A stretch of 64,000 nucleotides of DNA from Felis catus (lineage: Eukaryota). The notes below the pieces were generated by a model. It was not told where the DNA came from. It was given only the letters and a program-made list of their open reading frames with translations, and did no database searches. The stretch covers positions 55,182,001 through 55,246,000 of the forward strand of contig NC_058368.1 in the NCBI RefSeq assembly GCF_018350175.1. The letters are read 5' to 3'. A program made the translations under genes and the position numbers. Shown here one piece after another: positions 1 to 64,000 of this stretch (positions are counted from its first letter, which is position 1; the number at the start of each line of letters is the position of its first letter).

Positions 1-894
1 CAATAATGTGTGCACTTGAGAGAAAATGGAAGACAGCAACATCATCACTAGTACGGATGCAGCTGTACATTGTGTAGAAGGTGGATAATAGGACAGCACT
101 TTTTACTTGGATCTATCTACAATTTGGAGTCCAATCAATTATACTTATATCAATAAGCCCTATTCTAACTCTAGCCAGGTCATCCAGGAAAAAAAATATG
201 TTTAATATGACATGATTTCAATCAAAATCTTGCAAATAGTATGCATGGTTAAGTAGTAAGCCACACTTTACTAAGTTTCATCCTGTTTAAAGAATGCTAT
301 GTTGAAGTTTACAAAATTTAATATAATTCATAATAAAGGCCTACTGACATGACGTTTGGGAAGTAATAAACTATTTACTATATAATATACTCCATTAAGA
401 TTCATCAGAAAATCTAGATCTACACCAGTAAAATGGAGTGTTCTAAAGTGATGTAATGCCAAAAATTACAGGGTGTATACAGGCATTTTATGTCATAGAA
501 AAGAACTTTCTCTGCAATATACAGATGATTTACCAGAAATGTTTTATTGGAAGTAAAATAATTTATCTGGTTGTCACATTTTTTAAAATTCTACCATGAA
601 TCTAGTGGTTAATTCCTTACAGTGGTCAAAATGCTATGTTCTGACACATATCAAGGTCTTTGCAAATATGATCACATTGTTTGGAATCCTTTGACTTCTC
701 TCTGCTCTAATATTCCATATATTCCTACAGAAGTGTGTACAAACAAGTGTTTCAGTCTTCAGAGATCCTCTCAGAAAAATCGCCTCCAATGCCAGTGTTA
801 TCTCTAGTCATTCCTATAAAAGAATGCTTCTATAATATCTTTTTCATATCTTGATCACAGTACTTTAGCACATTCAATGCTTTCTCTCTCTCCC

Positions 895-985
895 CCAAAC
901 TGAATTGTAATTCCTCTTTGTATCCCAACGTCTACCTGCCTAACAGAGTGCCTAGCACATAATAGAAACTCCCACACGCATATAT
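895..985 (+). mobile_element. L2 3'-end fragment
   Basis: CTTTGTATCCC...CCTAACAGAGTGCCTAGCACATAATAG resembles the L2 tail. Confidence 0.55.
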
Positions 986-1127
986 TGCTAAAAACTAGAA
1001 ATTATAGATTAACTTCCATCTACAAGTACTTTACTTTTGTTTCTTTTCATCTTTGGAGCAGTAACGGTTTTACACATTGAAAGCATATCATCACTGCATC
1101 CGTTTTGTATTCCACAATGATATATAA

Positions 1128-1390
1128 TAATAATAGCTAACATTTATCAACTGCATGCTCTGTGACAGGCACTGTGGTTAGCGCTTCACATGGATTAATC
1201 CATTTGATTATCACACACACAAGAAATTTGTGAAGTAGGAAAATGTATTATACCAATTTTGTAAAAGAAAATCAGAGTTTCAGAGCATTAAGTAACTTGG
1301 CCAATGTCAAAAGCTAAATGATTGCATGATAAAATTCCTAAGCTAATTCTTTCTGAATTGGTGACCTGACCTATTTCTCAACCACTACAG
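1128..1390 (-). mobile_element. MIR SINE
   Basis: AATAATAGCTAACATTTAT...CAGGCACTGTG...ATTAAGTAACTTGGCCAATGTCA (MIR core, antisense). Confidence 0.8.
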
Positions 1391-2105
1391 CCCAATACTA
1401 CTATTCTCTTCCCTGTCTCCCTCCTTTCCTTTTTATTTTTCTCTTAGTCACTCTCTCTGTTTTTCTGTTTCTCATCCCTGACTTGTACTAAACACTGAAT
1501 GAATTAAACTACTGATCAAATAGATCTTAAGAATAAGTCTTTTCTTTGAGAACATGCAAATCTTTGAAGCAAAGAACAACACACATGTTTAACAATAGCT
1601 GTCTAGGAATGAGAAAAATAAAATAACCAATGTAGCTTTAGTCTTGTGTGGATAAAAGCAACGTATAATATTTCAATAATCTGGAGTTCACTTACTTGCC
1701 AACTCCAAACACAGCTGGACACAGCTAATGAGTGGCAAATGATACATTTAAGAAATGCTCCTGTCTACTTGTAAAGATGTCATAAAATCCAAGGACTAAA
1801 ACTCTTATACTTTACTTATATTTCTTCAGCTTGAAAAGAAAGAACATGCCAGGTTTTAGTCATTACACAAACACACATAGCAATTTGCCTGAATAACTGG
1901 CAAGTTTAAACCTGTCTGATGACGTTGGAGCTACTTATCTATCTTACTTTTATCTCCGTCTTTGTTGTTGACTAGAATAATTTCTCCTTTCATATTGCAT
2001 TATGATTAGTTATTAGATTTTTGTAGTATGAATAAAGTCAATAGTGATATGTATGGAATCTTCACCAATGAAACATGTTTTGAAACATAAACCCTTATAA
2101 TAGGG

Positions 2106-2327
2106 TTTTTTAAAAAAAATGTTTATTTATTTATTTTGAGAGACAAATATAGAGAGAGAGAGAGACCAGGGGAGGGGCAGAATGGGAGGAAGAGAGAGAA
2201 TCCCTAGCAGGCTCCACACTGTCAGTGCAGAGCCCAATGTGGGGCTCACTCCCATTAACCATGAGTTCATGATCTGAGCCGAAATCAGGAGTCAGACGCT
2301 TAACCGACTGAGACACCAAGGCGCCCC
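2106..2327 (-). mobile_element. CAN-SINE
   Basis: Antisense GGGGCGCC head, (CT)n body and AATAAA tail. Confidence 0.95.
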
Positions 2328-2354
2328 AATAGTTGGGTTTTAAAAACCACTCTA

Positions 2355-2580
2355 GGGACGCCTGGGTGGCGCAGTCGGTTAAGCGTCCGACTTCAGCCAG
2401 GTCACGATCTCGCGGTCCGTGAGTTCGAGCCCCGCGTCAGGCTCTGGGCTGATGGCTCAGAGCCTGGAGCCTGTTTCCGATTCTGTGTCTCCCTCTCTCT
2501 CTGCCCCTCCCCCCGTTCATGCTCTGTCTCTCTCTGTCCCAAAAATAAATAAATGTTGAAAAAAAAAATTAAAAAAAAAA
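2355..2580 (+). mobile_element. Young feline CAN-SINE (SINEC_Fc type)
   Basis: GGCGCAGTCGGTTAAGCGTCCGACTTCAGCCAGG, CpG-rich; perfect TSD AAAAACCACTCTAG. Confidence 0.97.
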
Positions 2581-3058
2581 ACCACTCTAGACACAAATTT
2601 ACATGTATCAAATTTTCAACAGAACAAGCTTATTTAGAATATTGAGGAGAAATTTATTGAAAGGATCACCTGAATTTATTGCTCTTATTTTCCACAAAAT
2701 CCAGTTATATTTTAATATTCCCATATCATATATCTTTATATAAAATATTAATAATAAAATATTTTAATAAAATGTTAAAACATGTCATTTGAAATGTAAT
2801 TCAAACAGAATTCGATAACGTATCAATTGTTTATTTGTCTCTGTAAATAGGAGCATTTAGTATGATCAATTTTACTGTTTCAGTTAACAAACAAGCTGTC
2901 TGCAAATTTCAGAGCTCTGCAGATAAAAGATGGATAGGTAAATAGAAGTAATACCTGATTCTCAAAAAGCATAGTATGAGAGTAGACCAGCATTAGTTAT
3001 TTAGGAGAACTAATGCATGCTATGAGGTCAGCAATTTTGAGTCATAGCAATGGAGTAT

Positions 3059-3587
3059 TGTTACTAGACTGAGTCCAAAGAGCCCACCAGAGAATTTTTC
3101 TAAAAGATGTTTTTTGTTCTAGTATCTCCCCCACAGGTGTTCCTGCCCAGAAAATCCAGACCACAAGAAACTGCAAGAAACCAGATCAAACCAGATAGGC
3201 CCAAGATGGCGGACAAAATAGGCCAAAGTTCACATTATTCCTTCATTATACAATGTTAACATACTAAAATCTCCTTCCTAAGAGTGCCATGACAGGAAAC
3301 CCCTGACCAAATAAGCAATAAAAAAGGATGCGGCCTAAGTTCCTGGAAATTTCTGCCCCTTCCCCAGAATCTGGCTGACATCAACCATCTTGTGTTTGTC
3401 CCCAGTCATATCATCTATGCCCCCGACACATCTGTGGAGAAGGGGGTGCCTTTATAGCATGAATTCCCTTATTCTATTCTCTGGCCCGTTGAATAAATTA
3501 CCTGCTTCCATCAAATACAAATGTTTTGTTATTTGGCTATTTAGTGAACAGTACTGAGTAGGGAAAGAACCTATCTGTTTGGTAATA
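3059..3587 (+). mobile_element. Solo LTR, ERV1-like
   Basis: Ends TGTTAC...GGTAATA, flanks GTAT/GTAA, internal CCAAGATGGCGG, AATAAA at about 3492. Confidence 0.6.
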
Positions 3588-3958
3588 GTAACTTTGAACT
3601 ATTTGAAAGTGTAGTCTTCTTAACGTGTAGCAACTATATTTAGATTTGGACTGCAGATCTGTTTCAGTGAAGCCAGAAAATGGGCGGAAGTGTGGTTTTG
3701 GAAGCAGGTGGCATGGAGAGTGTGAGACAGGTGAGGGAACGCAAATGTATTTGACTTACTTTTGCTAGCAAAATTTTCCCAATGAAACATTTTCAGTCTG
3801 TCTGTTTCCACAACAGGGAACAGGAAATTAAAATAATGCAAATAATTCCATTACCTAAAGGATACATTTTACAATAGTTTGAAAAATGTAACCTCTATAT
3901 TTAAAGAGACATAAACTACTTTTTTTTCTCTTTCTTTTAGGGAGGTGATAACCAGTGC

Positions 3959-4489
3959 TGTGGCTGAGCCAGCCCTCATGGTTCTTACAGTTGCAAGATG
4001 ACCTCAGAAACAACTTTGAAAGTTTGGGAAAAAAATGTTTATTATTTACAAGTGTTAGGTCCACACAGTGAAGTTATGGAGAAGGGGGAAAGGAAGGGAC
4101 AGGGAGAGAGGGAGGAAGAGGAGGAGTAAGGAGAAAGGGAGAAGGAGACAGAGGAAGAGGAAGAGAGATTAAGAGCAATTGAGAAAGAGAGATTGAGCAC
4201 CTGTGGGCCTGAATTCTACTTTACTGGGCTCAAGACAGGGGTATAGCGTTCCCCCAGGCTGAATCTTAATTGAGGAATTTACAATGTAAGAGTGAGAATT
4301 TAAAGAACAGAAAGGGAAAAAAAAGTGCCCCAAATAGTCAGCTGTCTAAGGAGTCTAGTTGTGTGGCTGACAATTAGTTTATACAAGAGCCATCTTTGAA
4401 GTTGTTGCTTCAGCAATCAATATTTAAGTCAGGCACTTGCATTACAAAAAAAAAAAAAGAAAAACCAACCTGTCAGCGCTTACACTATA
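3959..4489 (-). mobile_element. Probable solo LTR with purine-rich tract
   Basis: TG start on +, RC end resembles TGTAGTGTAAGC, degenerate antisense polyA signal; no convincing TSD. Confidence 0.45.
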
Positions 4490-6255
4490 GGGGGCAACTC
4501 TTCTGAACTACTTGTTATATTGAAGACAGTATTTCCAAACTGGTTTTTAATATTCGTTTTTAAAATCTTGTCCTCCACAGGATTATAAACTCCTTGATTA
4601 TATTAGGTCATATTACTATATTTTTTAAAAAAAGGCTTAAGATGATATATTATAGATAGCCAACACATATTTTTTGTAATGAAGACATTTTTAACAATAA
4701 GGCAGATTTGTTAATATTAGTGAAGTAATGAGGTGGGTTTATTGCTTTTGTTTTTATATCTTCTAATAGACTGTTTGATGGTACATGGATGTTTTCTCTT
4801 GATGTGTAAAAGGGCATTTGTCTTAGTGACAATTTTGTTGCATCTTGTATTTACTTAACATAAATCAATACAAATTATAAAAAACAAACAACCAAAAAAC
4901 ACAGAAATCTGTATCCAGATTTTGGTAATTTGAGATGAGAAAAATATTGCAATGAGTTACATAATTAGTCCGTTACAAAACTTTTCTTGTGAGCAAATAG
5001 CAATCCATCTCAGTGAAATGTGCCAAGTGAGACCATTCCAGCAATAACCATTAAGACTCAGAACAGAGAAGCTAAAGTACACCAAACAGAAAGAGAGATT
5101 GACTCATTAAAACTAAATTCTCCTTCCCCCATAGGATACCCTTGAACACTCTCCTTAATATGGAGAATTTCGGCTGACATTTGCAAGAACCATTTATAAC
5201 TCAGATCCTGGATGAATTGCAGAAAATGATGGGTGCTACACACACAACAGGCTTTATTCTGATTTTTCAGGAAAGATGTTTTTCAAATAAACATCCTTAA
5301 CAGAATTTGCGATGACATCTTAGTATGAATTGCTTTAGAATTTTGAAAACCATTATTGTTTTTGTAAATCACTCCTAATTTGCATCTTTATTTGACAGAT
5401 ATCTTGATTAAAACAGATTTTAGGAATTGCACCTGGTTAGCCAGTACTACGGATATTTTATATTTTTAACGTTGAAAATTCATAATAATATCTTTTGAAA
5501 ACATATATAAGACCAAAGGGGTATTTGACACATAAGAAATTGTATTAGGTGAAGCCAACTTATTCATTTAGGTCAATTACTTGGTGATGTTGTTGCAGCC
5601 TATTTCATACAATTTGAATTATTTTTCTTAGAAACAATTCTAAATTATTTATCTCTTATATTTTTTTTCCTGTTGCCTGCTAATTAAAGGAGTCACTGAG
5701 CTCAAATTAAAACTTCTTTTTAGGAGGCATTGCTATTTTTTCAAGGTTTACTAAGCAATTCATTAATATATACTGATAGAAGCTATTCAACTTGTCAACG
5801 AGAATCTTTATACAAAGGTTACAGATCTGTTTTAAAGTATTCCAAAGTAAACATTAGGAGATGTTCATAAAGATTGTTCTTTAATACTTTTTTTATATAA
5901 GTAGAAAATATCTTCCAAAAATAACAACTACTGTTATGGAGTCTATGTAAGTCATTATTTAATAAAGTACTATATACCAACTAAAATTATAGGTCCAGTT
6001 AATTTTTTTTATTCTAAGAGGATTATTAACATTGAATTCTTTATATCATACTTTATTCCTTTGTGTAATATAATTTTATTCCATTTACAAACCATGATAC
6101 AAGTTAACATTAGTTTGGCATATTTATACCGATTTATTCCCAAAACATCCTTCCATTTTAGGCAAGGTAAATAATTTATAATCAAAACTGATGCTCATTT
6201 GAATGTGAAGGACTACAGCTAATAAATATAAGCTATTATTAAAAACAAAATAGAG

Positions 6256-6458
6256 CCACTGGCACATTGGAACTGCCTTTTACTGGCTTGGATGAGCTGA
6301 TTATTGAAAAAAAAATTTGTCAGCCAGATGTTAAAAGCTGTTAGTTCGAAATGCTACCCCGGTGATAGCATTTTCACCATGAAAATCAGCTAATGCTATG
6401 AATCAAGACCTCACCCCTTCCTGGCAGTTGTTGAACACTTACCAGTATATGAAAGTGT
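6256..6458. mobile_element. hAT DNA transposon relic, MER63-like
   Basis: GAGCTGATTATTGAAA...GCCAGATGTTAAA...GTTGTTGAACACTTACCAG resembles MER63. Confidence 0.6.
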
Positions 6459-7338
6459 ATGCATCTAACAATTTTGTCAAAACACAGAGTAAACCAAGAT
6501 TGCTATAGGTAACTGAGCCATATGGTAATCTACATTGTAGGTCACATTTGAGGTTGCTATTATTCGGTTAATGACTAAAGAAGTATCAATGAGGCATAGT
6601 AGCACTTACTGATATTGCTCTCAAATCCACGCTGAACTCCACAGATAAAATGATATTTTCATGTGATTTAGACATTTTCCAGGCCTAATGTAAAGGCTTG
6701 TCATGCCCATTAGGATGAAGTCTGACATGCTTAATAGGGGTTTTGCTAAACTGATCTGGTGTCGAATACATCCTTAGCCTATTCTTCATCTCTTTCCCCA
6801 AACCATACTGGAAGTTGTTGGTTTTTTCCTCATTTATTAATGTATTGTGTACTTCTTTGCCCTCAGAAATTTGGATATGCTCATTTTTTTTTTTTTTTGC
6901 CTAGAACTGTCTTTAATTCATTTCAGTAGCTAGCTTCTACCCATTCTTTTATGCTAGAACTTAGTATCTAATCTTTTCCTGAGTCCTAATTCAGGTTCTC
7001 TGCTCCTCTCTACATCAAATCTGCGATTTTTTTTATTGTTTATCAATACCCTTTGTGTGTTCCATATTCCACCAAGTTTTGAAATATTGCAGTCCCTAGG
7101 AGTAGTTCACAGGAATATATATCCCTCTAATATGCTATTCTATATCCAGGTCTGCAGCTTTAAATACAAAGTTTTTGCTGATTACTCCTAAATGCATACC
7201 TTCAGACTCAACATGTCCCTTGAATTCAAAACTCACATATCTAACCTGTCAATTTAACATTTTAATTTTTGTAAATAATACATCTTTCCCTGAATGTTAC
7301 AGTTAAACTTGTGCCACCTGAAATAGTGCCTTCTGAGT

Positions 7339-7750
7339 TGTGGGGAAATAGGTTAAAAAAGCTTAGGGCTGAAAGCTGCCACCACAGGGTGAAATAACTC
7401 AAGGTTAGTTAGTAAGATACTACAATGGGATCATGACTAACTTGTTATATCACCTGCAGGGAATACTTTCCATTTGGCACCAATATACTTTGATCACAAA
7501 CACCACCCTTGTATTAATAATGAATTTATTATAATAAATTGCTTCTTACACACACAAGTTAATGATTACTATCTGATTGTCTTCTTCATGTTCCACCCGT
7601 GTGTAAGATCTTGATAGCTCAATAAATATGGAGACAAACCTCCCTGTTCTGGGCTCTTGTCTCCTCCCAGACATTAGCCTCTCTCGTATTCAATTCTCTG
7701 TCTGCTCTCTTGCTGGACAAGAGAGAACTCCAGACTCATTGTCTATGACA
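7339..7750 (+). mobile_element. Solo LTR (412 bp), related to the LTR at 31460
   Basis: TGTGGGGAAATA...CTATGACA, AATAAA at 7621, flanks CTGAGT/CTGATA; 3' ~100 bp aligns to 32086-32183. Confidence 0.8.
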
Positions 7751-8360
7751 CTGATATCAAGAATTGATATCAACTACTTAGGATCTCAAACCAAAAACCA
7801 TGGAGTTATCTTTGATTCTTTATATTTTTCATTCCATGCTTCTCCATCAGTGATTCCTATCAACATATCACAAATATTTTACTCTTCTCCATATCTAGTA
7901 ATTACCAGCTCAACAGAAATTACCAAAATTTATGGTTTACACCACAGTATTATTGCGCTGATGCCTCACTGCTTTGCCTGTTTCTCTCTTTTCCATTCTT
8001 TCATCCATTCTCTATTTTCTAGAATGTTCTTTTTGAAATACAAATTTCCTTTCTGATTATATCCAATTATTATTAAAATCTTCAAATAGCTTTTCTCATT
8101 AGCTTATAATAAAATATGAACTCCTTACCTGGAAAACATGATTTGTTGTTCACCTCCTAATCTATATCACTTCCTACAACTCCATTTCTGCCTTATTATT
8201 TTCACACTACAGCCATAGATATCATCTTTTTTTCTTATGCATAAGCATCTTGTTTGTGCTTTAAGTCTTTGCAATATCTAATCCTTCTGCTCAGAATTAT
8301 CTTTCCTAATTCTTCATACAGTTGACTCACACCATAAGTTAGGTCTCACATAGATACCCG

Positions 8361-8801
8361 TATATTAGTTCCCCAGGACTGCCACATCAAAGTACCAGAA
8401 ACAGGGTAGCTTAAAATACAACAATTCATTGTCTCACAGTTCCAGAGTCTAGAAGTCCAAAATTAAGATATTGGCAGAATTTATTCCTTCCAAGGGCTCT
8501 GATAAAGAATTCATGCCATGCCTTGCTCTTAGTGTCGGGGGATGGCCAGAGATCTATGGCATTTCTCACTTTGTAGATGAAGCATTACAGTCTCTGCCTT
8601 TGTCTCCATATGGTATTTTCTTTGTGCCTCTGTGTCTATATTTTTCTTTTTATAATAAAATAAGTTATATTGGGTTAGAGCCCACTCTAATGATCTCATC
8701 TTAACTTGATTACATCTACAGAGACCCTCTTTTCAAAAGAGGTCACATTCAGAGTGCAGGCGTTAGTGCTTCTTTTGGAGGACACAGTTCAAACCATAAC
8801 A
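8361..8801 (-). mobile_element. MaLR LTR, MLT1B/C-like
   Basis: TATTAGTTCCCCAGGACTGCC...TCTCACAGTTCCAGAGTCTAGAAGTCC...GGACACAGTTCAAACCATAACA. Confidence 0.85.
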
Positions 8802-10135
8802 TCACCTCCTCTGAATATTCTTCATATAGAACTTACTCTCATAATGCAGTATCCAATTTTCATCATAGTATTTGCCATGACTTGATAATTTTGTATTAAT
8901 TTAATTAATGGTTTCTTGTATGCCTGTCCCAAATAAATAATAAATTCCATGAGGGAGTGACCTCATCGGTTCTTGATTTTCTTAGATGTGCACCTAGAAG
9001 AGTGTACAACATATAGTAAGACCTTAATATAGATTTGGTGTATGTGTTTATGTATTAATAATGAATTTATTATAATACCTGTTTATCACTAATATTACTG
9101 CCACAATATTTGTTATAATACCTAAAATAGTATGTGTACCATTTTAATTTGCCTTACCTTCAGAAATGTGGTTTTCTATGTAATGACTAGTCAAGGTTAT
9201 AGCGAGTTTTTTTTTTTTTTTAATCCAAGAGAACATAAGTGCAATTCAAGACTGAGTCTTTTTCCATTACATTAATGTAGCACAAAATTCAATTTTTGGC
9301 AGTGTTCCCAGGCAATCGAGGTTGCAAAGTCATCTTGTCCTCCACATTTGCGTATAATGGAGAAACTTATATCATCGTGATATATTGCAATGTTACTCAG
9401 AGGGGTTGACCTTATTCTAAAAGATACTTGATTATTTCCATTGACAGTTGCCATTTAGATATGATAAACATTATACTAATTTTTAAAAAGATAAATCATT
9501 GAATAAGAATTAAAGCTACTACAAATCTGTCTGGTAAAGAATAAAAATAATCAAGCAGGATGTTATTTTTCCAAGAACTTAATGCATTGTGTATATTACC
9601 ACTGAGCCAAGATATAGAACTAGATAACTTTTAAATGATATTATTTTAATAATCTATGTTTCTAAAAGAAAAGTAAAATAAAAATCTATTAGAAATTTGC
9701 CTATACATGGTGGAGGTGATTAGATTTTCAAGGTTTTCACATGTCTGCATATTCTAAAAATAGCAAGTTTATTCATGGTAATTAGAAGATGTATTGGTTT
9801 TCAGGCTAGCACTATGCAAAATACTGAATTATAACATAATTTATGAAAGGAGTCATTTCTACTCAATGTACTTTAGAAAAATGAATGTTTTCCTAAACAT
9901 GTTTTAGTGAGAAAGAAAATCAATTAAACTTAGAAGAAACTTACTAGAAGAGGAAAAACAAATCTCATTAGTTTTTAAGAAAAGGGGATTATGATTTTCC
10001 CTTTACACAGCAGTATATTTTCTGCAACAAAGTTTGAAGAAGAAACAGAAAAACCTAAAAGAATAAAAAGGATATTTTGTTTCTTACCCTTCAGTGAAAC
10101 AAAATTTAGATTTTAATTGCAATATAAATTAATGG

Positions 10136-10369
10136 TATGAATTTCTTGACCTTGGCACTGTTGACATTTAGGCTGGATAATTATTTGTTGTTGAGACTAC
10201 CCTTTATATGATAGGATGTTTAGCAGTACCGCTGACCTCTATCTACTAGTTTCCTGTAGTACAATCTCACCTCATTTTTGGAGACAGTGAAACATGTCTC
10301 CAGATATTGACAAATGTCTGTGTGAGTAGGGTGAGGGGGGGTAGATTTTTCTCTGGGTGAGAACTACTG
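10136..10369 (+). mobile_element. MER20 (hAT-Charlie)
   Basis: CTTGGCACTGTTGACATTTAGGCTGGATAATT...TGTCTCCAGATATTGACAAATGTC...GAGAACTACTG. Confidence 0.8.
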
Positions 10370-10545
10370 CATTAAAATAAACTAATAAAATATTCCTGCC
10401 ATACCAGGTTTGTTGTTTGCAGGCTTATATCTGTCTTGGCATTTAAGTAGGAAAAAAAATACCCAACTCTTTGGAAAATCAAAATCCAAGGCTGTGCTAA
10501 TCATAGGATAATTTAAGGAGTCCAAGATGATAATTTATAAGAATT

Positions 10546-10669
10546 ATATATATATATATAAAATTCTATATATATATATAATTCTTATATAATTCTTATA
10601 TATTATATATATAATTCTTATATAATTCTTATATATATAATTCTTATATAATTCATATATACATACATA

Positions 10670-10717
<48 letters not shown>
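10546..10717. repeat. (TA)n / TATAATTCTTA compound repeat
   Basis: Visible periodicity. Confidence 0.9.
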
Positions 10718-10721
<4 letters not shown>

Positions 10722-11743
10722 CAGTGGGAACTCTTGGGAAACCAAAGATATTTAAATCTTTCTTTGGGAATATATCCAAAACACAGAATACACAGAAAAA
10801 TAAAGTTTCCCCTATAATTGAGCTTATAATTAAACGTAAAATCAACAAAGGGAATAATCTATTATGACCAAATCTATTTGGACCAAACTAATGTGATTAA
10901 TATTCTTAGAATTTAAGATACAGTAAAAACTCAAAAGTAGAATATAAAATAAATGTGTTTTAAGGAATTAAAATGATGAAATAATGAATGAGAAAAAATT
11001 TAGAAGCCCAGGGCACTATGAAACAAGCATAGACTGATTTGGAAAAGGACAAATGACCATACTAGAAATGAACTATTTTATTGTAATTAAAATGTTAATA
11101 GATTAATTAAAAATCAGATTAGATATAGTTCAACATAGAATGAATGGACTGGCAGAAACATCTGAGGAACATTCTTGGAAACCATCACAATGATGCAAAG
11201 AAATGAAAATATCGGAGAGGTTCTTAGACAAAAAGGATATAATACACATGTGTAGTCTATAAGCAACAGAATGGACAATTAAGAAAAATTTAAAAAGGTA
11301 ATCTAAAGGTTTTCTAGTTGAGATGGCATTGCCTAAAACTCATGAGACATAAAGAAAGATATATCCTAAAACTGAAAAATGTTGAGGTGAGAACAAAATA
11401 AATAAAAAACTAATCTTAGGCACCTAGTTGACTCTCTAACACGCCAAATAAAGAGAAAGTCATAAAAAGAACCAATGATTATGTGCAGAAAGAAAACAAT
11501 TAGAATTGTGTCTGCAGAATTATCACAGTTATTAATAGAGGCCAGAACACAAAGAATTCTAGAATAAATTTACAAAAACTATTCAAGGAATACCACAAAT
11601 TACTCAAAGTTCTTAGCGGAATACTAATGCTCCCCACCCATAGGATCCTATTTAAAAAAATAATTATTATTTTAGTCCTAAGTTACCATTATGATTTTAT
11701 TGTTATAATTAATGCCAGTCTATATCCCATTTATCAATTTTCT

Positions 11744-11941
11744 TTTTTTTTTTAATTTTTTTAATGTTTAGTTTTGAGAGGGGGGGGGTCAAAGAGAGAG
11801 GGGGAGACCCGGAATCGGATGCAGGCTCCAGGCTCTGAGCCGTCAGCGCAGAGCCAGATGCAGGGCTTGAACTCACGAACCAGGAGATCTTGACCTGAGC
11901 CGAAGTCGGAGGCTTAACCGACGGAGCCACCCAGGTGCCCC
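11744..11941 (-). mobile_element. CAN-SINE
   Basis: Consensus match; TSD CCATTTATCAATTTTCT. Confidence 0.95.
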
Positions 11942-12360
11942 CATTTATCAATTTTCTAAGGACAGTCAATTTACATTTCTCTAATGAAATATAATATGTT
12001 AAGATAAGAAAAAAATTCAGAGACCAAAATATTACCCATCAAAAATCTTTACTAACAAAATAATTGTAAAACAAATTTATTTGGAGATAAATTAAATCCA
12101 CTGAGACCAACAAAATTGGTAAAAATGTAGGTTGTAGGCTTCCTTTTGAGTGTCTTATGTAATTTTGAGAGAATGGAAAATGGATGCTCTTCAAACACTG
12201 TTAACGCAATTATACATTTTAAGGCATCTGAGTAAAATTGCTCAAAGATAAAAACAGAATATATATGCTCTTCAATTTTAAAGAGAAAACATGGATTAAA
12301 AATTGATAAATTCAATGCAAGATAGGAAAGGAGAAAAAAATGAAATTAAGAAAGTAAAAG

Positions 12361-12566
12361 TCGGAGAGAGGTCTAACATGGTGGTGTAGTAGGATGGCCC
12401 TAGACTTGTCTCATCCCTCAAACACAAGTAGATAACTATCAAATCATTCTGAATACTCAGGAAATTGACCTGAGGATTGACGGAACAAACTCCACAACAA
12501 GAGGGAGAGAAGAGCCCACACTGAGAAAGGTAGGAAGTATGTAGATTTTTTTTTTTTTTTTGGTGG
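12361..12566 (+). mobile_element. Carnivore L1 5'-terminal fragment flanked by a 13-bp direct repeat
   Basis: GTCTAACATGGTGGTGTAGTAGGA...GATAACTATCAAATCATTCTGAATAC; AAGAAAGTAAAAG on both sides. Confidence 0.7.
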
Positions 12567-13139
12567 AAGAAAGTAAAAGCTTGATCAATAGAAAGAACAA
12601 AAAAAAAAAAAAAGAGATACAGATAAAGCCAATATATAATGACAATCATATTGAATACAAAAATAAAACTCTCCTCCAAATGTAGATATTTTCAGCTTAA
12701 ATTCATAACAATTCTATTATTGGATAATTGTATTTGAGTATTTCTTTAGTGGCAAAACTGAAATAAAAAAGAAACAGGAAGAATGAAAATAATAAAGAGA
12801 AATAGTTATACAAACCATAAAACAGAAAAGAAACTAGTATACAATATTACAGGAAAAGGGAATTATTAAGGATAAATTGAGTCACTACATACTGATAGCC
12901 TACAATGATAAGAACAACTCAACAGGAAATTATAAGCTTGAAACTGCATATACTACTATATTAACAATATAGTTGCAAACTAGTTGAAATAAAACTAAAC
13001 AAATTTAAAGAAACACAAACAAATCCACAATCATAGTAGGAGATTGAAACTTTTCTTTCATGAGATCTTTGGGGCTGCTTCTAGGATATTAGTGTCTGCC
13101 TGAATACAAATTGTCACACATCATTTCAAAAAAATTAAC

Positions 13140-14115
13140 ATAAAAAATAAACTCCAATTGGACTAAAGATTTGAACATAACTTTTGAAACCATAAAACTC
13201 CCGGAAAGAAATGTAATGGTAAGCTCCTTGACATTTGTCTTGGTAATGATTTTTTGGATTTGCTCCCCATGAGCAAAGGAAACAGAAGCAAACATAAACA
13301 AGTGGTACTACAGCAAACTTAAAAGCTTCTGCATAGCAAAGAAAACCACCTACAAAACGAAAAAATCAACCTACAGAATTAAAGAAAATACTTGCAAATC
13401 TCATATGTGATAAAGCGTTCATATACAAAACACAAAAGAACTCAGAATCATACAATTCAATAGAAAAAAATCTATTTTTTTAATAGAGGAAAATCTCTAT
13501 GGAGATTCCTCAAAAACTTAAAAATAGAACCACCTTGTGATTCAGAAATTCCACTACTGGGTACATATCCAAAGAAAACAAATCACTATCTCAAAAAGGT
13601 ATCTATACCCAATGTTCATTGAAGCATTATTTACAATAGGCAAAACATGGGAACACTTAAGTGTCCATTGACAGATAAATAGATAAAGAAAATATGATAT
13701 ATATATATCACATTTATTTTAAATTATATACATAATTATCATGTGTTGATATTGCATATACTGGTAAATTAACAGCATAGTATCAAACTAGTTAATTTTA
13801 ATAGTATGTAAATTTAAGGAGACAAACAAATCCACAATCATAGTAGGAGATGTAAACGTTTTTTTTTTTCACCAAAATCATTTGTGATTGCTTTAGGATA
13901 TCAGTCTCTACCTGAGTATAAATTTTCCATACGTCATTTCAAAAATATACATGTATGTATATATTTGCGACAATATAAATGAAATTTGAGGGTATTAAGC
14001 TAAATGAAATAAATGAGACAGAGAAAGACAAATACCATATAATTTCACTTATATGTGGAATTTAAAAAGCAAAACAAAGAAACAAACAAACCAAAAACAG
14101 ATGTTTAATTACAGA
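13140..14115 (+). mobile_element. L1 ORF2 3' part and 3'UTR
   Basis: AAAAGCTTCTGCATAGCAAAG; TATGGAGATTCCTCAAAAACTTAAAAATAGAAC; CAGAGAAAGACAAATACCATAT. Confidence 0.85.
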
Positions 14116-15219
14116 GTAGTGTCTTAGATTTATAGCTTTATAATGGTCCTATTTTAAACTGCTTCTATGATTAAATAATTTAGAACACATTGAGTGTTGG
14201 CAATTTTAAAAGTATTTTGATATTGTTTTCCTTTTGGAGGTAAATGAAGCATTTGTTCTTTTGGAATGAAGGCTGTCATATTGAATGAAATGTATTTTTG
14301 TATGTATGGATTTCAAAAAAATATGATCATCTGATAATGCATAATGATATATATTATATACCCTAACTATAAAAATGGCTTATGTTCTTTAACATATTTA
14401 TGAACTTAGATGATACTTTGTTAATATGTTTTGTTAGGGAAAATTCCCTATAATCTTAGTATTTTGAAGTTTCAAGAATGGATTAAGTTTATAAAGAATT
14501 ATAAAAGGTTATTAAAATAATCCATTTCGTAAGGTAGACCATTCAACATATTAATGCTTAATTACATATGAAAAATAAATTTTAAGGTATACATTATAAT
14601 GCTTAAAAAAAGAAAAACAAAGTCAATTTTTTGGTTAGAGCCCTGGGTCTGGCATCCACATTGAATCAATACACTGTCAGTGAAATGATCAATAATGTAA
14701 CATTTAACATGAGAAACTTTACTATTTTATGGTAAGAAAATAAAATCTAAAAATCAACTTGAAACCAGAGGTCTATTACTAATGACATTAAACTCTAGCA
14801 CATTATACATGCTGTCTTCAGAAAATAAAGCTTGTTGAAAGGCCAATTATATTATAAAATAATGAACCCCAAAATTTCCCAAAATGTGAAAAATTTCCTT
14901 AAATTAAAAACAAAAAAAGATTTTCTTTATTGTAAAATTTTGTCCATCAGATAATGCCATTAAAGACCATTATTTTCAAACTTAACATAATATCATTTGA
15001 TAGTTCACATTTTAAAGTTGAAAAAAGACAAATTTTTAAATAGCATGCTTGGGCTACATTATAAGCCTAAGTTAATGTCATTTACAGATCACTGGGGTTT
15101 TTGGCTTCACACTACAATGGCCTCATCCAGAGAAAAGAGGCTGACAAAATCTAATTAGGACTTGTAGATGTGACGAACCCTGGTTGCTAAAAGCTGAAAT
15201 GGCATTGATCTAAACAGTA

Positions 15220-15630
15220 CCATGGCGCGGTGGAATGAGCAAGGGTTCAGAGTTACACGAAAAGGTTATGTTTAGAAATTTTATCATTACCAGTTTTGTC
15301 ACCTGGGAAAGTTATTTGATGTCTCAGCACCCTGTTATCTGCCTCTGCAAAATCTGCAATGCCGTTGTACATTTTACGTGAGGTGCCGGTAGTGTAGAAT
15401 AGTAGTTAACACAATAAACCCTGCAATCAGACAGACGTGGTGGAGATGACACCACAACTTAGTACATCTGTCACAGTGAGCCAATCCTGTAGTTCTTGGT
15501 CCTGGAAGATAACAATATTTATTTAATGTTTTCTTATGGATGTTTTAAGGAGGTCAGGAAACCCTGAATGCATCTCTTATCACAGTACCTGGCCCATAGT
15601 AATTGCAGTGAATTTTAACTATTATCATAG
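15220..15630 (+). mobile_element. Two degenerate MIR copies
   Basis: CACCTGGGAAAGTTATTT...CTCAG; TCAGACAGAC; CACAGTACCTGGCCCATAGTAA. Confidence 0.55.
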
Positions 15631-16871
15631 GTAGAATGCTTATATGCTACACTGTTCCTGCCTCATAACTATGCTCAAAAAGATCATCCCATTATGCTCT
15701 ACTTCATTATTTATTGCTATTAATAATATACTTAAGGCACAAATTTCGTGACAAGTCTATGCTTTTGGAGGCATGTGAATATTGGTTTCATCACTGACCA
15801 GATATTTGATTTTATGCAAGTACATGTTTGCTTGGAAACTTATGATTTGGTAAAAAGTTGCTTATGCAAGTAACTGCCTCAGATATAGGTGGAGGTGTTG
15901 GGGAAATGGCTTGGTAGGATACAGCAAGTTAAAATGCTCTGCACTCAACATGTCCATGAATGTGAAGGCTGGAGAAAGCAGAGTGACTAAAGTCGAGAAG
16001 AGATAAGAACTCACATTGTCAGAAATACCTTAATATTATTTAACTGTATTTTTTTTAAATATTCAATTCTAGTTATTTGCATTTCTTTGGATTTTGTGAT
16101 TATTGTAACTGCTGTTTTGTTTGTTCTTTATGGAATTAAAGGAAAGGATTGACAACCACATCAATGTTATTTAAGCTCATTATAATCTGTATATCTGTAC
16201 AGAAATCAAAGACTGGTGGTGTGAACAGTTCATTGACTCTTGCAGCAGAGGCAGAAGTTCATAGCCAGGTGGGAATTTGAAAACTCAGATTACCTCTATC
16301 TTATTGAACATGGCATAAGATTGCAGGAAATTTCACTTGAAGCTCAAAAGGAGATACATCTCTGCTGACATCTGGTTACAGAAGTGTCCAAACCAATTGT
16401 GAAATACAGTTTCCTAGTGGGTAAAATGGGAGCAAATGAGAGTTACCCTACCAGTTTTTGTATAAAATGTAAATGCCACGAAGGCTGGAAATTGCTGCAT
16501 TTTGTTCTTCATTAGATGTCTAAGATTTAACCCAGAAGTGAAAAAAAGTATTTATTCTAAAGTTTACATAACATTACCTAAAAAACAACCATATGTAATA
16601 CCGAGCACATAAAAATAACTAGGCAGTGTTAGTTTAAATCTTTCATTTCATATTTTAATATTTTATGAGTAAATAGAGTTAATGTACTTAAAAAAATATG
16701 TCCATTACTTATGTGAGTGCCTGTAGGTGAGCATCATGATTCGCACTATAAATACAAGAGGAGCCAGAACTGTCCCATACACGTGATATTAATAGATGGT
16801 TTTAAATATAATTTCAATTTCACAGGAGAAAAAAATGAATAGAAAAAAATAAATTGTTAAACTTTAGTTAC

Positions 16872-17096
16872 TTTTTTTTTTTTATTTTTTTTTCAACGTT
16901 TATTTATTTTTGGGACAGAGAGAGACAGAGCATGAACGGGGGAAGGGCAGAGAGAGAGGGAGACACAGAATCGGAAACAGGCTCCAGGCTCTGAGCCATC
17001 AGCCCAGAGCCTGACGCGGGGCTCGAACTCCCGGACCGCGAGATCGTGACCTGGCTGAAGTCGGACGCTTAACCGACTGCGCCACCCAGGCGCCCC
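16872..17096 (-). mobile_element. Young feline CAN-SINE
   Basis: Near-consensus, CpG-rich; TSD AAACTTTAGTT. Confidence 0.97.
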
Positions 17097-17387
17097 AAAC
17101 TTTAGTTCCTTTTTTATTGCAAGCTGAAATAAATTTTAAAAGGCCTTGCAGTTATGAAATAATTATACAATTATTAAGAGGATTTAAATAAATATTTTTG
17201 ACTTTTGTCTCATTTATACTATGAGAGGAAATTAGGATTTCTATATTTATCATTTCTGATGATTCCAAACACAAATTATTGTTTTGCACATTTACTTTTA
17301 TGACACCTCCTACAAAATAAATCAAAATCTCAAAAATGCATATAGAAAACGTCAAATTAAGATGAATGTTGAAAATAAAAAAATAAC

Positions 17388-17622
17388 GGGCCCCTGGGTG
17401 GCGCAGTCGGTTAAGCGTCCGACTTCAGCCAGGTCACGATCTCGCGGTCTGTGAGTTCGAGCCCCGCGTCGGGCTCTGGGCTGATGGCTCAGAGCCTGGA
17501 GCCTGTTTCTGATTCTGTGTCTCCCTCTCTCTCTGCCCTTCCCCCGTTCATGCTCTGTCTCTCTCTGTCCCAAAAATAAATAAACGTTGAAAAAAAAATT
17601 TAAAAAAAAATAAAGAAAGAAA
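17388..17622 (+). mobile_element. Young feline CAN-SINE
   Basis: Near-consensus; TSD GAAAATAAAAAAATAA. Confidence 0.97.
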
Positions 17623-17959
17623 GAAAATAAAAAAATAATACTAAATTCCTGTTAACCAGGGATATAGAAGACAATGTAAACAAGTAAAATTTCAAATCCC
17701 ATGAATAATAATTTTTATGTTCTCATTAAATTTTTTTAAAAATCAGAGATTATCAAATCCCATCATTTTTTCATCAGTTGTAATGTTTTTGATGTCTTGT
17801 ATAAATCTGCTTAAACCTCTACTGATAATTTTCCTTGGATATTGCACAACAATGTATTTTGGACTTTCTTTCTTATTCTCCTGAGTTGAATCCACTCTGT
17901 TGATTGTAGGTATTCTTATTTTCTGTTCCTTCCCTTGTGCATTTTTCCTGTTTGTTTAC

Positions 17960-17972
17960 ATATATATGTAAG

Positions 17973-18012
<40 letters not shown>

Positions 18013-18145
18013 GTATATATAATATATAGATGATCCTGATATAATATATATATAATGGAATATATATCACATTTTACATATTATATCTGTTATATATAAT
18101 ATAAATGTAAAATATATAATAGATTTAAATATACATTATATAGAT
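17960..18145. repeat. (TA)n-rich tract
   Basis: Visible periodicity. Confidence 0.85.
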
Positions 18146-20251
18146 TTTAAGTGATCCTCACATAATATCTTACGATATTGAATTTTAACATATCTATAAG
18201 CAATCTAGCAACAGATTTGATTGAGCTATGGTCTGGGTATAGAATTTAACATTAAATTGAATTTTTTCCCTCAGAAATTTGAAATGAATATATCATATTA
18301 TATTATCCTGTGCTACTCAAGATGTGTTTGGTAATAATATAATACTCTTTTGTCCTCTTTAGAGAAGTGTAAAATTTTCTCTTACCCTTAGGCTCTGAAC
18401 TTTTGCAGTTTGTCTAGGTCTGGGTCTTACTGTCTTCTAATTAGTAGTATGGGTAACTTCTATCAACGTGGAAATGTGCCCTAAGACTATAAACATTTTC
18501 TCCTCCTATCTTTTCCTCCACTCATTTTGGATATTTTTCTTATTTTTTACTTAGGATTTTGTGTGTCTTTGCTATTCACATTTGTTCTCTATCAGGTTCA
18601 TTAATTAATAATAAGATTATTAGTTTTGAATGTATGTTATTTTAATAGTTCTTTCCATATGTTAATTTTTATTACGTAGTTGTTCTTTCATGGTTGTACC
18701 ACATTCTTGATTCTTTTCAATACCAGTAGAGTTGTACATTTGTGCACAAATGCCCATATGTTTATGCAGGCCCTTTTGAGCATCTTTCATTCCTAGAAGC
18801 ATATGATTTTCCTTTAGATCAATTTTTATATTACCTTACTGTAATATCTATGATGTTGTAAATATAGTTATTGGTTTATAATTAATTTCTTAAAAATAGT
18901 TTATTCATGTATTGTTTTAAATGAGTGATAAAATCACTATGGTTTTTATATTCCATTAAATATATTAAAAGAAGGGATGGGGCATTTTTATTATAAAATG
19001 TCAATAGTTTACAGTAAGCCAAAAATAATGGCATAATTTGTGGTTTGCAGTTAATTTTAAGGGATATAACAACAATGAATAGATATTTCAGTGTTCTGTG
19101 CCTATAAATGGGGCTTTTAAACTGATAGGCTTTACTTTTGATTTATCACATAAAAGTGAGGCTTCACGTGGGAAAGATACTAAATATAAGCATTTTGAAA
19201 AAAATTGCTCAGGGCCCTGTAAGAAAATTAATTTTTTATCCTATATGCCTCTCTATACAGATTTTGTATGGAGAATGGGGTTGCGAGTCAATATACTTTC
19301 TCTCTAGGAATGCTTTACATTAATGACTGTTTTTTCAGTCCTGCATCTAACTTCTGCCCTTAGCTCACCTAACACTGCAGTGATCTCAGCCTTTCAACGT
19401 ACTGAGTAGAGTAACTCCTCTTTTGGCCATATCTTCCTCCACGAATATTGTTAGTTATCAGCTTTCTCCTCCCTTAACCCAGCAGTTACCACTGTTCCAA
19501 CTTCTTTACTTCTTCTTCCTTGATAAATTTGATGTGCTTTTGGCCCATTTTATATCTCTTTGTTGTTGTGGATATATAAATCAGAAATATTACGTTAAAT
19601 TTATGCCCTTAGAAATTTGTGGACTACAAGAATTTAGATGAGATTATCTGGCCATTATCAAACTAAATGCCCTTATTATTAGAATTTTTATCAAATTTAA
19701 ATTATTTTCCTCCAAAGTATAGTTATTAATAAACCTTTCTCTCAGTATCACATTCATACAGACTAAAAGACAAACTATAATTGAATTATAGATGATGCTC
19801 AATTAAAAATATGATAGGCATTTGAAGCATGAATGGTTGAACACATTTGTGAGTGTAGGCAACAGATGTTTATTTGAACTCTCTAGTAAATTTATCTATC
19901 AATAAGGCAATTGCATTTAGGCTACTTTTATCTTACAACATTGTTCATTCTGTATATTTCAAATATTTAATTGAAATTTTACAATTTACTACTGAATATA
20001 CACGTAGGCAGGTTGAGATTTCAGTTAGCAAAATAAATGATGATTTCAGTTAGCATTTGTATGGCTCTCACAAAATTCCAAGTACAGGTATATAGATTAT
20101 TTTCAGTGAGTATATTAATTGAAATTGAAAATAAATTAATTGATTTCTTTGTTTTTCTATAAATGATGTCAAATGGAATTGTGTTACTGTAAAACTAATA
20201 TTTGTTCAGTGCCTATATTCTAGGTTTTTCATTGACATCTGTCTGATATAT

Positions 20252-20522
20252 TATTTATTTATTCATTCATTCATTCATTCATTCTTTATTTAAATTCCAG
20301 TTAGTTAACAAACACTGTAATATTCAGGTGTAGAAGTTAGTGGTTCATCACATACAACACACAATGCTCACCACAAGTGTCCTCCTTAATACCCATCACC
20401 TATTTTTAACTCATCTACCTGCCCACCTTCCTTCCAGTAACCCTTATTTATAGTTAAGAATCTGTTTCCTGGTTTGCTTCTCTTTTTTCCCCCCATATGT
20501 TTATCTGTTTTATCCACATATA
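20252..20522 (-). mobile_element. Carnivore L1 3'-end fragment
   Basis: CCAGTTAGTTAAC...ACAAGTGTCCTCCTTAATACCCATCACC. Confidence 0.8.
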
Positions 20523-21179
20523 TAAATAAATGAATAAATTTAAAAATTTCTTATGATCCTTGATTTTTAATTTTAATGAGAAAACTAAACTTCCAAGTGT
20601 GAAAACAACTTATACAAAAGCTGTTCTATTAGTAAGTCATAAGAAAAAAACGGAAGTCCAGATTATTTGTTAGTAGCTGATACTTTCTCTCTCACCTCTG
20701 GTTGTATTTCACTTTGTCACAAGTAATCAATCTAGAAAATATCAATTACATTCAAGAGCAAAGATGAGCCTACCACTTTAATTCCTCAAAAATTTTGATG
20801 GAGTCACATGCTTTAATACCCCCAAATGTAAGTGAGAAACTCACTGTGTGCATACTCCAAATCTACTCTTTGAACATGAATACACAGTTAATCTGAACAG
20901 TATTTTTGAAATAATAAGACTCTTCCACCAAGGTACAGGTCAATTCTGCCACCAAAACTTTTACTCATTTTAACAACTTCTTATCCTTTTACCATTAGAT
21001 TATTCATACGTTTGTTCATTTAATAAAAATCTAGGTACTATTAATAAGTATATTAAAACATAGCCAACTTCAGGAGAAATCATGAAATTATAATTTTGTA
21101 GATTATCAAGCTTTTTCTTGTTGATTCTATAGAAATAAAAATTCGGAAAGGTATTTTGTAGACTGTAAAATCATGGACA

Positions 21180-21457
21180 TTAGCCTCTTCACCCTGCTTC
21201 CTCACTCTACTAATTGCCTGGAACTTAAGTGAGATTCCCTGAGGCATAGCAGCCACTTTTAAATCATGAAGATAAAAGTTAAGTGTTAAGGTAAACAGAA
21301 CATGAAAATAAGTAGATTTAGGATTCTTTATGATGGTGTACCTGATTCCCTACTTCCATTTATCTTGATATTTAAAGAATTTTTTTTCCCCTACCTGTTT
21401 AAACCATTCTTGATGAAGCATCCTGTGGCTTGCCAAACAAAATCTTACTTGGTAAAG
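21180..21457 (+). mobile_element. Old MaLR LTR fragment (MLT1J/K-like)
   Basis: TGCCTGGAAC...GCAGCCACTTT...CATGAAG...CCCTACCTGTTTAAACCA. Confidence 0.45.
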
Positions 21458-21526
21458 ATTAGATCCAATAATTTTCACATAATCTAAGTTGTACTTATGG
21501 GAAAAGAGCTACAAAAAGACATCCTA

Positions 21527-21740
21527 GGGGCGTCTGGGTGGCTCAGTCGGTTAAGTTTCCAATTCTTGATTTTGGCTCAAGTTGTGAACTCACAGTTGGT
21601 GAGATCAAGCCCTGACTCTGGCTCCATCCTGTCAGCATGGACCCTGCTTGGGGATCCTCTCTCTCCCTCTCTCTCTCTGCCTTTCCCCTACTTGTGTGTT
21701 CTCTCTCGCTCAAAATAAGTAAATAACGTTAAAAAAAAAA
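21527..21740 (+). mobile_element. CAN-SINE
   Basis: Consensus match; TSD AAAAAGACAT. Confidence 0.93.
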
Positions 21741-22782
21741 GACATTTTAACATATTGGATGTCACAGTAATTATATCATAGCAATGCCTTTGCTGAAGCC
21801 AATAAATATTAGTTTAGTTTACAGGTGAATAAAAATTCAGTGTTTATGAAATAAATTTATTCTATAGGATCAATGAAAATTACTAAAATTAGTCATTGGA
21901 ATATATTTGTAAATAACGTTACAGGGCTTTATAGGGTATATCCAAATATTTAAGTGGTAAAATTTCTTTCAATATTTTCTCATCTAGGTTTATCTATTCA
22001 TTTACCCATGGGAGCTTTATTAATATTTTTATTAGAATGGAGTTAAACTTTTAATTTACCAAATAAATGTACAAAAAATCTGCACCAGTACTGAAAACAT
22101 ATAATATACTATAAATTTGTATAAACTTAAATCAATAGGATATTAAAGACTGACCCCTAAACTTAATAATGAGTAGCAGAGAGCCATTTAGATTTCCCTG
22201 TCCTAAAATGCCCCAATTTTAGAGCATGAACAGATGGGGAAACACGAGAGAGATAGGAACCATTTCACCAGGGATACTGCTAAGCATATTTTAGCTGCTA
22301 AAGTTCATGGCTATTTTTGGTGATTCAAGGATATTTAAAGGTTAAAAAAAAAATGATGGTATGCTGGCAGTGTCCTTGCTTGACATACCAGAGCCAGCCC
22401 TTCCAAGTGGCAGGACAGACCTGCATTTTAGAATCATTTTGAAAGGGCCTAGCACTATACTCTCATAACTGGCCCACAGCCCAGCCTGGAGAAGATCCTC
22501 CAAATACCCAGTGGGTTGATGCTTCATCATGCTGTTCTCATCCCTCTTCAGGGACCTTTCAAACATTGATCAAAATAACCCAAACACTTCTCCTACCACC
22601 ACTGGCTGCTACTCCATAATTTTTCAACTGGAAAAAAGTTCTCTGTATATACATACTAAAATATATTTGCAAATGCATTTTTTAGATGAGCTCATGTATT
22701 TCAAGTTAACAGAGACAAAAGCAAACATAACTAGGCATATCACAACAAAAAGATGCAGTGGGAACCAAACAATTCTTTAAAC

Positions 22783-22996
22783 TTTTTTTTAACATTTTTA
22801 TTTATTTTTGAGAGAGAGAAAGAGACAGAGTGTGAGCGGGGGAGGGGCAGAGACTGAGGGAGGCACAGAATCCGAAGCAGGCTCCAGGCTCCGAGCTGTC
22901 AGCACAGAGCCAGATGCGGACTCGAACTCACAAGCCATGAGATCATGACCTGAGCCGAAGCTGGATGCTTAACTGACTGACCCACCCAGGCACCCC
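22783..22996 (-). mobile_element. CAN-SINE
   Basis: TSD CAAACAATTCTTTAAA. Confidence 0.95.
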
Positions 22997-23353
22997 CAAA
23001 CAATTCTTTAAAAATATATGATGACTGACAGAAATAGCACCAAATATATCATTTATAAGTATCAGAGTGGAAGAAATATTCTCACTTAATGATAATAATT
23101 ATATTCTGAATAAAACTTGATAAAGTGACTGCATAACATGTCTCAAAATTTACTATAAAAGCTAATAATTATTTATTACTATGGATTTCAGTCATATAGC
23201 AATAAAAATTATAATATCCTGAGATTATTTAAAAGGCTGAAAAGAATATATAAATAACAACAACCCTGTCATGTTTTGCTGTGTGAATTCATGGTTGGTA
23301 TTAAGGGTGTAGGTAGAGAAGGAAGATGTTGTATTGTAATTTCATACTTAAAG

Positions 23354-23385
<32 letters not shown>

Positions 23386-23386
23386 C
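23354..23386. repeat. (CAA)n microsatellite
   Basis: About 11 units. Confidence 0.95.
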
Positions 23387-24990
23387 CAGGTTTGCAGTCC
23401 AGAATATAAGGAGCTTAGAAGTTGCTAGTTCATCCTAATGACAAGTAAAAAGCTGAACAAACTGAAAAATCAATAACTAGTCTTGGATATGGCAGAGAAA
23501 TGAAGTCAGGGGGCAAGATACTGCCCCTCAAAGTTGGATAGACTGGTGGACACAGTCACAACTTACACAGTGTAGGGGCAAAGGCTTTCCAGAAGTCAGA
23601 GACTAATCACAGGACACTGCCCATCTCCCCACACGCTGCCCACACATCACCGAAGACCTGTTTACTGCAGTTCCTTTTATGCAGTACCGCATACCCACCT
23701 TGTAACAAAGTTTTAAAGATACTAAAAGGCAAAAACACAGTTTACAGAGACTTAAAAAGCAACAAAAGCAAAGTCAGATATGGCAGGAATGTAGGAATTT
23801 TTTAAAACCTCTGATTAATATAAAGGGCTTTAATGGTAAAAGTGGACAACATGCAAGAACAGATGGGCATTGTGAGCAAATAAATAGAAATTCTAAGAAA
23901 AACAAGACAAAAATAAATGCTAGAGATATAAAACAAAGAAACAGAAAAGAAAAATGCTTTTGATGGGCTGGACACAACTGAGGAAGGCATCTGTGAGCTT
24001 GAGGATATGACAGTAGAAACTTCCAAAACTGAAAAGCAAAGAGAAAAGACTGTAAAAATAAACAACAGAATAGAACACTCTCAAACTGTGGTACTACAGT
24101 GGTATAATGGGGATGCCAAAAGGAGAAGAAAGAAAGAAAAGAAAAGAAGCAGTATCTGAAGTAGTAATGACTGAGAATGTCCCCAATTAATGTCAAACAC
24201 CAAGCCATAGATCTGGGAAACTCAGAGAACACGAAGGGAGATGGACGCTAAAACACTACCTAGCTATATTCGCATTTCATATAAACACTACCTAATTACA
24301 TCATATTAACATTTCATAAAATATAAGGAAAAAGTCTTGAAAGAAACCAGGCAAAGAAAATATCTTACTTAGAGTGGAGGCTTTATTTGTATGCCAAATC
24401 TTGGGAACACCAAGATGTCCTAGGTTAATGGATAAATGAATTTTGTTGGATCTAGACAGAGGAATATTATTCAAAGATACAAATAAATGAGCTGTCAAGC
24501 CATCAAGACATGGAGAAACCTTATATGCATATTACTAACAGAAAGAAACCAATTTGAAAAGGCTTATATCCTGTTTAATGTCACCGATATGACATTCTGG
24601 GAAAGGCAAAACTATGGAAAAAATAAAATGATCAATGGTGGCCAGAGGTTATGGAGAAGGTGGGATGAATAGGTTTAGGGCAGTGTACATATACATATAC
24701 ATTTTTAGGGCAGTGAAAAATGTATATGTAACTATACATTTGTACAAGCACATAGAATATATAGCACCAAAAGTGAACCCTGATGTAAACTACAGTCTTT
24801 AGGTGATAATCATTTTTCAACCTTCGTTCAATTATAACAAATGTACCATTATGATGTGAAATGTCAATAGTGGGGGTTTTATGGGAGTGGGTGAAGAGGG
24901 AGTAGTGTATGTGGGAGCTCTCTGGATTTTCTGCTCTATTTGCTGTCAATCTAAAACTGTTTACTAAAATAAAGTTGATTAACTAAAAAA
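23387..24990 (+). mobile_element. Internally deleted L1 (L1MC/MD-like): 5' end, ORF1, then 3' end
   Basis: AAAGTGGACAACATGCAAGAACAGATGGG; GGAAACTCAGAGAACAC; AAAGTGAACCCTGATGTAAACTA; ends AATAAAG. Confidence 0.8.
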
Positions 24991-25713
24991 GCACTATTTT
25001 ACCATGCAGCTACGCTGACTTTTAGTAATAGTTAATGTACTATATCAATATGATCATACAAAAGGCAAACTCCACTTTGGAAGGTTTTTGTCATTGTCCG
25101 TAAGACCACATCTTTCCCATTATCGAGGGAGGCCTACCAAATGCTCAAGAGTGCTTTGATTTCTGAGTCAAGTATAGATTTTATAATTAATGTGAATAAA
25201 AATATTACCACTATGACAAAAAAAAAACCTACCAAATGCTCAGAGAATAATTACCTTGAATTAGATTTAGGATGCATGATCTCCTTTTTATTTTTTATTA
25301 TTATTTTTTAAGGTAATCATAAAGAAATGTATGTTATTACTTTATCAAAACATTCTTCTAGAATCCTGAAATTCATTCATTACTGCATTTATAGATATGC
25401 AAGTAATTTTATATAATGTTCAAGTATACTGATGCTATGCACAGTGTTTCCAAAAATTTATGTTCATGTAATTAGCCTATCTTTATAAAGAGGTGGAGTC
25501 ATCATTTGTGTCGTAAGAGATTCTTCGCATCACTCCATCTATAAACCTCATATCTGTCTTCCCCTTCTCCCATCCCCACATCTTGCACATACCTTTCAGC
25601 CATTTATTTCATAGATTTTTAGGGTCTCTTTCACATTAAGAATATTTCTCTGGTTCCATTTGCAATAAACTGCATTTCCTGATAATCTTCAGGGGGTAAA
25701 AGTTGTTTGTTTC

Positions 25714-25907
25714 TTTTTTAAAGTTTATTTATTGATTTTGAGAGAGAGATCTGGGGAGGGGCAGAGAGAGGGAGAGAACGAATCCCAAACAGGCTCCACA
25801 ATGTCAGCCTACAGCCCTCCGCAGGGCTCGAACTCATGAACCATGAGGTCATGACCTGAGCTGAAATTGAGTCCAAAGCTTAACCAACTGAGCCACCCAG
25901 GAGCCCC
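25714..25907 (-). mobile_element. CAN-SINE
   Basis: Consensus match; degenerate TSD CAGGGG..AAAAGTTGTT. Confidence 0.93.
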
Positions 25908-27834
25908 CAGGGGAAAAAAAAGTTGTTATTTGAATATCTACATAAACACACTATTTATATGATACTTCTGAATGTGAATAAAGCACTTTTTTCCCCCAAT
26001 TCTAATGTTAATTCTCGGTAGCACCAGAATTTAATTCTGATTCTTTTGAAGTCTTACACTTTTAGGTTTATTTTGAATTGCTTTTCAATCAGTGACACGT
26101 AGACCACTAATCAGTAAAAAATGAAATGAGATATACCTATAAAGGTAAGAAAAAAAAGGAAAGCATGTTCACTAGTTTTATTCCTTGATGGCTGAGGTAA
26201 TCGTACCAGTGAGTTTGTTCACTTCACATATAATGCATACAAAACCCAGGAGACCATAGTTAATAGAAAACCTTCATTAGACCTCACCTGCATGTTCAAA
26301 GAAGTTGGATTTTCCTTCTGAATACAAATTTTAGTCCAAAGAGAAAAGGAAATTTAGTTTCTTTTGCTTTGACTTTTTCCCAGGCCTGGAGGCTAAATAC
26401 TGTCTTTAAAATGTGTCAGTGGCAATATCTAAATGGGAAAAATTAATGAATTATTCTACCATGATTTTTAACCACAGCATGTAAAAATTAAAGTTAAGTA
26501 ATGCATTGAAAAATCATGGCAAAGTGTCATTATTGAGATGCGTAGATGTACCATAACCAAATATCAATTTGTACTTTGAAGGTTTGTGTACTACAAAGCA
26601 GGGTCAGCTATTTTACCTAACATTTAAATGCATTTACTGATATAATCGTCAAGATCTAGGAACTTTCTCACATGCTAATGAGAATTACAAAAAACCTTAA
26701 TTTCACGCATTACAAGTCAACATTGTTAGCACTGATACTGAAATTAATAAAAAAAACAATTTTCTCACTGAAAAAAACAATGTAAAGAACATATGCAAAA
26801 GTAGATAAGGACATGCATATGCAAAAATAAGAAATAAGGATTTAATGAAAGAATATTATCTTTAGTTGAAACTCAAATGCGTGGCTTCTGGACCTACTTC
26901 TGACCCCACCATTATGTGGAAGTATTGCTTTCAGGAGATGAGGTTTTTATAACTTATAAAAAATTCCATTTGTATCCCTATAAATTGAGGACTGAAGTCC
27001 AGTGCTTCTTCCACACCTGAAATTAAAAAAAATAAAACTATGCATTCTTCCTACCTACAAGTAGGAACTTGCAGGTCTATAGGAAGAAATATCCACAAAG
27101 CTTTTAGACTGGAATCTTGAAACTCGGTGATTGATTCAATATTAAGATATTATTAAATTATATTTATTTCTTCCTGACCTTGAATGTTTGTGAGAAGGGT
27201 GTTGTAAAATAGAACTTTATATTTTCAAATTACTGGTAACTGCATTGGCAATATAACACAGTCTAAGGAATTATGTTGTCCATGGCCACTAAAATGTCAT
27301 GCTAATTTAATGAAAAGTCACTGGTATTTCCTTTCTTATTTCAAAGTAGTAATAGTTAAATAAATTTTGTTTCACCATGAGATACTTAGTAACTCATTTA
27401 ACCAAATCTTTATGAATCGCAAATTACAGTATTTTTGATTTAAAAGAATTCTCAATGTAAACTCCATCTGTAATTTATGGGTAAAGAAAAATGTTAGAAA
27501 ATGAACAAAAGTCAGGTCATATAAGTAGAAATATAAACCTAAAATATTTTACTGCAATATAGCCAAAAATAAATAAAAATATTCATTGAGTCCTGATTCA
27601 TTATATATTTTTTAATATTCTAGCTAGAGTGTATATCTAGAAATGACTTGTGACATGGTTAGTGATTCCTGTTTACTTTGTATTGTTAAAGAGATTTATT
27701 TATGTACTATACACATCTGCTGTATTTATTTGTTTTTAGTTTTTATGTAGATAGTTAGAAAGATACAGAGATTTCTTTCTCATTATAGATTTTATTTTGA
27801 AAATACAGGAATGTATAGAGAAAATATTTTTTCA

Positions 27835-28258
27835 AGTGCATTAGGCAGGCTACAGGCTAAGCTGCTATGACAATATCAAATATATTGACTTAAATACAAG
27901 TTTATTTTTACTCGGTAAAATACTAGAACAAGATTTTCAGCTTTGAGGGGATGGTGGTACTTCTGTCATCAAAACCAAACTCCCAAATTTGCTCTAATTA
28001 TCACCATTTCCCAGAGAGAATGAAAGAAAAATGTAGAATCAAGAACAAGTGGCTTTATCTGTAAGGTGATGACCCAGAAATAATCCACATCATTACCATT
28101 TACATTTCATTGCCCAAAGTTAATTACTTGGCTTCACTCAACTGTTAGAGGACGAAGAATTATTATCTTTAGCTGGATGTTAACGTGTGCATATAAAATT
28201 TGGCACTTAAAAATAAGGGGTGAATGGATGTGGGGAACAACTAGTACTTCCTGTTACA
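27835..28258 (-). mobile_element. Old MaLR LTR (MLT1J/K-like)
   Basis: GGCTAAGCTGCTATGACAA...CACATCATTACCATTTACATTTCATTGCCCAAAG. Confidence 0.55.
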
Positions 28259-28859
28259 TTTTGCTTCACTAGCCTTTCAGGTATTTAAGTGCTCCCCTTT
28301 TCTCCATGAAGAACAAAACCTATCTCATCACTAATCCTATTATATTATTCGATCCAGCTTTATTGATATCTGGGTTATGTACAGTTCACCAGGTCTGATG
28401 TGGCAGGTTTTTTTTTTTTTTCTTTTCCATCTTATCTCCACCAGGCTAGAAAACTTAAGCAGCATACAAAAACCAGTGCTAGTGGATTAATGGGGAACTC
28501 ACATACACAGCTGATAACATGAAATCGGCACAACACCATAACAAGTTGGTATCATTTAATAAAAATAAACATGCACGTATTCAAAAATTTGGCAATTTTA
28601 CTGATAGGTGAGTTTCTTAAAAAACAAAAAAAGTCAGTGCACTTGCACCAAGGTAAATGTTTGGATATATTCATATTGAAATTATTTTAGTAAGAAGAAA
28701 AAGGAAGCTATCCCAAAAGTTGGAATTTGCTGGGATGCACTTATATGGCTGTTTCTTTTAAGTTGTAATTTGTTCAGAGTGGTTACAGTTCTATTTTAAC
28801 TGTTCAATTTTTATGTACCACTTATTATTAAATATTTTGAATATTTTCCCAGGAACTGT

Positions 28860-29072
28860 CCATCAATAGAACAAAGGAGAAATAAATCATGTATATCCTT
28901 ATAAAATTGTAAAAGACATCACTGAAAACAAATGTACCATGACTACATATATCAATTTGGATAAGTCATAAATATGTAATATTGAGCCAAATAAACGAAA
29001 TGCACTGAATAGAGCACATAGTTTTATATGAATTGTATACAGTTCAAGCCAAGAAAATGTCATATATATAAA

Positions 29073-29120
<48 letters not shown>

Positions 29121-29340
29121 CTGCAACAGACAAATGTTTAAATTGTAAAGGAAATCAAATGGATGGGTAATAAAAAAAAAAGGCATGTCTGGTTAGAGGA
29201 CTTCCAAAGTACTACTTATGTTCAAATTGTCAAGCTTGGCAGTGTGGCCATCAATATTTATTTTAGTATAACATTTCATGTGATAAATATATTCTAACTA
29301 TAATATTTGTGTGTGATACATTTTGTATGATATTTTTGAA
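28860..29340 (+). mobile_element. L1ME-like 3' fragment containing (TA)n at about 29076-29118
   Basis: ATATATCAATTTGGATAAGTCATAAATATGTAATATTGAGC. Confidence 0.5.
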
Positions 29341-30039
29341 AGTGAGAGGATTTCTTGATAAAAACAGATGATCTCTCAACACAGTTTTATTACATTTTGA
29401 GTTACCTTTGTAGAAGTTAAAAGTGTGGTTGTTAATTATTATTTCTTATATGTGGATCCTGGTAGCTATTAAGAGATTGCTCCCTCCTCTGCAAATATTT
29501 GACACACTCAACACAAAATCCAGGGAGACTCTATGCTCCCTGTTTGCACCTCTGTTCACCCACTGCTGTGATTGCCACAGGGTGAAGAAGGGGAAATGAA
29601 TTATAGAGAGGCACAAGGGTGATTGCTTTCTCATCTTAATTCCCTTCCTGTCAGACCTGCCTCTGCTGATTTAAAGAGAGAATGAGCTGGGATCAGAGCA
29701 AAGGTGAGAACCTTGGCCATATCTAAATTAAAAATTAAATTAAAAAATATGGCCAAACCTATAAAATGTAACTGCATTAGAAGTTGTGACTGAAAGAGCA
29801 TTGCATGTCTCATTGGTTAAGAATGAGAGGGGTTTTTTTTTAAATAAAAAGAATATAATGGATATATGAGGATTAATATGTCCTGATTATTTGCTTCATA
29901 AAATAGCTAAGAGGAAAACTAGAAAAGGTAAGTTATAGTATTGTTTATAAATATTCTGAATTGTAATGCCTTTTACCAAGATTCCCAAATTCCCTCCTAC
30001 CCTAATGAGTCAGAGAACACAATGTATACCACAATATTC

Positions 30040-30273
30040 TTTTTTTAAAAATTTTAAAAAATGTTTTATTTATTTTTGAGACACAGAGAGAGAGAGAGAG
30101 ACAGAGCATGAGCAGGGGAGGGGCAGAGAGAGAGCGAGACACAGAATCCAAAGCAGGCTCCAGGCTCTGAGCTATCAGCACAGAGCCCGACACGGGGCTC
30201 AAACTCACAAACCATGAGATCATGACCTAAGCCGAAGTCGGACGCTTAACCAACTGAGCCACCCATGTGCCCC
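30040..30273 (-). mobile_element. CAN-SINE
   Basis: TSD CCACAATATTCTTTTT. Confidence 0.95.
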
Positions 30274-30544
30274 CCACAATATTCTTTTTAAATGTGCATT
30301 AGTGATACAAATATAGCTTTGAGTAAAATGATCCTTCCTTACTAAAATTAAGGTCCTTTGTTTCTTCTTCCATTGTTAATGTCATTGCTATTTTTATTAT
30401 TTGACAGTTCTGCTCTACCTTAATAAAAAGCAAATTTAGAATACTATAAAAATCAGTCTTTAATGATGCTCAGCTGTAATAAAGTGTACTGAGTCACTCA
30501 TTGTATAAAACTATGCATTAAGTATGTTAAAGAAGGGCCTTTTC

Positions 30545-30728
30545 AGGGCACCAGGGTGGCTCAGTAAGTTAAGCACCCAACTTGGTTTCGGCTCAGGTTG
30601 TGATCTCACAGTTCATGGGTTCAAACTGATATTGCGTAGCCTACTTGGGATTCTGTTTCTCTCCCTGCCCCTCCCTCACATGCTCTCATTCTCTGTCTCT
30701 CAAAAATAAGTAAATAAACTTTAAAAAG
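30545..30728 (+). mobile_element. CAN-SINE with internal deletion
   Basis: Head, CT tract and tail present; middle shortened. Confidence 0.9.
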
Positions 30729-31308
30729 GGGGGAGTGCTTTTCTTATTTAGCAATTATAAAGGTGATTTGTATTCCTCATGAATTTTAACTAGAAATTTT
30801 TTCATTTGGACATTTCTAGTGCATAAGACTATAAGCCTCCCTGACCTTCATAGTGTTTTAGTATATAGTATTAGTGTATTAGTATATAGATATGAACTCA
30901 GACATGCTTATACAGAAAAAAAAAACCCTGCACATTTATGCAGATATCAGCTCATCACTTCTTTCATAGCCATTTTAGAAAATATTTTACAGAGAAAAGC
31001 ACCTCCCTCACCTCTGAAATATAAAGAAAATATTAAATATATGAAAATAATTTATTAAACTTCTATATTCAAAGTTTGGTAGACAGGATGATAAAGAAAC
31101 CAGAGAAAAAGTATACTTGGTATTAGCAAAAAATAATATCTAAGTTTTATCAGAACATGGATAGATAAAAATTTAGATAAAACATCTAAGTTTTATCAGA
31201 ACATTCTCCTTAATATTTTGGTTAAGTTTTTCCACCGACTTTCTGCTAAGGAAGAATTAGATATAAATACCAGAATCACACTGTAGTTTATTAAAGGCTT
31301 ATTGCGTA

Positions 31309-32240
31309 GGGGCACGTGGGTGGCTCAGTTGGTTAAGCATCTGACTTTGGCTCAGGTCACGATCTAACAATTCATGGGTTCGAGACCCGTGTTGGGCTCT
31401 GTGCTGACAGCTCTGAGCCTGGAGCCTGCTTCGAATTCTGTCTCTCCCTCTATCTCTGCTGTGGAGAATAAGCTTAGGAATTCCCCAAGCTTGCACTGAT
31501 GGGTTAACAAGGCATAAAGAAATAGAAAGCCACAGGATGTGCATCCAAGATTAAGTAAACAAATTAGGTAAACAGGACAAAGATCCTCAGTATAGCACAA
31601 AGGTATAGAAATAGGAAATCTCAGGATGAAAATATCCAAAATTAGGTAAACAAGATTAGGTATTCAGGGTGGAAATGCCCCCCAATTTAGTACAATAGCA
31701 GAAAGCTGCATTCACAGGAAGGACCAAAATAGGTAAACAGGTAAACTGGACTATAGACCACAGCAGGGTGAAGTTGCCCAGAGCAGAACTAATTAGCAAA
31801 AGAAAGGTGCCTTGTTGACCCTGAGGTAGCAAGCTCTGTCTTTCTTGTCCTCTAAGCAAGTTTAGGTAAACTGAAGTAGTGCCTCATGTCTGCTGCACAC
31901 AACCTTCCACCAGGAGCCAGGATTTTGTTTTGTATTGACCCAAATCCCTAACACTGCATATCTTCAAAACCCCCTTTCCCTCACACCCATGAGTTAATGT
32001 TCACAGTTTCATTGTCTCTTTGTGCACGTCCATCATGCTTATAAGCCCTTTGATCTTAATTCAAATGGAGCAAGGACCCTTACTCGGGCTCTTGTCTCCC
32101 CGGACATTAGCCTCTCTCGCATCTTAATCCTGTGTCCTCTCTTTTGCTGGACAAGAGACAACTCCAGACCCAGACCTATGACACTCTGACACTTGTAGAC
32201 ACTCTCTCTCCTCTCAAAAAAAATTAACATTAAAAAAAAA
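31309..32240 (+). mobile_element. CAN-SINE split by an LTR (SINE parts 31309-31459 and 32184-32240)
   Basis: Head and body precede the insert, CT tract and A-tail follow it; degenerate TSD AAGGCTTATTGCGTA / AAAGCCTACTGTATA. Confidence 0.88.
31460..32183 (+). mobile_element. Solo LTR (724 bp) inserted into a SINE
   Basis: TGTGGAGAATA...CTATGACA; flanks CTCTGC/CTCTGA; U5 shared with the 7339-7750 LTR. Confidence 0.85.
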
Positions 32241-32329
32241 GCCTACTGTATATATTTTCTTGAACTTGTCCCTACACCACATAAAAGCCCTTCGTTTATT
32301 CAAATGTTTAAACGTTGGCCTAAGCCACA

Positions 32330-33150
32330 AGCATGGTCTTTCTTTCTCACTTCTGTTTTCCATTTCTCACATTTAATTAATCATTAGGGGTAATTGATTT
32401 TTCATCAAAATATTTACTGTTATCTTCCTCCTGCAAAGTAGTACAGGCCATTATCTTCCAACCCTCAATTACTACCAGACCTTTTAAATTGGTGTCTCTC
32501 CATCCTTGGGCCATCCTCTTCCTCTGAGTAATTCTTTTCAATGATCAATGATGATCATTTACAGACATGCATCTGATTACACATATTGCTCTGCTTAACA
32601 ACTTCACATGGGTTTTGCATTATCCTCCAAGTTAAATAGAACTCCTTAATATGGCAGCCTGGTCAATTCTGTCCCTGTTTTGCTCAAGTAACATCTCTCA
32701 CCATATGACGTTTACATATCTGTCCCTCTGTGCTCCTCCTCTCCATTGCCTTCTCTTCTTTCATCCGCTTTACTGCTTCTTCTTCACACATCAGCTTAAA
32801 TGAGACGTCTTCCAAAGAGCTCCCCCTAAATTATTAGGGCACTAACTGTCTCTAGTAGGTACTGACATGCTAAGAATATATGGACATTGAAGGAAGGTAG
32901 TGGAATAAAGTATTTTAGAGAGAAAAAAAAAACATAAGAAAGGTTACAAACTGACTGGTGTATCCAAGCCATCGAAAATAAACTTAGAATGAATGGTTTG
33001 AACAGAAAAAGAGAGTGAATGGTGTAGAACTTTGATAAAGGTGAATATAGTTTTGTGGATACCAAAATTTAAGATATAAAAGATGGTTAAGTGAAAGGTT
33101 AAGATTGAATAGGTAAGCAGAACCAGATGATAATGTTGGGGGTTCATTTT
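32330..33150. mobile_element. Degenerate L2 fragments in both orientations
   Basis: ATCTGATTACAC..CTCTGCTTAA..CTTC; TCAGCTTAAATG; purine-rich antisense part. Confidence 0.45.
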
Positions 33151-33202
33151 ATGCTAATATAATATTTTTTGTATTCTATTTTTGACACAGATACAGAGGT
33201 TC

Positions 33203-33451
33203 TTTTTATTTTAAGTTTATTTATTTTTGAGAGACAAAGAGAGACAGAGCAAGAGGGGGGAAGGGGCAGAGAGAGGGAGACACAGAATCCGAAGCAGGCT
33301 TAGGTTCTGAGCTGTCAGCATAGAGCCCAATGCGAGTCTTGAACCCATAATCTGTGCTCAAACCTACAAACTGTGCTCGAACCCATGAACTGTGAGATCT
33401 TGACCTGAGCTGAAGTCAAATGCTTAACCGACTGAGCCACCCAGGAGCCCC
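33203..33451 (-). mobile_element. CAN-SINE with a triplicated 19-bp B-box segment
   Basis: TSD CAGATACAGAGGTT. Confidence 0.93.
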
Positions 33452-35662
33452 CAGATACAGAGGTTTTAAAAGATGTTCATAAAGTGCTAGGAGCCCTGTG
33501 GAAGATTTGGAGGGGTTTGAGTAGTGCCAAGAAAAATAGTTAGACCTCCCAAGCCATTTATAAATGTCTCCTAATCCGCATGATAGAAGTCATTACTCCT
33601 GAGAGTATTTCCTCCCCATTGAAAAAGATGTTAGAAATGTTATTTTTTAAAAAGCTTTATCAAGAGTCACAACAAAGATACAAGCTACAACAGATTATCA
33701 ACAGATTATCGCCACATTTTTTCAGATAACTTTGAAACTATCTGTTTACCTTGGTTATCTGTAACACTAAAAATAATTTGACAATTATAGATCACTTGTT
33801 TTAGTACAGAAAATATCATATTTTCTTCCTGAACTAGTATAGAACTTTATAATTAGTGTGCAATCCATATTGTTGGGTTGCTGATTATGTTGGATAAGTT
33901 TCAAAATTTTATTACCTTTGATTTGCTAATGATTTTTATTTAATAATTCTTTTTCTTGCTATATAAGAGAAAATAGACCAAAGAAAAGTTTTAAAATCTG
34001 TTTCTCTGACTCATAAACCCTGTCACTGGTTTCTAGTAATGATTTAAGGTCACAAAGATAATTTGTGTGTTGCTGGGAGGTATAGAACACTAATCTGAAG
34101 GCTAAAATTGTATTACCTAACATTTTACAAAAATTTAATAATTATTAAAGTTGACTTTCTGTGAGGTCTATAGATCTTTATGCTGCTATTTCATAAATGA
34201 GTAACCTGGAGCTTCCTTCCATGACATTCCAAAGACCACAAATGTCAATGGAATGGAGCCAAGAGGGAATGGTAGACAATTTTGATGACAATCAAAATGC
34301 ATAGGGCAGTATCCTCTAACTCAATCCATTAACAACATTGCCTCAGATCTAATGAATTAAATGTCATTGAAAAAGTGAAACTTTTGTTAAAGCATTTCTC
34401 CTTATATAGAGTGGACAGATTTTTCATTTAAGTTCACTGTCCAAGTGACAAATTGAGGAGAGCATCCTAATGAGAGCATCCTATTTAGTAGCACATATGT
34501 AGAGGTCAAGTGTAATATTAAAGACGAAAATAGCATTATAATAATAGCTGATAGCTCACTGAGCTGTGTGCTCAGCACTAAATACACATAACAGGAAAGG
34601 GGAGGAGGTGATATGTGCTCAAGTGGCAATCTATTTAGCATCTATGGAATAAATAATCCATTCATGATTATTTGAAGGGCAGTGGAGAATTGTGCCTTTC
34701 TTGTTAAGGTGGTTAATTATACTTCGGATTTGTTTTTTATGGGAAAAGTAGTTTCTGTCTTTTGAAATTATAATATAGAGATAATTGCTGCTTTTGATTG
34801 TGCCCTCAGTAAATATTTATTGAGTAAATTAACAGAACAATAAAACTAATTTAGAAATAGATTATAAATAAATTATAAATAGCAACACAATATTTAATCT
34901 CTTCCTGTCCTTACCAGCCAAAAAACAACATAACAAAACAAAATAACACAGTTTTAATTTAGTTTATCTGAGCTATAACAATATTATCAACAACTTTCAC
35001 AGATTTGTAAAAATTATAAAATAAACTTCATGATGAAATCAAACTGGCCAATTTGATAAAGAGTACTTTTGGAATTTAACCACATTAATATGAAAACACT
35101 GATTGTCAAGATAAACAATTAAATTTAACAAAGTCAAAATGAAATATTTAAGTAAGCACAGTCTTGGAAAAGAAGCTACTATATAAGGAATAAAAAAGTA
35201 AGTTTTCTTTCCATGTAGCAGTTCTGCATCAATTATCTCATTTAACTACCTAAACAATGCTGAAAGAAGAATATTACGCATTTTTGCAAAGGAAGATAAC
35301 TCAGGTGAAAGCTTTGAAATGAGTCTCTCAATACACATACTTTCTGTCCTACATTTCATGGTCTTCAGGTCAGCCTCACTAAATGTGGTTTGATCTCTCC
35401 AAAACTTCATGGTTCATCTTTGTTGTAGATTTTTTAAATAGCATATCCTGCATTCCAGAGCAATCATTTCCTATTTCTCCTACCTCTTTCACTGGACTAA
35501 GTCCTCCTTTAGTCAATAATTAATTTTTAAGTCCCTCTTCTGTGCTAGAAAATGTAATTCTCTCTCACCAGGCATGTCTTAGTTAGTCTTACCAGGCATG
35601 AATTTCTTAAATTCTAAAGCATTCCCTGATGTTCCAAAGATAAGATGGTAGCCTGTCTATAC

Positions 35663-35860
35663 CAGGGATTGACAACATACAGACTGCAATACCCACCTTG
35701 CTGCCTATTTGTACAATCCCTGAGCTAAAAATGTTTCTTTTAAATTTTTAAATGGGTGAAAAAGTCAAAAGAAGAATAATTATTTTTGTGCAAAGTGAAC
35801 ATTTTTTGAAATTCAAATTTCAATGTCCATAAATTTTTACTGGAACACAGCTATACTATT
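35663..35860 (+). mobile_element. MER58-like hAT-Charlie fragment
   Basis: CAGGGATTGACAAC...TGAGCTAAAAATG...AAATTCAAATTTCAATGTCCATAAA...TGGAACACAGC. Confidence 0.7.
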
Positions 35861-36464
35861 TATTAATAAAATTTTAATAGACACTGGAATATTCTGCCAT
35901 GCTCAGAAATATCCATCAAGGACATGTCTAATTTTCTGCCTGATACCAGTGGTATCAATTTCACCATCAGGAAGCAATGAAGAACCTGGGTAATTTCTGG
36001 GATTTAAAAAAACTCATATCAGTGAAGACTATTCTTATATGAGGTAGATGAAAAGTGTGGTAAATAAAAAATGACTCTATGATTAAAAAGTCAGGGAATT
36101 ATTAAAGAATCCAGGTTCATTAAAACAAAGAAAGAATCATAAGCAATATGTAAATTCTGAGGCGATAAAGGGAATATTGCAAGGAAGGATATTGCCTGTG
36201 GGCATGTGTGTGTGTGCACACGCGCATGTGTGTGGTGTTGCAAACATATTATTTACTATTTGTCTTGCAAATTCATATTTATACCAATAATGGAATCTAT
36301 TTGACAAACAAAATATAACTTAATCCTTTTTCATTATAAATTTTTGCATTTTCCTTAAGTTTTGTCATTTCAGGCTAGATTTTATTTTCCTGAAGATTGA
36401 GAATTAATCACTCATTTGAATTATTGAATATTCTAAAATATATAAGCAAAAAACAACTTAAATA

Positions 36465-36784
36465 TTATGGTACAGTGCTAAGTGAAATAAGTTAATCAGA
36501 GAAAGAAAAATACCATATGATTTCACTCTTACCTGGAATTTAAGAAACCAAAGAAATAAACAAAAAAAAGAGATGAGGAATAAAGTCTCAAAACTTTTAA
36601 AGGTTCTTAAATACAGAGGTTCCTGGAGGGGAGGCAGATGGAGAGATGGGTAAAGTAAATTAAGGGGATTAAAAGTACACTTAACCATGATGAGCACTGA
36701 GTAATGTATAGAATTGTTGAATGACTATATTGTACATCTGAAACTAATATAACACTGTATGTTAACTATAATTGAATAAAAAAA
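36465..36784 (+). mobile_element. Carnivore L1 3' end
   Basis: GCTAAGTGAAATAAG...CATGATGAGCACTGAGTAATGTATAGAATTGTTGA...AATAAA. Confidence 0.88.
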
Positions 36785-36807
36785 CCCAACGCATTAGGAA
36801 CACTTTC

Positions 36808-37036
36808 TTTTTTTTTTTTTAATTTTTTTTTCAATGTTTTTATTTATTTTTGGGACAGAGAGAGACAGAGCATGAACGGGGGAGGGGCAGAGAGAGAGGG
36901 AGACACAGAATCGGAAACAGGCTCCAGGCTCTGAACCATCAGCCCAGAGCCCGACGCCGGGCTCGAACTCCCGGACCGCGAGATCGTGACCTGGCTGAAG
37001 TCGGACGCTTAACCGACTGCGCCACCCAGGCGCCCC
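36808..37036 (-). mobile_element. Young feline CAN-SINE
   Basis: Near-consensus; TSD TAGGAACACTTTC. Confidence 0.97.
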
Positions 37037-39049
37037 ATAGGAACACTTTCAATTTAATTCCAAAATACTGCATTTATCAAAATACTGGACTTACATATTT
37101 TTTATTATCAATTTAAATAAACAAATTATTTTAATTTTCTGGTTCAGTGTTTCTATAATCATTTTTATACTGTGGAGGTTTCGTGTATGATACTTTTTCT
37201 ATACGAACACTTAATGATGGAGAGTAGTGAATCCAAATTTTAGTCTGTGACTAGCAGCAGAATTTTAACTACTTCAATTTCCAATATCCAGTAGCTTATG
37301 TGTAATCCCTGATTGTATCTCCAGGTTTTTAATATTCTTCACTCCAAAAGACCTTGATCATAGTAATTTCCACGTTCTGCTTACAAGGTGAGATTTCTTA
37401 TTTTATTTTAATAATTTAGAACTCATCTATAATTCAGAATAATGCATGACTGATTAAATAAATAAACCTAAATAACTTCTTGTCATATTAGAAAGGTGGA
37501 AATCAAAATGTATTCAACTGGTTCGATTATATTAAGTGTGGCGGTCTATTGTTAGATTCAAATTTATGAGACTGAACTGTTTCAAGGATTAAATAAGGTC
37601 AAATATCCTAACTTTCTGAATAACTTTAAAATTAATATTTTTTTTCTGATTAAGTTTTTTTTTTTTTTAAGAAGACCAAAAAATGTGCTCTCAACTGAAA
37701 TACAGGTCATCGGATAGTATCCACATTTTTACTGTGTTGATTACATTATGTCTTCCTTTCAAAATATCTTCCTGCTGGTTTCTATGGAGATGGTTTAATC
37801 TGTATTGAACTGAATAGAGGATGATTAGTGTGCTCAGCATGATAAAAGCAGACACTATCTTCTTGCTTGGCCCTAGTTGATTAGATTGGGTCTGTTTAGA
37901 ATTTTCTCTTAATGTTAGGATATTTCGTGACTTTACAGCATAGCACTTACTACTAAAACATAAGATTTCTGGAGTCACAAATGAATGCCTAAGGTGCTCA
38001 ATGATGTTTCCACTCAGGGTAGACAGAACTCCAACATGTTCAAGGAATGTGTAACTACTGATATAGCCATTTTACTTTCAATATCACAGTGGTTACACTC
38101 TTCAAGACTTCAAACTTCTCATCCTTCACCTGCCCAGACCAACTCTTGGTCAAAAACATAAAGGAAATCCTCATGAAGACTTCTGGGACCAAACTTTGGG
38201 ATAGCCTACTCTTTTCCAGTAATATATTCTGCAAATTTCAGCTGCTTTTGAAAACTAAATTCCAATGGTTGTGCCCTCAGCTCAGAAAAACTACCTCTAT
38301 TTCTGCTTGACTTACATTTTTTGGCCATAGTTTTGAGTGCATTAATGTTGAAATCCAGACTGAAGGTAAGGCCCTCCTGATTTGTCTCCCTCCTATCAAG
38401 CTTCAGAGTTATACACTACCTGTTTTCCTACACTTAAAAAAAAGATTTGCCTTACATATTTGGTCAAGTTTTATGGTTGTTTACTGTGTTAGAGTTAAGT
38501 CCAGCACCAGTACCTCCAAAATGTGCTGAAGCAAAACTGTCATTAATTAAAATGTTATCTTACTAGTTTAAAGTCTAATAATTGCATTGTGTAATCTTCA
38601 TTTTATTGTTTCAATCCCAAAATTGATACCAAAGAAGTTTTGATTTCATCTTATCCCAAAATGATGATGAAACATATCTATTACTGAATATGTAATAAAT
38701 ATATATTCTAACATATCTATATCTATTCATTTCCAAGTAATTAGGTCTATTTTATTCAAAATTTTGTTTTGTATTTCTGCTTTTAGTGCCCTTTTTTATG
38801 AGAACGTGGTACTTAATATTTAAGTTTCTAAAACTTAAAGGTATTTTTATAATGGCTTAATATTTTGTGGCTTTTGGATAAATTTTCTTACTGCTTGAAA
38901 ATAATTGTTTTTATTGTTTTATGGTACAAAGCTTATATATAGAGTTAATTATATTTAGGTCATTATCTTTATTCTGTCATCTAGTTTATCTTTCAAATTT
39001 GGAAATACTTATGCTAACGTTTACTTTTGGATTTCTGCAAATGTACATT

Positions 39050-39055
39050 TATCTG

Positions 39056-39089
<34 letters not shown>

Positions 39090-39106
39090 ATCTATCATCT
39101 ATCTAT
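39050..39106. repeat. (CTAT)n tetranucleotide microsatellite
   Basis: Visible periodicity. Confidence 0.9.
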
Positions 39107-41404
39107 TTCTTTATTGGTTTTGTATCTTTAACAGCTGTTATTTGCATTTTCCTTTAATTCTATTTTTCCTGCTAGTAATTTAATACATTCTATTTCTTAT
39201 GAAAAATCAATCCCTAAAAGCAAACACTGTTCATTCAGCATTACTCTAACATTTGCTTTTCTGGAGGACACTTATTCACAATGACATTACATGGGAAGCC
39301 CCCACTCATAGGAATCCATTCTTACTTCCTAATGCCAATTCTTACTTCCTATTGCCAATGATATGAAGCATTTTGTTTAAACCAGTAACATTCATTTGCA
39401 CCATTTTCAGAATTATTCTTCTTCATAGAACTACTAATAATGATTTAATTATTCTGGGCATGTGTCTTAGAATGCATCATACCCTTTCTTGCCACACTGC
39501 TCCTTTGTCTTGGATTCTTTGTCAGTAACCAAAATGAAGAAAGATTGAAGAGGTTAGATAGTTGGAATAGTTTCTTCCCAGTTTATAAAGATCATATAGA
39601 ACTTAAAAACCACAAGTCATGAAACCTAAGTGGGTTTTCAGATTTAGCTTAAAATGAAATAAGAACATGCAGAGTGATAAGCAATTTAATCAAATCTTAT
39701 GCTCTCCTGTCCCTCCCTACCCTCCCTCACATATAGACTCACACAATATAGCTATTAATAAATAATTGTAAAATTATTCATAGCTTGAAATTTAAAATAG
39801 CATTGCATTATGTTTTTAAGAGTTCATATTAAATATATCAACTATAATATGATATCACAAAACATTAATGTTTTATATACCTTAGAAAGATTATAACAGA
39901 TTGTTTTTTTCTAAGTAAATCTGTGTGTGATACATGCAAACAAGTTTTTAATGACAATTTCGATTGTTCACATTCTGCAAATTTTCATATGGTACTTTGT
40001 GTTCCCTTGTAATAAGTTTCTTCACAAGTAATTGAAGCTATTTATATACAATGTTTTCATAAGCAGTGACTTCATTATTCTTGATTCATTTGGGGAGATG
40101 AGAAATGTGCATTATGGCAATAGGTAGAAAAAAATAATTAAGGCTAAAATGAATTATGTCAAACATCAACCTCATATTAATGTGTTCTATCAATACTCCA
40201 TCCTAATCAAATTACTATTGTAAACAATTCACAGTGTAGTAATTTAATAGCTTATAAATCTTAAAAAAGATACGACATTTAAGGCTTTTGTGCATCTATA
40301 AAACAACTTGTTAGACTATTACAAATCTAATGACAAAACACCTACTTTAGTATTCCAATCACAACATACATTTTTTGGGTATTGTTTTCCATATAAAGTT
40401 GAGATAAAGTTGAGTAAAACCTCATATTCATTATCAAAGTGAAAGAGCCCACACATGAAATTCTTCCAAAACATGTTCTCCATAGTTGGTTGACTATTTC
40501 CCTTCTGTCACAGAACAAATGGAAATAGATTCATTTTGTTACACTGGATGCCTGGAGGTAAATACATGTCTATGACATTTTAGAAGTGGCTTTCTTTTCT
40601 GTAAGTGTGAAATTCCTAGTGATATATAAGAGAAAAATATAATCTTACTATTTTTGATTCTCTATTTCCCTTAAAGTCAATTTATCCTCATATATTAAAA
40701 TTTATTTTATTGCAAATTTTGTACCCAAAGATATGGATTTGAATTATATATTATTTAAAAATAAAAGTTAAATTTTGGCTGCTAAAAAAGACTATTAAAA
40801 ACCATAACACACAAAATATAAGATTAAAAACAAAACATAAATGGGTCTATTTTTAACAGCATATAATTGCTGTTTTTAGTATAAAATATGAAACTAAAAT
40901 GTAATAAGATTACTTCTAAGGGGAGAGATTTATTTTATGGAATATTTATAATTGCATAGAAGATTTTCTTTAGAAGAGAATGATATTTTACCTCTTGTTA
41001 TATAGAATTTCACAAACTACATATGACATAGATTCATTTAGCTAGTTAATGTTTTTGAAAATGATTGCTTCTAAAGTTTCAGTAATATTTATAAAAGGGG
41101 TGTTTCCACTATAAAACTCTTGTCCCGTGTACAGGCAAATAGATTTCTGCCATACCCTTCAATTTTAATATAGTTTATATGACACTCTTGATCTTCTAAA
41201 ACAAACATGTATCTTATCTTGGCAATTTGGTACTTAAAGCCAGTGGTTCAAATGTTTAATCTTTAAATACCCTAGAAATAGAAAGGTCAATATTACATTC
41301 ACTTTGTAATTTTTAAAATTTGAATAATTCAACCTACTAATCTCTGGATGGATTTAAATGAATCAATAAATTAAAAATATATATTTTTTAAATTATACAT
41401 TAAT

Positions 41405-41628
41405 AGGACTCCTGGGTGGATCAGTTAGTCAGTTAAGCATCTGACTCTTGATCTGGCTTAGATCATGATCTCATGGTTTGTGTTTCAAGCCCCACATCAG
41501 GCTCTGTGCTGGCAGCATGGAGCCTGCTTGGGCTCTGTCTCTCTGTCTCTCTGTCCCTCTGTCTCTCTCCTTCTCTCTCTGCTCCTCCCCTGTTCTCTAT
41601 CAAAAATGAATAAATAAACTTAGAAAAA
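41405..41628 (+). mobile_element. CAN-SINE (older)
   Basis: Consensus match with CpG decay. Confidence 0.9.
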
Positions 41629-41981
41629 TAGTACATATTAACAATAATGATTGAGTTGTTCTGAATGTGAACAATGAGAGTGAAACATATCATCTCTAGT
41701 TTCTTCTTAATGCCAATATTGTACAGTTTTGTTTTGTTTTTTTTTAGTTTTGGAAAGTAATTTATTTATTAATAATTATAATTATTTAAGCACATAAAAG
41801 ACATTCCAGAATAAGTGACTCACATTTCAATTCACTTTATAACCTCAATGACAAAATAGAGCAAACATGTTGTTACCTTAGGATTAGCTCATGTCCATTT
41901 GTCTAGTACAGTGATACCATAACAAATCTCAGTGTTAATAAAAATCATCTGGTAAAGAGCTTTTAAAAAATGGAATATGAA

Positions 41982-42210
41982 GGGGTGCCTGGGTGGCTCA
42001 GTGGTTAAGCATCTGACTTTGGCTCAGGTCACGATCTCATGTCTTATGGCTCATGGGCCTGAACCCCAGGTTGGGCTCTGTGCTGATGGCTCAGAGCCTG
42101 GAGCCTGTTTTGGATTCTGTGTCTCCTTCCCTTTCTGCCCCTCCCCACTCATACTGTATGTCTCTGTCTCTCAAAATTGAATAAACGTTCAAAAAATGTT
42201 TCTTTAAAAA
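41982..42210 (+). mobile_element. CAN-SINE
   Basis: TSD AAAAAATGGAATAT. Confidence 0.94.
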
Positions 42211-42633
42211 AATGGAATATAAAAACATATTAATAGAAGAAGTCATTTCTATAGTTGAGCATTCCCCAAACTGAAGATTATAGAAGATTGTTTTAAAAAG
42301 AAGAGGGAAGGGGATGAGGGAAGGAAAATATGAACATGAAAAAAAAAGATAAGTATTTAAGGCAGTACTCTTATCATGTTCTAATAAGTTCAACAATTAG
42401 ATTCTAATAAGATTCTTGCAAGACTTGCCAGAGTCTACAGTGTGCAATATGCTTTGGAATATTAAAAGAAAGGATAGATTATACAATTATTTGCTAATGA
42501 TTTTTTCCATAAAACTTATTATTTGGAGAAGTAGACCTTGAAACACAACTGTAAATGATGCTTAAGTTTCAAAAAGAATGATACACTCTGTCCTCTATAC
42601 TTATTCATAATGGAAAAAATTAAAATAAATGCA

Positions 42634-42958
42634 AAAAATAAAATATAAAAATAATTAAAATAAAAATAATTAAAATAATTATTAAATATAATTATTATAT
42701 ATAATTATTATTATTAATTATTATAATAATAATTATATTATATAATTATATTAATTAGATTAATATAATTAATTATATAATTAATATTATATTATAATAT
42801 AATTATAATATTAATTATAATAATTAATAGTTGATATAATTAATTATATAATTAATATAATATAATTATATAATAATTATATTATTATAATATATTATTA
42901 TTATAATTATTATAATTATTAAATAATTAATTATAAAAATAATTAAAAATAAAATTAA
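42634..42958. repeat. Nearly pure A/T low-complexity tract
   Basis: About 320 bp of TAAT/ATTAT permutations with only a few G. Confidence 0.9.
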
Positions 42959-44994
42959 GGGCCAGATATTGGTAAAAGAAATATTGCTCAAAATGTATCC
43001 TAAAAATTATGTTGAATATGTTGACCCTGCAAATTCTTATTAACATGATGTTAAAAGTATTTATAAAATTATGTGAGAAAACACTGAATTGTTTAAATAT
43101 GTGGCTTAAAAATCATTTCAAATAAACATTTTTAGTGATAAAATGGATTTAAAACCAGGGAGAATTCATTAAATGAAAATACAGTTAAAAACAACATTTT
43201 CTTGTCCTTAATAATATGAGATTAAACACAGTGATGGTAGCATCACAAGGTCAAATGATCACAGAAGTTGATAGTGTATAGTCCTTCAATTCCTCAAAGC
43301 AATTATATGAAAAAGACAATCTGATTAAACTCTGGTGGCCTGAAAGCCCTCTCTTATCTCTTCATCAAAATAGGTAAACTCACATACCCCTGCACACACA
43401 CACCCACACAAACACATAATTTTCCTTACACAATATGTGCTGTTGCCCATAACTGAAAAACTTCAAGAGTTATTCACAAAGTCCATGAATCCCCCTGGGC
43501 TAGTTGATGCCTCTCCTCACTACTGAATTAATGTGACGACTTACAGTTTATTTGAAGGTCAGCTGTACTTGTGTTTGAATTCCTTGAAATTTCTCTGACC
43601 TTTATTCTATATCCCTCTTGGCTTTTCCTGAGTTGAGAGTAATAACTTTTCCCCCAAACACCTGAATAAGACATGGAGACACACTTAAAAATCAAATAAA
43701 ATATTTGCAATATGAAAAAAAAGTAGTTAAATTTCTGGTTAAATATAGTGGTGGGAATCTTGTCCCCTGAAAGCACCAGTTGGTTGATGGTAAAGAGTAA
43801 AGAAATTAAACTGGTCTAAGCTCATCAAGACAAAGAGAATAAGATAACAGATCCACATTTTCCCAAAGAATTCAATAAAATTTGAAGAAAAATATGGATG
43901 GAGGGGAGGGTCACTTGCTTACTAGAAGTAAACTATAAACTAAATGCTTACATTGGAATATAATGTTAGGGGGAAATGACTTCTCCCTTGAGTCTTTTAA
44001 AGTCTCAAGATTTAAAAGCACCAGTACCAAGAAAGGTGATAATTAGATTTAGAACAAAATTCGTGAAGATGGATTGAAAGTATGTATATGGAGTATTTGT
44101 ATCCTTGGATAATTTTCCTTCAACTTGCAGAGTCAGGGCACCACTCTTCTAAGAGACTAAAAGTCATTCTCAGAATAATGTTGCCTGAGAGGCTTCACAC
44201 CTGGGGACAATGATGCAAACAGAGATTGGCACTCTTGCAGAAGAAGCATGGAGAGGTAAGAGTAGGGTTATATGACTGTCTGAACCATGGGGCATCTGGG
44301 TTTGTTGTTGCTGCCAAAAGAACTTAGACAACAAGCACTATCGGTTCAGAAATGAGCAAAAACTAATAATGTCAATATAAACAGTGTTTATGAAACAATT
44401 CTTTGGTTAGGTGTATGGATTTCCAATTCAGAAAACTGAGACATATTACTGTAGACGACAATTGCAAAATAACAAAAGAAGTGCTAGGAAAGAAAGAAAC
44501 ATCCAAGATATTTGAGTCTGTCACAAACAAAAACAGAATGAAGAAGTGGCTGCATTTCTTATAGGAGGAGGAAAATTTAATATTATTTCAAAGAACCTAA
44601 AATTAATACTATACATCTATATTAGTTTCATGCTCCTCAAAATGTAACTATTAACATTTTAAAATAATCTCTTGGCCTTTCAATATTCACTCATATTTTA
44701 GATGCAATGTATTTTGTAATGATGATTGAGTCAATTCATTTCATTCAATGACAATGGAGGTTATAGAGATAATAGGGCTTTGATAAAGATTTTTTAGTTG
44801 GTGTTCTAACCAGAATAAAAAAGTCATAGGCTATCTCTAGACATTAATGAATAATCAATTATAATTCTTCAAAAGAATTCATCTGCTCCTTCACAGAGTA
44901 TCAAAACAATTTTTTTCCATATCGATTCACATTGTTTCAAGGCAGAGTAGTAGAACAATTCTTTGACTAGTGTGAAAAAAAGTATGTTTAGTAT

Positions 44995-45184
44995 TGTGGT
45001 AGGCTGAATAATGGCCCCTCCAAAAGATAGCCACATCCTAGTCCCTGGAACCTATAAATGTTACCTTATATGGCAAATGTGATGAATTCATATGCATTTG
45101 TGATTAAATTAAGGAACATAAAATGGAGACATTATCCCGCTTTATTATCATGGTGGACATTAAATGCAATTACATTGTCTTTAT
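44995..45184 (+). mobile_element. MaLR LTR 5' part (MLT1D-like)
   Basis: TGTGGTAGGCTGAATAATGGCCCC...TGTTACCTTATATGGCAAA. Confidence 0.8.
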
Positions 45185-45720
45185 GATACAAACAATCATT
45201 TCTTCTTATGCCATGTTGAATTGGCATTCTTCCGTCTAAGTTTGGGTCAGCTTTCCATGTTTTATCTTTTGTGCTTTCAATGTTGTAAAACACCTCCAAG
45301 AGTTCCATTAACATGAAATTTATTCTCTAGTATTACTTCCTCTGTGGTGTTCATCACAACCACTTTTCCTCATTTATGCAAAGTTTACCTTCACTAATTT
45401 CCTCTGGCTCCATATCTCAAGTCTCCCAAAACCCCACTTATTTTCCAATCACCCACAGATTTATTCCCAGGGGTATCATTTCTGTTTCTTTGATGCACCA
45501 TTATCATTCTCAGCCTATTCTCTCTTTTGATTATCCATTTTTTCAGAATATCACTTGGATTTATCCCTGGGTGACAAGGTGGCAATACAACTACATGCTT
45601 TGTTATTTTTATGTGAATTGAATAACAGATGTGCAGTGACCAATTTCTGGAAGACTCTTAAACAAGTCATGTGATTGGTCACTGATCATGATGTGCGTCT
45701 ATTATTTATGTAATGATTTG
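45185..45720 (-). mobile_element. TcMar-Tigger relic
   Basis: RC: GAGGAAATTAGTGAAGG...CATAAATGAGGAAAAGTGGTTGTGATG...ACATTGAAAGCACAAAAGATAAAA...GCTGACCCAAACTTAG. Confidence 0.65.
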
Positions 45721-46019
45721 TGGATGGAGGAGCTAGCAGCATGTTTTGCTTTATGTAATTACTCACAGTTGATATACCCAATTAATTTTAAATTACACCC
45801 ATTTTTAGGGAACTGGCATTATTTAAGTAAACTATAAAAATTAAAATTTGGGCATGTGAGAGACCAGCAGAGCAAAGGCCTATATGCTAAAATAGCAATA
45901 AGATCATTGAAACATCAAATAAATGTAAAGTATAGGAAAATTCAAGTATTAGCATGCAATCATTACTAAAGGTATTATGTAAAATATAGCATATTTTAGA
46001 TAATCAATACATTCTGATT

Positions 46020-46261
46020 TTATTTTTTTATTTTAATTTTTTAAATTTTTTGTTTATTTATTTATTTTGAGAGAGAGCTAGAGAGCATGTGTGTGCATGG
46101 GGGAGAGGCAGAGAGAGATGGGCAGGGAGAGAATCCCAAGTAGGCTCTACACTGTGAGTGCAGAGCCCTACGAAGGGCTTGATCTCATGAACCATGCTTG
46201 ATCAAGACCTGATCCAAAATCAAGAGTGGACTCTTAACCAACTGAGTCACATAGGAGACCC
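46020..46261 (-). mobile_element. CAN-SINE (older)
   Basis: Degenerate TSD ACATTC..ATTTTATT. Confidence 0.9.
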
Positions 46262-47903
46262 ACATTCATATTTTATTAAACAAACTGATAGAAAAACATG
46301 AAAATGTTAACCTTGGTGTGTACCCAGAAGACTGTTAAATTTGAAATCCTTAAGCTGGGAGTGTTAGAGTTCCCCTGCACCCTTCCTCTCTCTGGACTGA
46401 GCTGGTTGGCTCACTAGACACTCTGGCCTGTGCATTCTCACTTTGCCCAGAGTACCTTGTAAACTGACAGCAGAGCTACCCTTTCAGACCACCACTCTGC
46501 CTTTTGTTAGCCTCCATGTTTCATCTGAACTTGCCTGGCATTCCTAAACAATCTTCAGATCCTTGTCTAACCTCATCCATCCCTCCTTCTCCAGCTTTTA
46601 ACCCATCCATGACTCCCCATCACCTGGAGATTGAGAAGACCAAACTCTTGCTTCAACCATCAGTCAGCTGGCCCTGGTTCCCTCTTATCCTCTCCCTCTG
46701 TTTGTTCCAGCACCTTCAAGAGTATGGCTCATTTCCTGGACTTTCCCATCTCCATAGTTTTTGAAGTTTCCATTCTCTGGATCACTTTTTCTTTGTGGCC
46801 CTCCCCCTACAGCATCCCAGAGCAGAAGTTTACTTCCCTTATTCCATCCAGGCCTCCTTGATTTTGTGGAGGAGATTAGCACATATGCTGTGTTCTGCCT
46901 GATGTCCAGATACCTGGGAAGGTACTATGGTCCTCAGTTGACTTGGTTGGCTCATCCATCTCCCAGTCTGCTGGCTTCTCCCAATACTGGAAATTAATAC
47001 TGGCACCCAATATTCCTATTTTCCTCAAGGAGGGTAGGGCATGAGCAACCCACCTCTACTCCTAGCCAAGATGCTACTTCCTCCTACCCCTTCTTCCCCA
47101 ACAGCTACACCACCCCACCACCCCCACAGCCCTATGCCCAAATCTCCTGGAAGATCTCACAGAAGTGATTAGAGCAGCTGGTCCATGAGATCCCTCCTTC
47201 CAGAGAGTCTCTTGAGATACAGAAGTGGATAGGGCAGCTCATGTCAAGAAGCAGAGAACTACAAGTCTTATTTTTCTTCTTCCAATTAAGCACTGAAAAT
47301 TTTACCTACACACCTTGTAAATTCATATAATAACTAGCTGACATCTTCATCAGCTCCTCCATCAAAAACTTAGTTCCTACTCTCCTGGGATAAAGGACGT
47401 CAGGGAAACCACTTAGCACTTTGTTCACTCAAACACTCACAAGGAAGGCCAAGCAACGTGATTATCATATTATTTACGTATTTATACAAACAACAAAAGT
47501 ATAACCTAATTACCATAAGAGTCATATTTATTTCAGCAACTCGGTTGAGTATGATTCCCTTCCAAATAAAAGGTTCACTTTATGTATTTGAAGGAAAATT
47601 ATCTTGGGCTTCATATTTCAAAGAATAATTAAGTCTCAAATGTGTATCTTTAATAGTCTAAAGTTAAAGGTGATATGTATTTTCTATTTGGGCATTTATA
47701 GTTAAATGTATGAATTTGAAGGATTTTAAGCAAGATGTCAACATAAGAAACAACAAGCTTTAATTCCCACCCCTCTTTCCTCTTTACAATCTGACAGAAG
47801 TGTTCAAGGGAGAATAAGAATAAAAATAAAATATGGAAGAGGGGTCTTAATCAGTGTCAAAAACAAAAGAATTAGGGCTGTCCGTGGAGGCAGCCTCTCA
47901 GAT

Positions 47904-47913
47904 GGGGCTTTCC
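47904..47913 (+). promoter_or_regulatory. NF-kB consensus motif in the retrocopy leader
   Basis: GGGGCTTTCC fits GGGRNNYYCC; motif only, function unknown. Confidence 0.4.
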
Positions 47914-48325
47914 TATGTCAAGACCAGTAAGAAGAAAGCATCCCTGGTGTCCCAAACAGAGTGCAGGACTGGGACTAGCCAGCTGAGGCGAGGCAGCTAC
48001 ACAGGGACTGCCAGGGTCAGAACCACAATAAATCCACTAACAGAAGAAATATTCTGCTATCAGTCTGGCAACCTGCACTGGGTAACAAATGCCCTACAAC
48101 TGGAGGAAGATCTACTTGTGTTATCAGTGAAGCCCCACGAAGGCCCCATAATTACGAAAGACTACCTACAAAACAAGGAAAAGCACCATGAAGAAATTTG
48201 TTTTTTGACAAGATCAAAACACTGAAACTGTACCAATCCCAGAGATCACAGAGCCCTGCCCCACCTGTGCCTGGGAACTGGCTGCATTTGCCAAAGACCA
48301 TCACACCTCAGCCTTCAGATCTTTG

Positions 48326-48366
48326 AGTGGTCAGGAGTGGACTCAACCAACTGAGCCACACAGGCG
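48326..48366 (-). mobile_element. 41-bp 5' (tRNA-head) fragment of CAN-SINE inside the APOBEC3Z3 retrocopy
   Basis: Reverse complement CGCCTGTGTGGCTCAGTTGGTTGAGTCCACTCCTGA matches the SINE head; removing it restores IF-A-x-x-LY. Confidence 0.8.
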
Positions 48367-49087
48367 CCTTCTGCCTGTACTTCCACTTGCGCTGGAAGTA
48401 TCATCAGGGGCTGAGACATCTGCAAACATCTAGGATCCCAACTGCTGTCATGAGCTGCCTGGAGTTTGGGGACAACCAGCTGGAGGAAGTTTGTGGACAA
48501 CCAGGACAGGAATTTTCAGCCCTGGGATGATAACCTGGAGCAATATAATAACAGCATAAACTGACAACTTTGGAGGACTTCGGAAATATGAAACTTGGAT
48601 GACCATCACCCCCCACACACACCCTCCCACCCCCAGCTAGGAAGCGATTCAAGAGGACTGTTCCTGCAGCATCTCAATGTTTCATAAACTGACTCTTAGG
48701 AAGAAGTTGTAAACTCCATAGGCACACTTGGCCCTTGCCTGAATCCAGAAAACCTTTCTTTCCTTCTTCATTCTTTTGTTTTCTAAGTGTGCATATATTT
48801 TTATATTAGAAGAAACAAAAATAATTTTTAAGTCTGTAAAAAAGAATTAAGATAAAGCAAATTGTTCAAAATTCATATATGTAAATTTTTCAGATATATG
48901 ACCACTGATTGCAAATTGAGGGGAATGCCTAGGTATTAATTCCCACCCTACAGATGGCATGAACGTTGTGAGTTGTTGCATGAACTAGGAAAAGGAAATT
49001 GTGATGAATCTCAGAGCATCACATAAACTGTAGGGTGGGGAGAGTCAAAGCTGATAACTGGTCACAGGGCTGATGACAATTTCTGAC

Positions 49088-49283
49088 TTTTTATGTTTAT
49101 TTATTTTTGAGAGAGAGAGAGAACATGAGTGGGAAGGACCAGAGAGGGGGCAGGGACAGAAGATCTGAAGCAGGCTGTGTGCTGACAGCAGAGAGCCCGA
49201 TGCAGGGCTCAAACCCATGAACCATGAGATCATGACCAGAGCCAAAGTGGGATGCTTAACCATCTGAGGCACCCAGGTGCCCG
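49088..49283 (-). mobile_element. CAN-SINE
   Basis: TSD AATTTCTGA. Confidence 0.93.
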
Positions 49284-49818
49284 GAAAATTTCTGATTTTC
49301 AATAATGGTTTTTAACTTCAAAGACTGTGCCAGCAATGGTGGAAGGTCAAACACTGGTGACACATTCACCCCACAACTCTCTATGGAAGCACACCATCAC
49401 TTCAACATTGGGAAGATTCTGGAATCAGATAAAATTCCTTTATTCTGGGGAGGAAAAACTAGAGGGGAAGAAAAGACCAACAATTTGAAAAAGTGAATAT
49501 TATTCCACCTGAAGACCGTTTGCTCAAGACGTAACAATACTTAGATTTAAAAGCCCTAAAAATACTCGAGAGAATTTTTTCAGCAGTGAAATTTAAGTGT
49601 CTGCAAATGTGGTTATGAAAATTAGAATGAAGGAATCACTCACTAGCACAGCTGGAGAAAAAGCAACCACTGCTCTCCTTTTCAATGTTTAAAAACTATA
49701 TGCAACTTCCATGAAATATATTCTGGCAATGACATTTTTTGAGTTTAGTCCTAACAATTCAGAAGCTGATCATACTTCTCCTGGAGCTTCAGAGCAAAAG
49801 AGCAGGATATTTCTAAAA

Positions 49819-50070
49819 TTGTTTTTAAAATTTTTTTTTTTACATTTATTTATTTTTGAGAGACAGAAAGAGACAGAGCACAAGTGGGGGAGGGGCAGAG
49901 AGAGAAGGAGACAAAAATCTGAAGCAGGCTCCAAGCTCTGAGCTGTCAGCAGAGAGCCCGACGCGGGGTTCAAACCCACAACTGTGAGATCATGACCTGA
50001 CCCACAAACCGTGAGATCATGACCTGAGCTGAAGTCGGATACCCAACTGACTGAGGCACCGAGGCGCCCC
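49819..50070 (-). mobile_element. CAN-SINE with a 26-27-bp internal duplication
   Basis: TSD AGCAGGATATTTCT; CCCACAA..GTGAGATCATGACCTGA twice. Confidence 0.94.
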
Positions 50071-50549
50071 AAAAGCAGGATATTTCTGATGCTAGATGGT
50101 TCATAGGGGCCTAGTAGGGGTGCCTCCCTTATGTTCACAAGGTCTGCAATTTGTTCTAGGACACATTACACAAAAGTCTAGGGGAAATTGCTACAATTCT
50201 ACTTGCCACAACAGGATACTAGTGTCCATTATAGAGAGCTCAGACTCCTTCAGTAAAGAGGATGCTTTTGAGTTTTTGAGGTGGATGTCACTGTTGATTG
50301 TAACATGGTAAGATACAACACATTTCATGTCTAAGCCTTGGGGACAGAATCAGATTTTGGCTCTTGATTTTTTATATTTGTCAAAAAAAAACCCCACATG
50401 AATTTCCTTATTCTGTATATAAGTAAGCTTTTATATGTTACCGATATTTCCAATGCAAATATATGTTTGTAATTTTCACTGTTAATTAAATTGAAGTAGG
50501 TAAAATTACATGAATAAGAAGTCATTTATACTGGATTTTTAAACTTACT

Positions 50550-50732
50550 ATTATTTTTTATTTTAGAGACAGAGAGAGAGAGCACACAAGCAGGGAGAGG
50601 GGCAGAAGGAGAGAGAGAATTGTGAGCAGGCTCTAAACTCAGCATAAAACCCAACGCAGAGCTCAATGGGATCATGACCTGAGCTGAAATTAAGAGTCTG
50701 ATGCTCAACTGACTGAGCCACACAGGCATCCC
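50550..50732 (-). mobile_element. CAN-SINE (older)
   Basis: Consensus match. Confidence 0.9.
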
Positions 50733-51670
50733 TATTAGATTTTTCTTAACCCCAACTTCTCATTGAAGTATTCACCAAAAATCAACAATTGATAGAACAA
50801 TAGTGATAAAAACCATGTAGATATATTCTGTTTTTTTTCTGCCTAGGCCATTCTGCTTTTCAAAAACCATGCCATATGTGATGCTTCATGTCCTTTCTGC
50901 TTTAAGACTCATCACAAGCAACTGATCAGAGCTTTATATTCCCTTAAGACTATCTGCCTGGCTAGGAACAGATCATATATCCCTCCTGAACAGTTATTTC
51001 TGTTACCCACAATTTATTATTTAAAAAAAACAGGTATATGAATAGTATACCACTATTAGTTAATATAGTTAACTGAGAGAGACTAGAAATAAAATATTTC
51101 ATAATTATTTGCTGTACCACATATAAAGTGGGTATCAAACATTTTATAATAATAAATTAAAATCTTTTAACATAAAATATATTAAACTTCTTGCAAAATG
51201 TCAATAAGTGCTTTCAAAATAATATTTAAAAATAAATATTATTCACTATAATTAAAGAAAAATACAATTCTTGTTTTTATGCAAAACAAGAAAAAATGGT
51301 ATTTGGTTTCTTAGAAAATTTAATGATTTAAACCAAGCAAGAGTAAAATAACTGAGGAGATATAAATTGTTCTAATCAGAAGTAGTGGGCAGTAAGGTTG
51401 CCTATTCTTTCAAGTTTTTTATACATATAGTATTTTTCAATCATTATTATGATGGAATTTGTTTTGAGAACTGAAAAAAAACTAATTGTGAGTTTTATCT
51501 AGAAGAGTAAGTAATTTAAAATAAAGTTTAAATTTTTTGGAAACATAATGAAAGAGGACATTTTGGGTTTAAGTAATAAACTGTATTTAAGACTAATATT
51601 TAAAATACAAATTATGCATTTATGTATAAGTAAATTAAATCAAACAAGTGACTCTCAAATAAAAAGTATT

Positions 51671-51850
51671 GGGGTGTTTGGGCAGCTTAGTCAGTTGTGT
51701 CTGACTCTTGATTTCAACTCAGGTCATGATCTCGTGGTCGTGGGATTGAGCCCACATTTGGCTCAATGTTGAGCCTGGAGCCTGCTTGGGAGTCTCTCCT
51801 CCTCACTCTTTGCCCCTCTACCCCTCAAAATAAATAAACTTAAAAAAAAA
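51671..51850 (+). mobile_element. CAN-SINE (older)
   Basis: TSD AAAAAGTA. Confidence 0.88.
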
Positions 51851-52174
51851 GTAGTTACATGCATATGTATATATACATCTTATAATTTAATAATTATAAT
51901 AAAATCATTAAAGAGCTATTGAAAAAAACTTTTAAATAGAATATTATTAGTGAACTGAAATCAATAGTAAAGAAAGCTAACGGTGTTCAGAAGAGTACAT
52001 TTAGGCAGCAAATGAATACATTGAAACATTTGTAACTTAAAAAGTAGAAAGTACACATTAAACAGCATTTACACCAATTAAAATTATGAAGTTTCAAAAA
52101 AATGATTCAAAATGCTGTCAATGGTTTCAAAGTGTTTTAATAGTGAACATTAATACAGATTAATTGAAAAATTG

Positions 52175-52411
52175 AAACAGACAGGCTCATCAGATTCTGC
52201 CAAACCCAACCCTACTCCAGATTGGAACTATAAACTCTGGACAAAATACAAATAAATGATGTTCTGAAGGCACTAAAAAGTAAACAGAAATGGGCAGACT
52301 CTGGTGACAACATTTGATACAAATTTGTCAAGGTTTGGATATCTCTATTTTCTTAGATTTTACCCTGAAGTTAGGCCCAAGATACCAACATGAGGGATGG
52401 CTTAAACTTTG

Positions 52412-52453
<42 letters not shown>

Positions 52454-54110
52454 GCACATAGGTGGGAGAGGGGAGAGAGACAGAGATAGACACTGACAGA
52501 CGGAGAGAAATCTATCTTCCTCTGATGAAGAACTAAAAATCAAAATTCGGAGCAATCACAGTCATTGGAGCATTAGTGGAAAATCTTCCAAGTCAGTGGG
52601 AATCCTAAAATCTGTGCGCAAAATCTGCCCAAATCTTTGGGCTATGCCCTGAATCATACATACTTTCATCAATGTAGCTAAACATATAGGAGCTGAATAA
52701 AGGTTGAGCTGCCACACAAGAGACCGGGTTGGCAGTTGATTTCAACTGGGTTGATTGCTTAATAATAGAATCAATAATTTTCAGAAGAGTAATGCTGAAC
52801 TGGAGTTTCACAGTATAACATTTACAATATCCAGGATAAAATAAAAATTATTCAATATAACAAAAAGAAAGAAAAATATTATAGTTTCTCAAAATAAAAA
52901 TAATGAACAGAGAATAGCCAAGATAACCAGATGTTAAAATTAGCAAAAGAAAGAAAAGTATTACAGTTCCTCAAAAGAAAAATAATTAACAGAGAATAAC
53001 CCCAAGATGACCAGATGTTAAAATTAGCAAATATGAATTTTAAGATAGATACCATTGCTATGGTCAATAACATAAGAAAAACATACTTCCAGTGATAGAA
53101 AAGATAGAAAGGTAAATGATAAAACAAATACCAAAACTTAAAGAATACACATAGACTAATAATAAAAAAAAACACTCACTTAAATAAATTTATTCAGAGT
53201 AGTGATCTAGTGAACATAATAAATGCAGTGAAATTGAAAATAAATGAACTAAAATCATCTAAGCTGAAGAAGAGAAAGAGAAAACAATGATTGAAATGAA
53301 GCTAATCTTTGGGAAAGCATATATACGTGCATTCCAAGTCCCAGACAAGAGGAGAGTAATAAAGGGAGAGGAAAAATATCTAAAGAAATGATGACCAAAA
53401 CATCCAAAATTTGATGAAGGATATAAACTTTCAGAATCAACAAGTTCAGCAAACCCAAAGCAATATGAATAAAATATCAACTATGCCTTGGCACAAAAAT
53501 TAAACCAATTTTTAATTGAAAACAAAGAAAGAAAATCTTGAAAATGCAAGGAGAAAATACCATAGATCATAGAGGGGAACACAAATTCATATCATCAATG
53601 CATTTTCATCTAAAACTATGGAGGCAAGAAGATATTGAACTGAACTCCTTAAAGTGCTGAGAGAAAAAGCTGTCAACCTATATAAGTCTATATCCAGCAA
53701 AAACATTTTTTAAGCATAAAGTGAAATACATACATTTCTAGATAAACTAAGTTGAGAGTGGTTAACAGATTTCTAGCAAGGTATTAGGTCTGTGGAAAGA
53801 AATTGAGTTCATCAGAAATGAGAAGTATCTGGCAAAATATAAAATACAACAATTTTATTTTATTTATTTAGAATAAAATGGATTATTTAAAATAAAAAGT
53901 ATAATAGTTTCTTGTGGGGTTTCTCATGTATGTAGATATATTACATAAGATAACTACAGCATGAATTATAGCAGGGGGCTTAGTTAATGGACCCAGAGAG
54001 TTACATGGTTTATATATTTTATGTACTGTGGACAATATTAACTCTAAGTAGTCTATGAACAATTAAAGATAATTTTTGTCATCTCTAGATCAACTACACA
54101 CACATGCACA

Positions 54111-54158
<48 letters not shown>

Positions 54159-54225
54159 ACCCAAATAGCTGTAACATAAAAGCCAATAGATAAAATGGAA
54201 TTTTAAAGTTATTCAGATCACTTGG
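52175..54225 (+). mobile_element. Old L1M: 5' region and ORF1, with (CA)n tracts at about 52414-52451 and 54096-54158
   Basis: AACTATAAACTCTGGACAAAATAC; CAAGATGACCAGATGTTAAAATTAGCA; AAAACTATGGAGGCAAGAAGA; TCTATATCCAGCAAAAAC. Confidence 0.75.
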
Positions 54226-55112
54226 AAAACAATATAGTAATACACTTTGACATATTTTAGAATTCTTATTTGTTAATTAACCACCTAATGATTGACACTT
54301 ACATAGTAATTATATAACAAAGCTTCATTTTACAGAAACACTGATGAATATACTGGCAATGTTTGTTTGACCATTTATCATTTTCTATTTACTCAAGTTT
54401 TACATCTAAGAGTTGTATACATTTTATTGTGGGGATCATTACTATTTTATTTTACAAATGTCTTTGCAGTTGTAGAGGCCATATTTTAGTTATTCAGCCC
54501 TTTTCTTTCTTCTCTCATAAACATAAACATCTGTGTGGAGTTAAGGCTTCTTATTTTCCTTGCATGTTCTTTGCAATAATGTTACTGCATTTCTAGCTCA
54601 ATAGCTTTTACTGGTACTAAGCAGTGTGCTCAAGAGATTGGTTAGGAAAACAGATTACAGCAACCTTGGAGTACTGCAAGGTTAAGTGATTTGACCTTGG
54701 TCACAGGAAAGATAAATGACGGTACTAAGAGCAGTATCTGGCTAACATAAGGAGCTTATTTTAATCTATTCTTCAATGTTAGTTTCTAAATCAGAGATTT
54801 TGCTTTAAAAGTACAGGGAAAATAAGCAAGGGAGTGACTCAAATTAAAATTTGCATCAATTCAATTCTGCTGTCTTATTTCAATCTTCCAAAATGATACA
54901 GTTCTTCTGCAGTAATCAAATAAAATGGATTCTGGACAGTAAGTGTTTATCCAGGTGGATGTCTGAGAAACAATTATTTGAGAACCACAGCAGATTAAGC
55001 CCCGAGTTGAAAGAGTCTGAAAATTTGGTCAAGAAGCCAAGCTCAAAATTCTCTAGCACTAGAGAGAGTTAAGAACAGCTAGCACATTATTCTTAGAGTC
55101 TTTTTATTTATT

Positions 55113-55161
55113 TGTTCGTTCATTCATTCATTCATTCATTCATTCATTCATTCATTCATTC
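55113..55161. repeat. (TTCA)n microsatellite
   Basis: Visible periodicity. Confidence 0.9.
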
Positions 55162-55191
55162 TAACAAGGTAAAATTAAATTAAAAATCTGG

Positions 55192-55410
55192 GGGGCGCCT
55201 GGGTGGCTCAGTCGGTTAAGCGGCTGACTTCGGCTCAGGTCATGATCTCTCGGTCCGTGAGTTCAAGCCCCGCGTCGGGCTCTGTGCTGACAGCTCAGAG
55301 CCTGGAGCCTGTTTCAGATTCTGTGTCTCCCTCTCTCTGACCCTCCCCTGTTCATGCTCTGTCTCTCCCTGTCTCAAAAATAAATAAAACATTAAAAAAT
55401 TTTAAAAATA
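55192..55410 (+). mobile_element. CAN-SINE (fairly young)
   Basis: CpG-rich; TSD TAAAAATCTGG. Confidence 0.96.
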
Positions 55411-55989
55411 AAATAAAAATCTGGTTTCTGGAAATGAGCTGAGATGAATGGAATTTCAGAATCACAGAGAAGAGACCATTTGCTGGCCTGGAAGTGAGAA
55501 CAAAAAGAGGATAGATTGTGTTGTAGTCACTATGATAAATACTGACTACATTCATCCTTCAAGTGTGTTTTCTAAATCCACTTTGTTATCCCAAGTATAT
55601 TCACTTGGGATAAATGACACTCACCTCCATAGTCTGTCTCCAGGAGTGATTTTAAAAGAGTGATTAGTCAAAGGAATTTTCAAAAACTTTATTTTTATGT
55701 AAACATCCTAAAATATAATCATCAGTAAGAAAATAATTTCTAGACATTTTCTAAATATACATTTTACTCTAATTTTCATTTTACTCTAATACTCCATCAT
55801 TGATCTGTGCTATTTCACAGTGCATGCTTTATACTTCCCACCACAGAGGCCAAGGGAATTTGTAAATAATTTTACTGTCTTACCTAGAGGGTAGAAAAGT
55901 GACCTAGACAGGGCCAGGCAATATCTTCCCAGAGCAAGTGAAGTCAAAGGGAAGTCTTAGGTTTTCATTTCTGCAAACGGGTAGTAATG

Positions 55990-56187
55990 ATGTTCTGAAG
56001 TTAGGGTGGTATTGTGTTGGCCAGGTTGTGTCTCCTGCCTGTTTCTTTATGCTACCTTGTTTCTGTGCTTCTGCCCAATTCACTAGCCTGATTCTCTAAC
56101 TTATTTTGAGTGTTCTAATAAATTCTTTGTCTCCTTAAGATAGCCATAGTGACCCTTTATGTCTTGAAATCAAGAACTTTGATAACA
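55990..56187 (+). mobile_element. Possible ERVL LTR 3' fragment (LTR16/33-like)
   Basis: TTCTAATAAATTC...CTTAAGATAGCCA...TGAAATCAAGAAC. Confidence 0.4.
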
Positions 56188-56200
56188 ACAACAAAAAATC

Positions 56201-56400
56201 TATTTTTAATTTTTTAATGTTTATTCATTTTTGACAAAGAAACAGAGAGACAGAGCATGAGTGGGGAGGGGCAGAGAAGAGGGAGACACAGGATCCAAAG
56301 CAGTCTCTAGGCTCTGAGCTCTAAACCAAACCCATGAACTTCGAGATCATGACCTGAGCCGAAGGCAGGCACTTAACTGACTGAGTCACCCAGGCACCCC
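56201..56400 (-). mobile_element. CAN-SINE with internal deletion
   Basis: TSD AACAACAACAAA. Confidence 0.92.
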
Positions 56401-58667
56401 ACAACAACAACAAATATTCAGTCTATAAATAAGTATGAACTTTAGACTTTTCTACAACATCTGCAGATTTTAAAGGTGTGCCTATAACATTTTTCCCCAA
56501 ACCTTACTACTAGTTTTGAGTCATTTGGGCTAACCGTTATCTGTCAACTTACTTTTTATTCCTGTTTTGTGAAACAGAGAGGCATACATCTGTTTTTTCC
56601 AAGATCATCCTTTAAGTAGCCAAGGTTTTTTAGCTTCCTAATGTAGCACAAAATAAGGTAGAGATGTAGATACCTGTTATTGTGTTAATGCTTTTAGTGC
56701 CAGATGGTAAAAAAGAGACACTTTCTTCAAAAGCCAAAAAATTGAAAAGTAAGGTCTGTATAGAAGATAGAGAAAACTCCTCAACCATTTCCACATTTCT
56801 GAATCCCCTTCCAATTTCACCTTGATTAAAGCACACAGCAACTGTTGCTATCATAGGAGAACACATTTTGTTACTGTGAAGTTTTACCCTTAATTAGGAG
56901 AGGTTTATTCTTAGAGATTTCCTCCTAACTTTACTTTGCGAGCTATTTTTTACTTGTTATATTAAACTCTCCATCTTAACTTTAAATTTGTTTGATTCCC
57001 TGTCTAGCATCTAAAAATCAGAAACAAAAAATTCTTTAAAAAAGAGTTTATAAATTATCAACTAATAGTTTGATTAAAAGCACAGGAAAGTACTGCATGA
57101 GAATAGGTCATATTTATTATCTAATTTCAGGAAGGAACATGAGAATATGAGTAAGAAAAACAGTTCTGCATTAGTTTACTATGATAGATTCAAGGACCTG
57201 ATTAAAAAGCAACTCATTTTAATTTGAAATGAAATTCAACACATATCAGGCAGAAGACAATCGACATTTTAAAAGTAGTACAGGAAAACATATCAATGAC
57301 ATTTTAGAGACAATTTATCAAGTAATGCAGGCAAAGCGATGCCTTCCTCAGTACTTCCTCATCCAGATGGGTTTATTAAGGAGGATGCTAAAAATTAAGG
57401 CAAATATATTACTGATAATGATGGATGTCTTTGCACAGGAAGAAATTTTGTGAACAAAACACAAAAGTTGAAAATGGAATCTCTTTTTCGTGAATTTTCT
57501 ACTAAAATAAAATTCCACATTATTAAATTGGTAGCAACATATTTTGTAGGATACCTAGTAGTGTTTGTTATGTATGTTCTGGGAGATGTCTAACAGAAAG
57601 ATAATTCTTGTTAACTTGGGATTATAATTTATCCTTATGAAAAATGTGAACTTAAATAAGTATTCAAATATCTGAAATGTCTATATTTAATGTTTTCTTT
57701 ATATTTTAATTGCTTTGGTTGTTTTTTAAAGTATAAGCTGGAAAGCTGACATATTTGATTATTGAAACAAAATTTCAAAATGTTAAAAGAATTCCTTAAG
57801 TACCATTAATAAATATTAATGAACAGTATTTATTATGTCATAATTTATATAGATTCATTTAGAAAATTATAGATACTATTTCATTATTTCTTAATACTTA
57901 TAAATTAGAATTCATGTGATAAGTTATCCTAAAAATCTCATCTACTCTATCACTTATTAGAGAAATACCCATAATTGCTTTAAACTTTTTTTTTACTTGA
58001 AATTTTGATAAGGAGAGACCAGATCAATCCCAACAGTATTATCTAAATGAAAGTTGCATATTAAAGTTTTGAGAAATGAATAACTTTACAGCAGCATAAC
58101 TTAGGGTGAAGGTATACATAATTTTAAGGGAATATTAAAGGCAATCCCTCATGTAACTCCATCATTCTGATGCCCTTCATGGGGACATATTGGGGAATAA
58201 GAAGAAGAATAAATTCTCTTTTCACAAAGAGATTATAAGTTAGTAAAGAGGTAAAGTAAACAGATGAGGTAGTTCAATAGAAATATAAGGAACACATACC
58301 AAAGCAATTTTATGAAGGTGATTCTAAGCACACTGAAAGCCTTGAAGAAAGACACAATGAAGTGTAGGAGTCTTGAGATAAGCCAAGCTATATTGGGAAA
58401 AGCAATATAAAGAGAGGAAGCAGTTCGTTCTAGAGGAAGTTGGAAAAAAACATTAACTAGGGAGCAAATTGCATGTGATTTTCTGTGTTTTTCCCAAAAC
58501 AAAGAAAATGAGATTTAAGTGCTTTTCAAATAAAGTATGATAGAGATTTTGAGTCTCTAAGAACTCTAAGTACATAGTATATAGACGTTCTATGCAGTTA
58601 TGTTAGAGAGTTGATTAACCCTGATTCTTAGCTGTGTTAATAGAGGATGATTGAAAAAAAGTAAATC

Positions 58668-58786
58668 TAGATATACATATATTTATATACATATACAATA
58701 TACATATACATACACATACATACACATATACATACATATACATATACAATATACATATGTATATAATATACATATATACACATACA
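58668..58786. repeat. (TA/CATA)n compound repeat
   Basis: Visible periodicity. Confidence 0.85.
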
Positions 58787-59241
58787 GTGTTCAAATGGCC
58801 TCCTAATGGAGCTAGTGTACCTATAGAAAGTGAGCATTAGAAAAGCATTAAGATCACTGCTTTGTAGATTAAATCCTCAAAAAAGCAAGGTAAGTAATAA
58901 CATTAGTGTGGCTATAAATAAAATTAAGAGCATGCTTTGTACATTGGCTATAGGAATCGTATTTTTGTTTTAATTAGAGGAGTCATTTATTTTAATGTGT
59001 TCATAAAAGAAGTCATATTGCTAAGATTCAAATCACAATAAATAAGGCATAAGTAAGAACTGTATACAAGTAATTTCAGTGTTTAGTTTGTTTCGTTATC
59101 TTGTGATGTTCTAGAAAAAAAAAGAAATTTGGGTATGGATGACTCTGTTCTCCCTTCTACCGAAAGTGAAAGAAGAATCTAGCTCTGTTATGTTAGCATT
59201 ATTGCCTCTGTGGTGACATCATGAAGTGTCCACTAAAAAAA

Positions 59242-59434
59242 TTTTTCTTGTGTTTATTTTTTTAGAGAGAATGACAGAGTGTGAGTGAGAGAGAGGGAGA
59301 CACAGAACCCAAAGCAGGCTCCAGGCTCTGAGCTGTTAGCACAGAGCCTGACGTGGGGCTCAAACTCATGAAGTATGAGATCATGACCTGAGCTGAAGTT
59401 GGACACTTAATCGAGTGAGCCACCCAGGCACCCC
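59242..59434 (-). mobile_element. CAN-SINE
   Basis: TSD ATGAAGTGTCCA. Confidence 0.94.
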
Positions 59435-60229
59435 ATGAAGTGTCCATTTTAAAAGAAAAACTTTGAAAGTCAGAATTTCTCTACAAGAAAAATACAAATA
59501 AATGCAAAAAGTCCATCAAGCAACATTTTTTTTTTAATGTTAAAACCCTAGGTAGCTACACCAAAATCGATTATATTAGAAAATGTTTCAAGCTGCTGAA
59601 GAGGGCCCCCATAATGTAATCCAATGTAATTATCTTGCTTAAAACAAGCAGAATGAGAAAAAAAAATTGAAGGTAGATATATTTTAAACAGATTTAAAAA
59701 TTTTAATTTTCTCATAGGAATAAATAGGCAGAGTGAATAAATTGTCTTGTAGTATATATTTCTTCAATTAAAGAAATTAGCCTGATAATCACAGATATAT
59801 AGTACTTTTAAAGGGCATTTATAGATTTGGAATTAATTTCAGCTACGGTTTAACTGAAGCTTATTTCAGAAATTTCTAGGGCAACCTAATTTTAAACAGG
59901 CATGGGAGGGATGCACTGTCCATCTCATTACCCAGTGGGTATGAAGTAATATTCGTTAACAATTAATGAATAGACTTTTGAAGTGGAAAAATAATTTTTC
60001 AGTAACCTTTACAAAGGCCTCAGACATCCACAACCAAATGCTCACTTGATAATGACACTGTTAGGTCTCTACTAGAGAAAGACCAGTTAACTGCAAGCAG
60101 GTTCCATGCAAGTCGCTGTTCATCTCTTAACCACAGATGAGAAAGGCTGATGTAAACCAGTCAACAAATGGGCATTTATTAGGTTCTGATGCTGGAAGCA
60201 TTTTCCTTTTCTTGGCATATGGTTTCTAA

Positions 60230-60241
60230 TCTCTCTGTCTT

Positions 60242-60283
<42 letters not shown>
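60230..60283. repeat. (CT)n microsatellite
   Basis: Visible periodicity. Confidence 0.95.
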
Positions 60284-60286
<3 letters not shown>

Positions 60287-63200
60287 ATCTCCTTGCTAAG
60301 TTAGTACTATATGGTCAGAGACCTCAGTTCCTTCATAGCTACCCTTCCTTACAATGAAATTGGTTGCCGAGGGAAAGATAACAATCACCACCACAAGCCA
60401 ATAACAACAAAAATAGCTTTGCCCTAAGACTTATGTAGAACTTTTATCTGGTTTTCTTCTTTGTATTTATGTTTGGGAGAGAGTGTATTAGAACTGTAAA
60501 AGTGTGAGTTTGGAGGAAAAGGTTAAAGAAAACTCTCACTTAGGCTTACCACTAACATAAAGAAAAAGATTCTGCACAATTTACGCTAATCTGGGAAATA
60601 TATAGTGGCTTGGGAATCATCAACCATTACTAGCATCCTTACAAGTAATGACTTTTATTGTCTGTGCTTACGTCCTCTGCATATATTTTCCTTTAGAATC
60701 TAGGCCAGCAGTTAGATGCAGTCTCAGTAGCTTACTGTTTGACAATGGGATTGAGGAATTGTGATTCAGCCATCCAAAGGGGACACATGAAAACCTGTAT
60801 TTGTTGAGGCTACTGGATAGTAAAAGAGTTTAGGAGGAGCCAAGGAATTGTTTGGAAAACTATTTTCTGGGGATATTATTTTTTCTGTAAAAAATAATTG
60901 ATTTGATGGTGAGGGTTTATATTACTTCTATTGGATCCAAGTTGTGGTATTATATAACTTTCATTTGAATTTTATTGGACAATATAGCAGTATAAAATTC
61001 AGATCAGAAAAAAACTTATCAACTGACTACTGAAATATGAGCTCTTGAGATCAGATTAATTAATGTCTTGTCATGTTCCATTTAAGAAACTTCTGGTTAT
61101 AACAGAGAAGAGATATCATATGAGCCTTCATTGACCAATGTGTTGATATCATTCTTGTCAAATTAATACAAAGGCCTGGATAGAGGTGTCTGAAACTCTG
61201 TAGTTCTTTATTCCTGAAGGGTATAATAATTCAAGTTAACACTCTCCAGCTAATTATTAATAGCTTTTAAGAGATAAAGTATACTTACTTGACCTCTAGG
61301 GGGAACTCTAGGTTGATCTCAGTGACTCACTTCCTTTGATTTCATCTCCAAATACATGGACAAATAAAACTACCAAATATTAAGGATATTTATTAGACTG
61401 TAATATAGGCACAGCTTCTCTTTTTTATTCAAACTTGACATTTGGTCTCTTTGAGATTTTTTTCTCTTTTATTTGTTCATGCTGCTTGCATCAGAGGAGC
61501 CTGGGGTGATTTCACCCAGAAGTTTCTCCATCCAATGCCTAAGCCCTGGAAAGAATTTTCTTATTCAAGGTTTTCTCTGTCATTGGAATAGTCCATTGAA
61601 ATTGGGTTACAGAAAGAGTGGAAAGAAGTAAAATAAAAGTTCAGTAGTAGTAAAGGCCCTTCTATCTATATGTGTACCTTGTGGATTTTCTAAGAGGAGG
61701 CTACAGAAATGTTGGCAAGAGAAAAGGATTCAGAAATTCCTGATTTAATGTCTGAGGTGACTGTCTGTCTCTACCTTCTCAAATAAGAACAATAAAAACA
61801 AATGACATCTAGAGACAAGACTTAGCATCTGAAAGAAAAGATCCTATTTGTTTAGTTGGGTAATAAATGGTAAATGATTCAAACCAGTTCATATTTTTCG
61901 CTGTTTTCCTGATGTACCACTACCTCTTGAAAATATTGCCTTAAGCAATGGACGATGTGTGTGTTGCAAATAGTTTTTAATATATCATGAGTTTTTATCC
62001 ACAGATTGTTTAAAACACAAACTCATCACAGCACTAATGCACACAATAAAATTAAAACATTTAAATAGAGAATGACATATTAACAGTTTAACATGCTAGT
62101 AGTAATAACAGAGCAAATGCTATTTTTTATTAAAATATGGAGGGCTCAGGTTCTATTTTAAAAAAGTTCTATCAAACAACAACTCTCCACTACTTGAGGA
62201 AGATCTTCTTGCTCTGCAATACTTTGTTTACCACCCAGCAGGCAGCTTTGCTAGAGAGACACATGGAGCTGTAAGGCAATAAAGGAAGAGACAGCAGACA
62301 CATATTGCTTCATATCACAGTTGGGGGGGTATGCATATGATCTTTATTTTATTTATTTGCATAGCTCTCCAAATATATTGCTTATTGAGATATAAAAATA
62401 TTTTTAAATTGGTTAATGTGTTTTAACTTTCATACCTGTAATTCACAGGATGATTTCTAATTCACTAAATATTTGTAAAAAAAATAACAAACACAAAAAC
62501 CTTAGTTTTGCTTTTTTTGAAATAAATTTTAAAAATTGAATCAGTATTTTGTGAGCAGGAAGAGTTAGCTAGTATAATTTTAAATGAGGTCTCCATTGTT
62601 TATAAGAAGGGGCCTTCAAATATTGATTTGCCATTTATTCAACCTGTAATGCAATAGAGAGGCATAAAAGAGTAATTGAAGAATTAAATCTCCACTTCAC
62701 TTCTAATTTTCCTTCTTTTGAGGTTTGTGCCTGACCTTTTTGACTGACTATAGCTTTCATGGTTTAATCATAAGTAATTTGGCAATTCAAAGACAATAAT
62801 ATCAGACATGATATATTTTTTTTCTAAGCAATAAAATGCATTCAAAGATACCAAGGTTGAAGAGAATATAGTAAGGGGTTGGGGTTTCATCGTTATCTGG
62901 TGACAGCATGGTGAATTAAGGTGGGGCTTACTGAGATACCCTGTTGGGTCCAGACACAGCAGCTCAACTTGCTGTGATTTTTTTCATTCTCTTTTATTAG
63001 GTTTCTTATGATCAATCTTTACACTCTTTGAAACTGTTTATTGGTTGTACAAGTGTGCTACATACATATCCTGACAAAGGAGAACAGATTTAAAGGAGAC
63101 ATATATGAAAAGGGGAGGTTTCCTGGTGAATTTAAAACTGGTGCAAGCTGGCATTATATTACTAAAATTATTTTCAATAATTAGAGAAACCAGGAGAAAT

Positions 63201-63649
63201 ACCTTCCTTACTTGGATGTCTTTAAAACAAAGGTAGGATATTGAGACAATTAAAAAAAAAATAATTCCAAGTTTCTCCAGTGCTTTTCAAAACTCTTGCT
63301 AAATATACATCATCCTCTTTTACAATAATATAAAAATTTGCTTGATATTTATTAATATCACTTTCTACCTTCTCAAAAGAGACCCCATAAAAGTTATTTA
63401 GTTTCTAAAACTCAGAAACTCCTTTGCTGAATGATTAGTATCATCATTAAAGCAAATATATGCAACTTAACTATGTATAGACATTGTTTTATGTATTTTG
63501 AATGGATTATTTTATACATGTGTGTCTCCCCACCCCCCCCCACGCACAAATAAATCCCTTGAGAAAATCATTGGTACTACCTTGATTTTCCAAATAAAAT
63601 TAAGATACTTGAAGATTAGAGTTAGTAAGTGGCAGAGTTGGTTTATGAA

Positions 63650-63731
63650 CATACACCATCATGCTCTATAACCTATGCTATTAATCATTGCATACACCAT
63701 CATGCTCTATAACCTATGCTATTAATCATTG
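63650..63731. repeat. Perfect 41-bp tandem duplication
   Basis: CATACACCATCATGCTCTATAACCTATGCTATTAATCATTG twice. Confidence 0.97.
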
Positions 63732-63765
63732 TTAATATAATCTTTTGTTATCTTGTATGGAGATA

Positions 63766-64000
63766 TTTTTTGCAACAGCTTTCCTGAGCTATAATTGAGA
63801 CACTATACAATTCACTCATTTAAAGTGTACAATCCAGTTTTTTAAATTATATTCACAGAGTTGTGCAACCATCATCACAACCAAATTTAGAACATTTTTA
63901 TCATCCCAGAAAGATACCTTTCCCACTTTTGTTATCTCCCTCTAAATACCCCTTAGGCATTGGCCTAAGGCAATGCCCTTAGGCAACTGCTAATCTGCTT
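63766..64000 (-). mobile_element. L1MB-like 3' end, running off the window
   Basis: ACAGCTTTCCTGAGCTATAATT...CATTTAAAGTGTACAAT...CACAGAGTTGTGCAACCATC. Confidence 0.85.

Follow-up and report, generated by a model that had tools for sequence, protein, structure and literature searches.

We analysed a stretch of 64,000 nucleotides of the Felis catus genome (hereafter the window). Positions 47875-48843 of the window are a processed pseudogene of the cat A3Z3 (A3H) mRNA, collinear with all five A3Z3 exons and devoid of all four introns at the splice junctions. The copy is located on contig C1 at 55.23 Mb (55,229,865-55,230,849 with its flanking repeats), in gene-poor, AT-rich surroundings (~32% GC). 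Neither the window's six other ORFs of at least 110 aa nor 12 ORFs at 46400-47330 match a Pfam family. The features of the locus are the following, where C16 is the chromosome-scale contig that carries the parent gene.

47865..47874, + strand: target-site duplication, 5′ copy (AAAAGAATTA), an exact 10-bp repeat; exon 1 homology starts at the next base
47875..48020, + strand: exon 1-derived part (non-coding, 5′ UTR); its alignment to C16 runs as far as 132530415, with one deletion of 12 nt and one insertion of 1 nt
48021..48177, + strand: exon 2-derived part; aligns to C16:132533249-132533405; ATA start codon at 48028-48030
48178..48462, + strand: exon 3-derived part (Z3 zinc-deaminase core); aligns to C16:132534046-132534313
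48325..48365, - strand: 41-nt piece from the 5′ head of a carnivore SINE of the tRNA type; lies antisense within the exon 3 part and is missing in the parent
48463..48575, + strand: exon 4-derived part; aligns from C16:132534545; +4 and +3 insertions
48576..48843, + strand: exon 5-derived part; aligns to C16:132535446-132535714; TGA stop at 48600-48602, then 3′ UTR
48840..48849, + strand: target-site duplication, 3′ copy (AAAAGAATTA); its first A's overlap the remnant of the A tail

The parent, the antiviral A3Z3 (A3H) gene of the same cat genome, has five exons at ~132.53 Mb of C16 and an intact ORF of 193 aa, with 100% identity over 193 residues to the Felis catus protein A6MJH0. Its introns measure 2833, 640, 231 and 785 bp, and canonical GT/AG sites stand beside each exon; the aligned part of exon 1 ends at C16:132530415, followed by the GT donor. 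According to RNA reads, the parental 3′ UTR is transcribed. This exon structure agrees with the published layout of cat A3H, given by Munk et al. (2008, PMC2397500) as one untranslated and four coding exons spanning 2,237 bp. The A3 cluster on C16 comprises four Z2 exons plus Z3 and is bracketed by two CBX7_C-box genes, with matches at 132.42 and 132.56 Mb.

A blastn comparison of the copy with the parental locus gives five collinear blocks (E 4e-16 to 6e-42). The DNA matches of the copy within its own genome are to A3Z3 only, and to none of the four Z2 exons. A genome search found the window copy to be the sole extra A3Z3-like sequence in this cat. The original prediction, which proposed an mRNA retrocopy, had named three observations that would speak against it: a best match other than APOBEC3 Z3, an alignment that requires introns, and a position in the canonical A3 cluster. 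In each case we observed the reverse. The best matches are A3H in the PDB and A3Z3 as the only relatives in the genome, a single intronless alignment spans all four exon junctions, and the copy is on C1 while the cluster is on C16.

Homology to the parent is confined to the transcript. It runs from 47875, within exon 1, to 48843, and there is no similarity past either end. The UTR-like flanks that had been reported for the unit correspond to the 5′ UTR of exon 1 (72.4% identity over 152 5′-UTR sites) and the 3′ UTR of exon 5. Homology stops at GTCTGTAAAA in copy and parent alike, and the 3′ end of the copy is the parental poly(A) site, ~20 nt past the parental AATAAA, which is AACAAA in the copy (48814-48819). 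The copy is presumably 'full-length' at its 5′ end. Both flanks are single-copy in the genome, and a search of the genome with both flanks for paralogous 'empty sites' found none.

The unit is bounded by the 10-bp A-rich direct repeat that had been predicted. This repeat, AAAAGAATTA, begins with AAAA and is flush with both ends of the homology. A shared word of equal length between two 25-mers at the same spacing is found in 0.08% of pairs sampled from the window (P = 0.0008), and between the flanks after shuffling in 1.2% of cases (P = 0.012). A second direct repeat, at 13 nt the longer of the two, lies ~100 bp beyond either end of the copy, and the retrocopy reading does not account for it.

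The poly(A) tail is nearly gone. Six A's remain at 48838-48843; the parental 3′ end accounts for four of them and the repeat for four, so that almost the whole run is explained, and the tail was either lost or never long. The LINE-1 endonuclease has the nick consensus TT/AAAA. The nick site of the copy reads AC/AAAAG on the top strand; the A-run half fits the consensus, but the TT half does not. The SINE fragment aligns to the head of the SINE, is 92-94% identical to the dispersed copies L003 and L004, and is the only part of the copy where contig depth is in the thousands. LINE-1 is most likely the agent that made the retrocopy. This agency is inferred, whereas the absence of introns, the limits of the copy, the repeat that flanks it, its position away from the parent and its lesions are observed directly.

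Another reverse transcriptase, such as that of an endogenous retrovirus, or the use of cDNA as filler at a chromosome break would account for the missing tail, for the partial match to the endonuclease consensus and for the head-only SINE fragment, which resembles filler or template switching. However, such an origin is improbable: the 10-bp repeat starts with AAAA exactly at the expected tail junction, copying of the mRNA began at its 3′ end, flanking LTRs are absent, the region is AT-rich and gene-poor, and the A tails of copies this old often shrink. A DNA-level (segmental) duplication of A3Z3 with later intron loss, to which the term 'gene duplications' used for the extra carnivore copies by Ito et al. 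(2020, PMC6955324, as accessible) would lend itself, has almost no chance of being correct, because all four introns are gone precisely at splice junctions, the homology runs from exon 1 to the poly(A) site with neither promoter nor downstream DNA copied, a short repeat flanks the copy, and the copy is on a different contig.

We now turn to the encoded domain. Four stop-to-stop frames (47851-48225, 48209-48433, 48327-48530 and 48454-48564) contain successive parts of an APOBEC domain, and their Pfam matches are ordered along the APOBEC3/APOBEC_C profiles, as expected from the prediction of Z3-type deaminase pieces in different frames. For the first frame, all eight of eight PDB matches are A3H chains (best E 0.0012). 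The codon-aligned identity of the copy to cat A3Z3 is 64%, and the read-through contains all the motifs listed in that prediction, i.e., NPLTEEIF, YLCYQ, HHEEICF, PCPTC, LYFH.RWKY.QGLRHL and FVDNQDRNFQPW. The deaminase was also called 'complete'. ATA aligns with the parental ATG and TGA with the parental stop, but ~22 nt of the catalytic core and ~31 nt at the exon 4/5 junction are missing. The copy is far from the intactness that was implied.

The zinc-binding motif of Z3 domains is H-x-E ... P-C-x2-C, with a T-W-S strand ahead of the PC. In the copy, the HxE and PCxxC relics remain as HHEE and PCPTC, but the strand before the PC (FEIICYITWS in the parent) was removed by a 22-nt deletion after 48252. 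The exon 3-derived part has two further 1-nt deletions. Exon 2-derived sequence has a +1 insertion at ~48090 and a -1 deletion at ~48127, and the single in-frame stop is close to the end of the exon 4-derived part. In total there are 17 indels over the whole copy, nine of them in the coding part, and with these, the ATA start and the stop, the copy has no deaminase ORF. A scan of the genome with the Pfam APOBEC3 profile did not report it. Divergence from the parent is much the same at codon positions 1, 2 and 3 (K2P 0.217, 0.227 and 0.275), GC to AT transitions outnumber the reverse by 74 to 34, and eight CpGs remain versus 30 in the parent. We saw no footprint of self-editing in the form of a sense-strand G>A excess (40 G>A versus 34 C>T, p = 0.30). 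The retrocopy is dead and non-coding.

We sampled ~1.9 Gb of each of the RNA runs X24 and X21 and found no copy-specific reads. From X24, an oligo-dT RNA run of which ~2% was read, 33 reads mapped; all are partial and parental, and at their loose ends they agree with the 3′ UTR of the parent rather than with the copy. X21 gave 0 reads on the copy. Two other runs, X18 and X19, have low-depth contigs over flanks and copy alike, which may be DNA. There is no evidence for transcription, and the copy is apparently silent today, although the absence of reads does not prove silence, the sampling being small and the tissue unspecified.

These data bear on two ways in which the copy might still function. 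A working retrogene, i.e., an extra A3Z3 that is transcribed and translated like some A3G retrocopies of New World monkeys, is close to refuted. Gene callers gave ORFs of 91-157 aa over the 5′ part in three assemblies, and after read-through of the frameshifts only one in-frame stop and the zinc-site relics are seen. However, these ORFs begin in flanking DNA, read the 5′ UTR and differ in end point between assemblies. Moreover, the start codon is gone, nine indels break the frame, the strand ahead of PCxxC is lost, a 41-nt SINE piece interrupts the core, the three codon positions are equally diverged, and 33 of 33 RNA reads are parental. It is equally hard to credit that the dead pseudogene gained a non-coding role, for example as an RNA that regulates parental A3Z3. 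Over 34 nt of the 3′ UTR, copy and parent are so alike that parental reads map partly to the copy, but the two raw-read RNA runs have zero copy-specific reads, the decay looks neutral and includes large indels, and the X18 and X19 contigs span flanks and copy equally.

We are highly confident in the reading that a spliced A3Z3 mRNA was retrocopied, most likely by LINE-1, to another chromosome, and that the copy has since decayed and is dead. On this reading, the single-domain A3Z3 (A3H) gene yielded an mRNA that, once spliced and polyadenylated, was reverse-transcribed into an A-rich site on another chromosome, most likely by target-primed reverse transcription with LINE-1 machinery. Since the copy contains the non-coding exon 1, transcription of the mRNA probably began at the native promoter of the gene. 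The host would have been an ancestral early carnivoran or feliform, and the event would have taken place in its germline or early embryo. Having presumably arrived without a promoter, the copy then decayed neutrally, losing its start codon, acquiring frameshifts and the 22-nt deletion in the catalytic core, and gaining the SINE fragment. What is left is an apparently silent, non-coding fossil of an old A3Z3 sequence.

The copy is 78.8% identical to its parent over 891 sites (K2P 0.253, or 0.206 without CpG sites), and is about as far from cat A3Z3 as the panda A3Z3 pseudogene is. Its age would be tens of millions of years, an estimate that depends on general substitution rates and on a fast-evolving parent; cat and hyena A3Z3 have just 68% identity. 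All 14 of 14 DNA runs of the same organism contain all 137 sampled words of the copy, in line with fixation; runs of other species have too few 31-mers in common for such a comparison. Two ORFs from other assemblies, P0041 and P0042, appear to be orthologues: both begin in the same flank and read through the same junction as well as the 22-nt deletion, and their differences from the window's ORF number 3/85 and 11/134 residues, respectively.

Out-of-cluster A3Z3 pseudogenes, described as 'duplicated', have been reported in caniform carnivores (Ito, Gifford and Sato 2020, PNAS 117:610; PMC6955324, accessible in part). In Dataset S3 of that paper, Felis catus, Acinonyx and Panthera pardus have one intact A3Z3 each, and no felid pseudogene is among the 80 of 84 'Pseudo' matches listed, the others being alphabetically later. 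The original prediction did not say whether the copy had been described. In felids it is apparently unlisted, but pseudogenes of this kind from other carnivores are in print. Like the felid copy, the caniform copies have a Z3 parent, lie outside CBX6-CBX7 and are pseudogenized; in contrast to it, they are termed duplications. The comparisons with Dataset S3 below are counts by eye, with a margin of error of a few sites.

The panda, red panda, mustelid and dog entries of Dataset S3 cross the exon 2/3 and/or 3/4 junctions, and the intronless entry length is 319 nt (21 + 268 + 30). By our reading of Dataset S3, the caniform pseudogenes would likewise be intronless. P0002, an ORF of mustelid type, covers the cat mRNA from exon 1 to exon 3. 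The dog-family copy is nearly identical to dog A3Z3 and, because of this, is clearly a separate and younger event than the felid copy.

The relationship of the felid copy to the arctoid copies is less clear. Over 290 sites counted by eye, with an error of a few sites, the felid copy is 15.2% different from the panda pseudogene and 17.2% from cat A3Z3. The felid and arctoid copies share two adjacent changes, TGG/TGA, where functional genes read GAG/AAG, as well as a G>T change (CTTCAG); these similarities seem to point towards one felid/arctoid origin. By contrast, a codon that is AGG in the felid copy and feliform genes but GGG in arctoid copies, together with a feliform-type N in 'NL', would point against it. 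In the Dataset S3 domain sequences and P0002, no indel or stop shared by felid and arctoid copies was found. The frameshifts of the felid copy differ from those of P0002, and the felid copy reads TGG where most arctoid copies have a premature TGA.

A protein maximum-likelihood tree of 20 Z3 domains puts the copy within an unresolved polytomy and has no power here. AU tests reject no grouping of the copy, whether with Felis (p 0.38), feliforms (0.39) or caniforms (0.28). Among polarised amino-acid characters, the copy has 2/3 feliform-derived, 1/4 caniform-derived and 0/2 felid-derived states, numbers too small to decide its placement. Protein word-index searches with pieces of the copy returned the window's own ORF only, and an all-against-all HMMER search returned this ORF and P0002 only; functional A3Z3 relatives were retrieved only with parental exon 3 as the query. 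When metagenomes were scanned with P0002 for contigs of carnivore hosts, a single weak candidate came up, L011 (45% over 29 residues), which was rejected as probably spurious.

It is possible, although we hold the idea only tentatively and lean against it, that the felid copy and the panda, mustelid and pinniped pseudogenes descend from one insertion that predates the cat-dog split and was overlooked in felids through decay. The split dates to roughly 55 million years ago or more, and the copy was perhaps also missed in canids. If true, the locus would be a carnivore counterpart of the primate A3I. It would preserve a dated picture of ancestral carnivoran A3Z3 that has evolved neutrally and includes both UTRs, and reconstructions of the ancestral gene, which is caught in an arms race with lentiviral Vif, could be anchored on it. 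Every extra A3Z3 copy in Carnivora would then be a dead-on-arrival retrocopy, and the support that such copies were taken to give to A3Z3 duplication being genotoxic would fall away.

With this copy, a felid entry joins the short list of APOBEC3 retrocopies. The copy retains ancestral states that the fast-evolving cat gene has lost but that are common to other carnivores (for instance PCPTC, YFH and LQNK), and such fossil states could aid studies of FIV Vif that reconstruct ancestral A3Z3. Most retrocopies lack a promoter on arrival; therefore, the decay of these A3Z3 copies says little about harm from a second A3Z3 gene. The known routes by which such elements originate are unchanged. Taken together with the coordinates of Ito et al. 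(PMC6955324, accessible in part), the felid copy suggests that the sole reported mammalian 'amplification' of A3Z3 arose by retrocopying, in at least two and perhaps three events, instead of by gene duplication.

The copy further indicates that in early carnivorans, A3Z3 mRNA came within reach of the machinery of retrotransposition in the germline or early embryo. That a retrocopy implies germline expression of its parent is a standard argument (Yang, Emerman, Malik and McLaughlin 2020, eLife 9:e58436; PMC7263822, accessible in part). The predicted expression of A3Z3 in germline or early embryo is thus probable for the time of the event, and for that time only.

The same source describes A3I, an ancient simian retrocopy derived from A3G, and the A3G retrocopies of New World monkeys. 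The felid copy resembles these in its distant landing site, in its insertion in an ancestor tens of millions of years ago, in its early breakage and in its state as a 'molecular fossil' of an old restriction factor. However, the primate retrocopies come from a double-domain Z2-Z1 gene and the felid copy from a single-domain Z3 gene, the hosts belong to different mammalian orders, and some of the monkey retrocopies are intact, transcribed and antiviral (PMC7263822), none of which applies to the felid copy. Compared with ordinary LINE-1 processed pseudogenes, the felid copy is likewise intronless, ends at the poly(A) site, has a short target-site duplication in an AT-rich site and was dead on arrival. 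It differs from them in its nearly vanished tail, in the head-only SINE inside it and in that its parent itself inhibits retroelements. The felid A3Z3 retrocopy is real and apparently unlisted, yet an ordinary kind of genomic fossil.

Four overlapping stop-to-stop frames between 47500 and 49300 encode consecutive pieces of an APOBEC deaminase, and map collinearly onto the Pfam APOBEC3 and APOBEC_C profiles. The original prediction assigned them to the Z3 type, correctly: the first frame has eight matches to solved structures, each of them an APOBEC3H chain. We searched the window's own assembly (2.43 Gb, 71 contigs; window at C1:55,182,001-55,246,000) with the coding part as a DNA query, and recovered only the region itself, one A3Z3 exon on contig C16 and two short matches to a SINE piece. 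Protein and 3′-UTR searches likewise found no A3Z3-derived sequence in the genome other than the copy and its parent.

When 40 kb surrounding the C16 match were aligned to the region, window positions 47875-48843 resolved into five blocks, in the order and strand of the parental exons:

Exon 1, C16, ending at 132530415, followed by GTAAGT
Exon 2, C16:132533249-405
Exon 3, C16:132534046-313, 268 nt
Exon 4, C16:132534545-660
Exon 5, C16:132535446 to about 132535714

Every parental exon has AG/GT splice sites, and the window lacks all four introns, as expected of the single intronless alignment that had been predicted. Once spliced, the parent has an intact coding sequence for 193 aa, which match residues 245-437 of A6MJH0, the Felis catus A3Z2-Z3 read-through protein, with 100% identity; the assembly is therefore that of a cat or of a very close relative. 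Its exon structure agrees with that of cat A3H in the accessible text of Munk et al. (2008, PMC2397500), a single-copy gene with one untranslated and four coding exons over 2,237 bp; the word "pseudogene" is absent from that paper. Since exon 1 is present in the copy, the template was a single-domain A3H transcript, not an A3C-A3H read-through RNA.

A genome scan with Pfam APOBEC3 found four Z2-type exons and the Z3 exon inside 36 kb of C16, AID/A1-like and A2-like matches elsewhere, and no match on C1. CBX7_C-box matches at C16:132.42 Mb and C16:132.56 Mb flank this cluster. This places the copy away from the canonical locus, on a different chromosome-scale contig, as had been anticipated. 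The observation was real and its interpretation right: the copy is a processed pseudogene, long dead and of a known kind. Separately, the four A3Z2-type exons upstream of A3Z3 (C16:132498716, 132508263, 132517078 and 132526651) are spaced about 9 kb apart, and three of them have identical scores. Published counts differ, with three cat A3C genes in the accessible part of Munk et al. (2008, PMC2397500) and one Felis catus Z2 entry in that of the table of Ito et al. (2020, PMC6955324), which could reflect copy-number variation or an assembly difference.

The flanking 10-bp direct repeat that had been noted is present. Homology to the parent begins at 47875, one base past AAAAGAATTA, and ends at 48843 within GTCTGTAAAA, where the parent runs on into unrelated DNA; the second AAAAGAATTA occupies 48840-48849. 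An equally long word is common to 25-mers at that spacing in 0.08% of pairs sampled from the window and 1.2% of shuffled flanks. The 3′ end of homology lies about 20 nt past the parental AATAAA, which reads AACAAA in the copy, and next to nothing remains of an A tail. The nick site, AC/AAAA, agrees with the LINE-1 consensus over one half only. Each of the two flanks occurs once in the genome, and GC content around the copy is about 32%.

Other features occur nearby. An exact 13-nt direct repeat, TTAATTCCCACCC, is found at 47760-47772 and 48936-48948, about 100 bp outside each AAAAGAATTA copy of the target-site duplication. By chance, about 0.02 such repeats would be expected per 1.3 kb. The repeat may be the trace of an older, small insertion into which the retrocopy landed, or a coincidence. 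Just upstream of the retrocopy, about 1 kb (46330-47300) is GC-richer and single-copy in the genome, and none of its 12 ORFs contains a Pfam family. Two full-length, antisense tRNA-type carnivore SINEs bracket the region, at about 46040-46265 and about 49075-49290.

The deaminase had been described as complete, which does not hold. The start codon is indeed ATA, and 17 indels affect the copy, nine of them in the coding part (+1, -1, -1, -22, -1, +41, +4, +3 and about -31 nt). The 22-nt deletion removed the strand preceding PCxxC. The 41-nt insertion is a SINE piece:

48325-48365, antisense, 41 nt, 5′ head of a tRNA-type SINE

Target-primed insertion retains the 3′ end. Given that only the 5′ head is present, the piece looks like an insertion followed by a deletion, or filler DNA captured when a break was repaired. 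On its left side, a short AGATC-type similarity suggests possible microhomology.

With an X placed at each break, the read-through of the copy is identical to cat A3Z3 at 109/171 residues (64%) and contains one in-frame stop. K2P distances are about equal across codon positions 1, 2 and 3 (0.217, 0.227 and 0.275), substitutions are predominantly GC to AT, and CpGs number 8 compared with 30 in the parent. Relative to the parent, G>A does not exceed C>T (40 vs 34, p = 0.30), so there is no trace of deaminase editing on the cDNA.

In an oligo-dT RNA run (about 1.9 Gb sampled), all 33 reads touching the region match partially. The overhanging parts carry parental 3′-UTR sequence, and therefore the parent is transcribed, with no RNA of the copy's own seen in this small sample, which includes a single-cell RNA run with no reads on the region. 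Low-depth contigs from two runs whose type is uncertain cover copy and flanks alike.

Copy and parent are 78.8% identical over 891 sites (K2P 0.253; 0.206 without CpG sites). Assuming 1 to 2.2 x 10^-9 neutral substitutions per site per year, they would have separated roughly 50-125 million years ago, an imprecise figure because the parent evolves fast (cat and hyena A3Z3 are 68% identical). Every sampled word was found in 14/14 DNA runs of the same organism. Two ORFs of other assemblies, P0041 and P0042, start in the same flank and span the same junction, with differences at 3/85 and 11/134 residues. P0042 also spans the 22-nt deletion and terminates at the very start of the SINE piece. These lesions, and the insertion itself, are therefore older than the split from those sources. 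The copy retains PCPTC, YFH, LQNK and KPHEGPI, which are common to other carnivores and changed in the cat gene. A protein tree and AU tests gave no placement of the copy.

The arctoid copies are the panda, mustelid and pinniped A3Z3 pseudogenes of Dataset S3 of Ito et al. (2020). In a by-eye count of 290 sites, 44 (15.2%) distinguish the felid copy from the panda pseudogene and 50 (17.2%) distinguish it from cat A3Z3, whereas the panda pseudogene and cat A3Z3 differ from each other at 49 (16.9%). These near-star distances place all three splits close in time, near the base of Carnivora. TGG/TGA for GAG/AAG (two adjacent changes) and one G>T are common to the felid and arctoid copies, unlike all functional genes seen, which points towards a single origin. 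However, codon AGG and an "NL" residue of the felid copy are shared with feliform genes instead, pointing towards separate origins, and the felid and arctoid copies have no indel or stop in common. We regard one pan-carnivoran event as a tentative possibility of somewhat less than even standing. By eye, the arctoid pseudogenes retain ancestral states (KD, H-L-S-L and, in R-I-F, a codon starting with A) at positions for which the functional genes of dog, panda and ferret have derived states in common. This hints that the arctoid copy may predate the dog-arctoid split, although dogs have no such copy in Dataset S3.

Our full-text literature searches turned up no account of an A3 retrocopy in felids or other carnivores. 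Yang et al. (2020, PMC7263822), in its accessible part, covers only primates. The accessible parts of Ito et al. (2020, PMC6955324) report A3Z3 amplification in Carnivora only, with duplication and pseudogenization at least twice; almost all of the additional copies are described as pseudogenes, and some lie away from the canonical locus. Their table lists pseudogenes in panda, red panda, mustelids, pinnipeds and canids, and only one, intact A3Z3 each in Felis catus, Acinonyx and Panthera pardus. No felid occurs among the first 80 of 84 "Pseudo" matches in Dataset S3, the last four being later alphabetically. The 319-nt panda and mustelid entries run unbroken from exon 2 (21 nt) through exon 3 (268 nt) into exon 4 (30 nt), and the ORF P0002, whose sequence equals the translated ferret/mink entry, covers exons 1-3 of the cat mRNA. 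We read these caniform entries as retrocopies as well. By eye, the canid copy hardly differs from dog A3Z3, which marks it as a younger, separate event. The copy described here is of interest as a felid member not previously listed, and because, on our reading of the published entries, it indicates that carnivore A3Z3 "duplications" are retrocopies.

Follow-up and report, generated by a model that had tools for sequence, protein, structure and literature searches.

Introduction

Pseudogenes of carnivore APOBEC3Z3 (A3Z3, A3H) have been published (PMC6955324; cited in PMC8266076), as has the argument that a retrocopy can be read as a fossil of its parent (PMC7263822; reviewed in PMC7830460). According to Ito et al. 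2020, duplicates of A3Z3 in Carnivora, almost all of them pseudogenised, were fixed at least twice (PMC6955324). The copies of arctoids are termed duplications rather than retrocopies in the accessible sections of that paper, where they carry no date. In primates, A3I (40 MYA) is an old A3 retrocopy proposed as a fossil of its parent, and A3G retrocopies are described in New World monkeys (PMC7263822).

In this study, we analysed a 64,000-nt stretch of cat DNA, here called the window, and found in it a dead, non-coding A3Z3 retrocopy. The parent lineage is that of feline A3Z3/A3H (Munk et al. 2008, PMC2397500), with which the copy agrees in the 5' UTR primer site and the layout of domains; the described gene, however, has five exons, lies on chromosome B4, is intact and Vif-sensitive, whereas the copy is intron-less, located elsewhere and dead. 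Like the cat copy, the arctoid pseudogenes are disabled and lie outside the CBX6-CBX7 locus, and they have states in common with it at residues 90, 104-105 and 138-139 as well as, via the database protein P0002, a 5' UTR frame. The felid copy has many indels and contains a SINE fragment, whereas the reading frame is kept in most arctoid rows, with a stop at residue 90. The canid A3Z3 pseudogene (dog chr11) is, like the cat copy, a second disabled A3Z3 of Carnivora outside the locus. Since it carries dog-specific states in the published alignment, it is younger and independent, and it looks like a further fossil, of canid A3Z3 and of younger age. Its row (dog chr11:1.02 Mb) runs over exon borders into the codons of the next exon and looks processed. 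The primate copies differ in that their parent is A3G and not A3Z3 and that some of the monkey ones keep open reading frames and restrict retroviruses, whereas the cat copy cannot encode a deaminase.

The dataset of Ito et al. contains no felid A3Z3 pseudogene; cat, cheetah, leopard, tiger and puma are represented by one A3Z3 row each. The copy described here adds a member to the published carnivore A3Z3 pseudogenes. In the literature searched, with subscription journals and browser annotations outside its scope, we found no description of a felid A3Z3 retrocopy or of a pre-crown date for one, and no mention of seven pseudogene scaffold names; prior notice of the felid copy is possible. The fossil framing put forward in the first-pass annotation of this DNA is not new, as Ito et al. 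2020 already cover the carnivore pseudogenes and Yang et al. 2020 the molecular-fossil argument, for primate A3I.

Results and discussion

Identity and structure of the copy

The stretch from 47875 to ~48843 on the forward strand holds a nearly complete copy of an A3Z3 mRNA without introns, and the whole element including flanking repeats extends over 47865-48849, more than the 48028-48602 of the first-pass annotation. Its decayed coding sequence (48028..48602), delimited by length, amino-acid identity and dog primer sites, measures 575 nt from start to stop, compared to 2,237 bp over the four coding exons of cat A3H, which also has one untranslated exon (PMC2397500), so that the introns are gone. 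Consistent with this, the frameshift-tolerant alignment of copy and proteins is colinear, with a largest gap of 41 nt. The published forward primer for cat A3H matches at 47885 (16/20 nt), the dog start primer at 48023 (21/25) and the dog end primer at 48576 (18/21), in each case at the best site of the window; with the cat 5' site and both dog sites matched, the copy is nearly full length.

APOBEC models of Pfam match four of the five frame pieces (best E 8.9e-6), and all eight PDB matches of the first frame piece are A3H-sized chains, six of them named A3H. Frameshift-tolerant alignment gave 47-58% amino-acid identity to each of ten intact arctoid A3Z3 domains, the protein comparison set, from which cat and dog are absent. 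By descent, the copy belongs to the Z3 class, with HEE at 48187, PCPTC at 48254 and its best similarity to A3H/A3Z3; the Z2 domain of P0006 and P0012 matched the copy over 18 aa only, at E>0.3. The TWS preceding PCxxC, kept in 10/10 intact proteins, is deleted in the copy. Protein searches with single pieces returned the window's own frame or no match. No further A3 pieces were found in the 64-kb window, and a phage search of the window gave no match. Cat A3 is located on B4 (PMC6955324 Dataset S3; PMC2397500), and the copy lies away from its parental locus, as expected of a processed pseudogene.

The locus is no assembly artefact, since the full stretch 46800-49050 is present in 20 of the 24 listed sequencing runs, from one organism and 10 studies. 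Fourteen of these 20 runs are flagged as possible source of the window; six, from four studies, are unflagged.

Decay and coding capacity

The start codon ATG now reads ATA at 48028. The aligner placed frameshifts at ~48091 (+1), 48128 (-1), 48199 (-1), 48246-48254 (net -22), 48302 (-1), 48325 (+41) and 48474 (+4); an eighth, near 48565-48575, was read from the frames rather than from the aligner. A further in-frame insertion (+3) lies at 48526, a premature in-frame stop, seen against all ten proteins, at 48562..48564 and the terminal stop at 48600-48602, the end of the coding sequence. The HxE remnant at 48187..48195 reads HEE, where intact genes have HAE in the alignment to intact proteins. 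By alignment, a beta strand is lost together with the TWS ahead of PCxxC in the net 22-nt deletion (48246..48254). PCPTC itself, retrieved by motif search, is followed by A-W, the W being residue 90 (48254..48274). Since HxE and PCxxC lie in different frames, the copy cannot encode a deaminase. CpG observed/expected amounts to 0.15, and the copy would have decayed neutrally since insertion, presumably without present function. There are about nine indels in its 575 nt, compared to none in the zinc domain of most arctoid rows of the published alignment.

The 41-nt insertion at 48326..48366 is the antisense 5' head of a carnivore SINE (minus strand), identified from matches to SINE ends throughout the window, without target-site duplication or tail. 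It best matches a SINE 2.1 kb upstream (46220-46255) in the same orientation, with a score of 46 against 39 for the next, and shares 2-3 nt with its target at one end. It is possibly a locally templated repair insertion, and it is absent from the arctoid pseudogene rows of Ito Dataset S3. The 4-nt insertion at 48474..48477, by repeat comparison and alignment, rebuilds a 10-nt word whose other copy lies 26 nt downstream (48470-48505), which suggests templated repair; local templating is likely here.

The seven motifs that the first-pass annotation had read from the copy are all present and spread over three frames: KPHEG (48130), LQNKEK (48166) and WRKFVD (48481) in the first, PCPTC (48254) and KDH (48293) in the second, and LYFH (48375) and LRHLQ (48411) in the third. 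Of the cat states that it gave for comparison, PCPFC, KDN, LYVH and LRHLH are found in the cat sequence of Ito Dataset S3 (PMC6955324), a row that ends ahead of the WRKFVD position, and those at P37-E38 and L47-R48 match PMC4930625. That dog has several of the retrocopy's states is likewise borne out by the dog row, which opens at the E codon of LQNKEK and reads PCPTC, NDH, LYFH and LRHLQ.

Among the ten intact arctoid proteins, H stands at the KPHEG position in 6/10, LQNK in 10/10 and LQNKKK in 9/10. Since H and LQNK recur in this way, KPHEG and LQ read as old states. We had considered KPHEG a change after insertion, as P0004 has R at this position, a reading rejected in view of the H of those six proteins. 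The E of LQNKEK, in turn, is probably convergent with dog, since K is present in eight arctoid pseudogene rows and in the intact arctoid proteins, and E otherwise in canids only.

A 124-codon open frame at 47851-48225 has no ATG, opens at GTG, begins in the flank and crosses the UTR out of frame, and was rejected as a gene on these grounds. That it encodes a new short protein, or that the copy is a functional retrogene, is hardly conceivable from the reading frames. A frame of 91-157 aa does recur in three database entries (P0001, P0003 and P0004), with one weak Pfam APOBEC3 tag. However, its length varies between the entries by frameshift and stop changes, P0004 has no named Atlas look-alike, and the copy itself combines ATA at the start position with eight frameshifts, the stop at 48562 and zinc motifs that are not in one frame. 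P0003 has an additional 1-nt deletion near 48104. This flank-starting chance frame has been called as an APOBEC3-tagged protein of 91-157 aa in Logan and ENA assemblies and is a likely source of false annotation.

Candidate retrotransposition marks and source mRNA

LINE-1 retrotransposition is the standard explanation for such intron-less mRNA copies, with a cut-site consensus of the TT/AAAA type. In the window, the longest word common to both flanks is an A-rich 10-nt sequence, exactly repeated at 47865..47874 and 48840..48849, which constitutes a candidate target-site duplication on the forward strand. An equally long flank word arose by chance in 44/5000 random draws, 33/5000 shuffles and 214/4953 A-rich pairs, thus in 0.7-4% depending on the control. 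The likely copied 3' UTR (48603..48843) ends in a poly(A) remnant of just 6 A (48838-48843) behind a polyadenylation signal with one mismatch (48820), and the insertion site is A-rich but without TT ahead of the repeat. Both the duplication and the poly(A) mark are weak. LINE-1 machinery likely pasted in the copy of the A3Z3 mRNA by target-primed reverse transcription, an origin that we regard as moderately supported.

The copied 5' UTR (47875..48027) likely derives from a short splice form. The distance from the cat primer site to the start codon is 143 nt in the copy, and the pyrimidine-rich stretch ahead of the cat start, known from the linker primer of PMC2397500, is absent from it. A cat A3H splice form with a 5' UTR shorter by 149 nt has been reported (PMC2397500). 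The spacing and the missing stretch suggest that the source mRNA was this short 5'-UTR form, in which exon 1 would be joined to an inner acceptor of exon 2, assuming that the primer lies within exon 1. The UTR frame is also present in the mustelid-like P0002, the only non-self match among 1.84 billion representatives, with 29/45 aa identical.

Age relative to the Felidae

Seven test residues (67, 68, 70, 87, 99, 113 and 127) were defined as positions at which all five felids of the dataset share one state and dog has another. At these residues, the copy has 0/7 of the pan-felid amino-acid states in the published rows. By hand, we counted 21-22 of the 231 scoreable nt as private changes, corresponding to ~9% of bases. 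Neutral rates amount to 1.5-3e-9 per site per year. At these rates, the excess over a Felidae age of 10.8 My (PMC8437355) is large, with 4-7 private changes expected and 21-22 observed (P<=2e-5), and it persists after removal of CpG sites, where 16/221 private changes gave P<=2e-3 under the same age. The rate-based age range is 25-68 My. In light of the 0/7 pan-felid states, the insertion almost certainly predates the Felidae. The first-pass annotation had placed it before the felid radiation, which the absent pan-felid states and the excess of private changes uphold; it probably understated the age.

The ENA protein P0004, of the same 90% cluster, differs at 9/123 aa from the window frame. 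It begins within the same flank, retains the frameshifts of the copy, has a deletion at the site of the net 22-nt loss and ends at the stop formed at the SINE-insert junction. From the flank start, the frameshifts and the junction stop it follows that a second, diverged lineage carries the insertion. It is highly improbable that the copy was inserted recently, within crown Felidae, and decayed fast, or that it is an artefact of assembly: neither accounts for 0/7 pan-felid states and a divergence far over the 10.8-My expectation, nor for a full stretch in 20/24 listed runs and the diverged orthologue P0004. We consider both effectively refuted.

Probable link to the arctoid pseudogenes

The cat-dog divergence is dated to 43-64 Mya (PMC3495650). 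By hand tally rather than by a computed tree, the copy was compared to eight pseudogene rows of arctoids (ferret, sea otter, red panda, giant panda, black bear, Weddell seal, monk seal and walrus), to three of canids and to 16 rows of intact carnivoran genes in the published alignment; this set did not include the pseudogene row of polar bear or the intact row of sea otter. Of 89 codons 77 were scoreable, 12 having been dropped for indels. The tally amounted to 9:1:0 for sites grouping the copy with arctoid pseudogenes, with cats and with intact caniform genes, respectively, and two extra sites match canids alone. The single cat-grouping site is the first base of residue 67. The raw pairwise distance was tried and rejected as a test, being level, with 37 (cat), 38 (giant-panda pseudogene), 43 (red-panda pseudogene) and 47 (dog) differences of 225 nt.

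Of the nine sites, those at residues 90, 104 and 138 weigh most. Codon 90 is TGG or TGA in 8/8 arctoid pseudogenes and GAG or AAG in 16/16 intact rows, with TGG in the copy. The third base of codon 104 is T in the copy and in 7/8 pseudogenes and G in 16/16 intact rows, a synonymous G-to-T transversion that is absent from the rhino, bat, whale and buffalo rows. Codon 138 is TGC in 5/5 pseudogenes, a likeness weakened by the CAC of the canid pseudogene, and four of the nine sites (53, 70, 105 and 139) are weak or CpG-labile. As an independent control, the canid pseudogene has only one of the nine states in common with the cat copy, a CpG one, in the rows given. Chance convergence has a probability of 6e-7 to 3e-3 if 5-6 of 12 bases are counted and of 0.002-0.09 if three codons are. 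Furthermore, the arctoid pseudogenes do not have the caniform states of residues 102 and 106 in the published rows, and therefore predate crown Caniformia. P0002 ends in 23 residues that are identical to the peptide encoded at the beginning of the ferret pseudogene row.

We therefore propose that a single insertion, the same as that of the arctoid pseudogene, probably took place before Feliformia and Caniformia separated (43-64 Mya). The copy would then be, in felids, the orthologue of the pseudogenised A3Z3 of bears, red panda, mustelids and pinnipeds, an orthology that would be drawn from the coding sequence alone. If it holds, the arctoid A3Z3 pseudogene is not arctoid-specific, is older than the cat-dog divergence and is a processed copy.

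No disabling lesion common to the copy and the arctoid pseudogenes was found in the rows compared. The residue 90 stop is TGA in 7/8 arctoid rows, with TGG in giant panda and in the copy, and the indels of the copy are unlike those of P0002. The lack of a common lesion favours either two origins or a frame still open at the split. An independent retrocopy on the feliform stem, inserted after the split and before the Felidae, whose likeness would reflect a similar early-carnivoran allele frozen in place plus CpG decay, agrees with this lack, with the cat grouping of residue 67 and with rate-based ages down to 25-35 My. Canids show that A3Z3 was retrocopied again independently in the published alignment, and only that younger copy is listed for them (dog 8/8 rows, dingo 9/9, African wild dog 6/6); the same screen missed the old copy in 5/5 felids, too. 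We nevertheless consider a feliform-stem origin unlikely, as it would require parallel changes of the cat and caniform genes at residues 90 and 105 and a convergent synonymous transversion at 104, whereas the canid control has none of the changes at 90, 104 and 105 and the tally is 9:1:0. Two insertions of one stem-carnivoran allele, or a later segmental copy, would give the same age and clade at different loci and fit the common states and the unlisted canid copy without a loss. This is quite improbable, since it takes two events where one suffices, and since the candidate target-site duplication directly bounds the copy.

Under the single early insertion that we prefer, a frame still open when cats and dogs split would fit the lack of a common lesion in the zinc-domain region and the 5' part and the ATG retained in P0002. 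The fuller reading, in which a retrocopy of stem Carnivora had its frame intact at the split and its felid and arctoid orthologues neutrally preserve a reconstructable pre-crown A3Z3, is tentative and rather less likely than the shared insertion itself. If it is true, the parent gene changed at residues 90 (helix 3) and 105 shortly before the crown radiation, and a viral antagonist of Paleocene-Eocene age may have left this trace.

Fossil value and Vif residues

Sensitivity to FIV Vif has been mapped to residues 41, 42, 65 and 66, with 65 as the main determinant (PMC4930625, PMC8437355). Residues 41-42 are I41-I42 in the copy, elephant seal and P0002 and L41-I42 in cat. Residue 65 is T in the copy, a private change, and S in 6/8 arctoid pseudogene rows; S is also present in cheetah, puma, leopard, tiger, dog and bears, while cat has A65, according to the published rows. 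A multi-species consensus is thus needed, since a single copy misreports this key residue. The claim of the first-pass annotation that the single copy records ancestral A3Z3 is not borne out in that form, given ~9% of private bases that include residue 65, and the cat copy by itself is a poor fossil.

Residue 90 is W in the copy but E or K in 16/16 intact rows and 9/10 intact proteins (mink has A). W90 of human A3H is central to HIV-1 Vif binding (PMC10462622), while FIV Vif binds a different surface (PMC4930625). Mammals differ widely at this residue, and the TGG may have arisen from CGG by CpG decay. A W at residue 90 as an ancestral, Vif-linked state may serve as a lead only.

Felid and arctoid copies together would, if orthologous, allow a direct reading of the ancestral states of this rapidly evolving restriction factor where tree-based reconstruction is unreliable, following the argument made in PMC7263822. 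They would polarise the FIV Vif determinants, with likely I41-I42 and S65 against L41-I42 and A65 of cat. No new antiviral gene or mechanism emerges from the copy, and its pre-Felidae age alone dates no arms race.

Sequence surroundings

The window is AT-rich mammalian DNA, full of SINEs of the carnivore type. Metagenome scans for stray carnivore DNA gave none. Just upstream of the copy, a 1.1-kb stretch (46300-47400) is GC-richer and CpG-poor and is possibly an old LTR or LINE remnant. Downstream, at 49974-50027, a SINE contains an internal tandem duplication of 27 nt.
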